DNA of 53,978 nucleotides, from contig JAKZTB010000182.1 of NCBI GenBank assembly GCA_047517345.1, forward strand, positions 1 to 53,978, in the 5' to 3' direction. This DNA is from Alphaproteobacteria bacterium (lineage in GTDB: Bacteria > Pseudomonadota > Alphaproteobacteria > UBA8366 > GCA-2717185). The first letter of the stretch is position 1; each line of letters begins with the position of its first letter. The translations under genes and the position numbers were made by a program. The notes beneath the pieces are model-generated. The model saw nothing but the letters and a program-made list of their open reading frames with translations. It did no database searches and had not been told where the DNA came from. Positions 1 through 53,978 of this stretch are shown here, piece by piece.

Positions 1-369
1 GTCCTGGGCGATCCGGATAACGGCGTCATCATCGCCAGCTATATCGGCAGCCTGTTCATGGCCGGCGCGTTCCTCGCCATCGGATCGTGTATTTCGGCGA
101 TCACCAAGAACCAGGTCATCGCTTTCATCATCAGCGCGACCGTATGCTTCCTGTTCACCATGGCGGGTCTCGAGCTGGTGCTCAATTTCTTCCGGCTGTG
201 GGCGCCCAACCTGATCGTCGATACGATCGCGTCGCTGAGCTTCCTGACCCATTTCACGGCCGTTACCAAAGGCGTCATCGAGCTGCGCGATATCATTTAC
301 TTCGCCTCGATGATTGCGGTGTGGCTGCTCGCCAATGTCGTCGTCGTCGATATACGGAAGGCGGCGTAG
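1..369 (+). CDS. ABC-2 type transporter permease (GldF-like), C-terminal part; 5' end lies outside the window
   Basis: Frame 1 is open from base 1 to TAG at 367-369. The hydrophobic multi-TM tail (AFLAIGSCISAITKNQVIAFIISATVCFLFTMAG...) is typical of ABC-2 permeases. The stop is 2 nt before the GldG-like gene. Confidence 0.7.
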   Translation, partial: VLGDPDNGVIIASYIGSLFMAGAFLAIGSCISAITKNQVIAFIISATVCFLFTMAGLELVLNFFRLWAPNLIVDTIASLSFLTHFTAVTKGVIELRDIIYFASMIAVWLLANVVVVDIRKAA

Positions 370-371
370 CC

Positions 372-2327
372 ATGCTGAACCGCCTTCGCGATTTAGATCG
401 TTCCAGCCGTGCGATGATCGGACTCGCGCTCGCCATCGTTCTGTTGTTCGCGGTCAATATCCTGTCCAACACGACGTTCAAATCGATGCAGCTCGATCTG
501 ACGGACGACAAGCTGTTTACCCTGTCGGAAGGAACCAAGCGGGTATTGACATCTCTCGACGAGCCGGTCGAAGTCCGCTTGTTCTTTTCCCGCGCGTTGG
601 GCGACCGCAGCCCCGATAACGCGCGCTACCACAACCGCGTGCGCGAGTTGCTGCTGCAATATGCGGAAATCGCCAACGGCAAAATCCAACTGACCTTCGA
701 GAACCCCGAACCGTTCACCAGCAGCGAGGACCGTGCGGTGGCGTTCGGGTTGGAAGGGATTCCCGTGAACGAGGCCGGGGACCAAGGGTTCTTCGGCCTC
801 GCCGCCACGAACAGTACGGACGACCAGGTGATCATTCCGTTTTTCGCGACCGAGCGGGAGACCTTCCTGGAATATGACCTGACCAAGATGGTGCAGCGGC
901 TGGTCAACCCGACGCGGAAGACCGTCGGCTTGTTGAGCACGATTCCGATCGCCGGCGGCTATGTGCCGGAATTCGGGACGACGCAACGTTGGCCCGTGAT
1001 CGAACGGGTCATGGAATTTTTCCGGATCATGCCGCTGCCGACCAAAACCCGCGAAATTCCGGCGGAAGTCGATATCTTGATGCTCGTCCACCCGGTCGGG
1101 CTCAACCCGCACACGATGTACGCCATCGACCAGTTCATGATGCGGGGCGGTAAGGCGCTCGCCTTCGTCGACCCGGTTGCCGAAGCCGAAGCGGCCAGCA
1201 CACGGAAGCAAGGGTTTCGTCCGCGCGGATCGAACTTCAATCGCGTTCTGGAACGCTGGGGCATCCGCATGGTGCCGGGCAAGGTTGCTGCCGATTTGGA
1301 CGCGGCGCGGCGGGTCAATGTGCGCCAAGGCGCTCAGATCAAGGTCGCCGATTACATCGCGTGGCTCTCATTGACCGAGCGGAATTTCGCTACTGGCGAC
1401 GTGGTGACCGGCGATATGAGCCTGTTGAACTTCGCGTCGGCGGGCGTGCTGGAGCCGACGCAGGACAAGAACATGCAATTGACCGCATTGGTCAAATCCG
1501 GCGGTCGCTCACAGCAGATCGACGCCTTGAAAATTCGCAACGGCGCCGACGTCATGGCGCTTTTCCGCGAATTTAAACCGGAGACCAAGGACTTGATCCT
1601 CGCCGCCCGGGTGACCGGCAAAGCAAACACCGCGTTTCCCGAGGGACCGCCGCAGGACAAAACGGCGCCGGGCCCGCGGGCTGCCGCCGCGCAGAAAGAA
1701 TCGGCGCATCTTGGTCAGGCATCGGCCCCGATGACCGCCATCGTCGTCGCCGACGTGGACATGCTGCACCAGCGCTTCTGGCTGGAGGTCAACGAATCGA
1801 TGGGGCAGCGGGTCATGGTGCCCAATGCGAACAATGGGGATTTCGTCGTCAACGCACTGGATTATCTGAGCGGCAGCGACGCGCTGATCGGGCTCCGCGC
1901 GCGGGGCAAATCGACCCGGCCGTTTACCCTGGTGCAGAATATCCGCAAAGACGCCGAACAGCGCTTCAGCGTAAAAGAACAGCAGCTGCAAGAGAAACTC
2001 GTCGGCGCGCAGAATCGTCTGAACGAGCTGATGAGCCGCGAGGCGGACCAGTCCGATTTTATACTGCAGACCAACCAGAAACGCGCCCTGGAAGAATCGC
2101 GCACCGAGATCGTCGGCATCCGCACCGAGCTGCGCGACGTGCAGCATGAATTGCGCAAGGATATCGAGCGGCTGGAAAGCTGGATGAAGTTCTTCAATAT
2201 CGCGGCAGTTCCTTTATTGCTCGGCGTGGCCACGCTCATCGTAACGATCGTCGGCGGCATGCGACGCCGTGCCCGGGTGCGGGTGACGCGCCTTGTTTCC
2301 GAAACCCAGGAGGCCGGTATCCGATGA
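372..2327 (+). CDS. GldG-like ABC transporter auxiliary protein
   Basis: ATG at 372 is in frame with ORF 87..2327. N-terminal TM segment followed by the DLTDDKLFTLSEGTKRVL motif, a long periplasmic body, a C-terminal coiled region and a TM anchor. This architecture and its position after an ABC-2 permease are typical of the GldG family. Confidence 0.75.
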   Translation: MLNRLRDLDRSSRAMIGLALAIVLLFAVNILSNTTFKSMQLDLTDDKLFTLSEGTKRVLTSLDEPVEVRLFFSRALGDRSPDNARYHNRVRELLLQYAEIANGKIQLTFENPEPFTSSEDRAVAFGLEGIPVNEAGDQGFFGLAATNSTDDQVIIPFFATERETFLEYDLTKMVQRLVNPTRKTVGLLSTIPIAGGYVPEFGTTQRWPVIERVMEFFRIMPLPTKTREIPAEVDILMLVHPVGLNPHTMYAIDQFMMRGGKALAFVDPVAEAEAASTRKQGFRPRGSNFNRVLERWGIRMVPGKVAADLDAARRVNVRQGAQIKVADYIAWLSLTERNFATGDVVTGDMSLLNFASAGVLEPTQDKNMQLTALVKSGGRSQQIDALKIRNGADVMALFREFKPETKDLILAARVTGKANTAFPEGPPQDKTAPGPRAAAAQKESAHLGQASAPMTAIVVADVDMLHQRFWLEVNESMGQRVMVPNANNGDFVVNALDYLSGSDALIGLRARGKSTRPFTLVQNIRKDAEQRFSVKEQQLQEKLVGAQNRLNELMSREADQSDFILQTNQKRALEESRTEIVGIRTELRDVQHELRKDIERLESWMKFFNIAAVPLLLGVATLIVTIVGGMRRRARVRVTRLVSETQEAGIR

Positions 2328-3355
2328 GCGTCCGGACGATTGGCATTCTTGCCATTCTTGCAATCGCGGCGGTTGCCGGTGCGGCGATCGCGCTTGCCCT
2401 CGACACCGGATCACGACAGGACCCGCGTATCGGCACGCCGGTGTTCCCCGATTTGATCGAGCGCACGAACGACGTGGCGTCGCTCAAGGTGGAAAGCAAT
2501 CTCGGCGCGCTTACCCTGGAACGTAGCCCCAAGGGATGGACGCTAAAGGAAAGCGACGGATATCCCGTGATCCCGGTGAAGGCCAACGGTTCCGTACTCG
2601 ATCTTGCAACGTTACGGTTTCACGAAGCAAAAACCGCGCGGCCGGAGAAATTCGACAGGCTCAACCTCCTCGATTTCGATGCGCCGGGATCGCAGTCCAC
2701 ACGTGTCACCTTGCAGGACAAAGGCGGTGCAACGCTCGTGGAGCTGCTGGTCGGCAACAGCAAGTTCAACTTGCCCGGCACCAAGACCGGCGGTGTTTAT
2801 CTGCGCTTGCCCGGCGAGAAGCGGGCATGGCTCGCCGCCGGTGGTTTGAATCTGAGCGGTCTGCCGTCCGATTGGCTCGAGCCCACGGTCCTCCATATCG
2901 CGGGCGATCGGGTCAAGCGGGTCGAAATCCGCGGACCGGGAGGATTGCCGGTCGTCATCACCAAGCGCAATGCCAAGTCGCTGGTCTACACGCTGAACGG
3001 CGTCCCTGCCGGTTACAAGGTCAAGTACGACGAGGAGCCGAAACTCATCGCGACCAACCTCGAATCCTTCGAGTTGGAAGACGCGCGCCGCGTCGGCAGC
3101 ATCGCGTTTCCACCAGGGCGCACCACGAAGACGGTCTTCGAAACATTTGATGGGCTTCAGGTTATCGCGGAATCCACACCGCAAGATGGCAAGATCTGGA
3201 CCCGCTTCAATGTCAAAGCCCTCGCCGGCGGCAAGGCGGCGGGCGAAGCAGCCGCGCTTACCGAACGCATCGAAGGCTGGGTCTACAGAATTGCCGACTA
3301 TCGCGCGGAACGGCTGAGAAAAAGCTTCGACGCGCTGCTCGCGCCCGCGAACTAG
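2324..3355 (+). CDS. DUF4340-like membrane-anchored protein
   Basis: ATGA overlap with the GldG-like gene and an N-terminal TM helix (IGILAILAIAAVAGAAIALAL). Its position as third gene of GldF/GldG modules matches my recollection of DUF4340 proteins. Confidence 0.55.
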   Translation: MSVRTIGILAILAIAAVAGAAIALALDTGSRQDPRIGTPVFPDLIERTNDVASLKVESNLGALTLERSPKGWTLKESDGYPVIPVKANGSVLDLATLRFHEAKTARPEKFDRLNLLDFDAPGSQSTRVTLQDKGGATLVELLVGNSKFNLPGTKTGGVYLRLPGEKRAWLAAGGLNLSGLPSDWLEPTVLHIAGDRVKRVEIRGPGGLPVVITKRNAKSLVYTLNGVPAGYKVKYDEEPKLIATNLESFELEDARRVGSIAFPPGRTTKTVFETFDGLQVIAESTPQDGKIWTRFNVKALAGGKAAGEAAALTERIEGWVYRIADYRAERLRKSFDALLAPAN

Positions 3356-3383
3356 TGGATACAATCTTACATTTGGTATCCAC
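3355..3383. terminator. Inverted repeat between convergent genes (GTGGATAC-N13-GTATCCAC)
   Basis: Perfect 8-bp arms at 3355-3362 and 3376-3383 with an AT-rich loop, between the DUF4340-like stop and the stop of the minus-strand gene at 3409. There is no clear U tract. Confidence 0.3.
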
Positions 3384-3408
3384 GAGCTAGAGCACGTTTC
3401 GACCAGCC

Positions 3409-4947
3409 TTAAGCTGTACCCATTACGGCGGGGCCGACCGCGTATTCGATGCCCAGTTCGCCGATGAGCTTCAACTGCTCCTCGGTCTGCACATCCATGG
3501 CGACCATGCGGACTTGTGCCGCACGCCAGATATCCAAGAGCTGCGATACGAGACCGAACCCGTCGGTACTGCTGCAAAGGCGCTGCAGATAAGTCGCGGC
3601 CACCTCGATATAGGCCCCCTCGAGAGTCGAGCCCGTGACCGCGGACGCGAAACGCGTCAGCCATACCGGGTGCCCGCGCGCCAACAGCTCGAGCAAACCC
3701 TTGTAGTTCGGCGAAGATTGGCGGGCTAGATCGAGCGCAAGCGTCCGGAAACCGATCGAGCCCGGTGCGACGCCGAATTCTTCCACAAAACCCGCGACCG
3801 TCGGCGCGAATTCCGGTTCTCCCAAAGACGACGCGTTCACGTCGATGACAATGGGGTCGATCTCCGTGCCGGCAGCGGCGGCGGCACTGATCTGGCGCGT
3901 GGCCTCCCGGGTCATCGCGGAATCATGGTGCAGGGTCAGGCCGGGATAGTCGCCCATTATCAGTTTGCGGCTCGCTTCGACTGCAACACCCTCAATCAAC
4001 AATTGGCCGTGCACCAAATAGAGGGCCGGATTGCCGGACGCCAGATCGATGACCGGATAGCGGAGAAGTTCCATATTCCCAGCGTCGAGCGCCGCGACGA
4101 TAAGCTCCTTGCTGATCTCGATATCGGCGACGACGCCGCTCAAACTGATCGGCCCGTCGCCGCCGAGCATCGGATCGTCATCATCGTCTTCGAGAAAGGA
4201 CCGGCGGACATGGGCCAGGGCGCCTTGCAGCTGCTCCCTTTCCACACCCTTGTCGAGGGTAACCGCCTGGCCCCGCGCTCCCAATTCATCCGCGCTGACG
4301 CCGAACTCACCCGCCGTCTCGCTTACATCGACAATGATTTCATCCGCTCCGGTGTCGCCGTCGCAGACGATCGTGTAGCTGTTGTCGCCGAGACGTCCGA
4401 CCTGACCGTTCATCGACTTGCTGTTCAAGGTCAACTCGATCGCGGCGCGCATATCGTCGACGCCTTCCTTGCCGAGGCGTTCGGTCAGGCCCGGATCGGT
4501 CAGCGCCTCGAAGCTCAACATCATCAACTCGATCGGTTTGTCGTCCGGCGCTTGATCGATGAGGTAACTGACCGAATCGAAAAAGTCGACCCAGATGACC
4601 GACGGTTCCGCCGGCGGCGGTGCATCCGCCGCCGTTTCCAGAACGGTATCGGACTCCACGAACTCCAACCACCACAGGACGGCGCCATCGGGTTTGACCG
4701 TCATATGGAACAGCCGCGCATCGCCCGACGAGGTCAGGACGGCGATATCGCTGATCCGGCCTTCCGTGTTGCTCGTAACGCTGCTCAGTATTTTCGATAC
4801 GAGCGGATGTCCCTCTTCAGGGAAGATGCTATAGACGCTGCCGTTCTTGATTTCTTCCGGCAGGCGGGCACGTATTACGCCGACATTGCCATCCGCCCGG
4901 AAAACTTTACCGGTCTTGTCGATCAGTACTTTGAACTCATCGGCCAT
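3409..4947 (-). CDS. Signalling protein with degenerate GGDEF and degenerate EAL domains
   Basis: VGRLGDNSYTIV sits where RxGGDEF is expected. The C-terminal half aligns to EAL-domain landmarks (LLRYPVIDLASGN..., VAMDVQTEEQLKLIGELGIEYAVG), but EAL, DDFGTG and EGVE are replaced by QLL, TRFASAVTG and MDVQ. Confidence 0.6.
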   Translation of the reverse strand: MADEFKVLIDKTGKVFRADGNVGVIRARLPEEIKNGSVYSIFPEEGHPLVSKILSSVTSNTEGRISDIAVLTSSGDARLFHMTVKPDGAVLWWLEFVESDTVLETAADAPPPAEPSVIWVDFFDSVSYLIDQAPDDKPIELMMLSFEALTDPGLTERLGKEGVDDMRAAIELTLNSKSMNGQVGRLGDNSYTIVCDGDTGADEIIVDVSETAGEFGVSADELGARGQAVTLDKGVEREQLQGALAHVRRSFLEDDDDDPMLGGDGPISLSGVVADIEISKELIVAALDAGNMELLRYPVIDLASGNPALYLVHGQLLIEGVAVEASRKLIMGDYPGLTLHHDSAMTREATRQISAAAAAGTEIDPIVIDVNASSLGEPEFAPTVAGFVEEFGVAPGSIGFRTLALDLARQSSPNYKGLLELLARGHPVWLTRFASAVTGSTLEGAYIEVAATYLQRLCSSTDGFGLVSQLLDIWRAAQVRMVAMDVQTEEQLKLIGELGIEYAVGPAVMGTA

Positions 4948-5021
4948 TTTCCGCGCCCCGACAGCCTCTATAGCCTTACCTGATTATGCACGGTCCTGCG
5001 GGATTATGCCAATCGAAGCAG

Positions 5022-5978
5022 CTACATAAAGAGCCGTTCGCCCTTCATGCCCTTATACAGATCGGCGACGAACTCGCCGTAGCCGTTATACAATAGTGTC
5101 GGCACGCGCTCGTTCATGCCTAGGACGCGCTCCGACGCCTGGCTCCAACGCGGGTGATCCACTTTCGGATTCACGTTCGCCCAAAACCCGTATTCCTGGC
5201 CTTGAATCCGTTCCCAAAAACTGACCGGCCGTTCTTCGGAAAAATGGAATCGGACAATCGATTTTACCGATTTGAACCCGTATTTCCACGGCACGGCCAA
5301 TCGCAACGGTGCGCCGTTCTGTTTGGGAATCGGTTTTCCGTACATCCCGGTCGCAATAAACGCGAGTTCGTTGGTCGCTTCGGGCAATGTCAGCCCTTCT
5401 GTATAGGGCCACGGGTACCAGCTCGCCTGCAGGCCGGGCATCGTTTTTTTGTCGGCGAGTGTTTCCATATGAAGGTATTTCGCCGAACCCAGCGGTTTGG
5501 CGAAATCGACCAACGCCCTGAGGGCGAAACCGCTCCAGGGGACGGCCATCGACCAGGCTTCCACGCACCGGTGGCGATACAGGCGTTCTTCCAAAGGCAT
5601 CCGGCGGATCAGATCGTCAAATCCGATTGTCATCTCCTTTTCCACCAGACCGTCGATCCGGACCTGCCAAGGCCTAATCCTCAGTGCCTGCGCCGATTCG
5701 GAAATCGCCTTGTGGCTGCCGAATTCGTTAAAATTGTTGTAAGTCACCGCATGCTTTTCTTCGGTCAGCGGGCGGTCCAGGCGGTAGCGGAGATTGCGCG
5801 GCGCCGGATACAGATCCGCGGTCGGATCGCCCGCCGCCAGGGCCGGCAATCCGCTGCCAGCCAAGAGCAAGGGCCCCGCGCCGAGGGTCTTCAAGAATGT
5901 CCGTCGGTTGCGATAAACCGTTTCGTCCGTCGCGGCGCTATCGGGGAGCGCCCACGGTTTCCTGCTGATCACATGCAT
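5022..5978 (-). CDS. msrP: Protein-methionine-sulfoxide reductase catalytic subunit MsrP (YedY family molybdoenzyme)
   Basis: Full-length similarity to YedY/MsrP as recalled. Tat-like leader (NRRTFLKTLGAGPLLLAGSGLPALAA) and GGAGGAA RBS before ATG 5978. Confidence 0.9.
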   Translation of the reverse strand: MHVISRKPWALPDSAATDETVYRNRRTFLKTLGAGPLLLAGSGLPALAAGDPTADLYPAPRNLRYRLDRPLTEEKHAVTYNNFNEFGSHKAISESAQALRIRPWQVRIDGLVEKEMTIGFDDLIRRMPLEERLYRHRCVEAWSMAVPWSGFALRALVDFAKPLGSAKYLHMETLADKKTMPGLQASWYPWPYTEGLTLPEATNELAFIATGMYGKPIPKQNGAPLRLAVPWKYGFKSVKSIVRFHFSEERPVSFWERIQGQEYGFWANVNPKVDHPRWSQASERVLGMNERVPTLLYNGYGEFVADLYKGMKGERLFM

Positions 5979-6134
5979 GGCGATTCCTCCGTCCCAACGT
6001 TGCAGCGCGCATTTGTCGTTCCATTGCCGCGACTCGGCTCAAAATTAATCTGCGTTGACGCCAACCGGTTCAACCGGTGAACGAAACCGCGATCTGTCCC
6101 TCGCCATGGAAGAAGCCAGCGGTCCCGGGTTCGA

Positions 6135-8159
6135 TCATCCGGCTTCCTTGCGCGCCTCAATCACGATAGCCGCTTCGCGTCCGGCCAGTTCGTTCAGGTG
6201 ATCGAACTCCCATTCGAAGGTCCCGACGCCCTGCGAGAGCGAACGCAGCTCGATGATCAGATCGTGCAGTTCGGACTGCGGCATGAAGGCACCGACCTCG
6301 TCCCAACCGCCCCAGCCTTCTTTCGGATTGAAACCCAGGATCTGGCCGCGCCGTTTGGTGATGATGCCCTGCGCGTTGGCGGTGAATTCGCTCGGCACCG
6401 ACAGGGTAACTTTGCAAATCGGTTCCAGCAGAACCGGCGCGCATTGCGGCAAACCGTCCTTCATCGCCAGGATACCCGCACGGCGAAACGCCATGTCGGA
6501 GCTGTCCACAGCATGATGCTGACCGTCGAACAAGTTTACCGACAGATCGACCACCGGGAAGCCGAGCGGCCCTTCCGTCAGGTACTCTTTAACGCCCGCT
6601 TCGACCGCAGGAATATAGTTGCGCGGCACCGAACCGCCATGGATCGACTGGTCGAACTGGAAGCCGGAACCGCGCGGCAACGGTTTGATCTCCACATGGA
6701 CGTCGCCGAATTCGCCATGGCCGCCACTTTGTTTCTTGTGCCTTGCATGCTGCTTGATCGGTTTGCGGATGGTCTCCTTGTAAGGAACATCCGGTTTTTC
6801 AGACACGACGCCAACGTTATACCGTTCCCTTAGCTTGTCCGCTGCGACTCGCAAATGGATATCACCCTGGCCCCAGAGCAACATCTGGTGCGTGTCGTTG
6901 TCGTGTGAAATTTGCAGTGAATTGTCTTCATCCACCAGTTTGGCGATCGCCGCGGACAATTTAACATCGTCTTCCCGTTTTTCCGATCTGATCGCCGCCG
7001 AATAAAGCGGCGCAAGCGTTTTCGGCCACGGCATGGATTTCGCCGCCGCACCTTCGGGCGTCAGCACGTCACCAGTATTGACGCCTTCCATCCGGCCAAG
7101 CGCGACGACGTCGCCCTGGATTGCTTCATTGATCTTTTCCTGGTCGTAGCCCATGAGGCGATACAAACCGCTGACCCGATGGTCGCCGAAGTTCATGCCG
7201 TCCTTGATGGTGCCGTTCCAGATCCGCGCGACCGACAGCTTGCCGGACCGCGGTATATGATAGGTCTTGAAGACCTCGGCGAGTGGATCGCCGCTTTGTC
7301 CGCCGAGCCTTTCCAACGTCGCCGAAACTTCCGGCGCTTCGTGCCGCAGCGCTTTCATCAGACGTAGGACGCCGGACGACCGTTCTGCAGCACCAAGGAA
7401 TACGGGCACGACGGTATTATCTTGCAGATCTTTGGTCAGATAGCCGTAGATATCCTCCTTCGGCGGCACCGCATCCTCGAGCAGCATCTCAAGTAGAGGG
7501 TCGTCGTAGTTGGACAGCTCTTCCAGCAGCTCCTGACGGGCGGAGTCGTTCTCGTCCCGCATATCTTCCGGAATTTCGATCAGCGAGGATTTCTCTCCGG
7601 GTTGATAGGCGTAGGCGCGTTCGGAAACCAAATCGACGTAGCCGCTAATCGCGTCGCCTTCGCGGATGGGCACATGGCGCAGCACCAGCGATTGCGTCGA
7701 AATGGTTTGCAGCGCTTCCATCACTTCCGCCACCGGCACGTGCGGATGGTCGACCTTGTTGATGAAAATCATGTGCGGAATGCCGTTATCCTTGAGGAAA
7801 TGCAGCGTCGGACCGACGACAAGCGCCTTGGCCGGCTCCGGATCGACGACAACGACGGCAACGTCGGCCACCATCAGCGCGGTGCGGGCATCGTAAAGAA
7901 ACTCGATGGATCCCGGACAATCGAGAAAATGCCATCGCTCCCCAAGAAACTCGCCCGACGCAACCGAAACTTCGGTACTCATGTTTCGTTTACGGGCCTC
8001 CGGCGACGCATCGCCGACGGTATTTCCTTCCTTCGCCGTCCCACGCCGATGGATTGCGCCGCACGTGCTCAGAAGCGCCTCGAGCAACGTCGTCTTGCCA
8101 CTTAGATAAGGGCCGACGAAGGCAACACAGCGGGGGGCGGAAACCGATTTTGCAGGCAT
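6135..8159 (-). CDS. Elongation factor G-like GTPase (EF-G paralog)
   Basis: 674 aa with G motifs GPYLSGKTT, DCPG and NKVD, followed by EF-G domains II-V (e.g. HGGSVPRNYIPAVEAG, DGQHHAVDSSDMAF). Confidence 0.85.
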   Translation of the reverse strand: MPAKSVSAPRCVAFVGPYLSGKTTLLEALLSTCGAIHRRGTAKEGNTVGDASPEARKRNMSTEVSVASGEFLGERWHFLDCPGSIEFLYDARTALMVADVAVVVVDPEPAKALVVGPTLHFLKDNGIPHMIFINKVDHPHVPVAEVMEALQTISTQSLVLRHVPIREGDAISGYVDLVSERAYAYQPGEKSSLIEIPEDMRDENDSARQELLEELSNYDDPLLEMLLEDAVPPKEDIYGYLTKDLQDNTVVPVFLGAAERSSGVLRLMKALRHEAPEVSATLERLGGQSGDPLAEVFKTYHIPRSGKLSVARIWNGTIKDGMNFGDHRVSGLYRLMGYDQEKINEAIQGDVVALGRMEGVNTGDVLTPEGAAAKSMPWPKTLAPLYSAAIRSEKREDDVKLSAAIAKLVDEDNSLQISHDNDTHQMLLWGQGDIHLRVAADKLRERYNVGVVSEKPDVPYKETIRKPIKQHARHKKQSGGHGEFGDVHVEIKPLPRGSGFQFDQSIHGGSVPRNYIPAVEAGVKEYLTEGPLGFPVVDLSVNLFDGQHHAVDSSDMAFRRAGILAMKDGLPQCAPVLLEPICKVTLSVPSEFTANAQGIITKRRGQILGFNPKEGWGGWDEVGAFMPQSELHDLIIELRSLSQGVGTFEWEFDHLNELAGREAAIVIEARKEAG

Positions 8160-8287
8160 GATGGACTCCCTTACCGATTATTCGTCTTCGTTCGACGCTC
8201 CTTATTACGCGGGGCGCCGCTCCCTGAAGAGAACCAACTTGAATTTTTGAGAGCTACGCGCGATGACGCAAGCAAAATCGACGCGCT

Positions 8288-9210
8288 CTAGTTTTGCGCA
8301 CCGTCGATATGCGGTTTCAGGACGCTGTAGCAAAAAGCCTGCGTCGGGGTCGAAATCCCTGCCGCCGCGCCAAACCGGACGACCGCGCCGCCCAAACGTT
8401 CGAGTTCGAGCGGCTTGCCGGCGGTCAGATCATGCAGCATCGAGGCGACCATCTCTGCCGGAAGTCCGTCGAACGCGGCGACCCGCTGCGCCACCGCATC
8501 GGCCGACAAGGCAACGCCGCGCGCATGGCCGACGGCGACGGCTTCGGCCACGCACGCCTCCAGCATCGTGCGCGTTTCCGGCGTCTCGCGCAGCCGGCCG
8601 ATGGGCAGGCGTGTGACACAGGTCATGTTGCTGAGCGCCGTCAGCATCACGAACTTCATCCAGATATCGGCCTCGACATCGTCGGACAGAGTCGCCGTGA
8701 TACCGGCCGCCTCGCACGCCGCCACCAGCGCTTCGCCGCGCGGCGATCGGGATCCATCCTGTTCGCCCACGGTGATGAAATTGAACAGGCCGGTCTGGGT
8801 GATGATTCCGGGTTCGCTGACCACCGTGGCGACACCGACCGTACCGCCCATGACCCGCTCGCGGCCAAAACGCCGTTCAGGATATCGACCGCTTCGACCC
8901 CGTTCTGCAGCGGCACGACCGTCGTACCGGGGCCGACGATTGGCCGACAGGCCTCCGCGACCGCCTCGGTGCCGAATAGTTTTACGGCAAAGAGCAGATA
9001 ATCCGGCACTTCGATCGTCGATACGTCGTCGGTCGCCGCCGCCGGCTGTACCCGGATATCGCCTTCCGGCGTGCGGATGCAAAGGCCGTTTGCCCGGATC
9101 GCGTCGAGATGCGCGCCGCGCGCGACGAAGGTGACGTCGACGCCGGAGAGCGCCAGGCGGCCGCCGAAATAACCGCCGACCCCGCCGGCGCCGAACGCGA
9201 CAATACGCAT
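8288..9210 (-). pseudogene. panE: 2-dehydropantoate 2-reductase (PanE/ApbA family), split by a 1-nt frameshift near 8866/8867
   Basis: The N-terminal Rossmann part (MRIVAFGAGGVGGYFGGRLA...PLQNGVEAVDILNGVL) is in the frame of ORF 8656..9210. The continuation (GRERVMGGTVGVATVV...LHDLTAGKPLELERL) is in the frame of ORF 8288..9082. Restoring one base in TTGG(G)CC joins them. Confidence 0.8.
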
Positions 9211-9225
9211 TTTTCGGGCAGGCTC

Positions 9226-10518
<1,293 letters not shown>

Positions 10519-10703
10519 TCAAGGAATTGCTATGCGCCATCGATACCGCCCAATCGCTACGTGTCACCTCAGACAAGCGGCGCAACCGGGCAGATCAGGC
10601 CCCCAGTCCCGAAGCCAACGTCGCCGCAGGCCGGCTCCCGGCTCTACGGCGCTTCGCGCCTTGGCCGGGATGACAAGTTGCGCGAACCGCCAACCCAAAT
10701 TGA

Positions 10704-10865
10704 CCCGTCGTGTGCCGGCAGTATCGGGACGCGGGCTATTACTTTCCGCTAAACGCGCTGAGCGCCGAGCGGGCCGCGGAAAACCGGGCCAAGCTCGAAG
10801 CCTTCGAAACCAGCCAAGGCGGCAAGATCCGCAGCCGGATTAAGCAGACGCAAGAAGACGGCAAT
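10704..10865 (+). pseudogene. Possible N-terminal remnant of a phytanoyl-CoA dioxygenase (PhyH) family gene
   Basis: The translation YRDAGYYFPLNALSAERAAENRAKLEAFETSQGGKI resembles the conserved N-terminus of bacterial PhyH-family proteins. Similarity ends after about 45 aa, and the rest of the long ORF is antisense to the FkbM gene. Confidence 0.35.
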
Positions 10866-10976
10866 TCCGAATACGCTCAGGAGAACCTCGGGCGACAAAA
10901 GCACACGTTCGTTTCGGCGCGCGCGGTATGCTGTTCCTCTAGGATTTGGGGTGTTCGCTTGCCGGACAATCGCTGG

Positions 10977-11897
10977 TCATGGCGATGCTTTCGCGACGAT
11001 ATTGATCGAACCGCCGTCTGGAACCAGGCGTCTCAAGACGGCCGGATCGCGCGACAGGCTTTTACCGGTCGCCTCATGGGCAAGGCTGTAATCGGCATCG
11101 CCGAGAATATCGAGCAACGCTTCCAGCGATTCTGCCCTCTCCTCGAGCGTGTAGGGCGCCAGTTCCATGACAACAACCGGTTTCTGACGTTTGAGGAAGG
11201 CAAGTCCGCCGCGCAACACATCGACCTCGAAGCCATCGACGTCGAGTTTCAGCAGTTTCACCTTTCCGATGTTCCTCGATTCGACGAATTCCGTCAGGCA
11301 GATATTCACCGCCCCGTCCGTCGGCATCGGACGGCCACCATGTTTGGCGTGCCCCTGCAGGTCCCCCGCGAGCGGCCAGCTCGAATAGAGTTCTTTCTCC
11401 AGTGGCGCCTCCGACGAAACGGTAAGCATGACTTGTTCGGCGGCGATCCGTGCAGACAGGTCGGGGTTCAAATCGATATTCGCGCGCAGTTTGCCATACG
11501 CAAAACGGGTCGGCTCCAAGGCGTATACCCGGCCGGCCGCCCCGACGAGCCTAGCCAACGGAAGGGTATGCGCGCCAATATTTGCGCCAATATCGATGAC
11601 CGTGTCGCCCGCTTCAACCAGTCCCGCGATCGCCCGAACCGTCCTGTGTTCGAAACGGCCCGTGAGGTAGATCGCAAAATCGATCCCTTCCTGCAGATCG
11701 AGGTCCCAGTTGATCGAATGCCGGCGAACCCGAGTCCGGGAATCCCGCCCCAGAACTCGCCGCATACCCAATACCGGAATCTGCAACGACCGCGCCAGCG
11801 CGAGTTTCTGCTTCGTCTTCAGGATCATGCGGTCGTTAAGCCAATATTCAAACCGAAGGCGATTCGCAGCGTGCTGCGGCAGCCAAATATGCGACAC
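10977..11897 (-). CDS. FkbM family methyltransferase
   Basis: SAM-binding motif GDTVIDIGANIGAHTLPLA and the later KLLKLDVDGFEVDVLRGG motif are typical of FkbM methyltransferases. The exact start is uncertain (several in-frame Met codons). Confidence 0.75.
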   Translation of the reverse strand: MSHIWLPQHAANRLRFEYWLNDRMILKTKQKLALARSLQIPVLGMRRVLGRDSRTRVRRHSINWDLDLQEGIDFAIYLTGRFEHRTVRAIAGLVEAGDTVIDIGANIGAHTLPLARLVGAAGRVYALEPTRFAYGKLRANIDLNPDLSARIAAEQVMLTVSSEAPLEKELYSSWPLAGDLQGHAKHGGRPMPTDGAVNICLTEFVESRNIGKVKLLKLDVDGFEVDVLRGGLAFLKRQKPVVVMELAPYTLEERAESLEALLDILGDADYSLAHEATGKSLSRDPAVLRRLVPDGGSINIVAKASP

Positions 11898-12082
11898 AAC
11901 CTAGCAACCACGGCATTTTGCGGCCCCGTCCGGAACGTACAGAACCGGCGCATCTGACGCAACTGCCATGAGGATGCCGGAGCAACGCGACTGGACGCCT
12001 CACAGGTCGACCAGCATTGGTGGCGCACCGCGCGCCGATCTGCGGTAACCTGATCATCCAATTCGATGAATTGCGGGGACCC

Positions 12083-13447
12083 ATGAACGTACAATACGGC
12101 GCTGCACCGCTCGATCTCGGCATGACGTCGGACCTTTGCGCATTTCTAGCGACGCTGAACCTCTCCGATTTGTCCGCCGCCGCCGTGCACGAGGCCCGTC
12201 GTGGCGTGCTCGATTGGATCGGCTGCGCGCTGGCCGGCAGCCAGGGTGAAACAATCGATCGGCTGCTGTCGGTCCTCGAAGCCGTCGGCGGCAAGCCGCA
12301 AGCGACCGTGCTGGCGCGGAAGCTGAAACTGGGATTGCTCGAGGCGCCGATCGCCAACGGGCAGATGGGCCATCTGCTCGATTTCGACGACACGCATATG
12401 GACGGCGTCGTCCTGCATACCAGCTCGCCGGTGCTCGCCGCCCTGTTCGCGCTGGCCGACGCGCGGTCGGTCGACGGCCGGACCTTCGTCACCGCCTATG
12501 TCGTCGGATTCGAGGCGGGTGTCCGGACCGGAAAATCCGCGCCTGCCCATCATGACGGCGGTTGGCACCTGACCGGCACGCTCGGCACCATCGCCGCGGG
12601 CCTCGCTTCGGCGCGGCTGATTGGGCTTGGCCCCCTGCAGACCACGCACGCTGCCGGGATCGCCGCGACGCAGGCCTCCGGTATGCAGCAGAATCGCGGG
12701 ACCATGTGCAAATCCTTCCATGCCGGCCGCGCCGCGTCGAACGGCGTGCTGGCGGCGTTGCTGGCCGAACAGGGGTTCGACAGCTCGACCGAGATCATCG
12801 AAGGCAAGCGGGGGTTCAGCCGCATCTACAGCGCCACGACGGATACCGAACCGCTGCTCGCCGGCTTGGGCGAGGACTGGCAGATCGCCGGGAATGGCCA
12901 CAAGCCCTATGCCTGCGGTGTCGTGCAGCATCCGCTGATCGACGCGATGATCGCGCTGGCGAAAGCGCACGGAGTGAGCGCCGACAACATCGCGTCGATC
13001 GAGGCGAAAGTGCATCCCGGCGTCATCGCCATCACCGGCGTCGAGGACCCGCAGACCGGACTCAAATCCAAGTTCAGCCTGACCCATTCGGCCGCCGTCG
13101 CCTATCTCGACCTGACCGCCGGTATCGCCCAGTATTCGGACGCGCGCGCTGTCGCGCCGGACGGCGTCGCCCTACGGAAAAAAATAACCGCTTTGCCCGT
13201 CGACCGGTTCCGTAAAGACGAAGCCGAGGTCGCGATCGAAACCGTTTCGGGCGACCGGTTTACGATCCATATCGATCACGCAACCGGCACGGTCGACAAC
13301 CCCATGTCCGACGACGCGCTGCAGGCGAAGTTCCTCGCCAATGCGGAACCGGCCATCGGCAAGGATGCGGCCCGCCGCACGGCCGACCTGATATGGCGGA
13401 TCGACGCGCTCGACGATGTCCGCGCGATCACCGGAGCTTGCGGGTGA
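12083..13447 (+). CDS. MmgE/PrpD family protein (2-methylcitrate dehydratase-like)
   Basis: ATG at 12083. Family landmarks are present across about 450 aa: GVLDWIGCALAGS, DFDDTH, HLTGTLGTIAAG and KSFHAGRAA. Confidence 0.85.
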   Translation: MNVQYGAAPLDLGMTSDLCAFLATLNLSDLSAAAVHEARRGVLDWIGCALAGSQGETIDRLLSVLEAVGGKPQATVLARKLKLGLLEAPIANGQMGHLLDFDDTHMDGVVLHTSSPVLAALFALADARSVDGRTFVTAYVVGFEAGVRTGKSAPAHHDGGWHLTGTLGTIAAGLASARLIGLGPLQTTHAAGIAATQASGMQQNRGTMCKSFHAGRAASNGVLAALLAEQGFDSSTEIIEGKRGFSRIYSATTDTEPLLAGLGEDWQIAGNGHKPYACGVVQHPLIDAMIALAKAHGVSADNIASIEAKVHPGVIAITGVEDPQTGLKSKFSLTHSAAVAYLDLTAGIAQYSDARAVAPDGVALRKKITALPVDRFRKDEAEVAIETVSGDRFTIHIDHATGTVDNPMSDDALQAKFLANAEPAIGKDAARRTADLIWRIDALDDVRAITGACG

Positions 13448-13591
13448 CCGGCGGTGTGGATAGCGATTCTAGTCGAAGCCGCACCTGCCATGGCTCTCCA
13501 TCGTGGCGCCCAAAACGGTAACCAGGCTGAGGTTCAGCAGGACCGTGATCACGAACCCGACGGCGTATTGATTCGGCAGCGTTTTCATTCG

Positions 13592-14551
13592 CTATAGCTT
13601 GCCGTCCTTCACGATTGTGACGACTTCGGGAATGCTTGCCGTGTTCGTCGGCGCGATCAGATGAACCCCGGCAATCTCGGGAATTTCGGACATCGCCTCG
13701 ATCTGTTCCGCGCAGATACGAATCCCTTCCGCCATGGGATCGTCGGCTTTTGCGAGGCGGTCGACGATAACGTCCGGAATGATGACGCCCCACAAATTCT
13801 CGCGCATCCAGATCGCCGAGCGCGCGGAGGCAAGCGGACCGTTGCTGATGAGAACGGAAAGGGATCCGGCGAAACCTTCTTCGGTCAGTATTTCCGCGTA
13901 GCTGCGAATCACGTCCAGATCGTAGCAGACTTGCGTCTGCAGAAAGCGCGCGCCGGCATCGATCTTCGCACGCAACCCGTCGCGCCATTTTTCCGATGCC
14001 TCGGTGGTCGGCGTATCGGCCGCGCCGACGAAAAAGTTTGGCGGGCCGACAATCGGGCGTGTGTTCGGCGGCGCGCCTTCGTGCGTCTTCCCTCCGAAGG
14101 AAGGCAGCACGCCGTGCGCCGACATGGTCGTCGCCAGTTCGATCAGCGCCTGGCTCGACAGATCGAAGACCGGTTTCGCGTCCGGTTGGTCGCCCGCCGT
14201 GGGATCGTCGCCGGTCAGCAGCAAGAGGTTATGAACGCCGAGCGCCGCCGCACCCAGCAAATCGCCCATCAGCGCGATGCGGTTCCGGTCGCGGCAGGTG
14301 AATTGAAGTATCGGTTCGATCCCGTTGGACGCGAGGATCGCCGCGCTCGCCAGGCTCGACATGTGCACCCGGGCGCTGGCACCGTCCGTTACGTTGACCG
14401 CATCGACAACGCCTTTCAACGGCATGGCTTTGTCGAGCAGCGTTTCGGCGCACCCGGAAACCGGCGGCGTGATCTCCGCGGTAAACGCGAACTCACCGGC
14501 CGAAAGGCGTCGAAAAAGCTGGCCGTCGATCGTCGAGCCCTGTTTCGGCAT
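13592..14551 (-). CDS. Methylenetetrahydrofolate reductase family protein (MetF-like)
   Basis: TIM-barrel MTHFR-like motifs: FAFTAEITPP, VDAVNVTDGASA, LQFTCRDRNR and LLLLTGDDP. 319 aa. Confidence 0.8.
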   Translation of the reverse strand: MPKQGSTIDGQLFRRLSAGEFAFTAEITPPVSGCAETLLDKAMPLKGVVDAVNVTDGASARVHMSSLASAAILASNGIEPILQFTCRDRNRIALMGDLLGAAALGVHNLLLLTGDDPTAGDQPDAKPVFDLSSQALIELATTMSAHGVLPSFGGKTHEGAPPNTRPIVGPPNFFVGAADTPTTEASEKWRDGLRAKIDAGARFLQTQVCYDLDVIRSYAEILTEEGFAGSLSVLISNGPLASARSAIWMRENLWGVIIPDVIVDRLAKADDPMAEGIRICAEQIEAMSEIPEIAGVHLIAPTNTASIPEVVTIVKDGKL

Positions 14552-14898
14552 CGTCTGGTATCCTTGAAATGCTGGAAAAGGAGCGTGAAGCTATACGGCG
14601 GGCCCACGATGGCAGGTCAAAACCGCAAATGCCGGGTTCCTTGATCGATATCGAATATGGCCTGCTCCATCGATAGCCGGGACCCTTTTGAAACGCGCGT
14701 TGCGCCTTGTCAATCGGCATTTCGGGCCGTGCCGGCAACAGCCTGTGATGCCAACGAGCGTTGATATTAGCCGTCCCAACCGATTCGGACCGACGCCCAC
14801 CATTCGCGCCATCGACCGATATCGTAGGCGTACCGCTTCCCCGTCAACGCCGTCAGCGCCCCGATGATCTGCGAGCGCAGCCATAGCGGATCGCCCTC

Positions 14899-16287
14899 CT
14901 AATCCAACCGTTCGATTAGCGCTTTGACCGTCGCCGCATCTTTCTGGCCGGCGGCGGCCACCGCCCATATCGCCGCAAGCTGCGGGTCGAAATATTTTTC
15001 GAATGAATTAGCAGCAGTCTTCCAAGACAGAGAGAGAATCGCGGCGGGGATCTCCTGTCGCTTGGACAATCCCATAGCCCAGAAAAGCAAGGTTTGCGCG
15101 ATGTCGCTTGCTTCGACCGGGAGGCCGCCGCCGAAAGCCTTGACCGTGCCGCGCGGCGTCGATGCCTTCAGCCGTCGGGCGAAGAAACCCGGCGGTGGCC
15201 CGCGTTCGACGGCCTCGAAAATCAGTTTACGGAGCCGGCCGCGCGCGTGGTTCCGGTAATGGGTTTTGCCGCCCAGCACTTCATCGAGTTCGGCGCCCAA
15301 GCGTTGCCAATCGGTCGGTTCCCGCGTCGCGGGATAGGGCACCGGCAACGGCATCCGATCTTCGGGTTGCGGCAAGCGGTGCGGCGGCGGTCCCCAGAGT
15401 ATGCCCCGGCCGTCGTCGCCCGCCCCGGTGACATAGATTTTGCCGGCAATGACATGAAGCGAAGTGGGGCGCCCGCCCAATGCCCGAGCCTGCCGGGTCC
15501 AACCCGTACCTTCCGGACTCGACCAGAGCCAGCCGTCGCGCGAGACCGCCCACAATCGCTGTCCGTCGCCGGTGAGATCAATCGGTGAGAATTCCAAATT
15601 CCTTTCGCCGACCCGCTCGGATGTTTGGCCGTCGGTTCTCCAGAGCCGGTGTCCGTCCTCACCTTTCACGAGCGCGTAAAGTTGGCCGCGATGGCGGGTA
15701 AGCGCGAAAAAGTAGCGATCTTTCGGCCATCCGGGCACCGTCGTCAGGCGATCACCCGTGAAACCGACCAGCCGGATTCCGCCGGGATCCTTCAAATATC
15801 CGTATAAGGCGCCGTGCAGCACGACCGGTTCGTGGAAGCGGCTGAGCCGCCGCGCCGGTGTCGGATGGTCGTAAAGCGCAGCCCAGTCGCGGCCCCGGTT
15901 GTCCGAAACCTGGAACCCGGTACGCCACGCCGAGGTGACGAGCAAAAGCCGGTCGCGCCAGACGGCAAGCGAGTCGCTGTGGAAGATTGTCGCTGTCGGC
16001 ACCAGGAGGGGTTGCCAATTCGCGCCGTCGGTGACTTGAACCATACCCCAGCCGAACGAAAACCGGCTGTCCTCGAACGGCCAGTAAAGCAGGCCGCGAT
16101 AGACCAGCGGAACACCCGCATCCTGGCTGTACAAATGGCGCTCGTAGCGCAGCTTGCCCGAGGCCGGATCGAGACTCCAGATATCGGCCGAATTGTGGTT
16201 GCGTCCCTTGACCGAGTTGGCGAACCATATTCGGCCGCGATAGGCGATCGGTTGCGAAATTACCGGCAAACGGACCGACCCGGACAC
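14899..16287 (-). CDS. Hypothetical protein, beta-propeller-like N-terminal region plus helical C-terminal region; probably secreted
   Basis: Long ORF with ordinary amino-acid composition and repeated W/Y-G-rich strand-like segments. A good Sec signal peptide lies just upstream (16304-16384) but in a different frame (see findings). Confidence 0.55.
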   Translation of the reverse strand: MSGSVRLPVISQPIAYRGRIWFANSVKGRNHNSADIWSLDPASGKLRYERHLYSQDAGVPLVYRGLLYWPFEDSRFSFGWGMVQVTDGANWQPLLVPTATIFHSDSLAVWRDRLLLVTSAWRTGFQVSDNRGRDWAALYDHPTPARRLSRFHEPVVLHGALYGYLKDPGGIRLVGFTGDRLTTVPGWPKDRYFFALTRHRGQLYALVKGEDGHRLWRTDGQTSERVGERNLEFSPIDLTGDGQRLWAVSRDGWLWSSPEGTGWTRQARALGGRPTSLHVIAGKIYVTGAGDDGRGILWGPPPHRLPQPEDRMPLPVPYPATREPTDWQRLGAELDEVLGGKTHYRNHARGRLRKLIFEAVERGPPPGFFARRLKASTPRGTVKAFGGGLPVEASDIAQTLLFWAMGLSKRQEIPAAILSLSWKTAANSFEKYFDPQLAAIWAVAAAGQKDAATVKALIERLD

Positions 16288-16478
16288 GCACCTCCAGCTC
16301 CTGCGCGCCCGCTTGTAATGGTACTGCAGCGCTCAACAGCGCGGCTGTGAGAAAACAACGTCGAAGAACAGTTATTCTGTGCATGGCGATGGGCATCGCA
16401 GAAACGTGTGTTGCGTTGCAGCCATTTTCAGCGGAAACCCTGAGCCGGCCCAATCACGCTTGCGCGACCGGAAACAGC

Positions 16479-17282
16479 ATGCCGTCGATCACGATTCTCC
16501 TCGCGTTCATCGTTGGCGTACTGTTTTGCACCCTCCCGGCCATCGCGCAGGATTTCAATCTGGTCGCGATTCCTGCCGGCACAGCGACGCTTGGCGATCC
16601 GGACGGCGACACCAATGAAGTCACCAAGACAGTTCCAATCGCCGCGTTCCGGCTGATGCGAAGAGAGGTAACGAACCGGCAGTTTGCACAATTCGTCCGG
16701 GTCAACGCCTATCGCACGACCGTCGAAATTCTCGGCGAAGGCCATGTCTGGGAACGCCGGTGGAGACAGGAAACGTCGGCAAACTGGCGCCATCCGCAGG
16801 GCCGGCAAAGCGATCTCGCAGACCTCTATAGCCATCCCGTCGTCCAGGTTTCAGCGATCGATGCGGAGGCCTTCTGCCGCCACTACGGCATGCGGTTGCC
16901 GAGCGAGGATGAGTGGGAATTTGCCGCGCGCGGGCCGCGGGGGTTCCGTTATCCCTGGGGCAACACGCTCAATCGCGAATTTCTCCCGGACGTTGCCAAT
17001 GCCGGCACCTACGCTTGCTGCGCGCCGTCCGCATCGGACGGGTTCGCGCGCACCGCGCCGGTCGGCACTTATCCGCGCGGCCGCTCGCCCTTCGGTCTCG
17101 ACGATATGGCCGGCAATGTCTGGGAGTGGACCGCGACGCCATTTCCGGGTGCAGCCGCCGACCGCGTCATCCGCGGCGGCGGCTGGGGCAACGATCCCTA
17201 CGGCCTGCGCACCGCTTACCGGCACGGCAACCCGCCCATGATCGGCCTTGACATGGTCGGCTTCCGCTGCGCGGCGGATTGA
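16479..17282 (+). CDS. Formylglycine-generating enzyme (FGE/SUMF1) domain protein, secreted
   Basis: ATG 16479 with signal peptide MPSITILLAFIVGVLFCTLPAIAQD. FGE-sulfatase landmarks are present: HPVVQVS, RLPSEDEWEFAARG, MAGNVWEWT, RGGGW and the FRCA end. Confidence 0.85.
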   Translation: MPSITILLAFIVGVLFCTLPAIAQDFNLVAIPAGTATLGDPDGDTNEVTKTVPIAAFRLMRREVTNRQFAQFVRVNAYRTTVEILGEGHVWERRWRQETSANWRHPQGRQSDLADLYSHPVVQVSAIDAEAFCRHYGMRLPSEDEWEFAARGPRGFRYPWGNTLNREFLPDVANAGTYACCAPSASDGFARTAPVGTYPRGRSPFGLDDMAGNVWEWTATPFPGAAADRVIRGGGWGNDPYGLRTAYRHGNPPMIGLDMVGFRCAAD

Positions 17283-17489
17283 GGGACATATTTGCGCGGT
17301 CGGCGCAAGCGATGGATACGGCATGCCCGCGACGGGAACTCATAACCTGATTCGGATATTCAGTCAGCCCCGTCGCCGCGCGTAGATTTACCGAACACGC
17401 GCTATTACACTCAACTCAATGTTGGGCGACACTCAACGCAAATTGAGTGCAATCGTGTTGTCGAGTTGAAAAAGAAGGCTGTCAGGAAA

Positions 17490-18089
17490 ATGTCGGTTAA
17501 CAAGGCTGGCTGTTGCTTGTTTCTGGCGATGTTTGTGGCGCTGACGCTCAATTCCAATTCCGCGCGCGCGCATCGGTTCCATGTTGCTCTTGTTATTCCC
17601 CTGTCGAGCATCGCGGCTGTTCAGGGCCACCGGTTTCGCGAGGGCTTCGTGCTGGCGACAACGGAACGAGACGGCCATCCGGACGAGGAATCGGACGGCC
17701 ATCTCGGCGGCCTCGATGTCTACATTCGCGCGATCGATGCGCAGGGCGATGTTCGCGCCGAACTCGGGCGCATCGTGTCGCAAGGCCAGGCCGACATCGT
17801 GGTCGCCTTTGGCGCCGAGAAAACGTTACCCCTGATCGGCAAAATTATCGACGGAACGACGGCTATTTTGCTTCCGCCCGGTCAGTTCGCTTATGCCGAA
17901 TCCGGCCTGCCGGCTGAATTTATTCTGGCCTATGAAAGGAAATACGGCGCTGCACCCTCGTTACAGGCAGCACAAGGGTACAGCGCGGCGCGGCGCATCG
18001 ATATGGCCGTGCGGGCCCAGGGCGGGGTTGGGGATACAGCGTCACTGCGACGGAATTTCAAGAAGACCGCACGAAATTTTACCTGGTGA
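17490..18089 (+). CDS. Type I periplasmic binding protein-like (LivK-like), unusually short or truncated
   Basis: Signal-like N-terminus. VALVIPLSS...G and IVVAFG resemble PBP domain 1, followed directly by FILAYERKYGAAPSLQAAQGYSAARRI, which resembles a late PBP segment. Only about 200 aa versus the usual 380 or so. The start could instead be TTG 17466. Confidence 0.45.
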   Translation: MSVNKAGCCLFLAMFVALTLNSNSARAHRFHVALVIPLSSIAAVQGHRFREGFVLATTERDGHPDEESDGHLGGLDVYIRAIDAQGDVRAELGRIVSQGQADIVVAFGAEKTLPLIGKIIDGTTAILLPPGQFAYAESGLPAEFILAYERKYGAAPSLQAAQGYSAARRIDMAVRAQGGVGDTASLRRNFKKTARNFTW

Positions 18090-18283
18090 CGGAGGTGTTC
18101 TTTGCAACGCAGACCTAATCAACACGGTACCGGACATCGGGTATCCAGAATTTGAAATAACCAGCGGAATTTTAGGTATCCGGCTATTCGGTGCGCTGGA
18201 CGTTAGAGCCTGGCTCTTAGATTGGGCAGTAACCTACGCACCCCGACACCCAATAGGGTGGGCTACCGGAATTAAACATTCCC

Positions 18284-18883
18284 CTATGTGCGCTTCAAAA
18301 AACGCATCGTAATTTGCTTCAGCTTTCCTTGGCGGTCGTGTAAATTTTCCGCAATTTCCTCGATTGTATGTTCTTCCGAAGGGCAAGGGGCAATTGTTGT
18401 TAACTCCAATGCTTCGTGCGCCGGGAGGTTCTTGGTAACCAATGTTTGGCTATCCTCACACCATGATATGACGTTGCTGATCCACTGATTGGCGGAAACA
18501 CCCATACTAAGGCGATCGGTTCGAGCCATTAGATAATTTCCTCTGAATAACAGTTCTTCCAGGTCGATTTTGACCTGTTCATCGTATCCTTGAAATGTTC
18601 CGCTGTAGGTTTCAATCTGAGCGCTCTTTTCGAGATCGAGTAGGTAAGGGGCGGTCGATAACCGCCCCAGAAAGACCGCCGGAGATTCCCATTCTCTCAT
18701 TCCTGGATGAGCCTCAATGGCATCTCGGAGGGAATGCTCAAGTTGCGTCTCACCCTCTAAAGGGAATTCGATCGACATATGCCGGTTTCCATTTGTTACG
18801 ACCTCAATCGTAAACGAGTGTCGTTCACTAGAAACATGGCACCGCAGTTGTTTGACCGTGTGTCCTTCGGGCTCGTCTGCCAT
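18284..18883 (-). CDS. Hypothetical protein in a low-GC islet
   Basis: ATG 18883 is preceded by GGAGAGG. The 199-aa acidic protein has normal composition. I recognise no family. Confidence 0.5.
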   Translation of the reverse strand: MADEPEGHTVKQLRCHVSSERHSFTIEVVTNGNRHMSIEFPLEGETQLEHSLRDAIEAHPGMREWESPAVFLGRLSTAPYLLDLEKSAQIETYSGTFQGYDEQVKIDLEELLFRGNYLMARTDRLSMGVSANQWISNVISWCEDSQTLVTKNLPAHEALELTTIAPCPSEEHTIEEIAENLHDRQGKLKQITMRFLKRT

Positions 18884-19112
18884 GGCACCTCTCCGATATT
18901 GTCCCCCCAATCGTAAAGTTCAATTAAAGCGGAAGTCGAATCGGTATAACCGCCGCCTGACCGTCTTCACCGCACTGGACTAGTCGGCAGCGGCGCTGGT
19001 TGTGGCGGTATGTGGGGTGAGGCGGTACGCGGCACCGGCTTGTTCATTTTCATATGTGCCCGCGTGGCTCATGGATTATTGTCCCGCTCGTGCATTTGCC
19101 ATAGGTTGGCGT

Positions 19113-19337
19113 ATGGCTGGATCGCAAACCTTGGGCGATCTGCAAGGCCGGATGCTCGAAATCGCTTGCGACAAATGCGGGCTTTATGAACGCTACGGCT
19201 TAGCAGCGCTGATCGATATTCACGGGGCTGAGCACCAGCTGTCGGACGTGTTAGCGCATGTTACCAAAGGCTGCAAAAACGCCAAAAACACGGCTAATAA
19301 TGTCTGTGGCGCTTCTTTTCGAGGGTTGGAATCATAA
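19113..19337 (+). CDS. Small Cys-containing hypothetical protein (possible zinc ribbon)
   Basis: ATG 19113. LEIACDKCGLYERYGLAALIDIHGAEHQLSDVLAHVTKGCKNAKNTANNVCG resembles small CxxC...C...C proteins of unknown function that I recall from other alphaproteobacteria. Confidence 0.45.
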   Translation: MAGSQTLGDLQGRMLEIACDKCGLYERYGLAALIDIHGAEHQLSDVLAHVTKGCKNAKNTANNVCGASFRGLES

Positions 19338-19564
19338 GCGTTTTTCTGTGGTGAACTGCCTGCATTCCCTTGTCGAATAGCCAGGAAGGACCGCTTCCGA
19401 GGGCAACGCGGACGTTCACGCCGGAAACCGATGCTGTACGGTTATCCGGCGTGTAAGATTTTGCACCCGATTCAGGCGCAAACGGCCGATTTTGGCAGCC
19501 GATATTCGGCGTTTCATGATGCCAGACTCTAAGGGTGAATCGGCGGCTGCGGCGCGGCGACGCC

Positions 19565-20464
19565 TCACAGGTTCCCCCGCGCGGCGATGCGGTCGGCGCG
19601 GGCAATCAGGCGCTGGGCGCGGATGACGATGGGGATATCGATCATCTTGCCGTCCATCTCGAACGACCCACGGCCCGCCGCGGCCATCGCGGCATCCGCT
19701 TCGATCACCTTGCGCGCGTAGGCGACGTCTTCCGGGTTCGGGCTGAACTCCTCGTTCAGGATCGGCACGTTGGCCGGGTGGATGCAGGACGCGCCCTCGA
19801 AACCGAACTTGGCCGAATGGCGCACGACCGCCCGGAACCCGTCCAGGTCGCTGTAGTCCGCCACGGTGCCGATCAACCCCATCGGCGTCAGGCCCGCGGC
19901 GCGGGCGGCGAAGATCGATTGCTGCTTGGGATACTGGAAGACCTCGGGATCGGGTACGAAACCGCAATCGAGCGCGAAATCCTCGCCGCCGAGCAGCACG
20001 GTGTAGACCCGCGGATGCGCCTTGGCGATGTCGTTGATCGTGAAGAAGGCGTCCGCCGTCTCGACCATCGGCAGCAGCCAGGTCGACCCCACGGTTATGC
20101 CGCGCGCCGCCTCCAGTTCGCCGACCAGCTCCGCGATCAGGCGCACATGACTGGCGCTTTCGATTTTCGGCAGTTTCAAGGCGCAGATGCGCGGCGATAC
20201 GGCGGCCTCGATATCCCGCACCGCCAACTCGATCGGCCGGTTGATGCGGACCAGCACGTCGGCGCCGTTGCGCGACACCTTCTTTGCGGCGGCATCGATC
20301 AAGGTGCGGGCGTGCTCCTTTTCCGATGGCGGCACGCTGTCTTCGAGGTCGAGAATGATGCCGTCGGCGCCTCTTGTATGCGCCTTGTCGACAAAGCGGT
20401 CGACATTGACCGGGACATAGAGCAGGGACCGCCACACCGGCTTGTCGTTTGCCGTATCGTTCAT
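19565..20464 (-). CDS. HpcH/HpaI aldolase / citrate lyase beta subunit-like CoA ester lyase (CitE-like)
   Basis: CitE-family landmarks: RSLLYVP, GADGIILDLEDSV, VRIN, LLPMVET and LGGEDFALD. Confidence 0.85.
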   Translation of the reverse strand: MNDTANDKPVWRSLLYVPVNVDRFVDKAHTRGADGIILDLEDSVPPSEKEHARTLIDAAAKKVSRNGADVLVRINRPIELAVRDIEAAVSPRICALKLPKIESASHVRLIAELVGELEAARGITVGSTWLLPMVETADAFFTINDIAKAHPRVYTVLLGGEDFALDCGFVPDPEVFQYPKQQSIFAARAAGLTPMGLIGTVADYSDLDGFRAVVRHSAKFGFEGASCIHPANVPILNEEFSPNPEDVAYARKVIEADAAMAAAGRGSFEMDGKMIDIPIVIRAQRLIARADRIAARGNL

Positions 20465-20490
20465 GAATTCGTCTCCTTAGAGCCAGCCTC

Positions 20491-21726
20491 TTAGATAACG
20501 CCATTGTCTTTCAAGTCCGCCAAATCGACTGCGTCGATGCCGATCCGGCCGAGGATTTCCGCGTTGTGCTGGCCGAGCAACGGCGCCGGGCGGGCGAAGC
20601 CGCCGGGCGTGCCGGACAGGCGCGGCGTGATGTTGTGCATCGCCACCGTGCCCATCTCCTCGTCGGGCAGATCGACGATGATTTCGCGCGCGCGGAAATG
20701 CGGGTCTTCCATGATCTGTTCGATATCGTAGACCGGCGCCACCGTGACGCTTTCCCGGTCGAAGATTTCCATGCATTCGTCCAGGGTCCGCTCGCCGATC
20801 CAGCCGCCGACGATCTCGTCCACCTCGAGCCGGTTTTCGACCCGGTCGGCGTTGGTCAGGAATTTGGGATCGTCGTTCATGTCGGCGCGGCCGATGACGC
20901 GGAAGATGCGCTCCGCCATCGACTGCATCGACCCGGACATGGCGAGCCATTTGCCGTCCTTGGTCGCATAGACGTTGCGCGGCGAGGCGGTGTTCGAGCC
21001 GCTGCCGACCCTGTCGCGCACTTCGCCGGTGACCTGGTGCCAGGCCGGCTCGGCGCCGAGGATCGAAAAGATCGGTTCCAGCAGGGACAGGTCGATGACC
21101 TGGCCGTCGCCGCCCTTCACCTCGCGCTCGCGCAGCGCGATCAGCACCGACATCGCGCCGGACAGGCCGGCGATCATGTCGGCCATCGCCAGCGGCGGCA
21201 GTACCGGTTCGCGGTCGGCGAACCCGTTGCGGTAGGCGAAGCCGGACATCGCCTCGACCAGCGTCCCGAAGCCGGGCCGGTGCTTGTACGGGCCGGTCTG
21301 GCCGAAGCCGGAAACCCGCACGAGGATCAGTTTCGGATTGCGCGCATGCAGTACCTCGGGCCCGAGCCCCATCTCCTCCAGCGTGCCGGGGCGATAGTTC
21401 TCGATCATCACGTCGGCCTGATCGACCAGTCGCAGCAGGATGTCCTTCGCCGCGTCCTGGCGCAGATCGAGCGAGACGCTTTTCTTGTTGCGCCCGTAGA
21501 CCTTCCAAGTGACGGGGATGCCGTCGGTGATCCATTGCCGCAGCGGATCGCCCTTCGCCGCCGGTTCGATCTTGATGACCTCGGCGCCGAAATCGGCAAG
21601 CTGCAGGCTGACCATGTTACCGGCCACCAGGCGTGGCAGGTCGAGCACCGTCACCCCGCCCAGCGGACCTTCGAAACTTTCGTCGAATTGCGGCACCGTG
21701 CCCCCCAACCGTTTCTCGCTATCCAT
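20491..21726 (-). CDS. Family III CoA-transferase (CaiB/BaiF family)
   Basis: ATG 21726. LGGVTVLDLPRLVAGNMVSLQLADFGAEVIKIEP is typical of the CaiB/BaiF N-terminus. About 411 aa. Confidence 0.9.
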   Translation of the reverse strand: MDSEKRLGGTVPQFDESFEGPLGGVTVLDLPRLVAGNMVSLQLADFGAEVIKIEPAAKGDPLRQWITDGIPVTWKVYGRNKKSVSLDLRQDAAKDILLRLVDQADVMIENYRPGTLEEMGLGPEVLHARNPKLILVRVSGFGQTGPYKHRPGFGTLVEAMSGFAYRNGFADREPVLPPLAMADMIAGLSGAMSVLIALREREVKGGDGQVIDLSLLEPIFSILGAEPAWHQVTGEVRDRVGSGSNTASPRNVYATKDGKWLAMSGSMQSMAERIFRVIGRADMNDDPKFLTNADRVENRLEVDEIVGGWIGERTLDECMEIFDRESVTVAPVYDIEQIMEDPHFRAREIIVDLPDEEMGTVAMHNITPRLSGTPGGFARPAPLLGQHNAEILGRIGIDAVDLADLKDNGVI

Positions 21727-22609
21727 TATCAAGGCGACCGGCGTCGGGCGCCGCAAGGATAAAATCCCGGAACAGGCGGACTTTCTGCAAGCGGCCTTTC
21801 GCTTTCGGCCAGGCGAGGTGATAGCGCCGCCCGCTGGACACGCTGACCGGGAAGGGCGCCACGAGCCGGCCGGAGCGGATATCGGCCTCGACCGCATGCG
21901 CCGGGGCGATCGCCACGCCCTGGCCCTGGATCGCCGCTTCGATGGCGAGCGCCACATCGTCGAAGACCGGGCCTTGGAGGCCGAAACCGCCCGCGAAGCC
22001 GACGGCCGCAAACCAGCTCGTCCAGGCGTCCGGGTAGGCGGTCAGGTGCAGCAAGGTGCCCAGCGCCAGCGCGGAATGGCTGTCCGGAACGGTCCCCGCG
22101 GGACTGCACACCGGGGTCAGACGCTCGCGCAGGATTTCCAGCGAGTCGACGCTCGGTTCATGCGCCGGTTCGCCGAGCACCGCGATATCGATTCGATGCA
22201 TGTCCGCCGGCGACGCGATATCCCGCAGATGCACCGACAACGCCCGGTGCGCGCGCTGAAAACCCGCCAAACGGCCGATCAGCCAGCGGCTCGCCACCGC
22301 CGTCGCGCCGACGATGAGAACGGATTCGTCCGGCCGGTGCATGATGCGCGCCGAGGCCGATTCCAAGTGTGCGAGCGCCTCCCGCACGTCCGTCGCGTAG
22401 CGCTCGCCCGCGAAGGTCAGGGCAATACCGCGCCCGAGCCGACGGAACAGGGGTTGCCCAATATAGGATTCGAGGGTGGCAATCTGCCGGCTCACCGCGC
22501 CCTGGGTCACGCCGAGCTCCTCCGCCGCGCGCGTATAGCTCAGCAGCCGCGCCGCGCATTCGAAGGTGCGGACCGCGTTCAAGGGTGTACGGAAGGGCCT
22601 GTCGGACAT
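21719..22609 (-). CDS. LysR family transcriptional regulator (GcvA-like)
   Basis: N-terminal wHTH (LNAVRTFECAARLLSYTRAAEELGVTQGAVSRQIATLE) plus a LysR substrate-binding domain. The stop overlaps the CoA-transferase start by 8 nt. Confidence 0.9.
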   Translation of the reverse strand: MSDRPFRTPLNAVRTFECAARLLSYTRAAEELGVTQGAVSRQIATLESYIGQPLFRRLGRGIALTFAGERYATDVREALAHLESASARIMHRPDESVLIVGATAVASRWLIGRLAGFQRAHRALSVHLRDIASPADMHRIDIAVLGEPAHEPSVDSLEILRERLTPVCSPAGTVPDSHSALALGTLLHLTAYPDAWTSWFAAVGFAGGFGLQGPVFDDVALAIEAAIQGQGVAIAPAHAVEADIRSGRLVAPFPVSVSSGRRYHLAWPKAKGRLQKVRLFRDFILAAPDAGRLDNG

Positions 22610-22717
22610 CGCTGTTTCAATTCATGATTTTTTCTCATAATATAATCGCGATTTCGTCCCTTGTCGATTTCGGGGCGTTTCCGGCACATTGCGGTTGTGT
22701 CAAACGAAAGGACAGTT

Positions 22718-23224
22718 ATGAGCCAGAGGGACCCGAAACAGAGCGCCAGTGTCGCGCATCTCCGAACCGGAATCAGCGCCAGCCGTGTCGCCTTCGTACA
22801 GGCGAATTGGCACAAGGACATCGTCGATCAGGGCCGCGAGGCGTTTCTGGAAGCCTTCGAATCGGAAGGCGGTTCGAAAGACCGGGTCGACGTGTTCGAT
22901 GTGCCCGGCAGCTACGAAATTCCCTTGCAGGCAAAACTGCTGGCGAAGTCCGGCGACTATGCCGCGATCGTCGCGGCGGGCTTCGTCGTCGACGGCGGCA
23001 TCTACCGGCACGAGTTCGTCGCCCGCGCGGTTTTGAACGGCTTGATGAAAGTGCAACTCGAGACCGAGATACCGATCATTTCGATGGTTCTGACGCCGCA
23101 GCAATTCCATGGCCACAGCGAGCATGTCCGCTTCTTCCAGGAGCACTTCAAGATCAAGGGCGCCGAAGCGGCCGACGCGCTGGTCAACGTCTTGAAGGAC
23201 CCGGTGCGCGCGAAAGCGTTATAG
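22718..23224 (+). CDS. ribH: 6,7-dimethyl-8-ribityllumazine synthase, type II (RibH2-like)
   Basis: ATG 22718 after AAGGA. Close match throughout to the Brucella RibH2 sequence as I recall it: FVQANWHKDIVD, FDVPGSYEIPL, DGGIYRHEFVA, QLETEIP and LTPQQFH. Confidence 0.9.
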   Translation: MSQRDPKQSASVAHLRTGISASRVAFVQANWHKDIVDQGREAFLEAFESEGGSKDRVDVFDVPGSYEIPLQAKLLAKSGDYAAIVAAGFVVDGGIYRHEFVARAVLNGLMKVQLETEIPIISMVLTPQQFHGHSEHVRFFQEHFKIKGAEAADALVNVLKDPVRAKAL

Positions 23225-23247
23225 AGCAGATCCGGCACCTTCAACGG

Positions 23248-24156
23248 CTACGTTGTTCTGGCCGAACCCGAAGCGCCGGTCAGGACGATACCCATGACGA
23301 CCGCCGCCGCGCCGCCGAGATGATACAGATGCAGGGTCTCGCCGAGAAAAACGACGGACAGGACCGCCGCGAAGACCGGCAGCATGTGTGCGGTCAGCGC
23401 CGCCCGGCTCGGGCCGACCAGCTCGATCCCGCGGTTGTAGCAAAGATAGGCGATGATCGACGCGAACACTGCGACGTAGCCGATGGTCCAGACGGCATTG
23501 GCGTTGAACGGCATGGTCCGGACAGTGGCCGTCTCCCACAGATAGAAGGGCAGGGTCATCAGCAGCCCGAACGCCATCATACCGGCCAGCATCGCGTTGG
23601 GATGCAAATCGGCCGGCCGGCGCTTGACCAGCACGGAATAAAAGCTCCAGGCCACCACGGCCGCGACCATCCAGAAATCACCCGTCGTGAAGCGCATCCC
23701 CCCGATGACCGCGGGATCGGCCCGGGTCACGATGATGGCGATGCCCAGGGACGACAGAAGAATACCACCGGCCTGGCGCCGGCCGATGCGTTCTCCCAGG
23801 ACCGGCCACGCCAACAAGGGCACGAGCGCCGGTGTCGCCGCGTAGATCAGCGCCGCGTTGAGCGCCGTCGTCGTGCTCACCGCGACATAGAGGAAGGTGT
23901 GAAAGAGCGCGACGCCGAGCAGCCCGAGCAGGGCCAGCAGGCGCCATTCGCGGCATAGCACCGGCCATTGCCGATGGATCAATGGCAGGACGAAAGGCAG
24001 AAATATCGCAAGAGCAACCGACCAGCGCCAGAAGGACAATCCGATCGGCGGCACCGCCACGCTCGCCGCCCGGCCGACCACGATATTGCCGGCCCAGAAC
24101 AGCGCCGCACCGGCCATCAAGAGGTAGGCGAAAAGGTTGGGGTTGACGGGCCGCAT
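23248..24156 (-). CDS. DMT superfamily (EamA-like) transporter
   Basis: About 10 predicted TM helices in two EamA-like halves. 302 aa. Confidence 0.85.
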   Translation of the reverse strand: MRPVNPNLFAYLLMAGAALFWAGNIVVGRAASVAVPPIGLSFWRWSVALAIFLPFVLPLIHRQWPVLCREWRLLALLGLLGVALFHTFLYVAVSTTTALNAALIYAATPALVPLLAWPVLGERIGRRQAGGILLSSLGIAIIVTRADPAVIGGMRFTTGDFWMVAAVVAWSFYSVLVKRRPADLHPNAMLAGMMAFGLLMTLPFYLWETATVRTMPFNANAVWTIGYVAVFASIIAYLCYNRGIELVGPSRAALTAHMLPVFAAVLSVVFLGETLHLYHLGGAAAVVMGIVLTGASGSARTT

Positions 24157-24200
24157 GGTCCGGCACGCTACCAGACCCTCCGCCTGTCAGAAAGGCAGCG

Positions 24201-25778
24201 CTATTCCGCCGCGACCAGGTCGAGCGCTTGCCGCGCGGTGCGCGTCGCGTGTTTGCGTTTCAGTGGTGTGTGCAGGAACCGGTTGACGGCCGCCAGCGCA
24301 TCGCCGCGCCAGGGTGCATCGGGACGGGCCGCGGCAAGCTCGTCGGCCAGCGCCGTCAGCACCTTCACCAGATGGCAGGAGACGTTCGGTTCCGGCTGGC
24401 CATGGTCGAACAGGGCGAGCTGCTGGCGTTCCAGGAACCCCGCGCCGTCGACGACCCGCCAGTTCTTCACATCCTGATCGGCGTCGACGAAGCCGGCATT
24501 GCGGCCGACGAAGCAGCCCATTTGCAGCAGGCCCGCCGGCCACAGCTCGGGAAACTTGGTGCATTGCGCCCGCACCGCGTTGGCGAAGGTAAGGCCATGC
24601 GTAAAATCGAGCCAGCTGACATTGTCGGCGATCGCGCCGCCGAGTCGGTCCTGCTGCGGCAAATCGAAATACAGCATGTTCCAGCAATTCGCGCCGAGCA
24701 GCGCATCGTAGAGCGCATACGGGTCGGCCGACGACTCCTGTGCCCGGGCCAGTACCTGGCGCACCGACTTGCCGACGTAATCCCGGTATGAGGACGGCGC
24801 GGTGCCTGCTCCGCGCCAGGCCGCGAGCGCATCGCCGTAATAACGAAATTCGGGGATCAGATCCTCGCGCCGGGCGTAGACGATCATGCGCACCAACGAA
24901 AACAACACCGGTTCCTGAACCGATTCCCCGAGACGCGCGATCAGCGCACCCGCCTTCGTAACGTATATCAGCGCATGCCCGAACCCGATGTAGTGCGACA
25001 GGGCTGCGCGGGTCAGCGGTTCCTCGAAATCGCCAAAACCGAGCCCGTCCCCCATGCCGCCGCGCAGCAGCGCCACGGCCTGATCCTCGTCTTCCGCCTC
25101 GATCGCGGCGACCAGCGCGTCCGCGTGGTAAGATCGTGTGTCGCTGGAGAACGGAAACCTCGGCTCGCGCATCGTGTCGAAACCGATATGGGCGACCGGT
25201 TCGAGCAGCGCGACGAGCCCTTCGGCGGCGTCCCGGGCCCGCTCTTCGCCGAGCCGGAGCCAGTCGGGCGCGGCGGCAAAGGCGTGGGTCATACCGAACT
25301 CCATGCGGTCGAACCCGATACGCACGGCTTCGCGCAGCGCGTCCAGCGGATCGCCGCCGGCCCGTTCGACGCGGGCGACGAGCCGTGCCATGCGGCCATA
25401 TTCTTCCTTGTCCATGGCGTCGCGCAATTCTTCGAGGGCGGCCGCGATGCGCGTCTCGCCCGGCGGGTCGGAGAAGTCGAGCAGCACGTCGTCGCCAACG
25501 ATCGTCACCGGATAGCGCCGCAGCCCGTCGCCGCCGACCAGGGTTTCGCCGCTTTCGAGATCGAATTTCCAATTGTGCCAGTTGCAAGTGAGCACACAGC
25601 CGTCGGCCACCGTCCCCTGGCTCAGCGGATAGCCTTCATGCGGACAGCGATTGTTGCAGGCGTAGACGCCCTTCGGACCGTGGAACAGGGCAACCTGCTT
25701 ACCGCCATGCTTGACCAGCATCCGGCCCTTGGCTTGCAGTTCGGAAAGCGAGGCGACGCGGTGCGGCGTATCGGTCAT
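24201..25778 (-). CDS. Rieske [2Fe-2S] domain protein with a roughly 420-aa C-terminal domain of unknown function
   Basis: ATG 25778. Rieske ligand pattern CPH-X17-CNWH within the first 100 aa or so. The remaining helical region matches nothing I can name. Confidence 0.8.
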   Translation of the reverse strand: MTDTPHRVASLSELQAKGRMLVKHGGKQVALFHGPKGVYACNNRCPHEGYPLSQGTVADGCVLTCNWHNWKFDLESGETLVGGDGLRRYPVTIVGDDVLLDFSDPPGETRIAAALEELRDAMDKEEYGRMARLVARVERAGGDPLDALREAVRIGFDRMEFGMTHAFAAAPDWLRLGEERARDAAEGLVALLEPVAHIGFDTMREPRFPFSSDTRSYHADALVAAIEAEDEDQAVALLRGGMGDGLGFGDFEEPLTRAALSHYIGFGHALIYVTKAGALIARLGESVQEPVLFSLVRMIVYARREDLIPEFRYYGDALAAWRGAGTAPSSYRDYVGKSVRQVLARAQESSADPYALYDALLGANCWNMLYFDLPQQDRLGGAIADNVSWLDFTHGLTFANAVRAQCTKFPELWPAGLLQMGCFVGRNAGFVDADQDVKNWRVVDGAGFLERQQLALFDHGQPEPNVSCHLVKVLTALADELAAARPDAPWRGDALAAVNRFLHTPLKRKHATRTARQALDLVAAE

Positions 25779-25796
25779 CGGTGGTTTCTCAATTCC

Positions 25797-25857
25797 TAAA
25801 GTAATATCTTTATAAATCAATAATCGGGAACCTTGATATTGTAAAGTAAATTCTTTA
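25797..25857. promoter_or_regulatory. Two copies of a 16-bp imperfect palindrome in a divergent promoter region (candidate operator)
   Basis: TAAAGTAATATCTTTA at 25797-25812 and TAAAGTAAATTCTTTA at 25842-25857, 45 bp start to start. They lie in the 89-bp AT-rich gap between the Rieske-fusion gene and the SufR-like regulator. Confidence 0.5.
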
Positions 25858-25867
25858 GAAACATGGC

Positions 25868-26506
25868 ATGAGAAAATACCTCGCGCGCAGCGGCACCCGC
25901 CGCACTATCCAGGAACTTCTCAAACAGCACGGCCCGCAGGACGCGGCGGCGCTTGCCGGCGACCTCGGCATCTCTGCGATGGCGGTGCGCCAGCATCTCT
26001 ACGCGCTGCAGGACGATGGGCTTGTCGTCTTCGGCGAGGAACCGCGCCCGGTCGGGCGGCCGGCAAAGCTGTGGCGCCTTACAGCTGCCGCGGACGCCCT
26101 TTTCCCGGACCGGCATGCCGAGCTGATCGTCGAACTCATCGCATCGACAGAGACCGCTTTCGGATCGGACGGCATGTACCGGCTCGTCGAAGCGCGGGCC
26201 GAACAGCAGATCGCGTCCTACCGACGGCAGGTTGGCGACGCGAAATCCTTGCGCAACAGGGTGCAGCGGCTCGCCAAGATCCGCACAAACGAAGGATACA
26301 TGGCGGGCGTGGAAAAAGATGGCGACGGCTATCTGCTGACCGAAAACCATTGCCCGATCTGCACCGCGGCGGCGGCCTGCACCGGGATTTGCGCCGCCGA
26401 GTTGCGAGTCTTCCGCGCCGTGCTGGGTGACGACGCAACCGTCGAGCGGACCGATCATATCCTCGCCGGCGCCCGGCGTTGCGCCTACAAAATCGCGAAA
26501 GCATGA
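25868..26506 (+). CDS. SufR-like winged-helix transcriptional regulator with a Cys-rich C-terminal domain
   Basis: N-terminal HTH (TIQELLKQHGPQDAAALAGDLGISAMAVRQHLYALQDDGLV...GRPAKLWRLT). The C-terminal ENHCPICTAAAACTGICAAELRVF...ARRCAY resembles the Fe-S-binding region of SufR regulators. Confidence 0.7.
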   Translation: MRKYLARSGTRRTIQELLKQHGPQDAAALAGDLGISAMAVRQHLYALQDDGLVVFGEEPRPVGRPAKLWRLTAAADALFPDRHAELIVELIASTETAFGSDGMYRLVEARAEQQIASYRRQVGDAKSLRNRVQRLAKIRTNEGYMAGVEKDGDGYLLTENHCPICTAAAACTGICAAELRVFRAVLGDDATVERTDHILAGARRCAYKIAKA

Positions 26507-26550
26507 CCCTGCGGATCGATTCCCGCGGGCGATTTCCTATATAAAGAACC

Positions 26551-28755
<2,205 letters not shown>

Positions 28756-29173
28756 GACGCGGGGGGCCTAGGAGCCCTGGAGCGGGAATAAGCTCAATTA
28801 AAATCGATTTATCGTACGCCCAACAGACACTCGCGTTCGAGCGTCCCAGTCAACCCTCGTTTGGGAGAGACGTCTGGCCTCACGCAAGCACAGGTCGATA
28901 AAGCCTGCGTTGAGAAAGACGAAGAGCCTCCAAATTTGCCCGAAGGTTTGAAACCCCGGACGAAAATCTGCCCTTAGCGAATATAGTAGCACCATCACGG
29001 ACTCCCCGCGTCCCGTTTCACGGACGGTTTGGCATCCCGGTCGACCCTGGTTTAAGACCTGGCCAGCTGGTCGACCCTGGCCGCCGGGATTGCGTTTCCG
29101 CGGCAAAGCCCATTATCTTGCGGACCCGGCTCTGTGCCGCTCGGGATGATGAATGATGCAGCAAGGTTCTCAC

Positions 29174-29884
29174 ATGCGCAGATACGCGATACTCGTCGCA
29201 ACAGTTTTGATCGGAATGGCCGCGCCGGCCGCGGCGGATTTCGGGCAGGATAGACATCGCTGCACTCGCGATGAGGCCGGTCCCGGCGTGCGGTCCGGCG
29301 CCTGCCTCCCCCCGGGGCGCGACGGTCGCTTTGATCTCGCCAGCGCCGCCAACAACCGAGGCGGTTCCATTTCGGACGAAGACCAGCACGATCAGGCGAT
29401 CGGGGGCCTTCGCTTGGACCCGAGGCATGCTCAAGCCCTGATATACCGGGGTTCCACCTTACTTCTCAAAGGTCAGCACGACCGGGCAATCGAGGATTTC
29501 AACGAGGCCATTCGCTTGCACCCGGCAAATGCTTTTGGTTTCGCAAGCCGCGGCGCGGCCTACGCACACAAGAGCCAGTTCGACCGGGCAATCGAGGATC
29601 TCGACGAGGCCATTCGCCTGAAAGCCGGGTATGCCAATTTCTTCGGCATCCGCGGAATGGCCTATACGGAAAAAGGCCGGCACCACCGGGCGATCGAGGA
29701 TTTCAACGAAGCCATCCGGCTCGACCCGGCTTACGCCGAAGCCTTCATGCGGCGGGGATTTCTCAACGAGAAACTCGGGCAGCGGGATTCGATGCTCAAG
29801 GATTTTGAGAGCGCCTATTCTCTGGGCAATCGTGATCCGATTTTGCTCCGGAAACTCAAGGAAATTGGCGTGCTGCCGCGTTGA
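29174..29884 (+). CDS. Secreted tetratricopeptide repeat (TPR) protein
   Basis: ATG 29174 with signal peptide MRRYAILVATVLIGMAAPAAA. Followed by consecutive 34-aa TPR units (DRAIEDFNEAIRL...). Confidence 0.8.
   Translation: MRRYAILVATVLIGMAAPAAADFGQDRHRCTRDEAGPGVRSGACLPPGRDGRFDLASAANNRGGSISDEDQHDQAIGGLRLDPRHAQALIYRGSTLLLKGQHDRAIEDFNEAIRLHPANAFGFASRGAAYAHKSQFDRAIEDLDEAIRLKAGYANFFGIRGMAYTEKGRHHRAIEDFNEAIRLDPAYAEAFMRRGFLNEKLGQRDSMLKDFESAYSLGNRDPILLRKLKEIGVLPR
29480..29785 (+). repeat. Three tandem 102-bp intragenic repeats encoding TPR units
   Basis: GACCGGGCAATCGAGGAT(T/C)TC(A/G)ACGAGGCCATTCGC occurs at 29480 and 29582, and a close variant CACCGGGCGATCGAGGATTTCAACGAAGCCATCCGGC at 29684. The period is exactly 102 bp. 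Confidence 0.85.
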
Positions 29885-29966
29885 TTGAAAGAGTGTACGG
29901 GCATCATGGGTTGGATTCGATCCACCACGCTTGATCCGGCGAACGGCGCGGCCCTATCTTGAGGCC

Positions 29967-30731
29967 ATGGCGATACCGAAAACAGCCCTGGTTACCGGCG
30001 CGGCGCGGCGCATTGGACGGGCGATTGTAAGCGATCTCGGCGCATGGGGATGGTCGGTCGTGGTGCACTACAACCGTTCCGCCGATGAGGCTCAAGCGGT
30101 CGTCGGCGAAATCGAGTCGGCGGGCGGCAAAGCGATAGCCTTGAAAGCGGACCTCGCCCGAGAGGAGGAAACGGGCCGGCTTATGGCGGACTCCGTCGCC
30201 CGGTTCGGTCCCATCGGCTGTCTGGTCAACAACGCATCGCGCTTCGTCCGCGACGAGTTCGACACCGTGACGCGGACCAGTTGGGACGCGCATATCGAGC
30301 CCAATCTGCGCGCGCCCTTCGTGCTGTCGCAGGATATGGCGGCGGCACTGCCGGACGACAAAGACGGCGTCATCGTCAACATCCTCGATCAGCGGGTTTG
30401 GAACCTGACGCCGCATTTCCTGTCCTACACGTTGAGCAAAACGGGCCTGTGGACGTTGACCCGGACGCTCGCCCTGGCGCTGGCGCCGCGCATTCGCGTC
30501 AACGGCATCGGACCCGGTCCGACCCTGCGCAATGTCCGGCAGACCGAAGCCCAGTTCCAACGGCAACAGGACTCGGTGCCGCTGCAGCGCGGCGCGTCGT
30601 CGGAAGAAGTCGCGCGCGCCGTCCGGTTCATCATCGACTCGCCGTCGATGACCGGACAGATGATCGCGCTCGACGGCGGGCAGCATCTCGGTTGGGCGCA
30701 GCCGCCGGCCAGCGCCGAACCGGAGGAGTGA
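29967..30731 (+). CDS. Short-chain dehydrogenase/reductase (SDR), pteridine reductase-like
   Basis: ATG 29967. TGAARRIG cofactor motif, NNAS, and YTLSK (the YxxxK catalytic motif). Confidence 0.85.
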   Translation: MAIPKTALVTGAARRIGRAIVSDLGAWGWSVVVHYNRSADEAQAVVGEIESAGGKAIALKADLAREEETGRLMADSVARFGPIGCLVNNASRFVRDEFDTVTRTSWDAHIEPNLRAPFVLSQDMAAALPDDKDGVIVNILDQRVWNLTPHFLSYTLSKTGLWTLTRTLALALAPRIRVNGIGPGPTLRNVRQTEAQFQRQQDSVPLQRGASSEEVARAVRFIIDSPSMTGQMIALDGGQHLGWAQPPASAEPEE

Positions 30732-30869
30732 TTCGGAACGCAGTTCAATCCGGCGTATCAACGGCGACCGCCAACTCCCTGAATGAAAAGGACTTCTTTT
30801 CGCCGCTCGCGATTCGGCAGTTTTGCACAACCCGTTAGCGTAGAAAGACCAATCCGCCATTTCTCTATT

Positions 30870-30885
30870 TTAATTTGAAATTAAC
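30870..30885. promoter_or_regulatory. Perfect CtrA-type box TTAA-N7-TTAAC
   Basis: TTAATTTGAAATTAAC at 30870-30885, inside an AT-rich stretch. It matches the Caulobacter CtrA consensus TTAA-N7-TTAAC. Confidence 0.45.
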
Positions 30886-31019
30886 CATTCGGTAATATCC
30901 ACCTCGCCGTTAATTGATATATTTCAAATAGTTGCACATTATGCCTATTAATTAGGCAATAAGGACAAGGTCCTGCTTTCGTTGATCGTTGCGATTTAAG
31001 AAGGGCATTTTCAACAATG

Positions 31020-31042
31020 TTATCCACAAAAGCCGTGGATAT
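31020..31042. promoter_or_regulatory. Inverted pair of DnaA-box-like motifs
   Basis: TTATCCACA (9/9 to the E. coli consensus) at 31020-31028, and on the opposite strand ATATCCACG (7/9) at 31034-31042. A third 7/9 box, ATATCCACC, is at 30895-30903. Confidence 0.4.
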
Positions 31043-31126
31043 CGTTTAAGCGTTCGCAATTGACGCGAATCGAAGCCATTTTATGAAGACGGCTGCATCG
31101 TCGGATAGGCGAGGCGCAGGGGCCTA

Positions 31127-31175
31127 GACCGGATTTACAGGATTGTTGGAGGGCATCAATCCTGTAAATCCGGTC
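31127..31175. repeat. Perfect 19-bp-stem inverted repeat with an 11-nt loop
   Basis: GACCGGATTTACAGGATTG (31127-31145), loop TTGGAGGGCAT, CAATCCTGTAAATCCGGTC (31157-31175). No flanking U tract on either strand. Confidence 0.9.
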
Positions 31176-31286
31176 GCTACTAATAAGTAGAGCAAAGCAA
31201 CAGGACAAATGATAATCGCCTACGGCGGTTCCCATCAATCCTGATTTGCTCTAGCCGACGGCGTCAGCGAGGAAAACGTGGTGTCG

Positions 31287-33206
31287 ATGACGGAACGAGC
31301 GAGAACCGGTAGCGAGGCCGTGCCCAGCGGCAGCGACGGGCACCGCGGTCTGGCGTCCGGCGCCGCCGTCATCCAGTCCTACCTGCAAACCCTGCCGAGC
31401 GCGCCCGGCGTCTATCGCATGCTGAATCAGCGTGGCGACGCGCTTTATGTCGGCAAGGCGCATCAGCTGCGCAAACGGGTCGCGACCTACGCCAGCCCGT
31501 CGAAGCTGCCGATCCGATTGCAGCGCATGATCGCGGAAACCCGGTCGATGGAATTCGTGACCACGCATACCGAGGTCGAGGCGCTGCTCCTCGAATCGAA
31601 TCTGATCAAGAAATTGCGGCCGCGCTACAACGTACTGTTGCGCGACGACAAGACTTTCCCGCACATCCTGATCACCGGCGACCACGACTTCGCGCAGCTG
31701 GTCAAGCACCGCGGCGCGCGGAAGCGGGAAGGGCGGTACTTCGGGCCGTTCGCGTCGGCCGGTGCGGTCAACCGGACGATCGCCGCGCTGCAACGCGCAT
31801 TCCTGCTGCGCAACTGTTCGGATAACATCTTCCGCAACCGGACGCGGCCGTGCCTGCAATTCCACATTAAACGGTGCAGCGCGCCTTGCGTCGGGCGGAT
31901 CGGGAGGGAGGACTACGCGGAACTGGTCGGAGAAGCGCACGAATTCCTGACCGGCCATAGCGGCAAGGTTCAGGCCCGCCTGGCGCAACGCATGGAATCG
32001 GCAAGCGAAGCGCTCGAGTTCGAGGTCGCCGGACGCATCCGGGACCGCATCCGGGCGCTGACCCAGGTGCAAGCCCATCAAGACATAAACCTGTCCGGTC
32101 TGGAAGACGCAGATGTCATCGCGCTGCATCAGGAGGGCGGCCAAACCTGCGTCCAAGTGTTCTTCTTCCGCGGCGGCCGCAATTACGGCAACCGGGCCTA
32201 CTTCCCGAGTCACGACCGAAATTTAGAATCGGAGGACGTGCTCGCCGCCTTCGTGGGACAGTTCTACGACAACAAACCGCCGCCCCGTACCGTCCTGCTG
32301 AGCCATGAACTTTCCGAACGCGGCCTTATCGCCGAAGCGCTGTCGACCCGGGCCGGCCGAAAGGTGCATTTGCTGACGCCGCGACGCGGCGCCAAACGCA
32401 AACCGGTCGAACACGCGCTGGCCAATGCGCGCGAAGCGCTGGGACGCCGTCTTGCCGAAAGCGTAACCCACCGCCGCGCGCTGGAAGCGCTGGCGGCGCG
32501 GCTCGATCTCGATTCGGCGCCGGCGCGCATCGAAGTCTACGACAACAGCCATATCCAGGGCGCGAACGCCATCGGCGCAATGATCGTCAGCGGCCCGGAC
32601 GGGCTGATAAAAAACGCCTACCGCAAATTCAACATCAATACTGTGGGCGGTGAAGATGGGGCGGAGGCGGGCGACGACTATGCCATGATGCGCGAGGTTC
32701 TGACTCGGCGCTTTACGCGTGCTCTGAAAGAGGACCCGGACCGGTCCGACGGCAACTGGCCCGACCTGGTGATCGTCGATGGCGGCCGCGGGCAACTTGG
32801 CATTGCACGCGAGGTCTTCGCCGAACTTGGAATCGACGACGTCAATCTTCTCGGCGTCGCAAAAGGGCCCGACCGAAATGCCGGGCGCGAGCGCTTCTAT
32901 ACGCCGGGCGGCGTCGGGTTCACCCTGCCGCCGCGCGACCCATTGCTTTATTTCATCCAACGGCTGCGCGACGAAGCGCACCGTTTCGCAATCACCACCC
33001 ATCGCGCCAAACGGTCGCGCGAGATTTCCGCCTCGCCGCTCGACGAAATCGACGGCGTCGGCGCAAAACGGAAAAAGGCCTTGCTGCTTCATTTCGGCTC
33101 GGCCCGCAATGTTGCCCGGGCGGGGCTCGCCGACCTGGAGGCCGTCGGCGGCATCAGCAAAGCGTTGGCGGAGAAAATTTATGGCCATTTTCACGCCGAT
33201 CAGTAG
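31287..33206 (+). CDS. uvrC: Excinuclease ABC subunit C
   Basis: GIY-YIG N-terminus ([19 protein letters not shown]), UVR domain, endonuclease V-like domain and a C-terminal HhH domain. The start could be GTG 31278/31281 or ATG 31287, with an AGGAAA RBS at 31270. Confidence 0.95.
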
Positions 33207-33264
33207 AATAAATCCTGATCGACGAACCGCCTGAAAAGGCGTTGTCGTCCAAGGAGATACCCGA

Positions 33265-33888
33265 ATGATCACCAGCCTGCCGAATCTCCTGACGCTGTCG
33301 CGGATTGGAGTGATCCCGGCAATCGTCGCGCTGTTTTGGGTGGATGGCGACCTGTGGCGCTGGATCATGCTCGGCCTCTATAACTTCGCCTGCCTGACCG
33401 ACTTCTTCGATGGGTATGCGGCGCGCTCCATGGGCACGATCTCGAATTTCGGCAAGTTTCTCGATCCGGTTGCGGACAAGATTTTGGTCGCGGCCGTCAT
33501 TTTCATGCTGGTCGCCTTCGACCGGATTACGGGACTATCCATCCTCGCCGGCTTGGTGATCCTGTGCCGCGAGATGCTTGTTTCGGGCTTGCGCGAGTTT
33601 CTGGCCGACATAAAGGTCGGCGTGCCTGTGAGCCGCCTCGCGAAGTGGAAGACGACGATCCAAATGGTCACGCTCGGATTCCTGATGGTCGGCGATGCGG
33701 CGCCAGCAGCAATTCCCGCGACGCTGATCGGCGAAGTGGGCCTTTGGGCTGCGGCGGCTTTGACGATTATCACCGGCTACGACTATCTGAAAACCGGGTT
33801 GAAGTATCTGACGGTAAACGATCCGAAACCGGCCGAACAAAAAGCCGAGCAGCCCGGACCCCATGCCGCCAAGAACGGCGCAAGCTAG
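33265..33888 (+). CDS. pgsA: CDP-diacylglycerol--glycerol-3-phosphate 3-phosphatidyltransferase
   Basis: CDP-alcohol phosphatidyltransferase motif DFFDGYAARSMGTISNFGKFLDPVADK, with multiple TM helices. Confidence 0.9.
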   Translation: MITSLPNLLTLSRIGVIPAIVALFWVDGDLWRWIMLGLYNFACLTDFFDGYAARSMGTISNFGKFLDPVADKILVAAVIFMLVAFDRITGLSILAGLVILCREMLVSGLREFLADIKVGVPVSRLAKWKTTIQMVTLGFLMVGDAAPAAIPATLIGEVGLWAAAALTIITGYDYLKTGLKYLTVNDPKPAEQKAEQPGPHAAKNGAS

Positions 33889-33962
33889 GAGCCTGTCCGA
33901 GTCATGCTTATAGACTGCACCGCGTTCTCAAGGGTTTGGGACGCCGTCCGGCGCAGGTCACC

Positions 33963-34484
33963 ATGAAGATTTTCGGCCTTGCGGGTTGGAGCGGGAGCGG
34001 AAAAACAACGCTGGTAATGCGCCTGCTGCCCGAACTCAACGGGCGGGGCTACACCGTTTCCACCGTGAAACACGCGCATCACAATTTCGATACCGACAAG
34101 CCGGGCAAGGATTCCTACGAGCACCGGCGCGCCGGCGCGACCGAAGTGATGGTCAGCTCCGTCAACCGGTGGGCGCTGATGCATGAAAATCGCGGCGGCC
34201 TCGAACCGGATCTCGACGCGTTGGCGGCCCGCATGACACCGGTCGACCTGCTGCTGGTCGAAGGCTTCAAACGCTACGGGCATGCGAAGATGGAAATTCA
34301 CCGGCCGTCGGTCGGCAAGGATCTGCTGTGTGTCGACGATCCTCATATCGTCGCCGTCGCCAGCGACGAAGCGCTGCCGCAGGTCAATGTCCCGGTATTG
34401 GACCTCAACGATGTATCGGCCATCGCCGATTTCATCGTCGCCCATGCCGGGCTCGAACAGAGCGGTTCCCGTGGCGCAGCTTAG
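33963..34484 (+). CDS. mobB: Molybdopterin-guanine dinucleotide biosynthesis adaptor protein MobB
   Basis: ATG 33963. Walker A GWSGSGKTT followed by VSTVKHAHH, typical of MobB. Confidence 0.9.
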   Translation: MKIFGLAGWSGSGKTTLVMRLLPELNGRGYTVSTVKHAHHNFDTDKPGKDSYEHRRAGATEVMVSSVNRWALMHENRGGLEPDLDALAARMTPVDLLLVEGFKRYGHAKMEIHRPSVGKDLLCVDDPHIVAVASDEALPQVNVPVLDLNDVSAIADFIVAHAGLEQSGSRGAA

Positions 34485-35748
34485 CGACGATTGTTTCGCC
34501 TTCGGCGATACGCTGACGCCGCTCGACGACGCGCTGCAGGCGTTGCGCGACCGCACGAATCCGATTGCCGAGACCGGTGAGATCGGGTTATCCGACGCGG
34601 TCGGCCGCATCCTGGCCGAGGACATCGTCGCACCGTTCAACGTGCCGCCGCACGACAACTCGGCCGTCGACGGTTACGCCGTCCGCTTCGACGATCTCGA
34701 TCCCGAAACGGAAACAAGGTTGCCGGTGACGGGCCGCGCCGCCGCCGGACACCCCCTGGGCCGGCCGGCGCAACGCGGGGAAGCGATCCGGATATTTACC
34801 GGTGCGCCGATGCCGCTCGGCGAAAACGCCCCCGATACGGTCATGATGCAGGAGGATTGCTGCGTCGACGGCGGCGCGGTCGTCATCATGCCGGGGATCA
34901 AGCGCGGTGCGAACCGGCGGGCGGCGGGAGAGGATATCCGCGAAAGCGAAACCGTTCTGCATAGCGGACAACATATGCGGCCGCAGGATGTCGGTGTCGC
35001 CGCATCGCTCGGCGTGACCCGGCTGCGCGTCTTCGAACCCTTGCGCGTCGCCGTTTTCTCCAGTGGCGACGAACTGCGCGAACCGGGCGGCAATCTCGAT
35101 CCCGGCGCAATTTTCGATTCCAACCGGTTTGCCCTGGCTGCGGCCTTAAGGCAGCTCGGCTGCATCGTTACCGATCTCGGTATCATTCGCGACGACATCG
35201 AGATCATCCGCGGCGCGCTTCGGGAAGCGGCCGGCGGGCACGACCTGCTCATCACCTCCGGCGGCATGTCGACAGGCGAGGAAGATCATGTGAAGGCTGC
35301 CGTCGAGACTTTGGGCTCGCTGTACTTCTGGCGTCTGGCGATCAAGCCCGGGCGACCGGTGGCGCTCGGTCAGATCGACACGCCGCAAGGGCCGGTCCCC
35401 TTCGCCGGCCTGCCCGGTAACCCCGTCGCCGCAATGGTTACCTTCATGGTCGTGGCGCGGCCGCTGATCTTGCGCTTATCGGGCGCCAGCGAGGTCGCGC
35501 CGATCAGTTACCGCGTGCGCGCCGGCTTCGAACACCGCAAGAAGATCAACCGCCGCGAATTCGTTCGCGCGAAAATCGTTACCGACCCGGACGGCTGGCC
35601 CAAGGCGCTGAAACACGGCCGTAGCGGCGCCGGTGTGCTGTCCTCGCTGGTCGGTGCCGACGGGCTGGTGTCGCTGCCGGAAGAGATGACCTTCCTGGAA
35701 ACGGGAAGCATGGTAGACTTTCTGCCGTTCGCAGAGGTCATGTCATGA
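34444..35748 (+). CDS. moeA: Molybdopterin molybdotransferase MoeA
   Basis: MoeA landmarks: PPHDNSAVDGYAV, the SSGDEL region, ITSGGMSTGEEDH and GLPGNPVAA. The start is ATG 34444 (41-nt overlap with mobB) or GTG 34471. Confidence 0.9.
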   Translation: MPGSNRAVPVAQLSDDCFAFGDTLTPLDDALQALRDRTNPIAETGEIGLSDAVGRILAEDIVAPFNVPPHDNSAVDGYAVRFDDLDPETETRLPVTGRAAAGHPLGRPAQRGEAIRIFTGAPMPLGENAPDTVMMQEDCCVDGGAVVIMPGIKRGANRRAAGEDIRESETVLHSGQHMRPQDVGVAASLGVTRLRVFEPLRVAVFSSGDELREPGGNLDPGAIFDSNRFALAAALRQLGCIVTDLGIIRDDIEIIRGALREAAGGHDLLITSGGMSTGEEDHVKAAVETLGSLYFWRLAIKPGRPVALGQIDTPQGPVPFAGLPGNPVAAMVTFMVVARPLILRLSGASEVAPISYRVRAGFEHRKKINRREFVRAKIVTDPDGWPKALKHGRSGAGVLSSLVGADGLVSLPEEMTFLETGSMVDFLPFAEVMS

Positions 35749-35996
35749 AAATTCTCTACTTCGCCTGGCTGCGGCAACGTACCGGGATCGGCGAGGAAGA
35801 CGTCGCACCGCCGGACAGCGTGCGCGATGTGGCATCGTTGATCGACTGGCTGAAGCAGCGCAGCCCTGAATTTGCCGAGGCGCTCCAAGATACCCAAGCC
35901 ATTCGCGTCGCCGTCGATCAGGAGTTCGCCACGCTCGACACCGCGCTGTCCGGAAACGAGGAAGTCGCCTTGTTCCCGCCGATGACGGGGGGCTGA
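35745..35996 (+). CDS. moaD: Molybdopterin synthase sulfur carrier subunit MoaD
   Basis: 83 aa with a ubiquitin-like fold pattern, ending in the diagnostic GG (FPPMTGG). ATGA overlap with moeA. Confidence 0.9.
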   Translation: MKILYFAWLRQRTGIGEEDVAPPDSVRDVASLIDWLKQRSPEFAEALQDTQAIRVAVDQEFATLDTALSGNEEVALFPPMTGG

Positions 35997-35997
35997 T

Positions 35998-36477
35998 TTG
36001 ACAATCCGAGTGCAGCGGGAAGATTTCGACGTCGGTGCTGAGATCGCGGCGCTGACCGAAGGCAATCCGAGTGTCGGCGGGGTAGCAAGTTTCGTCGGCC
36101 TGGTCCGCGACATGGCGGATGGAGAGCGGACCAGCGCGATGACTTTGGAACATTATCCTGGCATGACGGAAAAAATGCTGGCCGAGATCGATGCCGAAGC
36201 GCATGATCGATGGCCGTTGGAAGCCAGCCTCATCGTCCACCGATACGGGCGTCTCGAAGCGGGTGACCGCATCGTCCTCGTGATCGCCGCCAGCCCGCAC
36301 CGCGACGCGGCGTTCGATGCATGCCGGTTCCTGATCGATTGGTTGAAGACGAAAGCGCCGTTCTGGAAGCTCGAAGAAGCCGAGGACGGAGCAACGCGTT
36401 GGGTCGAGGCTAAGGACGCCGATGACGATGCAGCAGCGCGCTGGGAAACGAAGGCAGGGGCGAGAAAAGCAGGATAG
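35998..36477 (+). CDS. moaE: Molybdopterin synthase catalytic subunit MoaE
   Basis: MoaE landmarks: GGVASFVGLVRD, LEHYPGM and APFWKLEE. The only start that keeps the conserved N-terminus is TTG 35998, 1 nt after the moaD stop. Confidence 0.88.
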   Translation: MTIRVQREDFDVGAEIAALTEGNPSVGGVASFVGLVRDMADGERTSAMTLEHYPGMTEKMLAEIDAEAHDRWPLEASLIVHRYGRLEAGDRIVLVIAASPHRDAAFDACRFLIDWLKTKAPFWKLEEAEDGATRWVEAKDADDDAAARWETKAGARKAG

Positions 36478-36479
36478 TC

Positions 36480-36692
36480 ATGGCGGAAATCATCAATCTG
36501 CGCGAGTTCCGAAAAAGCAGAGACCGCAAATCGAAATCCACAAATGCTGCGCAAAACCGCGCAAAGTCTGGACGCAGCAAGGCTGAAACGGCGCGCGACC
36601 AGGACGCCGCGGAACGCGCCGATGCCGAAATAGACGGTAAACAGCTCGAGCACGGTAAAACCCGCCGCGACCAGCCGCCAGACCCGAAGTAG
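36480..36692 (+). CDS. DUF4169-like small basic protein
   Basis: MAEIINLREFRKSRDRKSK...NRAKSGRSKAE matches the DUF4169 N-terminal pattern as I recall it. It is packed 2 nt after moaE and 3 nt before the next gene. Confidence 0.65.
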   Translation: MAEIINLREFRKSRDRKSKSTNAAQNRAKSGRSKAETARDQDAAERADAEIDGKQLEHGKTRRDQPPDPK

Positions 36693-36695
36693 CCG

Positions 36696-37868
36696 ATGCC
36701 ACGAACCGGCGTCTTCCAGTACCTGTCGATCGACCGGGTCCGCTACGGCGCGCCTTTCGATGAGGCTGTCGCGGCGGAATCCGAATTGGTGGGCGCGGAA
36801 CGCGTCTTCGTCCTGGCCAGCGGAACGCTGGTCCGCGAAACCGATTGCATCGACCGGCTGCAAACCGCCCTCGGCGGAAAATACGCCGGGCTGTACGACA
36901 AGGTCGGCGCACACACGCCACGTCACGCGGTCGTCGGGGCGGCCAATATGGCCCGTGACGCCGGGGCCGACCTGATCGTCACGCTGGGGGGCGGGTCGGT
37001 CACGGATGGCGGCAAAATGATCGTGCTGTGCCTCGCCAACAATGTCCACGATCCGGTTGAGCTCGACTGTTTTTTCACGTGCATCGCCGACGACGGCACG
37101 GCCGAACAGCCGCCGCTTGCCGAACCGGACATCCGAATGATCAGCGTGCCAACCACTCTATCGGCCGGCGAGTTCAACTACACCGCCGGGTGCACCGATA
37201 CGGTGCGGGAGATGAAACAACTGTTCCGCCATCGGCGTCTGGCGCCGCAAGCCATCGTGCTCGATCCCGCGGTAACAATGCACACGCCGGAGTGGCTTTG
37301 GCTGTCGACCGGCGTGCGGGCCGTCGATCACGCCGTCGAAGACCTCTGTTCCCGCGATGCGCATCCTTTCGTCGACGGGACCGCGACGCACGCGCTGAAA
37401 CTGCTCGGCCGTGGCCTGCCGCGGGTGAAAGCGGACCCAACCGACCTGGAGGCACGGCTCGATTGCCAGACCGGCGCCTGGCTGTCGATGAACGGCGCCT
37501 TGGCGGGGGTCACGAAAGGCGCCAGCCACGGCATCGGGCACGTACTGGGCGGGACCGCAAAAGTGCCTCATGGGCACACCTCCTGCGTCATGCTGCCGAG
37601 CGTTCTGCGCTACAACGAGCCGGTCAACGCGGAACAGCAAGAAATGGTAAGCGCAGCGTTGGATCGGACCGGCGACAAGGCGGCGGACGCGGTGAGCAAT
37701 CTCATCGCGAATTTGAACCAACCCGCCACACTGCGCGCGGTTGGCGTGCGGCAAGAGCAACTCGACACGATCGCCCGCAACGCGATGCATGACCGGTGGA
37801 TTCACACCAATCCGCGTACGATTACGTCGCCAGATCAGGTCCGCGAAATTCTCGACATGGCCTGGTGA
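36696..37868 (+). CDS. Iron-containing alcohol dehydrogenase family protein (maleylacetate reductase-like)
   Basis: Fe-ADH fold landmarks: LGGGSVTDGGK, TTLSAGEF and the HGIGHVLGG / PHGHTSC metal-site region. Confidence 0.85.
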   Translation: MPRTGVFQYLSIDRVRYGAPFDEAVAAESELVGAERVFVLASGTLVRETDCIDRLQTALGGKYAGLYDKVGAHTPRHAVVGAANMARDAGADLIVTLGGGSVTDGGKMIVLCLANNVHDPVELDCFFTCIADDGTAEQPPLAEPDIRMISVPTTLSAGEFNYTAGCTDTVREMKQLFRHRRLAPQAIVLDPAVTMHTPEWLWLSTGVRAVDHAVEDLCSRDAHPFVDGTATHALKLLGRGLPRVKADPTDLEARLDCQTGAWLSMNGALAGVTKGASHGIGHVLGGTAKVPHGHTSCVMLPSVLRYNEPVNAEQQEMVSAALDRTGDKAADAVSNLIANLNQPATLRAVGVRQEQLDTIARNAMHDRWIHTNPRTITSPDQVREILDMAW

Positions 37869-37880
37869 GCGAGAGGGCAA

Positions 37881-39514
37881 TTGGTGCAAATCGTCCACGG
37901 ATGGCGTTTCAACAATATTCGTGGTGATATATACGGTGGCGTGACGGCCGCCGTCGTGGCGTTGCCGCTGGCGCTGGCTTTCGGTGTCGCGTCTGGTGCC
38001 GGTCCGATCGCGGGAATTTATGGGGCCATCGCCGTCGGTTTCTTCGCCGCGGTATTCGGCGGCACGCCGGCCCAAGTTTCCGGTCCGACCGGCCCCATGA
38101 CCGTCGTCATGGCGGCCATCGTCATTCAATACCAGCACGATCCAGCGCTCGCCTTCACCGTGGTCATGCTCGGCGGTCTGTTTCAGATTCTGTTCGGTGT
38201 ATTCCGCATCGGCCATTTCATCGACATGATGCCCTTCCCCGTCATATCCGGCTTCATGACCGGGATCGGGTGCATCATCATCATCCTGCAAATCGCGCCG
38301 CTGTTCGGGCACGACCTGCCGGCGGGCGGGACGTTGGGCGCCCTGATCGCTTTGCCCGACACCGTTTCAACGCCGAATATCGATGCGCTGTTCGTCGGCC
38401 TGGTTTGCTTCGCCATCGCCGCCTTCACGCCGGCGCGGATCGGCCGAATATTGCCGCCGCCGTTGATCGCGCTTTTCGTCGGCACGGGGTTGGTTTATGT
38501 CCTGCTGCCGGCGGCGCCGATCCTGGGTAACGTCCCCACGGGCCTGCCGGAGATAAAGCTGCCGGCCCTGGCTCTGGAGTCGCTCCCGCACATGATCGGC
38601 TCGGCGTTGGTCCTCGCGGTACTGGGATCGCTGGACAGCCTCCTCACGTCGCTGATCGCCGACAACGTCACCCGCACCCATCACAAGTCGGATCGGGAGC
38701 TTGTCGCACAAGGCATCGGCAATATGGTCTCCGGGTTGATCGGTGGGTTGCCGGGCGCGGGGGCGACGATGCGCACGGTCGTCAATGTCCGGGCCGGGGG
38801 CCGGACGCCAATTTCGGGCGCCCTGCACGCCGTCGTCCTGCTTGCCATCGTTCTTGGCATGGCGCCGCTTGCCGCCCATATCCCGAACGCCGTCCTGGCC
38901 GGTATTCTGTTCAAGGTCGGCATCGACATCATCGATTGGGATTATCTCAAGCGAATTCGCCGGGCGCCCAAGCAAGGCGTCTTCTTCATGATCGTCGTTC
39001 TCGGCCTGACGTTTTCGTCGATTTGATCGTCGCCGTCGCGGCCGGCGTCGTCATGGCCAGCCTCCTGTTCGTCAAGCGCATGGCCGATCTGCAGCAATCC
39101 GACATACGAAGCGCGCGGGCGACGCATCCCGAACTGGCTTTGACCGCGGAAGAATCCGAAATCATCGATCGGGCGGAGGGACGATTGCTACTGTTCAGCT
39201 TTACCGGTCCGATCAGTTTCGGCGTGGCCAAGCGATTGTCGCGGCGCCTCGGTTTGGCGGAGGATTTCGCCGTCTTGGTGCTGGATCTCACCGCCGTGCC
39301 GATGATCGATTCCAGCGCATCGCTGGCGCTGGAGGACGCCGTCTTGGACGCGCTGCGACGGAAGCGCACCGTGTTTATTGCAGGGTTAGCGCCCCTCGTC
39401 CACGACACGTTGGACCGCATCGGCACTCTGGCGAAGTTGCCGCAGGGCTGCTGCCAGGAAAGCCGGTTATCGGCCTTTCGCGCCGCCGCAGCGGCTGCGA
39501 AAGCCGACACTTAA
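37881..39514 (+). pseudogene. SulP family anion transporter with C-terminal STAS domain, split by a 1-nt frameshift at 39010/39011
   Basis: ORF 37881..39026 encodes the SulP membrane domain and ends ...FFMIVVLGLTFSSI*. The next frame continues VFVDLIVAVAAGVVMASLLFVKR plus a STAS domain, to 39514. One missing base after CTGAC rejoins them as LGLT-VFVDL. Confidence 0.85.
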
Positions 39515-39523
39515 CTCACATTT

Positions 39524-40417
39524 TTACGCCGCGCTCAGGGTCGCCGGCACTTCTCGGCGGACTTCGGCGTCATAGTCCTCCATCAAGGTCTTCGTCACCG
39601 CGCCGGGCGTGAAGCTGTATTCGCCAATTTCGCGCACCGGCGTGACTTCGACCGCGGTCCCCGTGAGGAAGACTTCCGTTGCACCGGCTAGCTCCTCCGG
39701 CTGGATATGCCGCTGCACGATCTCGTACCCGCGGGCTTCGGCGAGCGCCATCACGGTACGCTTGGTGATGCCGTCGAGGAAACAGTCCGGCTCCGGCGTA
39801 TGCAGCTTGCCGTCTTCGAGCAACATGAAGATGTTCGCACCCGTCGCCTCCGCGATGTAACCGCGATAGTCGAGCATCAGCGCGTCGGCGAAGCCCTCCT
39901 TCTCGGCGTCGTGCTTGGACAAGGTGCAGATCATGTAGAGACCGCCCGCTTTCGTCTTGCACGGGATCGTCGCCGGATCGGGCCGCCGCCATTTCGCCCA
40001 TTTCATCCGAATGCCGGTCATTCGGTCGGCGAAATAGTCCGGCCACTCCCACGCGGCGATGGCGACGTGAATTCGGGTCGTCTGCGCCGAGACGCCCATC
40101 ATCTCCGATCCCCGCCAGACGATCGGCCGGATATACCCATCCTTGATTCCTTGAGTCTGCACGACGAGCTCGCAAGCACCATCGATCTCCGCGATCGTAT
40201 AGGGAACGACCATGTCCATGGTCTGCGAGCCTTCGAACAGGCGTTCGGTGTGCTGCGTCAGCTTGAAAATACGGCCGTCATAGGCGCGCTCCCCCTCGAA
40301 AACGCAAGAGGCGTAATGCAGCGCATGGGAAAGGATGTGCGCATTGGCATCTTTCCACGGCACAAGTTCGCCGTCATACCAAATTTGACCTGGCCGGTCG
40401 TCGTAACTCATTTCCAT
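39524..40417 (-). CDS. ilvE: Branched-chain amino acid aminotransferase
   Basis: ATG 40417, 7 nt after AAGGAG. Class IV aminotransferase landmarks: HALHYASCVFEGERAY, GYIRP and the EVFLTGTA motif. Confidence 0.9.
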   Translation of the reverse strand: MEMSYDDRPGQIWYDGELVPWKDANAHILSHALHYASCVFEGERAYDGRIFKLTQHTERLFEGSQTMDMVVPYTIAEIDGACELVVQTQGIKDGYIRPIVWRGSEMMGVSAQTTRIHVAIAAWEWPDYFADRMTGIRMKWAKWRRPDPATIPCKTKAGGLYMICTLSKHDAEKEGFADALMLDYRGYIAEATGANIFMLLEDGKLHTPEPDCFLDGITKRTVMALAEARGYEIVQRHIQPEELAGATEVFLTGTAVEVTPVREIGEYSFTPGAVTKTLMEDYDAEVRREVPATLSAA

Positions 40418-40580
40418 AAAACTTCTCCTTTGGCATTCCGCCAAAACCCGTCGCCGTTCACTTATTTAGCCGGGCATCGCATGATCATTTCGCCTTGCGA
40501 GGATGCAAAAATTTGCCGATAACCTTCGAAATCGTAACATACCGTCGCAAAATCGACGAGGGATGTAACATTCTATTGTT

Positions 40581-40605
40581 TTTATGTCAATAGTACTGAC
40601 ATAAA
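40581..40605. promoter_or_regulatory. 25-bp perfect palindrome upstream of the MarR gene (candidate operator)
   Basis: TTTATGTCA-ATAGTAC-TGACATAAA has perfect 9-bp arms. It lies 35 nt upstream of the MarR start, in the ilvE/MarR divergent region. Confidence 0.5.
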
Positions 40606-40639
40606 TTACCCGAGACCCAGAAACGGAGCGGACAGAACC

Positions 40640-41134
40640 GTGAAGACGCCGGCCAATATCAGCGCCAACCCGCCGTACCTGCGCGACGAGGAACTCCGCC
40701 AGGGGATCGAGATGCTTTTCTACGCCTACCGCGATTTTACCGCGGAACCGGACGCGATCCTGCGCCGGTCCGACTTTGGACGCGCCCACCATCGCGTGAT
40801 CTATTTCGTCGGCCGCTATCCGGACACGACCGTATCGGCGCTGCTCGACATCCTTCAGATCACCAAACAAAGCTTGAGCCGTGTCCTTGGCCAACTGGTG
40901 CGCGAGGAATACATCAACCAGATCAAGGGGCCGCAAGACCGCCGGCAGCGCCTGCTGCGCCTGACGGAAAAGGGACGCGAGCTGGAACGTCAGCTAACCG
41001 CTGACCAGCGGGCTCGATTCGCACGGGCCTATCGGGACGCCGGGGTCGAGGCGGTCGATGGATTTCGGAAGGTCATGCTGGGCTTGATCTCGCGCAACGA
41101 AGATCGCGACCGCTTCGACGGCGCCTTGCGTTGA
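40640..41134 (+). CDS. MarR family transcriptional regulator
   Basis: GTG 40640. Winged-helix region TVSALLDILQITKQSLSRVLGQLVREEYINQIKGPQDRRQRLLRLTEKG. Confidence 0.85.
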   Translation: MKTPANISANPPYLRDEELRQGIEMLFYAYRDFTAEPDAILRRSDFGRAHHRVIYFVGRYPDTTVSALLDILQITKQSLSRVLGQLVREEYINQIKGPQDRRQRLLRLTEKGRELERQLTADQRARFARAYRDAGVEAVDGFRKVMLGLISRNEDRDRFDGALR

Positions 41135-41178
41135 TACATTCCTATGCAATCGTGCTCAACGATCGATATAATCGGTCC

Positions 41179-41859
41179 ATGAATGCGGATATGTCGCATA
41201 TCCTGGTCGTCGACGACGATCGACGGCTGCGGGAGCTGCTTCAGAAATATCTGATGGACAACGGGTTTCGCGTCACGGTCGCGACGGACGCGGAGAACGC
41301 CCGGCAACGCCTGAGAGCGATGGAATTCGACCTTATCGTCATGGACCGCATGATGCCCGGCGAAGATGGGCTGGATCTGACCCGGTCGATCCGCGAAAAC
41401 AGCAGCGTGCCTATCCTAATGCTCACCGCCATGGGCGAGACGGAGGCGCGCATCGACGGATTGGAAGGCGGTGTCGACGACTATTTGTCGAAGCCTTTTG
41501 AACCCCGCGAATTGGTGCTCCGGATTGGTATGATTCTGCGGCGCGCGCATCCAGCGCCGTCGGCACAAGAGATCCGGCTCGGCGGCTACGTGTTCGATCC
41601 CGAGCGGGAAATATTGCAAAGCGACACGGGCGCACTTCGGCTAACGACCACGGAGGCGAGCCTCCTGCGCGTTTTGGCGGAAAATGCCGGGCGTGTCCTG
41701 AGCCGGGAGGCGTTGACTCGGCTGTGCGCGATCGACGGGACTGACCGGATGATCGATGTCCAGGTCACACGCCTTCGCCGCAAGATCGAACCGGACACCA
41801 AGGCGCCGCGCTATTTGCAAACCGTGCGCGGACAAGGCTACGTCCTACGTCCGGATTGA
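41179..41859 (+). CDS. OmpR family response regulator
   Basis: Receiver domain (ILVVDDD...DLIVMDRMMPGEDG...KPF) plus a winged-helix output domain (the RLRRKIE and VRGQGY motifs). Confidence 0.92.
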   Translation: MNADMSHILVVDDDRRLRELLQKYLMDNGFRVTVATDAENARQRLRAMEFDLIVMDRMMPGEDGLDLTRSIRENSSVPILMLTAMGETEARIDGLEGGVDDYLSKPFEPRELVLRIGMILRRAHPAPSAQEIRLGGYVFDPEREILQSDTGALRLTTTEASLLRVLAENAGRVLSREALTRLCAIDGTDRMIDVQVTRLRRKIEPDTKAPRYLQTVRGQGYVLRPD

Positions 41860-41863
41860 CGCG

Positions 41864-43186
41864 ATGAGCCTCGGTCTTCTCGTCAAACGAATTCTACCCC
41901 GGACCCTGTTCGGCAGATCGCTGCTGATTATCGTGTCTCCACTGATCTTGTTGCAGGTTATCTCGACCCATATCTTTTACGATCGCCACTGGGACACGAT
42001 AACACGGCGGCTGTCGAGCTCCATCGCCGGCGACATCTCGATGGTGCTCAACATGCTGCGCGAAAATTCTGGGCCGGAGAACCGCACGGCCATATTCAAT
42101 CGCGCCCGCGATACGTTCGGCTTCATCATTACGATCGAACCGGGCGTGATACTGCCGAACAAGACGACGCCCGCCAACGAACGCATCGACCACTTCCTGA
42201 CCATCGCTTTGGAAGAGCGTATCGGCCGCCGCTTCCAGATCGACACCTCCGCGTTCAAGGAACGGGTCATTATCGACGTGCAGCTCCCCGAGGCAGTGCT
42301 GCGAGTGGTCGCGCCGGGAGACCGGTTGTTCAGCTCGACCACCTATATCTTCATTATGTGGATGGTAGGCTCGTCTTTGATCTTGTTCGCCGTCGCTTCG
42401 ATTTTCATGCGTAACCAGATCCGACCGATCCGGCGGCTGGCGCTCGCGGTCGACAGTTTCGGCAAGGGACGTCTGGTGGATGAAGATTTCCGGTCCGGCG
42501 GCGCGCTCGAAGTCCGTCAAGCGGCTTCCGCTTTCAATTTGATGCGCGAACGAATCTACCGCCAGATCCGCCAGCGCACCGACATGCTGTCCGGCGTCAG
42601 TCATGATTTGCGCACCCCGTTGACCCGCATGAAGCTGCAGCTGGCAATGCTCGGCCGGTCGCCTGAAATCGACGAGTTGAAGGCCGACGTCGCTGAGATG
42701 GAAAAAATGATCGAGGGCTATCTGACCTTTGCCCGTGGCGAAGGCGACGAAGAGGCGGCCGAAACCGACTTGAGCATTGTCGTCGATGAAGTCGTCACGC
42801 AATGGAAGCGCAATGGCGCCGCGATCGACGCGCACGTCGAAGGGCGACTGGAAGCTTGGTGCCGCCCAAACGCGGTGAAACGCTGCCTCGACAACCTGAT
42901 CGCCAATGCCAACCGCTACGGCACCCACATATGGATCCGCGCGGGCAAGCGGGGCGACGTCACGGAAATCGCCGTTGACGACGATGGCCCTGGAATCGAG
43001 GAGGATGCACGGGAAGCCGTGTTCCGGCCGTTCTTCCGTCTCGACCATTCACGCAATCCGGAGACCGGGGGAACCGGCCTCGGACTTGCCATCGCGCGCG
43101 ATATTGCGCGGGCGCATGGCGGCGATATCGTCATGGAAACCTCGCCGCATGGAGGGCTGCGCGCGTTGGTGCGGTTGCCGCTTTAA
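41864..43186 (+). CDS. EnvZ-like sensor histidine kinase
   Basis: Two TM segments, a HAMP-like region, the H-box SGVSHDLRTPLTR, the N box NLIANANRYG and the G boxes DDDGPGI and GGTGLGLAI. Confidence 0.92.
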   Translation: MSLGLLVKRILPRTLFGRSLLIIVSPLILLQVISTHIFYDRHWDTITRRLSSSIAGDISMVLNMLRENSGPENRTAIFNRARDTFGFIITIEPGVILPNKTTPANERIDHFLTIALEERIGRRFQIDTSAFKERVIIDVQLPEAVLRVVAPGDRLFSSTTYIFIMWMVGSSLILFAVASIFMRNQIRPIRRLALAVDSFGKGRLVDEDFRSGGALEVRQAASAFNLMRERIYRQIRQRTDMLSGVSHDLRTPLTRMKLQLAMLGRSPEIDELKADVAEMEKMIEGYLTFARGEGDEEAAETDLSIVVDEVVTQWKRNGAAIDAHVEGRLEAWCRPNAVKRCLDNLIANANRYGTHIWIRAGKRGDVTEIAVDDDGPGIEEDAREAVFRPFFRLDHSRNPETGGTGLGLAIARDIARAHGGDIVMETSPHGGLRALVRLPL

Positions 43187-43698
43187 GCCACGTTAGCCCG
43201 GGCGAGGGTGACGAAATCGTACTCGGGCGTATCGCCGTCAGCCGCAAACGCGTCGCGGCTGGTTTCGCACCAATCGGCGCAATCCAGCGCGGGAAATTTA
43301 ACGTCGCCGGTTATTTCGCGCTGCACCTCGGTCAGATAGATCCGATCCGCCATAGGCAGCGCCAGGGCGTAAATCTCGCCGCCGCCGATGACCATGATTT
43401 CCGTAATACCGTCGCGCTGCGCGACATCGCCAGCTATGCGACAGGCGGCTTCCATATCGTGGGCGACCACAATGTCTTCGGGTTTGATTCGGTCATGGCG
43501 CGTCACGACGATATTGGTGCGCCCCGGCAGCGGTCGGCCGATGGACTCGAACGTCCTGCGCCCCATGATCAACGGCTTGCCCATGGTTATGGCTTTGAAA
43601 TAGCGCAAATCGGCCGGGATGCGCCACGGCAGGTCGCCATCCCGGCCAATCACGCCGTTGCGCGCCATCGCGACGACCAAACAAATAACCGGGGTCAA
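43183..43698 (-). CDS. folA: Dihydrofolate reductase
   Basis: DHFR landmarks: [17 protein letters not shown], the GRRTFESIG region and VIGGGEIY. The conserved first strand requires TTG 43698, which overlaps the thyA stop. Confidence 0.92.
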
Positions 43699-44489
43699 AC
43701 GGCGACCTTACCGGCGATATGCGGGTGGGCCTGGTAGTTCTCCAGCGTGAAATCCTCGTACCGGAACGCGAAGAGATCCGTTACCGCCGGGTTGAGGCGC
43801 ATCCGGGGCATTGGATACGGCGCGCGCTGGAGCTGGATGTCGACCTGTTCCAGATGGTTGGTATAGATGTGCGCGTCGCCGAAACTGTGTACGAAATCGC
43901 CGGGCGCGAGACCAGTCGCCTGCGCCATCATCAAGGTGAGCAAGGCGTAAGACGCAATATTGAAAGGTACGCCAAGGAAGATATCGGCGCTGCGCTGGTA
44001 GAGCTGGCAGGACAACCGGCCGTCGGCGACGTAAAATTGGAACAGGCAATGGCAGGGCGGCAAGGCCATATTGTCGACCTGCGCCACGTTCCAGGCGCAG
44101 ACGATGTGGCGGCGCGAATTCGGATTCGTCTTGATTTCCTCGACGAGTCGGCCGACCTGGTCGATGTGATCGCCGTCAGGCGTCGGCCAGGATCGCCATT
44201 GCGCGCCGTAAACCGGTCCCAACTCGCCGTTTTCGTCGGCCCATTCGTCCCATATCCGGACACCGTTCTCGCGCAAATAGGCGACGTTGGTATCGCCGGC
44301 GAGGAACCAAAGCAGTTCGTGAACGATCGATTTCAGATGCAATATTTTGGTCGTCAGCATGGGAAAGCCGTCGGCCAGATCGAAACGCATCTGGTGCCCG
44401 AAGACGCTGTAGGTGCCGACGCCGGTCCGGTCGCCCTTATGGACGCCGGAATCGCGCACTCGGCGCATCAGATCGAGATATTGCTGCAT
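43695..44489 (-). CDS. thyA: Thymidylate synthase
   Basis: [11 protein letters not shown]..., DRTGVGT, LPPCH and DAHIY are canonical ThyA motifs. 264 aa. Confidence 0.97.
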
Positions 44490-44599
44490 CGCAACGCGAT
44501 TTTACCTGATTCGCGCGGCTGCGAAATCTGATTTCACGAAGTTCATACGATCTCGAAAATTTGCACAATCTCGCATCGAAGCTTTTTTTATCGGTTCGT

Positions 44600-44940
44600 T
44601 GCGGCTATATTTTACCCGTCGGGAAACCGACTATGGCGTTACAGGGCCTTATGGAATAAGCGTTGCGGACCCGGGGGCGGTACCCGGCGCCTCCACCAAA
44701 ATCCGAGATTTCATCGGATACCTGCAGATGGGGGGCGAAACAGGATCGACGCGCGTGGTAAAGATTTGGTCTGCGCCCGGCATGGTACCACCGTTATCGG
44801 GCTAAATCGCTTAATTGCGAACGACAACTTTGCGGGCGAAGCCCGTCTCGCTGCTTAGTCTGACTAGGTAAGCGCGGCCCGGGGGGCGCCGGGCAACAGA
44901 AGCCCCCCAACGAACGCCCGCGGGGGAAAAGGGGCGACGG
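44600..44940 (+). ncRNA. ssrA: Two-piece (circularly permuted) tmRNA gene; boundaries approximate
   Basis: The acceptor piece ends CGCCUCCACCA at 44688-44698 after a T-arm CCGGG-GGCGGUA-CCCGG. The coding piece starts GGGGGCGAAACAGGAUCGACG at about 44731; its first 7 nt pair with CGCCUCC, giving a G3-U pair. The tag reading frame at 44817-44855 is ANDNFAGEARLAA, followed by TAG at 44856-44858. Confidence 0.85.
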
Positions 44941-44963
44941 GTAAGTCGCATTTCAGGGGGATC

Positions 44964-45479
44964 ATGACGGACGACATGATGCGATACGACCTATTGGTCG
45001 AACATGCGTTGCGCACAGTCGTACACGAAGCGATGGCGCAGATCGCAGAAAACGGCTTGCCCGGGGAGCATCATCTCTACATAACTTTTCGCACCGGCGA
45101 AGAGGGTGTGCAGATCCCCGATTATCTGACCGAGCGGTATCCCGACGAAATGACGATCGTCCTGCAACATCAATTCGAAGACCTGACAGTGGACGATGTC
45201 GGCTTTGTCGTCTCGCTCAATTTCAACAATGTGCAAGAAAAATTGCGTATTCCGTTCGAAGCGATTACCGCTTTTGCCGACCCATCGGCCAATTTCGGGC
45301 TTCAGTTTAAATTCGAAGAGGCCGAAAAATCGGCGCCGGGCCAATTCATTGCACCCGATCCGGACATTCAGGCGGACGGCCAAAACAACACAACCCCCAT
45401 CGAAAACGAAGAAGCAACGGCGGCGAGCTCGGACAACGACGGCAACGTCGTCACCCTGGATACGTTCAGAAAAAAATAG
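44964..45479 (+). CDS. sspB: SspB-like ClpXP adaptor (alphaproteobacterial type)
   Basis: YDLLVEHALRTVV...GLPGEHHLYITF...YPDEMTIVLQHQFEDL...FADPS matches the alpha-type SspB fold pattern. It has an acidic linker and a basic C-terminal tail, VVTLDTFRKK. Confidence 0.75.
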   Translation: MTDDMMRYDLLVEHALRTVVHEAMAQIAENGLPGEHHLYITFRTGEEGVQIPDYLTERYPDEMTIVLQHQFEDLTVDDVGFVVSLNFNNVQEKLRIPFEAITAFADPSANFGLQFKFEEAEKSAPGQFIAPDPDIQADGQNNTTPIENEEATAASSDNDGNVVTLDTFRKK

Positions 45480-45631
45480 CAAGCCGCCCGGCGGAATCCG
45501 ATTGTCGGCGTCCCGGAGGCTATTCGCATTCGCGATTATTCCATGCCCGAAGGAATTTCGGCGTAGCTGGCGTTATTTCGACGCGGTAGACTGACCTCTC
45601 GGTCGTGAATTGTTGCAGAGGGGAAAGCGCC

Positions 45632-47242
45632 ATGTCCGCCACCGATCACCCGACGATGTTCCCGCTCGGCGCAGATGAGACGCCGTATCGAAAAATCTCA
45701 TCGGATCACGTCAGTTCCGCTTCGTTCGACGGTGAAACGGTACTGAAAGTCGCGCCGGAGGCGTTGTCCCTTTTGGCCGCGGAAGCGTTTCGCGACATCA
45801 ACCATTTCCTGCGGCCGGAACATCTGGCCCAGTTGAGCAAGATTCTCGATGATCCCGAAGCGTCCGACAATGATCGGTTCGTCGCTTACGACCTTCTGAA
45901 AAACGCCAATATCGCCGCCGGCGGTGTCTTGCCGATGTGTCAGGACACCGGGACCGCGATCGTCATGGGCAAGAAGGGCGAGCGCGTGTGGACCGGCGGC
46001 AACGACGAATCGGCTCTGGCCGAAGGCGTGATGCGGACCTACGAGAAGAGCAACTTGCGCTACAGCCAGGTTTCGCCGCTGTCGATGTATGAGGAAACCA
46101 ACACCAAGACCAACTTGCCGGGACAGATCGAGATCTACGCGGAGCCCGGTGACGCTTACAAATTTCTGTTCGTGGCCAAGGGCGGCGGGTCGGCCAACAA
46201 GACCTATCTGTTCCAGGAAACGCCGGCGACGCTGAATCCGGAAAAGCTCTTGCCGCTTCTCGACGAGAAGATCAAGGCGCTCGGCACCGCGGCCTGCCCG
46301 CCCTACCACCTCGCCGTTGTCATCGGCGGCACCTCGGCCGAGTTCAACCTGAAAACCGTGAAACTGGCGAGTTGCCACTATCTCGATTCCTTGCAGACCG
46401 AAGGCGGCGACAAGGGACAGGCGTTCCGCGACCTCGAGATGGAGGACGTTGTTTTCAAGATGTCCCAGGGCATGGGGATCGGCGCCCAATTTGGCGGCAA
46501 ATATTTCTGCCATGACGTCCGGGTCATCCGCCTCCCTCGTCATGGCGCGAGCCTGCCGATAGGCATAGGCGTTTCGTGCTCCGCGGACCGTCAGGCGCTC
46601 GGCAAGATCACCGCCGACGGGATCTTTTTGGAACAGCTCGAAACCAACCCGGCCCGGTTCCTGCCGGACACGGTATCCAAAGATCTCGGTGGCGAGGGCG
46701 TGAATATCGACCTCAACCAGCCGATGTCGAATATCCTCGGCACACTGACCAGATATCCTATTAAAACGCGTCTGTCGCTGACCGGACCGATCATCGTCGC
46801 GCGCGACCTGGCGCACGCGCGTCTCAAGGCGCTTCTCGATGCCGGCAAGGAACTGCCGCAGTATTTGAAAGATCATCCGGTCTATTACGCCGGCCCGGCA
46901 AAGACTCCGAAAGGGTATGCCTCGGGTTCGTTCGGTCCGACCACCGCGGGGCGGATGGATTCCTATGTGGATCAATTCCAGGCGGCGGCGGGAAGCATGA
47001 TCATGCTCGCCAAGGGCAACCGGTCCGACATCGTGCGTCAGGCCTGCCAAAGCCATGGCGGTTTCTATCTCGGATCGATTGGCGGACCGGCGGCGCGGCT
47101 CGCGCTCGAATGCATCAAGAAAGTCGAAGTGGTCGAATACGAGGATTTGGGTATGGAAGCGATCTGGCGGATCGAGGTGGAAGACTTCCCCGCCTTCATC
47201 GTCATCGACGACAAGGGCAACGATTTCTTTAAGGCGCTGTAG
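45632..47242 (+). CDS. fumA: Class I (Fe-S) fumarate hydratase
   Basis: ATG 45632. About 536 aa with [16 protein letters not shown], the [14 protein letters not shown] motif and a C-terminal beta domain (the GPTTAGRMD and MLAKGNR motifs). Confidence 0.92.
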
Positions 47243-47269
47243 CGCCCATAGCCGCGCCTATCGGATTTA

Positions 47270-47291
47270 CCGGAACCGCCAGCGCGGTTCC
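47270..47291. terminator. GC-rich hairpin between convergent genes (possible bidirectional terminator)
   Basis: CCGGAACCGC-CA-GCGGTTCCGG is a perfect 10-bp stem, flanked by short A/T runs (GGATTTA upstream, CAGATTTG downstream). It lies between the fumarase stop and the CheW-globin stop. Confidence 0.5.
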
Positions 47292-47310
47292 GGCAGATTT
47301 GCAGAAGTAG

Positions 47311-48399
47311 CTAAAGGTTCAGAACGTCGTCGTGCGTGCTGGCGGCGATCGCCATGACCTCCCCGATCGTACCCGGATCCATATCGAGATCTTCGAGCGT
47401 CGCCTGCAAATGACCGGCAACGGCGGCGAAATGCGCCTCTCCCAGCCCCTTCTCTTCGACCAGCGGCTTGTGCGCCTCGCGTAGAGAGCGGCCGTTATAC
47501 CCTTGCGGACCGCCGAACGCGCCGGTCAGGAACATGCGAAGCATGAACCCCTGGCGGTCCATGTCAACGCCTTCGAAGAACGGCGTCAGCGACGCGTCCG
47601 CCATGATTTTGGAATAGAAGATGTCGACCGCCGCCTCTACGGCCTCGTCACCGCCAAGTCGTTCGAACAGGCTTGCGGGCGGCGTCGCGATATCTTCCAC
47701 AGCAGCCGGGGCTTCTGGCTTCGGGAATTTGATGACTTTTTCGCTTTCCTGTGGCGCCTTCGCGCTTGAGCGTGTCTTGTCCGCTTTGGCGGCATCGCCA
47801 TCATCGTCCTTCGCCTTGGGGCTCGACTTGATCGGTTTCGCCTTTTCCTTCGTGGCCCCTTCGGTCGCAGATTCCCGGCGCTTTAGAACCACCGGCGGCG
47901 TCTGCGTCAGATTGTCGGAATCCAGAATGCGCTCTATATCCAGCACCACCAGGAGATCTTCCGGCAGGCGGTAGACCCCGGTGCTGAGACGGCGAAGCTT
48001 TTCGTCCAACGTTGCCGGCGGTTTTTCGTAATCCCGGCGCGGCAAGTCGCGGACGTCGCCGATCGAATCGACAAGAAGTGAGTAGAGGTCACCGTGATAC
48101 TCCACGGTAATTCCCATGCCGCGGTTGATTTCCGAGTGATCGTCGACGCCCAGGCAACGCCGCAGATTGATCACCGTGACGATGCGGCCGCGCAGATTCA
48201 TCACACCCGCAATCGCCGACGGCGCCAGCGGCACAGGTGTTATCAAGCGCGGTTCCACGATGTCTTGTACCTGTAAAATCGGTACGCCGAACATTTGGTC
48301 TTCGATTATCATCGTGACAAGCTGTTCCTTGTCGAGGGCGATCTGATCGAAACCGACCCCGGTCTGGTCTGAATTCTCGACGACGGCTAGCTCACTCAT
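47311..48399 (-). CDS. CheW domain / group I truncated haemoglobin fusion protein
   Basis: ATG 48399, 6 nt after GAGGAG. The CheW-like domain covers about residues 25-165, followed by a K/A/P/D-rich linker of about 80 aa. The C-terminal 120 aa or so align to trHbN-type globins: LFERLGGDEAVEAAVDIFYSKI, FGGPQGYNGRSLREAHKPL and FAAVAGHLQATL. Confidence 0.85.
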   Translation of the reverse strand: MSELAVVENSDQTGVGFDQIALDKEQLVTMIIEDQMFGVPILQVQDIVEPRLITPVPLAPSAIAGVMNLRGRIVTVINLRRCLGVDDHSEINRGMGITVEYHGDLYSLLVDSIGDVRDLPRRDYEKPPATLDEKLRRLSTGVYRLPEDLLVVLDIERILDSDNLTQTPPVVLKRRESATEGATKEKAKPIKSSPKAKDDDGDAAKADKTRSSAKAPQESEKVIKFPKPEAPAAVEDIATPPASLFERLGGDEAVEAAVDIFYSKIMADASLTPFFEGVDMDRQGFMLRMFLTGAFGGPQGYNGRSLREAHKPLVEEKGLGEAHFAAVAGHLQATLEDLDMDPGTIGEVMAIAASTHDDVLNL

Positions 48400-48523
48400 G
48401 GGGCGCTCCTCGGACACATATTCCGCCGCACCGGACCCGGATCAGGGGCGAAACGGCATTCAAAGTTGCCCGACGATAGCGTGATCGGGTTAACGGAGCC
48501 TTTACAGCCGACGCCCCAGAGCC

Positions 48524-48593
48524 CGTTCGACCTAATGCGCTCTACGCGGCGCGCCGTTCGACCTAATGCGCTCTAAGCGGCGCGCCGTTCGAC
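48524..48593. repeat. 31-bp tandem direct repeat, 2.3 copies
   Basis: CGTTCGACCTAATGCGCTCTA(C/A)GCGGCGCGC at 48524-48554 and 48555-48585, then a partial copy CGTTCGAC at 48586-48593. Confidence 0.9.
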
Positions 48594-48598
48594 TGTTC

Positions 48599-49430
48599 TC
48601 AACATTCCGGAACCTCGATAGGCATCCCTTCCCGATTGCCCCATTCGTTCCAAGACCCAAGATAATTCAACCCTGGGGTAACCGAGCAGCCGCAACGCGA
48701 GGTAGGCATGGGCAGACCGGTAGCCCGTCTGACAAAGCGCGATGATCTCCTTATCGGCCGTCACGCCATGCGATTCGAACAGCGCGCGCAGCGCCGGTGC
48801 CGGCTTCATGGCGCCGTCTTGCGTCAGATGATTGACCCATTCCAGATGCACCGAGCCCGGAACGGTGCCGCCCCGATCCGCGCGGCGGTCTTCGCCGGTC
48901 CATTCCGCGCGGCCGCGCGTATCCAGGACGACCGTGTCGGTCGAGTCGATGGCCGCGTGTACTTCGCGATAGGTTGCAAGACGGCTAAGGTCCGAATCGA
49001 ACGTGAAAACCGACGGGCTGGCAACCGTAGCCTCCCGCGTCACCGGCAGTCCGGCGGCTGCCCACCCCGAATACCCGCCGTCCAGGACGTGAACGTCATT
49101 GTGTCCGAGATATTCGAGAAACCACAAACCGCGCGCGGCCGTCATACCGGCGATCTCGCCGCAAAACACGATGGTGTCGTCGAATGAAACGCCGCGCCGC
49201 GCCAACAGAAATGCCCACATCCGCGTGAAGGATTCGAGCGGCGCGTCATCCGTATCGTCGCAATTCACCGCATAGATGTCGAAATGCCTGGCACCCGGGA
49301 TATGACCCATGGCGAACCGTTCGCCGGGCCGAACGTCGATGAGCCGCAGCGCCGGATCGTCCAAGCGTCCGTGCAGGGTTTCACGCGACCATAGCAAATC
49401 TGGATTTTCATACTCTTCGTTATTATTCAT
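48599..49430 (-). pseudogene. Tandem-rhodanese sulfurtransferase (SseA/thiosulfate sulfurtransferase-like) with a frameshift near 48668
   Basis: ATG 49430. Two rhodanese domains, with active-site loop CQTGYRS. After ...LGYPRV the conserved C-terminus NYLGSWNEWGNREGMPIEVPEC* (stop 48599-48601) is in another frame. The annotated frame instead runs on to 48573. Confidence 0.8.
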
Positions 49431-49641
49431 CGCTTCATTTCCTTCGAACTCATACCAACGAGCGCCGATAGTGACGCCTGGAGGCGGCTTGGCAGGATCG
49501 AAGATCGAATGTGACCATGACTCGGGGCCTTTCTGCCGGGGGCAATCCTGTACATCGGCGAAGAAGCGATGGATAGGCAATACTTCGATCATTGGCTTCC
49601 TTGCAATTCGCGACGCTAAACCGCATGTTTTACGTACTGCC

Positions 49642-50139
49642 ATGATGAAATTCATCCGAACCCTGCTCCGACCCGACCGGGAGGAGACCGATCCGGAGAC
49701 GGCGGAAGTCGCCCAGGCGGCGAACATCTTGCAGGTTGGGGAGTTTCAACTCCTCCAGCTCGCCTATAAGGATTGGTACGACGAAGAGTTACCCGAAGCG
49801 CTGACGGACAGTCTGTTTGCGGATTATATGCTGCGCAAGCGGGTTCCACATTGGGCGCGCCACTTCGCGCGCCGGATCCTCGACTGGGAGCGCAGAGGCC
49901 TGCTCGACGCCAACAACATCGACTATCATCGCTACGACCGCGGATACAGCTCGCTGGCACCGGGCGGCGTCCGCCGTTTCTGCATTGCGACCGCATTATT
50001 GGTGATTTTCGTCGGCGGCAGCCTTTGGGTCAGCCATCTCGCGGCGGGCGGCCGCTCTACGTCATTCCTGCCGCCTTATTTCAATGCCGACGAATTGGTG
50101 CCTGCGCACCAACCCGGCCGTGTCGGGCCGGGATCTTAA
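49642..50139 (+). CDS. Hypothetical protein with one C-terminal TM helix
   Basis: ATG 49642. Normal composition (MMKFIRTLLRPDREETDPETAEVAQAANILQ...) and a TM segment FCIATALLVIFVGGSLWV. I recognise no family. Confidence 0.45.
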   Translation: MMKFIRTLLRPDREETDPETAEVAQAANILQVGEFQLLQLAYKDWYDEELPEALTDSLFADYMLRKRVPHWARHFARRILDWERRGLLDANNIDYHRYDRGYSSLAPGGVRRFCIATALLVIFVGGSLWVSHLAAGGRSTSFLPPYFNADELVPAHQPGRVGPGS

Positions 50140-50414
50140 CCGGAGCGCATCAAGTTTGCGCGGCCCTATACGGGATTCGATCGATTTAATTTAGCCGTCT
50201 AATTTCAAAAGTTTAGAACGGAGTCGCACGAGTGACGGATCGTCAAAGGCTATTCCAAACAACGCCGCTCCACCCTAGTGGTCGCATTCCAAAATATGGT
50301 GCCCATACGATCCCGTATGCGGGGTTCTCGGTATGTCGCACTCTTAAACGGGCGAATTCGAGAAACTGTCGTATCGGCGCCAAATGTTAAATTGTATCCA
50401 CTAGGGAATTATCG

Positions 50415-50618
50415 ATGTTCGAGTTCGGGGGCGAGTACGAACCGCTGATCAATTTCGTCTTTTTGATCGTGACCGCCGGCGTCGCGTGGCATGGCATCCG
50501 TTTTCGCGACGCCGAAGGCGATACCGAATTTATGCATTTGCTGTTTGGCTGTATTGCCGCGGTCTTCTTTTTCCTGGTCCTGTTTCAGGACGTCTTGGGC
50601 GTCGTTAAATTCGGTTAA
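50415..50618 (+). CDS. Small hypothetical two-TM membrane protein
   Basis: 67 aa with two hydrophobic helices (LINFVFLIVTAGVAW and LLFGCIAAVFFFLVLF). It lies after a lower-GC intergenic region. Confidence 0.35.
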   Translation: MFEFGGEYEPLINFVFLIVTAGVAWHGIRFRDAEGDTEFMHLLFGCIAAVFFFLVLFQDVLGVVKFG

Positions 50619-50623
50619 CCGCT

Positions 50624-51235
50624 CTATGGTTTGCGCATGCGTTGCTTATCGTCGATTTTGGGGACGCGCATCAACCGTTGGTCCGGCGGCAATTTGAGTT
50701 GTCCCTGTAGGTAGACCGCGCGTTTGCGGACCGAAGAAGGGTCGGGGATGCCGTACAGGACCTGATGGATCAACCCCGGCTCGTCGATCGCGCCTTCGTC
50801 GGTGCGCAGCGCCTCGATATAGTCGGCAAACGCCTTTTCATACTTGCCCGTACGATCGAAAACGATGCCGCGGTTGGCGAACGCCGCGGCCAGCACGCCG
50901 CGGCCGGTGGCGTCCTCCGCGATTAGCGTTCGGTTCAGAAAGTCGATCAGATAACTTAGCTCGGCAATAGCGTCGTCATACCGTTCCGTCTGAATGAACA
51001 CCAGCGCGCGGCCCATCAGCGCGCCGCGATGGTCGGGCTGCTCTGCGAGCGCCTTGGCGAAGTAATCGAGCGACAGCTCGAATTGGCCGTCCTCGAGCCG
51101 CTGCACGCCGAGTTCGGTTTCCATGTCGCCGGGCGCGCGCGCGTCGAAGGACTCGAACGCTTGCGACACCAGGACCACGACGACGATCAGCGCGATCATC
51201 AGCAAAATAAAACGCCGAATCACGGCGGCGGTCAT
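50624..51235 (-). CDS. Membrane-anchored TPR protein
   Basis: ATG 51235 with N-terminal TM helix (FILLMIALIVVVVLV). Followed by TPR-like units (LSLDYFAKALAEQPDHRGALMGRALVF..., YDDAIAEL and KAFADYIEALR). Confidence 0.7.
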   Translation of the reverse strand: MTAAVIRRFILLMIALIVVVVLVSQAFESFDARAPGDMETELGVQRLEDGQFELSLDYFAKALAEQPDHRGALMGRALVFIQTERYDDAIAELSYLIDFLNRTLIAEDATGRGVLAAAFANRGIVFDRTGKYEKAFADYIEALRTDEGAIDEPGLIHQVLYGIPDPSSVRKRAVYLQGQLKLPPDQRLMRVPKIDDKQRMRKP

Positions 51236-51471
51236 GCCGGCCCATCGAACAAGGTGGCGGTATAGAAAACGGAGAAAACGAAGCAGAGCAGCGCCGCGGT
51301 GACGGCGGCGCGTCGGCGCAGGCGTTGCTTCTCCGCCTCGCCGATTTCCGCCCGCCGTTCGGCGCGGCGCACCAACAAGATCCAGATCAGGCGCCGGACC
51401 GGCAAAAACAACGCCAACGCCAGGATAGCGGTCCACAAATATTGAAAATCAGCACTAAAGATATTCGCCAC
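51232..51471 (-). CDS. Small two-TM membrane protein, translationally coupled to the TPR gene
   Basis: GTG 51471. 79 aa with two hydrophobic helices separated by an Arg-rich loop. Its TGA overlaps the ATG of the downstream TPR gene (ATGA). A possible extended -10 element, TGATAGAAT, lies upstream on the minus strand. Confidence 0.45.
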   Translation of the reverse strand: MANIFSADFQYLWTAILALALFLPVRRLIWILLVRRAERRAEIGEAEKQRLRRRAAVTAALLCFVFSVFYTATLFDGPA

Positions 51472-51533
51472 AAACTGTCTCGCAATCCCTGACCGAGTCG
51501 AAATTCGATTCTATCAAATGTCGCGCGAGAAGC

Positions 51534-51566
51534 CGAAAAAAACGGGGGGAAGCAGCGCTTCCCCCC
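51534..51566 (-). terminator. Rho-independent terminator after the SSS transporter gene
   Basis: On the minus strand, GGGGGGAAGC-GCT-GCTTCCCCCC (perfect 10-bp stem at 51544-51566) is followed by GTTTTTTTC. It starts 22 nt after the transporter stop. Confidence 0.8.
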
Positions 51567-51588
51567 GAAAAATTCAACAGCAGTACCG

Positions 51589-53583
51589 TTAGTCTGCGGC
51601 ACCCGATACGGCTTCATCGCCGATATCGTCGACCAAGGCCTCGACTTCGATGTCGGGAACGGTCGACATCTCCATCTTGTAGGCCAGGAACCACATCATG
51701 AAGACTCCGAGTATCCAGAACAGAATCTGCCATGCCCAGATCGACGGAATTCCGAAGGTCCAGCCTTCGACGCCCGCATTGGGCTCGCCGAAGATGTAGT
51801 TGCCAAGAACGGCGCCCGGGCCGATGCCGAAGAACATCCACGCCAAGGTGATGGCCCATGCAACCGGCACGAGGCCCTTCTTCTCCGGCGGCAGGCTGGC
51901 ATGTTGGCGCAGGAAGTCGTGGTACTTCATCCTGTGCTCACGCGCACCGGCATCCTGCGTCATCGCCGACACCGGCAGGCAGACCAGAAGGTTGAAGAAC
52001 ATGCCCCAGCCGGCGCTGTGGATCGTCCAGGGCCAGCGGCCCCAAGCGAGGTCGGCGTACTTGCCGTCACCGTTGTAGAACAGCGTGTCCAGGATCGACA
52101 GGCCGAAATTCTCGGTGAAGATCACCGCAATCAACCCGACCGCGAGACCAAGCGTCGCGCCCTGCCGCGTAATCCACGGGAACCAGGTCACCGCGGCCAA
52201 AGAAGGCCACATCTGAAACCCGAAAGCGACTGCGAGTCCGCCCAGCAGGACCAAGGCGTCACGACTAAAGGTTGCCACCGTAAGGGCCGCGAACACGATA
52301 ACCGCCACGCCAATCCGCCCGAACAGCTTCTGAGTCCCGTGATCCGCTCCTGGGTTCAGGTAGCGCTTGTACAGGTCACGGGTCAGCATGGCTCCGGCGG
52401 TCGACATATATGCCGCGCCGGTCGACTGCATCGCCGCCAACGCGCAGACCGCAAGCAACCCAACGAGCCACGGTGTCGTTTCGCCGATCGAGTTGAAATA
52501 GTGCGGCACCAGACCGGCCTGCTTGTTCGCGGTGAGGTCGGGAAGGACCGCCGCCAATGCAAATCCGGCGTCGGTAACCCCTTGGTTGGCGCCCAACAGA
52601 TGCGCGCCCATACCTTGGAACGCCGTGAAGAAGAACAGGATCAACCCGATGCAGAACGACGATGCGATGACCTGCTGCGGTGCGAACGGCCGCGGATCCG
52701 TGTTCGAGAACGCCCACATCGAGAACGCCGGAGCGGAATGAATCCCCATCAGCGCAAACATGTAGGTCAGGCACATCACACCGGTCCACAACCCGCCGAC
52801 CGGTGTTTCCACGCCCAGGCCCGCGGTAAACTGAATCACCCCCGGTATGGCGAAGTAGGCGTTATAGTCACCGCCGCCCCAGCCTTTCGTGGTGCCCCAT
52901 TTGCCGATATCCGACGCCGCGAACTTGGCGAATCCCGCGTTGAGCGATTCCCAACCGCCGGCCGCGTTCAACGCGATGAAGCCGGTAATGATGATGCCCA
53001 GCGCGAGCAGGACGCATTGCACCGTGTCCACATAGGCCACGGCGCGAAGGCCGCCCGAAGCCACGTAAATGAACACGATCAGCGACAACACCCACATGCC
53101 GACATTGACCGAGATCATGTCGTCGGTCAGCACGTTGAACAGGAAGCCCGACGCACCGAGCTGCACGCCCAGATACGGGATCGAGAACAGCAGCGCGACA
53201 ATAACCGTCAGGATTCGAATCGCGTCGCCCTGGAAATAATCCGAGAGCATTTCGCCAGGCGTTACGTAACCGAACCGTTTACCCAGCATCCATTGCCGTT
53301 TCAGGAACATCACCCCGGTAAAGGGGATCGTTATCGTGTAGAACGACGCATAGGCGTATTGGAATCCGTCCCGATAGACGAGGCCTGGATGGCCCATAAA
53401 CGTCCAACCGGAAAACGATGTCGCCGTTGCGGCGAGAATAAAGACAATCATCGATAATCGGCGGCCGGCAATAAAATAGTCGGACGCCGTTTTAGCCGTC
53501 ATCGCACCGCGGATACCCCAATAAATGCAGTATGCCCAATAAAGCGCGACGAAGCCGAAAAGCCACATCACTTTTGCAGACAA
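51589..53583 (-). CDS. Sodium:solute symporter (SSS) family transporter
   Basis: More than 12 TM helices. The N-terminal YFIAGRRLS motif and GGLRAVAYVDTVQ are typical of SSS transporters. The start is TTG 53583 (6 nt after GGGAGGAA) or ATG 53568. Confidence 0.9.
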   Translation of the reverse strand: MSAKVMWLFGFVALYWAYCIYWGIRGAMTAKTASDYFIAGRRLSMIVFILAATATSFSGWTFMGHPGLVYRDGFQYAYASFYTITIPFTGVMFLKRQWMLGKRFGYVTPGEMLSDYFQGDAIRILTVIVALLFSIPYLGVQLGASGFLFNVLTDDMISVNVGMWVLSLIVFIYVASGGLRAVAYVDTVQCVLLALGIIITGFIALNAAGGWESLNAGFAKFAASDIGKWGTTKGWGGGDYNAYFAIPGVIQFTAGLGVETPVGGLWTGVMCLTYMFALMGIHSAPAFSMWAFSNTDPRPFAPQQVIASSFCIGLILFFFTAFQGMGAHLLGANQGVTDAGFALAAVLPDLTANKQAGLVPHYFNSIGETTPWLVGLLAVCALAAMQSTGAAYMSTAGAMLTRDLYKRYLNPGADHGTQKLFGRIGVAVIVFAALTVATFSRDALVLLGGLAVAFGFQMWPSLAAVTWFPWITRQGATLGLAVGLIAVIFTENFGLSILDTLFYNGDGKYADLAWGRWPWTIHSAGWGMFFNLLVCLPVSAMTQDAGAREHRMKYHDFLRQHASLPPEKKGLVPVAWAITLAWMFFGIGPGAVLGNYIFGEPNAGVEGWTFGIPSIWAWQILFWILGVFMMWFLAYKMEMSTVPDIEVEALVDDIGDEAVSGAAD

Positions 53584-53978
53584 GGCTAATTCCTCCCAGT
53601 TAGCGCAGCACCGACGACCCATCAACCGAGAAGCCGGACGCCGCTCTTTCGCAACAGGTCCTTTTCTATCGATTGACAGCCGTCTCTTGCGACTCGCATT
53701 GCGGCCTTGTAAATGCCGATCGAAGCAAAGAACCCTAGTTTCCCAATGTGGGTGGTTATCAAAGATTGGTAAACTTTGCAAGCAGAACAGGGGTTGCTTC
53801 AGGAACAATTTTTTGTCCGGGCTGAAGGTGCGAGATGGGGGAGCGCGCACCTGCTGAAGGTGATTTGGGTCGTTTCCAAGCTTGGCTTGACGACGTCATG
53901 AGAGCCGCCTGACTCCGCCGAGCGGCGTTTTCTGGCACGGCGGGCACGACAGTCCGACCGCGCCGCTCGACGGCGCGT

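What the first reader, a model, noticed from the sequence alone, without database searches (positions are those of the whole stretch)
47311..48399. Orphan CheW domain fused to a truncated haemoglobin: possible gas-sensing chemotaxis coupling protein
One 362-aa reading frame joins three parts:
- a CheW-like domain (MFGVPILQVQDIVEP...VMNLRGRIVTVINLRRCLG...LVVLDIERIL)
- a linker of about 80 aa rich in Lys/Ala/Pro/Asp
- a C-terminal domain that aligns end to end with group I truncated haemoglobins as I recall M. tuberculosis HbN (ERLGG-EA-E--V--FY, FF-G-DM-R, GGP--Y-G-----AH, F--V-GHL)

The alignment includes the B10 Tyr and a His at the proximal F8 position.

The aerotaxis haem sensors I know of (HemAT-type globin-coupled sensors) are sensor-type globins fused to MCP signalling domains. 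Truncated haemoglobins are, to my knowledge, almost always single-domain. A haem domain carried by the coupling protein itself would put O2/NO/sulfide sensing at the receptor-kinase interface rather than in a receptor.

The gene is not in a che operon. It lies 180 bp downstream of a rhodanese sulfurtransferase on the same strand.
Basis: partly seen in the sequence, partly recalled or inferred. Interest (0 to 1): 0.8.

Follow-up and report, generated by a model that had tools for sequence, protein, structure and literature searches.

The report
Haem-globin fused to chemotaxis coupling protein CheW
This is a real gene in which CheW, the adaptor that links chemotaxis receptors to their kinase, carries a haem-type truncated haemoglobin on a flexible tether. 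In related bacteria it appears to have replaced the ordinary cheW gene, so gas or redox state may be sensed inside the signalling core rather than by a receptor.

Summary
Window 47311-48399 on the minus strand is one 362-aa ORF. It comprises a CheW domain (Pfam E 5e-30), a 75-aa disordered Lys/Ala/Pro-rich linker, and a group-1 truncated haemoglobin (trHb; E 3e-16). The globin keeps Tyr-B10, Phe-CD1, Gln-E7, both Gly-Gly motifs and His-F8.

It is not an assembly artefact. More than 100 protein clusters have the same architecture, including cultured Aestuariispiraceae (marine Rhodospirillales).

- **The fusion looks like the pathway's own coupling protein.** Close relatives of Hwanghaeella CheA sit in cheA-cheY-cheB-cheR operons without cheW, including at least four genomes that carry the fusion. 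121 of 133 operons counted earlier keep cheW.
- **The same globin subfamily joins other array proteins.** It is inserted into CheA in place of P2 (Dongiaceae, over 100 clusters) and is fused to MCP receptors.
- **About 30% of orthologues have lost His-F8.** These include the cultured Marivibrio, Hwanghaeella and Aestuariispira, so haem is not universal. The window's clade keeps it.

The rhodanese and fumarase neighbours are synteny, not function. A conserved CtrA-box-like motif lies about 100 nt upstream.

Best reading: a haem-based O2/NO/redox input acting at the CheW-CheA core. Haem binding and signalling are untested. I found no paper describing this architecture.

The parts
47311..48399 (-). 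Complete cheW-trHb gene (362 codons plus stop)
   Evidence: ORF list. Pfam finds both domains. Met1 is invariant in the 39 close relatives, and full-length homologues range from 38 to 77% identity.
48406..48411 (-). Shine-Dalgarno GAGGAG, 6 nt before the ATG
   Evidence: Read directly from the sequence. The core AGGAG is identical in all six aligned upstream regions; the first base is A in L003.
48489..48505 (-). Conserved upstream motif GTAAAGGCTCCGTTAAC (family pattern GT[AC]AA-N7-TTAA[CT]), followed 8 nt later by GCTATC. It is a candidate promoter or operator and resembles a CtrA box.
   Evidence: It is the only match in the window, against 0.08 expected. A matching or near-matching motif lies 78-132 nt upstream of the orthologue in all 13 related loci inspected, although the flanking sequence and the neighbouring gene differ. 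The strict regex scores 9 of them; four variants (GTCAA first half in L005, L011, L012, L018) were read by eye, and L016 ends TTAAA.
47905..48342 (-). CheW domain (aa 20-165)
   Evidence: PF01584 E 5e-30. pLDDT 80-94. Foldseek matches CheW 2qdl, 6s1k_C and 2ch4 at TM 0.84-0.86. The E. coli CheW positions I33, V36, E38, I39, G57, R62 and G63 align with I41, V44, D46, I47, G65, R70 and G71.
47680..47904 (-). Disordered Lys/Ala/Pro/Glu-rich tether (aa 166-240)
   Evidence: pLDDT is below 50 in two AlphaFold runs. Length and sequence vary among relatives.
47722..47742 (-). Short conserved motif EKVIKFP in the tether (aa 220-226). Relatives have NVVKFP, NVVPLK or KVLEF. It may be a docking motif.
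   Evidence: Alignment of 36 close relatives. AlphaFold does not dock it onto either domain.
47314..47679 (-). Group-1 truncated haemoglobin domain (aa 241-362). Key residues: Tyr262 (B10), Phe275 (CD1), Gln283 (E7), Met286 (E10), Leu287 (E11), Phe290 (E14), His310 (F8), Gly-Gly 249-250 and 296-297.
   Evidence: PF01152 E 3e-16. PDB alignments. Residue mapping. H310, F275 and both Gly-Gly motifs are invariant, and Y262 and Q283 are at least 90% conserved, in 39 close relatives. Foldseek matches THB1 at TM 0.93.
47270..47293 (.). Perfect 10-bp hairpin (CCGGAACCGC-cagc-GCGGTTCCGG) between the convergent stop codons of the fumarase gene and cheW-trHb. It is a probable bidirectional transcript end.
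   Evidence: Read directly from the sequence. The fold is about -25 kcal/mol on either strand. The consensus terminator scan did not call it because there is no T-run.

Best explanation
**What it is.** This is a genuine single gene for a CheW-type coupling protein. Its C-terminus carries a haem-competent group-1 truncated haemoglobin on a disordered tether of about 75 residues.

**Where it belongs.** The family is found in Aestuariispiraceae-like marine Rhodospirillales. In these bacteria cheW has left the otherwise conserved cheA-cheW-cheY-cheB-cheR operon. It sits alone under its own conserved upstream element and has gained a C-terminal extension. The fusion is therefore most likely the cognate coupling protein of that Che pathway, not an extra paralogue.

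**How it probably works.**
- The CheW domain builds into receptor-CheA core units.
- The tethered haem domain binds O2 or NO, or changes redox or coordination state. Met at E10 is a possible on/off sixth ligand.
- In that state-dependent way it biases CheA activity. This gives an aerotaxis or redox-taxis input at the kinase interface, independent of any one receptor.

**Shown here.**
- The architecture, its conservation, and intact haem-pocket and CheW contact residues.
- The cheW-less operon in fusion-bearing genomes.
- Recurrent fusion of the same globin subfamily to MCP and CheA.

**Inferred, not shown.**
- Haem binding and the identity of the ligand.
- Incorporation into arrays.
- The direction and mechanism of signalling.
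- That the window's own genome also lacks an operon cheW.
For: **Both domains are intact.** Both are significant and fold-confirmed. The haem-pocket residues are invariant or nearly so in the 39-member close clade. The CheW residues matching E. coli I33, V36, E38, I39, G57, R62 and G63 are kept.

**The fusion is real.** 399 homologues were found, with about 100 full-length two-domain clusters. GC3 is similar across the three parts, and the internal GTG has no Shine-Dalgarno sequence.

**The CheW domain derives from an operon cheW.** The nearest single-domain CheWs all sit in cheA-cheW-cheY-cheB-cheR operons.

**Fusion-bearing genomes lack the operon cheW.**
- 121 of the 133 such operons counted keep cheW, with a cheA-to-cheY gap of 503-711 nt.
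- The operons of Hwanghaeella, Pacificispira, Marivibrio and allied MAGs lack it, with a gap of 195-275 nt.
- Pairings within one genome: H. grinnelliae (L010 with L136); MAG bin.17 (L011 with L170); the 4,072,204-bp chromosome (P0037/L197 with L168); the 5,246,406-bp Hwanghaeella chromosome (P0079/L198 with L179).

**The same globin subfamily joins other array proteins.**
- Of 13 close multidomain relatives with an identifiable partner domain, 11 are array proteins: 7 MCP, 2 CheA, 2 CheW.
- CheA with a trHb inserted between P1 and the dimerisation domain forms more than 100 clusters, for example in Dongia.
- In one genome a PAS-MCP gene lies next to the fusion gene.

**Published chemistry gives a possible switch.** The E10 residue can ligate the haem iron. 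Release of that ligand is coupled to a conformational change. A K(E10)M variant of THB1 ligates through Met in the ferrous state only (PMC11904497).
Against: - **No biochemistry.** Haem binding is inferred from sequence alone.
- **Haem ligands are often lost.** 35 of 112 CheW-fused globin domains lack His-F8. These include the cultured Marivibrio, Hwanghaeella and Aestuariispira. 44 of 116 CheA-inserted domains also lack it. The retained function of the extension therefore cannot be haem-based in every lineage.
- **Some orthologues have no globin.** Orthologues at the same locus carry only an acidic tail or a disordered tail of about 350 aa.
- **No mechanical route for the signal.** The long disordered tether gives no obvious path, and AlphaFold predicts no inter-domain contact (pTM 0.40-0.44).
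- **The closest characterised trHbs are not sensors.** THB1, GlbN and HbN act in NO dioxygenation or detoxification (my own knowledge).
- **The window's own genome is untested.** The cheW-less operon was shown in relatives whose fusion protein is 43-49% identical to the window's.
- **Other che clusters were not surveyed.** Further CheWs may exist in these genomes.
Confidence: 0.55

Rival explanations
1. The C-terminal globin fold is mainly a structural, adaptor or non-haem ligand module of a relocated CheW, for example for array packing, oligomerisation or partner docking. Haem, where the residues survive, would be ancestral baggage or a lineage-specific extra rather than the basis of the family's function.
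For: - The CheW domain stays 60-92% identical across the family, while the globin decays to 19-30%.
- His-F8 is lost in 35 of 112 CheW-fused and 44 of 116 CheA-inserted domains, and Tyr-B10 in 37 of 112.
- Orthologues at the same locus have no globin at all.
- A short conserved linear motif sits in the tether.
- Non-haem sensor globins are known: RsbR, photoglobin and a fatty-acid-binding globin (PMC8717448).
Against: - In the window's clade of 39 sequences at 45-77% identity, His-F8, Phe-CD1 and both Gly-Gly motifs are invariant, and Tyr-B10, Gln-E7 and Phe-E14 are at least 90% conserved. That is the pattern of purifying selection on a haem pocket.
- 69 of 70 close single-globin relatives outside the CheW and CheA families keep His-F8.
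Confidence: 0.2
2. The haem domain is an enzyme or buffer, such as an NO dioxygenase or an O2/ROS scavenger. The CheW domain merely delivers it to the polar chemoreceptor array, and no signal passes to CheA.
For: - The best-characterised close homologues (M. tuberculosis HbN, Chlamydomonas THB1, cyanobacterial GlbN) act in NO dioxygenation or protection from reactive nitrogen (my own knowledge).
- A Tyr-B10/Gln-E7 pocket is typical of such proteins.
- A flexible tether suits localisation better than allostery.
Against: - There is no evident reason to detoxify NO specifically at the array.
- The same domain is built into CheA in the place of P2 and into MCPs next to PAS sensor domains. Those are positions typical of signal input.
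- Loss of the haem ligand with retention of the domain in many lineages fits an enzyme poorly.
- No reductase partner is encoded nearby.
Confidence: 0.14
3. The pathway served is not flagellar chemotaxis. It would be a Che-like pathway with another output, such as swimming speed, clumping or flocculation, or development. The fusion would then couple gas or redox state to that output.
For: - The partner operon encodes a CheA with a C-terminal receiver domain, in the order cheA-(cheW)-cheY-cheB-cheR.
- That layout resembles Azospirillum Che1, which from my own knowledge affects swimming speed and clumping as well as taxis.
- A ChpT-like gene lies beside cheA in L030, and a CtrA-box-like motif lies upstream of the fusion gene.
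Against: No evidence against it was obtained here. This is a refinement of the best explanation rather than an exclusive rival, because the molecular mechanism would be the same.
Confidence: 0.1
4. An indel in the linker has joined separate cheW and glbN genes, so the fusion is an assembly or sequencing artefact.
For: - An in-frame GTG exists at aa 234.
- A 31-bp tandem duplication nearby shows that local repeats occur.
Against: - The same continuous frame occurs in about 100 clusters from NCBI, JGI, ENA and Logan assemblies, including isolate genomes and closed chromosomes.
- The GTG has no Shine-Dalgarno sequence.
- No relative has the two parts as adjacent separate genes.
Confidence: 0.01

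Closest known systems
HemAT and other globin-coupled sensors (for example Bacillus subtilis and Halobacterium HemAT)
   Same: A haem-globin domain feeds O2 information into the chemotaxis phosphorelay.
   Different: - HemAT has an S-family 3-on-3 sensor globin at the N-terminus of an MCP, joined by continuous helices.
- Here a T-family 2-on-2 group-1 globin sits at the C-terminus of the coupling protein CheW on a disordered tether.
- No Protoglobin-model hit and no MCP domain were found.
CheV (CheW-receiver fusion)
   Same: A CheW domain with a C-terminal regulatory domain, used as a coupling protein in arrays.
   Different: CheV's extra domain is a phosphorylatable receiver that works with CheA in adaptation. 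Here the extra domain is a haem globin, no receiver is present, and the fusion seems to replace CheW rather than supplement it.
Group-1 truncated haemoglobins: Chlamydomonas THB1, Synechocystis and Synechococcus GlbN, M. tuberculosis HbN
   Same: 43-48% identity to the algal and cyanobacterial proteins. The 2-on-2 fold (TM up to 0.93), Tyr-B10, Phe-CD1, Gln-E7, His-F8 and the Gly-Gly motifs are shared.
   Different: - Those proteins are single-domain and are implicated in NO and O2 chemistry.
- The E10 ligand is Lys in THB1 and His in GlbN, but Met here.
- E11 is Leu here rather than Gln.
PAS-Bac_globin-MCPsignal receptors described in silico (Corallococcus coralloides Cc_4972; PMC6194562)
   Same: A truncated-type globin is fused to a chemotaxis array component and predicted to be an aerotaxis sensor. 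Close relatives of the window's globin have this architecture (P0152, P0172, P0191).
   Different: In those proteins the globin is part of a receptor. Here it is on the coupling protein. Neither type has been tested experimentally.
CheA with an inserted trHb (Hpt-globin-dimerisation-kinase-P5-receiver), seen here in Dongia, Hypericibacter and many MAGs. I found no publication on it.
   Same: The same globin subfamily (53-56% identity for L030), tethered by long low-complexity linkers to a core array protein of the same type of che operon. It shows the same mix of haem-competent and degenerate versions.
   Different: The host protein is the kinase, with the globin in the position of P2, and cheW stays in the operon.
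Accessory non-receptor oxygen-related chemotaxis proteins, for example Campylobacter CheO (PMC9665402)
   Same: An oxygen-dependent input that acts at the array or CheA rather than through a ligand-binding receptor domain.
   Different: CheO has no sensor domain and is recruited to the poles under hypoxia. Here a recognisable haem sensor fold is covalently part of CheW.

Membership tests
CheW coupling proteins (Pfam PF01584) | Significant match to the CheW-like domain model over its full length | tested here: met
   104.3 bits against a cutoff of 23.5, covering model positions 1-136 of 138.
CheW coupling proteins (Pfam PF01584) | Two-subdomain beta-barrel CheW fold | tested here: met
   AlphaFold pLDDT 80-94. 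Foldseek TM 0.84-0.86 to 2qdl, 6s1k_C and 2ch4_W.
CheW coupling proteins (Pfam PF01584) | Conservation of residues implicated in CheA and receptor contacts in E. coli CheW (I33, V36, E38, I39, G57, R62, G63; the residue list is from my own knowledge) | tested here: met
   They align with I41, V44, D46, I47, G65, R70 and G71. Most are invariant in the family.
CheW coupling proteins (Pfam PF01584) | Physical bridging of CheA P5 and receptor tips | not testable with these tools
   Needs binding or array-reconstitution assays.
E. coli-type CheW equivalog (NCBIfam NF007903) | Score above the equivalog cutoff | tested here: not met
   48.7 bits against a cutoff of 260. It is a CheW-family member, not an equivalog of enterobacterial CheW.
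Group-1 (N) truncated haemoglobins | Match to the bacterial-like globin model, with best similarity to group-1 rather than group-2 or group-3 structures | tested here: met
   PF01152 60.2 bits against a cutoff of 21. Group-1 PDB chains score 1e-17 to 3e-27, and group-2 HbO about 1e-4 to 7e-4.
Group-1 (N) truncated haemoglobins | 2-on-2 helical fold with Gly-Gly hinges | tested here: met
   The model matches THB1 6cii at TM 0.93 and 1dly at 0.90. G249-G250 and G296-G297 are invariant.
Group-1 (N) truncated haemoglobins | Proximal His F8 and distal Tyr B10 / Phe CD1 pocket | tested here: met
   His310, Tyr262 and Phe275 align with F8, B10 and CD1. They are conserved in the close clade but lost in about 30% of more distant orthologues.
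Group-1 (N) truncated haemoglobins | Binds haem b and diatomic ligands | not testable with these tools
   Needs expression and spectroscopy.
Globin-coupled sensors (HemAT type) | N-terminal S-family (protoglobin-like, 3-on-3) sensor globin joined to a C-terminal transmitter domain | tested here: not met
   No Protoglobin (PF11563) hit. The globin is T-family and C-terminal, and the partner is CheW rather than an MCP, kinase or cyclase.
CheV | CheW domain followed by a receiver domain | tested here: not met
   No Response_reg hit at E up to 1.

The most novel reading that the evidence does not exclude
In a branch of the Rhodospirillales, gas or redox sensing has moved out of the receptors and into the invariant core of the chemosensory array.

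- In Aestuariispiraceae-like bacteria, the only CheW of a Che1-like pathway would be a haemoprotein.
- In Dongiaceae, the kinase CheA carries the same haem domain where P2 normally sits.
- The tethered globin would dock on the core complex depending on its ligand or redox state. On/off ligation by Met at E10 would be the switch.
- Every receptor in the array would then be modulated by O2 or NO at once.
- Lineages that lost the haem ligands would have re-purposed the same fold as a haem-free regulatory module.
Probability: 0.3. Interest if true: 0.85.

Novelty: new variant of a known kind. Interest (0 to 1): 0.7.

Why it matters
**What is new about the design.** Known aerotaxis and energy-taxis inputs (HemAT, Aer, Aer2) are receptors. 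A sensor domain built into CheW, and in a sister lineage into CheA, would be a different logic. The input would act on the shared core unit and so scale the output of all receptors, rather than add one more receptor signal.

**Why it is testable.** The family offers natural controls:
- haem-competent orthologues;
- haem-ligand-less orthologues;
- globin-less orthologues, all at the same locus;
- some cultured hosts, such as Pacificispira, Hwanghaeella, Marivibrio and Dongia.

**What it adds to globin biology.** A 2020 review recorded chimeric truncated globins in bacteria only for groups O and P (PMC7475203). This would add a bacterial, signalling-linked chimeric group-1 truncated haemoglobin.

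**An annotation problem.** Public annotation currently calls both the CheW fusions and the CheA fusions simply "chemotaxis protein CheW".

Tried and rejected
- **Assembly artefact.** Rejected.
- **Rhodanese or sulfide link.** Rhodanese is upstream only in the window and its closest relatives (L001, L002, L006, L007). L003, L005, L197 and L198 have other, often divergent, neighbours.
- **Fumarate link.**
  - The convergent fumarase looked striking, because Marivibrio has a class II FumC at the same place where others have a class I fumarase.
  - L011 and L016 show fumC inserted between fumA and the gene.
  - L197 and L198 have no fumarase there.
  - This is therefore inherited gene order, not evidence of function.
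- **"TrmE_N-globin-protoglobin" proteins sharing the globin.** The TrmE_N label is a sub-threshold overlap. These proteins are three tandem trHb units.
- **NJ tree of globin domains.** It does not resolve whether the CheW, CheA and MCP fusions arose once or several times. CheW-fused globins fall in at least four groups mixed with free globins. I draw no conclusion from it.
- **Consensus sigma-70 and terminator scan.** Nothing useful was found.
- **Upstream motif as a general che-regulon signal.** Only 4 of 55 cheA upstream regions have it, against a 1% background. That is not enough, and the operon promoter may lie further upstream.
- **AlphaFold with two different alignments.** Neither run gave a defined inter-domain contact or docked the linker motif.
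- **Literature.** Nine full-text searches were run. None found a paper describing a CheW-globin or CheA-globin fusion. Only the in-silico MCP-globin report turned up (PMC6194562).
Full report
**1. The observation**

- The reading frame lies on the minus strand, from ATG 48399 to the stop at 47311-47313, and encodes 362 aa.
- A GAGGAG Shine-Dalgarno sequence sits 6 nt before this ATG. Its core AGGAG is identical in all six aligned relatives.
- Pfam finds a full-length CheW domain (aa 26-161, E 5.2e-30) and a full-length bacterial-like globin (aa 243-358, E 2.9e-16).
- Against PDB sequences the C-terminus matches group-1 truncated haemoglobins best:
  - Chlamydomonas THB1 at 3e-27;
  - C. eugametos at 1e-26;
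  - Synechocystis GlbN at 7e-26;
  - M. tuberculosis HbN at 1e-17.
- Group-2 proteins reach only about 1e-4.
- In these alignments and in a domain HMM the key residues map as follows:

| Topological position | Residue |
|---|---|
| B10 | Tyr262 |
| CD1 | Phe275 |
| E7 | Gln283 |
| E10 | Met286 |
| E11 | Leu287 |
| E14 | Phe290 |
| F8 (proximal) | His310 |
| Gly-Gly hinges | 249-250 and 296-297 |

- AlphaFold models show two confident domains joined by a disordered segment, aa about 170-239 with pLDDT below 50. There is no fixed mutual orientation, with pTM 0.40-0.44.
- By Foldseek the CheW part matches CheW structures at TM 0.84-0.86. The globin part matches THB1 at 0.93 and HbN at 0.85.
- The linker is 75 aa long and rich in Lys, Ala, Pro and Glu.
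- The window holds no other che gene.

**2. Not an artefact**

- A search of 5.8 billion proteins returned 399 homologues. About 100 clusters are full-length with both domains, at 38-77% identity. They come from NCBI, JGI, ENA and Logan assemblies.
- A genome scan recovered the same gene in isolate genomes (Hwanghaeella grinnelliae, Aestuariispira insulae) and in MAGs. Protein look-ups placed it on two chromosome-size contigs of 4.07 and 5.25 Mb.
- All named isolates belong to the family Aestuariispiraceae, order Rhodospirillales.
- GC3 is similar in the three parts. The internal in-frame GTG at aa 234 has no ribosome-binding site.

**3. What the CheW domain is**

- Across the family the CheW domain is 60-92% identical to the query, far better conserved than the globin.
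- The positions that align with E. coli CheW I33, V36, E38, I39, G57, R62 and G63 are conserved as I41, V44, D46, I47, G65, R70 and G71. I know these positions as CheA and receptor contact residues from my own knowledge.
- The nearest single-domain CheWs share 43-57% identity with the query. They come from Azospirillum, Magnetospirillum, Thalassospira, Nitrospirillum, Kiloniella and others.
- All of them lie in one conserved operon, cheA(P1-linker-kinase-P5-receiver)-cheW-cheY-cheB-cheR.

**4. The fusion appears to have replaced the operon cheW**

- I fetched cheA operons with a Kiloniella CheA and then with a Hwanghaeella CheA.
- Of the 133 operons counted, 121 have cheW between cheA and cheY, with a gap of 503-711 nt. 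Twelve do not.
- The second scan returned further operons that were not added to this count.
- Every close relative of the Hwanghaeella CheA has cheA-cheY-cheB-cheR with only 195-275 nt between cheA and cheY, and no CheW hit within 4 kb. These are L163-L171, L179, L184, L186, L193 and L194, which include Hwanghaeella, Pacificispira, Marivibrio and allied MAGs.
- Outgroups in the same search, such as Thalassobaculum and Nisaea, keep cheW.
- Four pairings place the fusion and a cheW-less operon in the same genome:
  - H. grinnelliae Gri0909: L010 on contig 1 and L136/L163 on contig 4.
  - MAG bin.17: L011 and L170.
  - The 4,072,204-bp chromosome, which carries the haem-competent P0037: L197 and L168.
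  - The 5,246,406-bp Hwanghaeella chromosome: P0079/L198 and L179.
- The simplest reading is that cheW left the operon in this clade and persists as the orphan gene with a C-terminal extension.
- Two limits apply. I could not retrieve the cheA operon of the window's own lineage. I did not survey other che clusters in these genomes.

**5. The globin side**

- The same trHb subfamily is repeatedly attached to array proteins.
- In locus L030 the operon's CheA carries a canonical trHb between the Hpt domain and the dimerisation domain, the place of P2. It has Tyr-B10, Phe-Phe, Gln-E7 and His-F8, and is 53-56% identical to the query globin.
- A protein search with that CheA shows the architecture is common. 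More than 100 clusters have it, for example in Dongia deserti, D. rigui and Hypericibacter. NCBI names several of them, including the Dongia and Hypericibacter entries, "chemotaxis protein CheW".
- I searched the query globin alone against 1.84 billion representative proteins and scanned the long hits with Pfam. The results were:
  - five MCPs with N- or C-terminal globins, often with PAS domains;
  - two more MCPs, one of them with three globins;
  - two CheA fragments;
  - two more CheW-globin proteins with short linkers;
  - only two non-chemotaxis partners, ankyrin repeats and an ABC ATPase fragment.
- In total, 11 of 13 partner-bearing relatives are array proteins.
- In L197 a PAS-MCP gene lies tail-to-tail with the fusion gene.
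- This guilt by association is the main support for a sensory role.

**6. A complication: many orthologues have lost the haem ligands**

- Only 77 of 112 CheW-fused globin domains keep His-F8, and 75 of 112 keep Tyr-B10.
- Among CheA-inserted domains, 72 of 116 keep His-F8.
- The cultured Marivibrio (B10 Gln, F8 Tyr), Hwanghaeella (F8 Leu), Aestuariispira and Curvivirga (both F8 Tyr, first Gly-Gly lost) carry degenerate versions. Pacificispira keeps His-F8 but not Tyr-B10.
- Some orthologues at the same locus have no globin. L018 encodes a 198-aa CheW with an acidic tail. L015 encodes a CheW plus about 350 aa of low-complexity sequence.
- In contrast, the window's clade of 39 sequences at 45-77% identity keeps the pocket. 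His310, Phe275 and both Gly-Gly motifs are invariant. Tyr262, Gln283 and Phe290 are at least 90% conserved.
- For this gene, haem binding is therefore the expectation. For the family as a whole, the extension must also have a haem-independent role.

**7. Possible switch chemistry**

- Position E10 is Met in 43 of the CheW-fused domains, including the query. In close single-globin relatives outside the CheW and CheA families it is Lys (40), Met (16) or His (8).
- Published work gives four relevant points (PMC11904497; PMC4720485):
  - E10 can ligate the haem iron, as His does in GlbN and Lys in THB1.
  - Release of that ligand is coupled to a conformational change.
  - A K(E10)M variant of THB1 ligates through Met in the ferrous but not the ferric state.
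  - A natural Met-E10 trHb from Shewanella stayed five-coordinate.
- A redox- or ligand-dependent Met on/off switch is therefore plausible but not predictable from sequence.

**8. Regulation and neighbours**

- The rhodanese gene (Pfam-confirmed) lies upstream only in the closest relatives. More distant orthologues have a divergent alpha/beta-hydrolase or an ABC-F gene there.
- The convergent class I fumarase is old synteny, in the order thyA, sspB, fumA, then the gene.
  - In L011 and L016 fumC has been inserted between fumA and the gene, which explains the FumC neighbour in Marivibrio.
  - In L197 and L198 there is no fumarase there.
- A perfect 10-bp hairpin at 47270-47293 separates the convergent stop codons.
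- Upstream, one element stands out in an otherwise unconserved intergenic region. It is GTAAAGGCTCCGTTAAC at 48505-48489, followed 8 nt later by GCTATC.
  - It is the only match in the window, against 0.08 expected.
  - A matching or near-matching motif lies 78-132 nt upstream in all 13 related loci inspected. The strict regex scores nine; four GTCAA variants were read by eye, and L016 ends TTAAA.
  - About 1% of random 300-nt windows contain the relaxed motif.
- The element resembles the CtrA box TTAA-N7-TTAAC, with a weaker first half-site, followed by an alphaproteobacterial -10 core. Both consensus sequences are from my own knowledge.
- CtrA controls motility genes in several alphaproteobacteria (my own knowledge). 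The assignment here is a hypothesis. Only 4 of 55 cheA upstream regions carry the motif.
- The element does show that the gene has its own conserved control region, independent of rhodanese.

**9. Mechanism**

The best-supported explanation, at confidence 0.55, has four steps:
1. The CheW domain builds into receptor-CheA core units of the Che1-like pathway.
2. The haem domain is held within reach by the tether.
3. It binds O2 or NO, or changes redox or coordination state.
4. It then alters kinase output.

Steps 1-4 are all inferred. What is shown is the architecture, the conservation pattern, the missing operon cheW, and the parallel fusions.

The rivals are:
- a haem-independent structural or adaptor role (0.2);
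- an array-localised NO or O2 enzyme (0.14);
- a non-taxis output of the pathway (0.1), which refines rather than contradicts the main reading;
- an artefact (0.01).

**10. Comparison with known systems, and novelty**

- The fusion works most like HemAT-type sensors in purpose, and like CheV in construction. It is a member of neither family:
  - no S-family globin;
  - no MCP domain;
  - no receiver domain.
- It is a bona fide member of the CheW domain family and of the group-1 trHbs by sequence, fold and signature residues. It is not an equivalog of E. coli CheW.
- A 2020 review lists bacterial chimeric truncated globins only for groups O and P (PMC7475203).
- An in-silico paper noted PAS-globin-MCP receptors (PMC6194562).
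- Nine full-text searches found no description of CheW-globin or CheA-globin proteins.
- JGI's automatic annotation already names the two halves, so the architecture is visible in databases but appears unstudied.
- I rate it a new variant of a known kind, namely haem-based taxis sensors and CheW fusion proteins. Interest is 0.7.

Noticed in passing
window 48523-48593: A 31-bp unit (CCGTTCGACCTAATGCGCTCTAAGCGGCGCG) is repeated 2.3 times in tandem with 97% matches, across the 3' end of the rhodanese ORF. The last roughly 31 residues of that ORF are not matched in relatives, so the duplication may have altered the rhodanese C-terminus or may be a local assembly or replication slip.
   Followed up: partly
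window 48573-49727 (-) and 49309-50139 (+): The rhodanese ORF as listed (384 aa) has a long unmatched 5' extension. Homology starts at about aa 109, and a 285-aa version starting at 49430 gives the Pfam hit. The extension overlaps a plus-strand ORF. The real start is probably near 49430.
   Followed up: partly
L030 6950-9943 (also L035, L056, L082, L100, L128, L132, L143): CheA kinases carry a truncated-haemoglobin domain inserted between Hpt (P1) and the dimerisation domain, in the place of P2. L030 is haem-competent. L035, L056 and L082 lack the proximal His. More than 100 protein clusters have this architecture (Dongia, Hypericibacter and others), and NCBI names several of them, including the Dongia and Hypericibacter entries, 'chemotaxis protein CheW'.
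   Followed up: partly
L123 (Terasakiella pusilla), L153/L154 (Magnetovibrio MAGs), L098, L118, L129, L133, L160, L162, L194: These che operons also lack cheW between cheA and cheY and lie outside the named Aestuariispiraceae. I did not check whether these genomes carry an orphan CheW with or without an extension.
   Followed up: no
L030 6178-6819: A ChpT-like histidine phosphotransferase gene (PF10090, E 6.6e-24) lies directly upstream of the cheA-trHb operon. ChpT belongs to the CckA-ChpT-CtrA relay (my own knowledge), which is interesting given the CtrA-box-like motif upstream of the window's gene.
   Followed up: no
L197 7121-8939: In the 4.07-Mb chromosome carrying the haem-competent orthologue P0037, a soluble PAS-MCP receptor lies tail-to-tail with the fusion gene. 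It is called as two overlapping genes (PAS, 174 aa; MCPsignal, 439 aa), possibly one frameshifted gene.
   Followed up: no
L011 and L016 (fumC at about 11057-12445 and 11307-12707); L005 11078-12472: A class II fumarase (fumC) is inserted between the class I fumarase gene and the cheW-globin gene in two relatives. Marivibrio halodurans has only fumC at that place. Two non-homologous fumarases therefore cluster here.
   Followed up: partly
proteins P0121-P0136, P0044, P0056 and others: Many close relatives of the globin are multi-unit proteins with 3 to 12 tandem trHb domains, for example P0121 (1882 aa, 12 units), some with ankyrin repeats. The precomputed 'TrmE_N' and 'Protoglobin' labels on the three-unit proteins are sub-threshold overlaps.
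   Followed up: partly
window 47722-47742 (aa 220-226, EKVIKFP): A short motif is conserved within the otherwise variable tether ([N/K]-V-[VIL]-x-[FL]-[PK]), about 20 residues before the globin in the close clade. The near-invariant TPPVxLKRR segment directly after the CheW domain is also conserved. Both may be docking sites.
   Followed up: partly
L015 9956-11524; L018 9986-10582: Orthologues of the orphan CheW at the same locus have no globin. One carries about 350 aa of acidic, proline-rich low-complexity sequence ending in a Lys-rich tail. The other has a short acidic tail.
   Followed up: no
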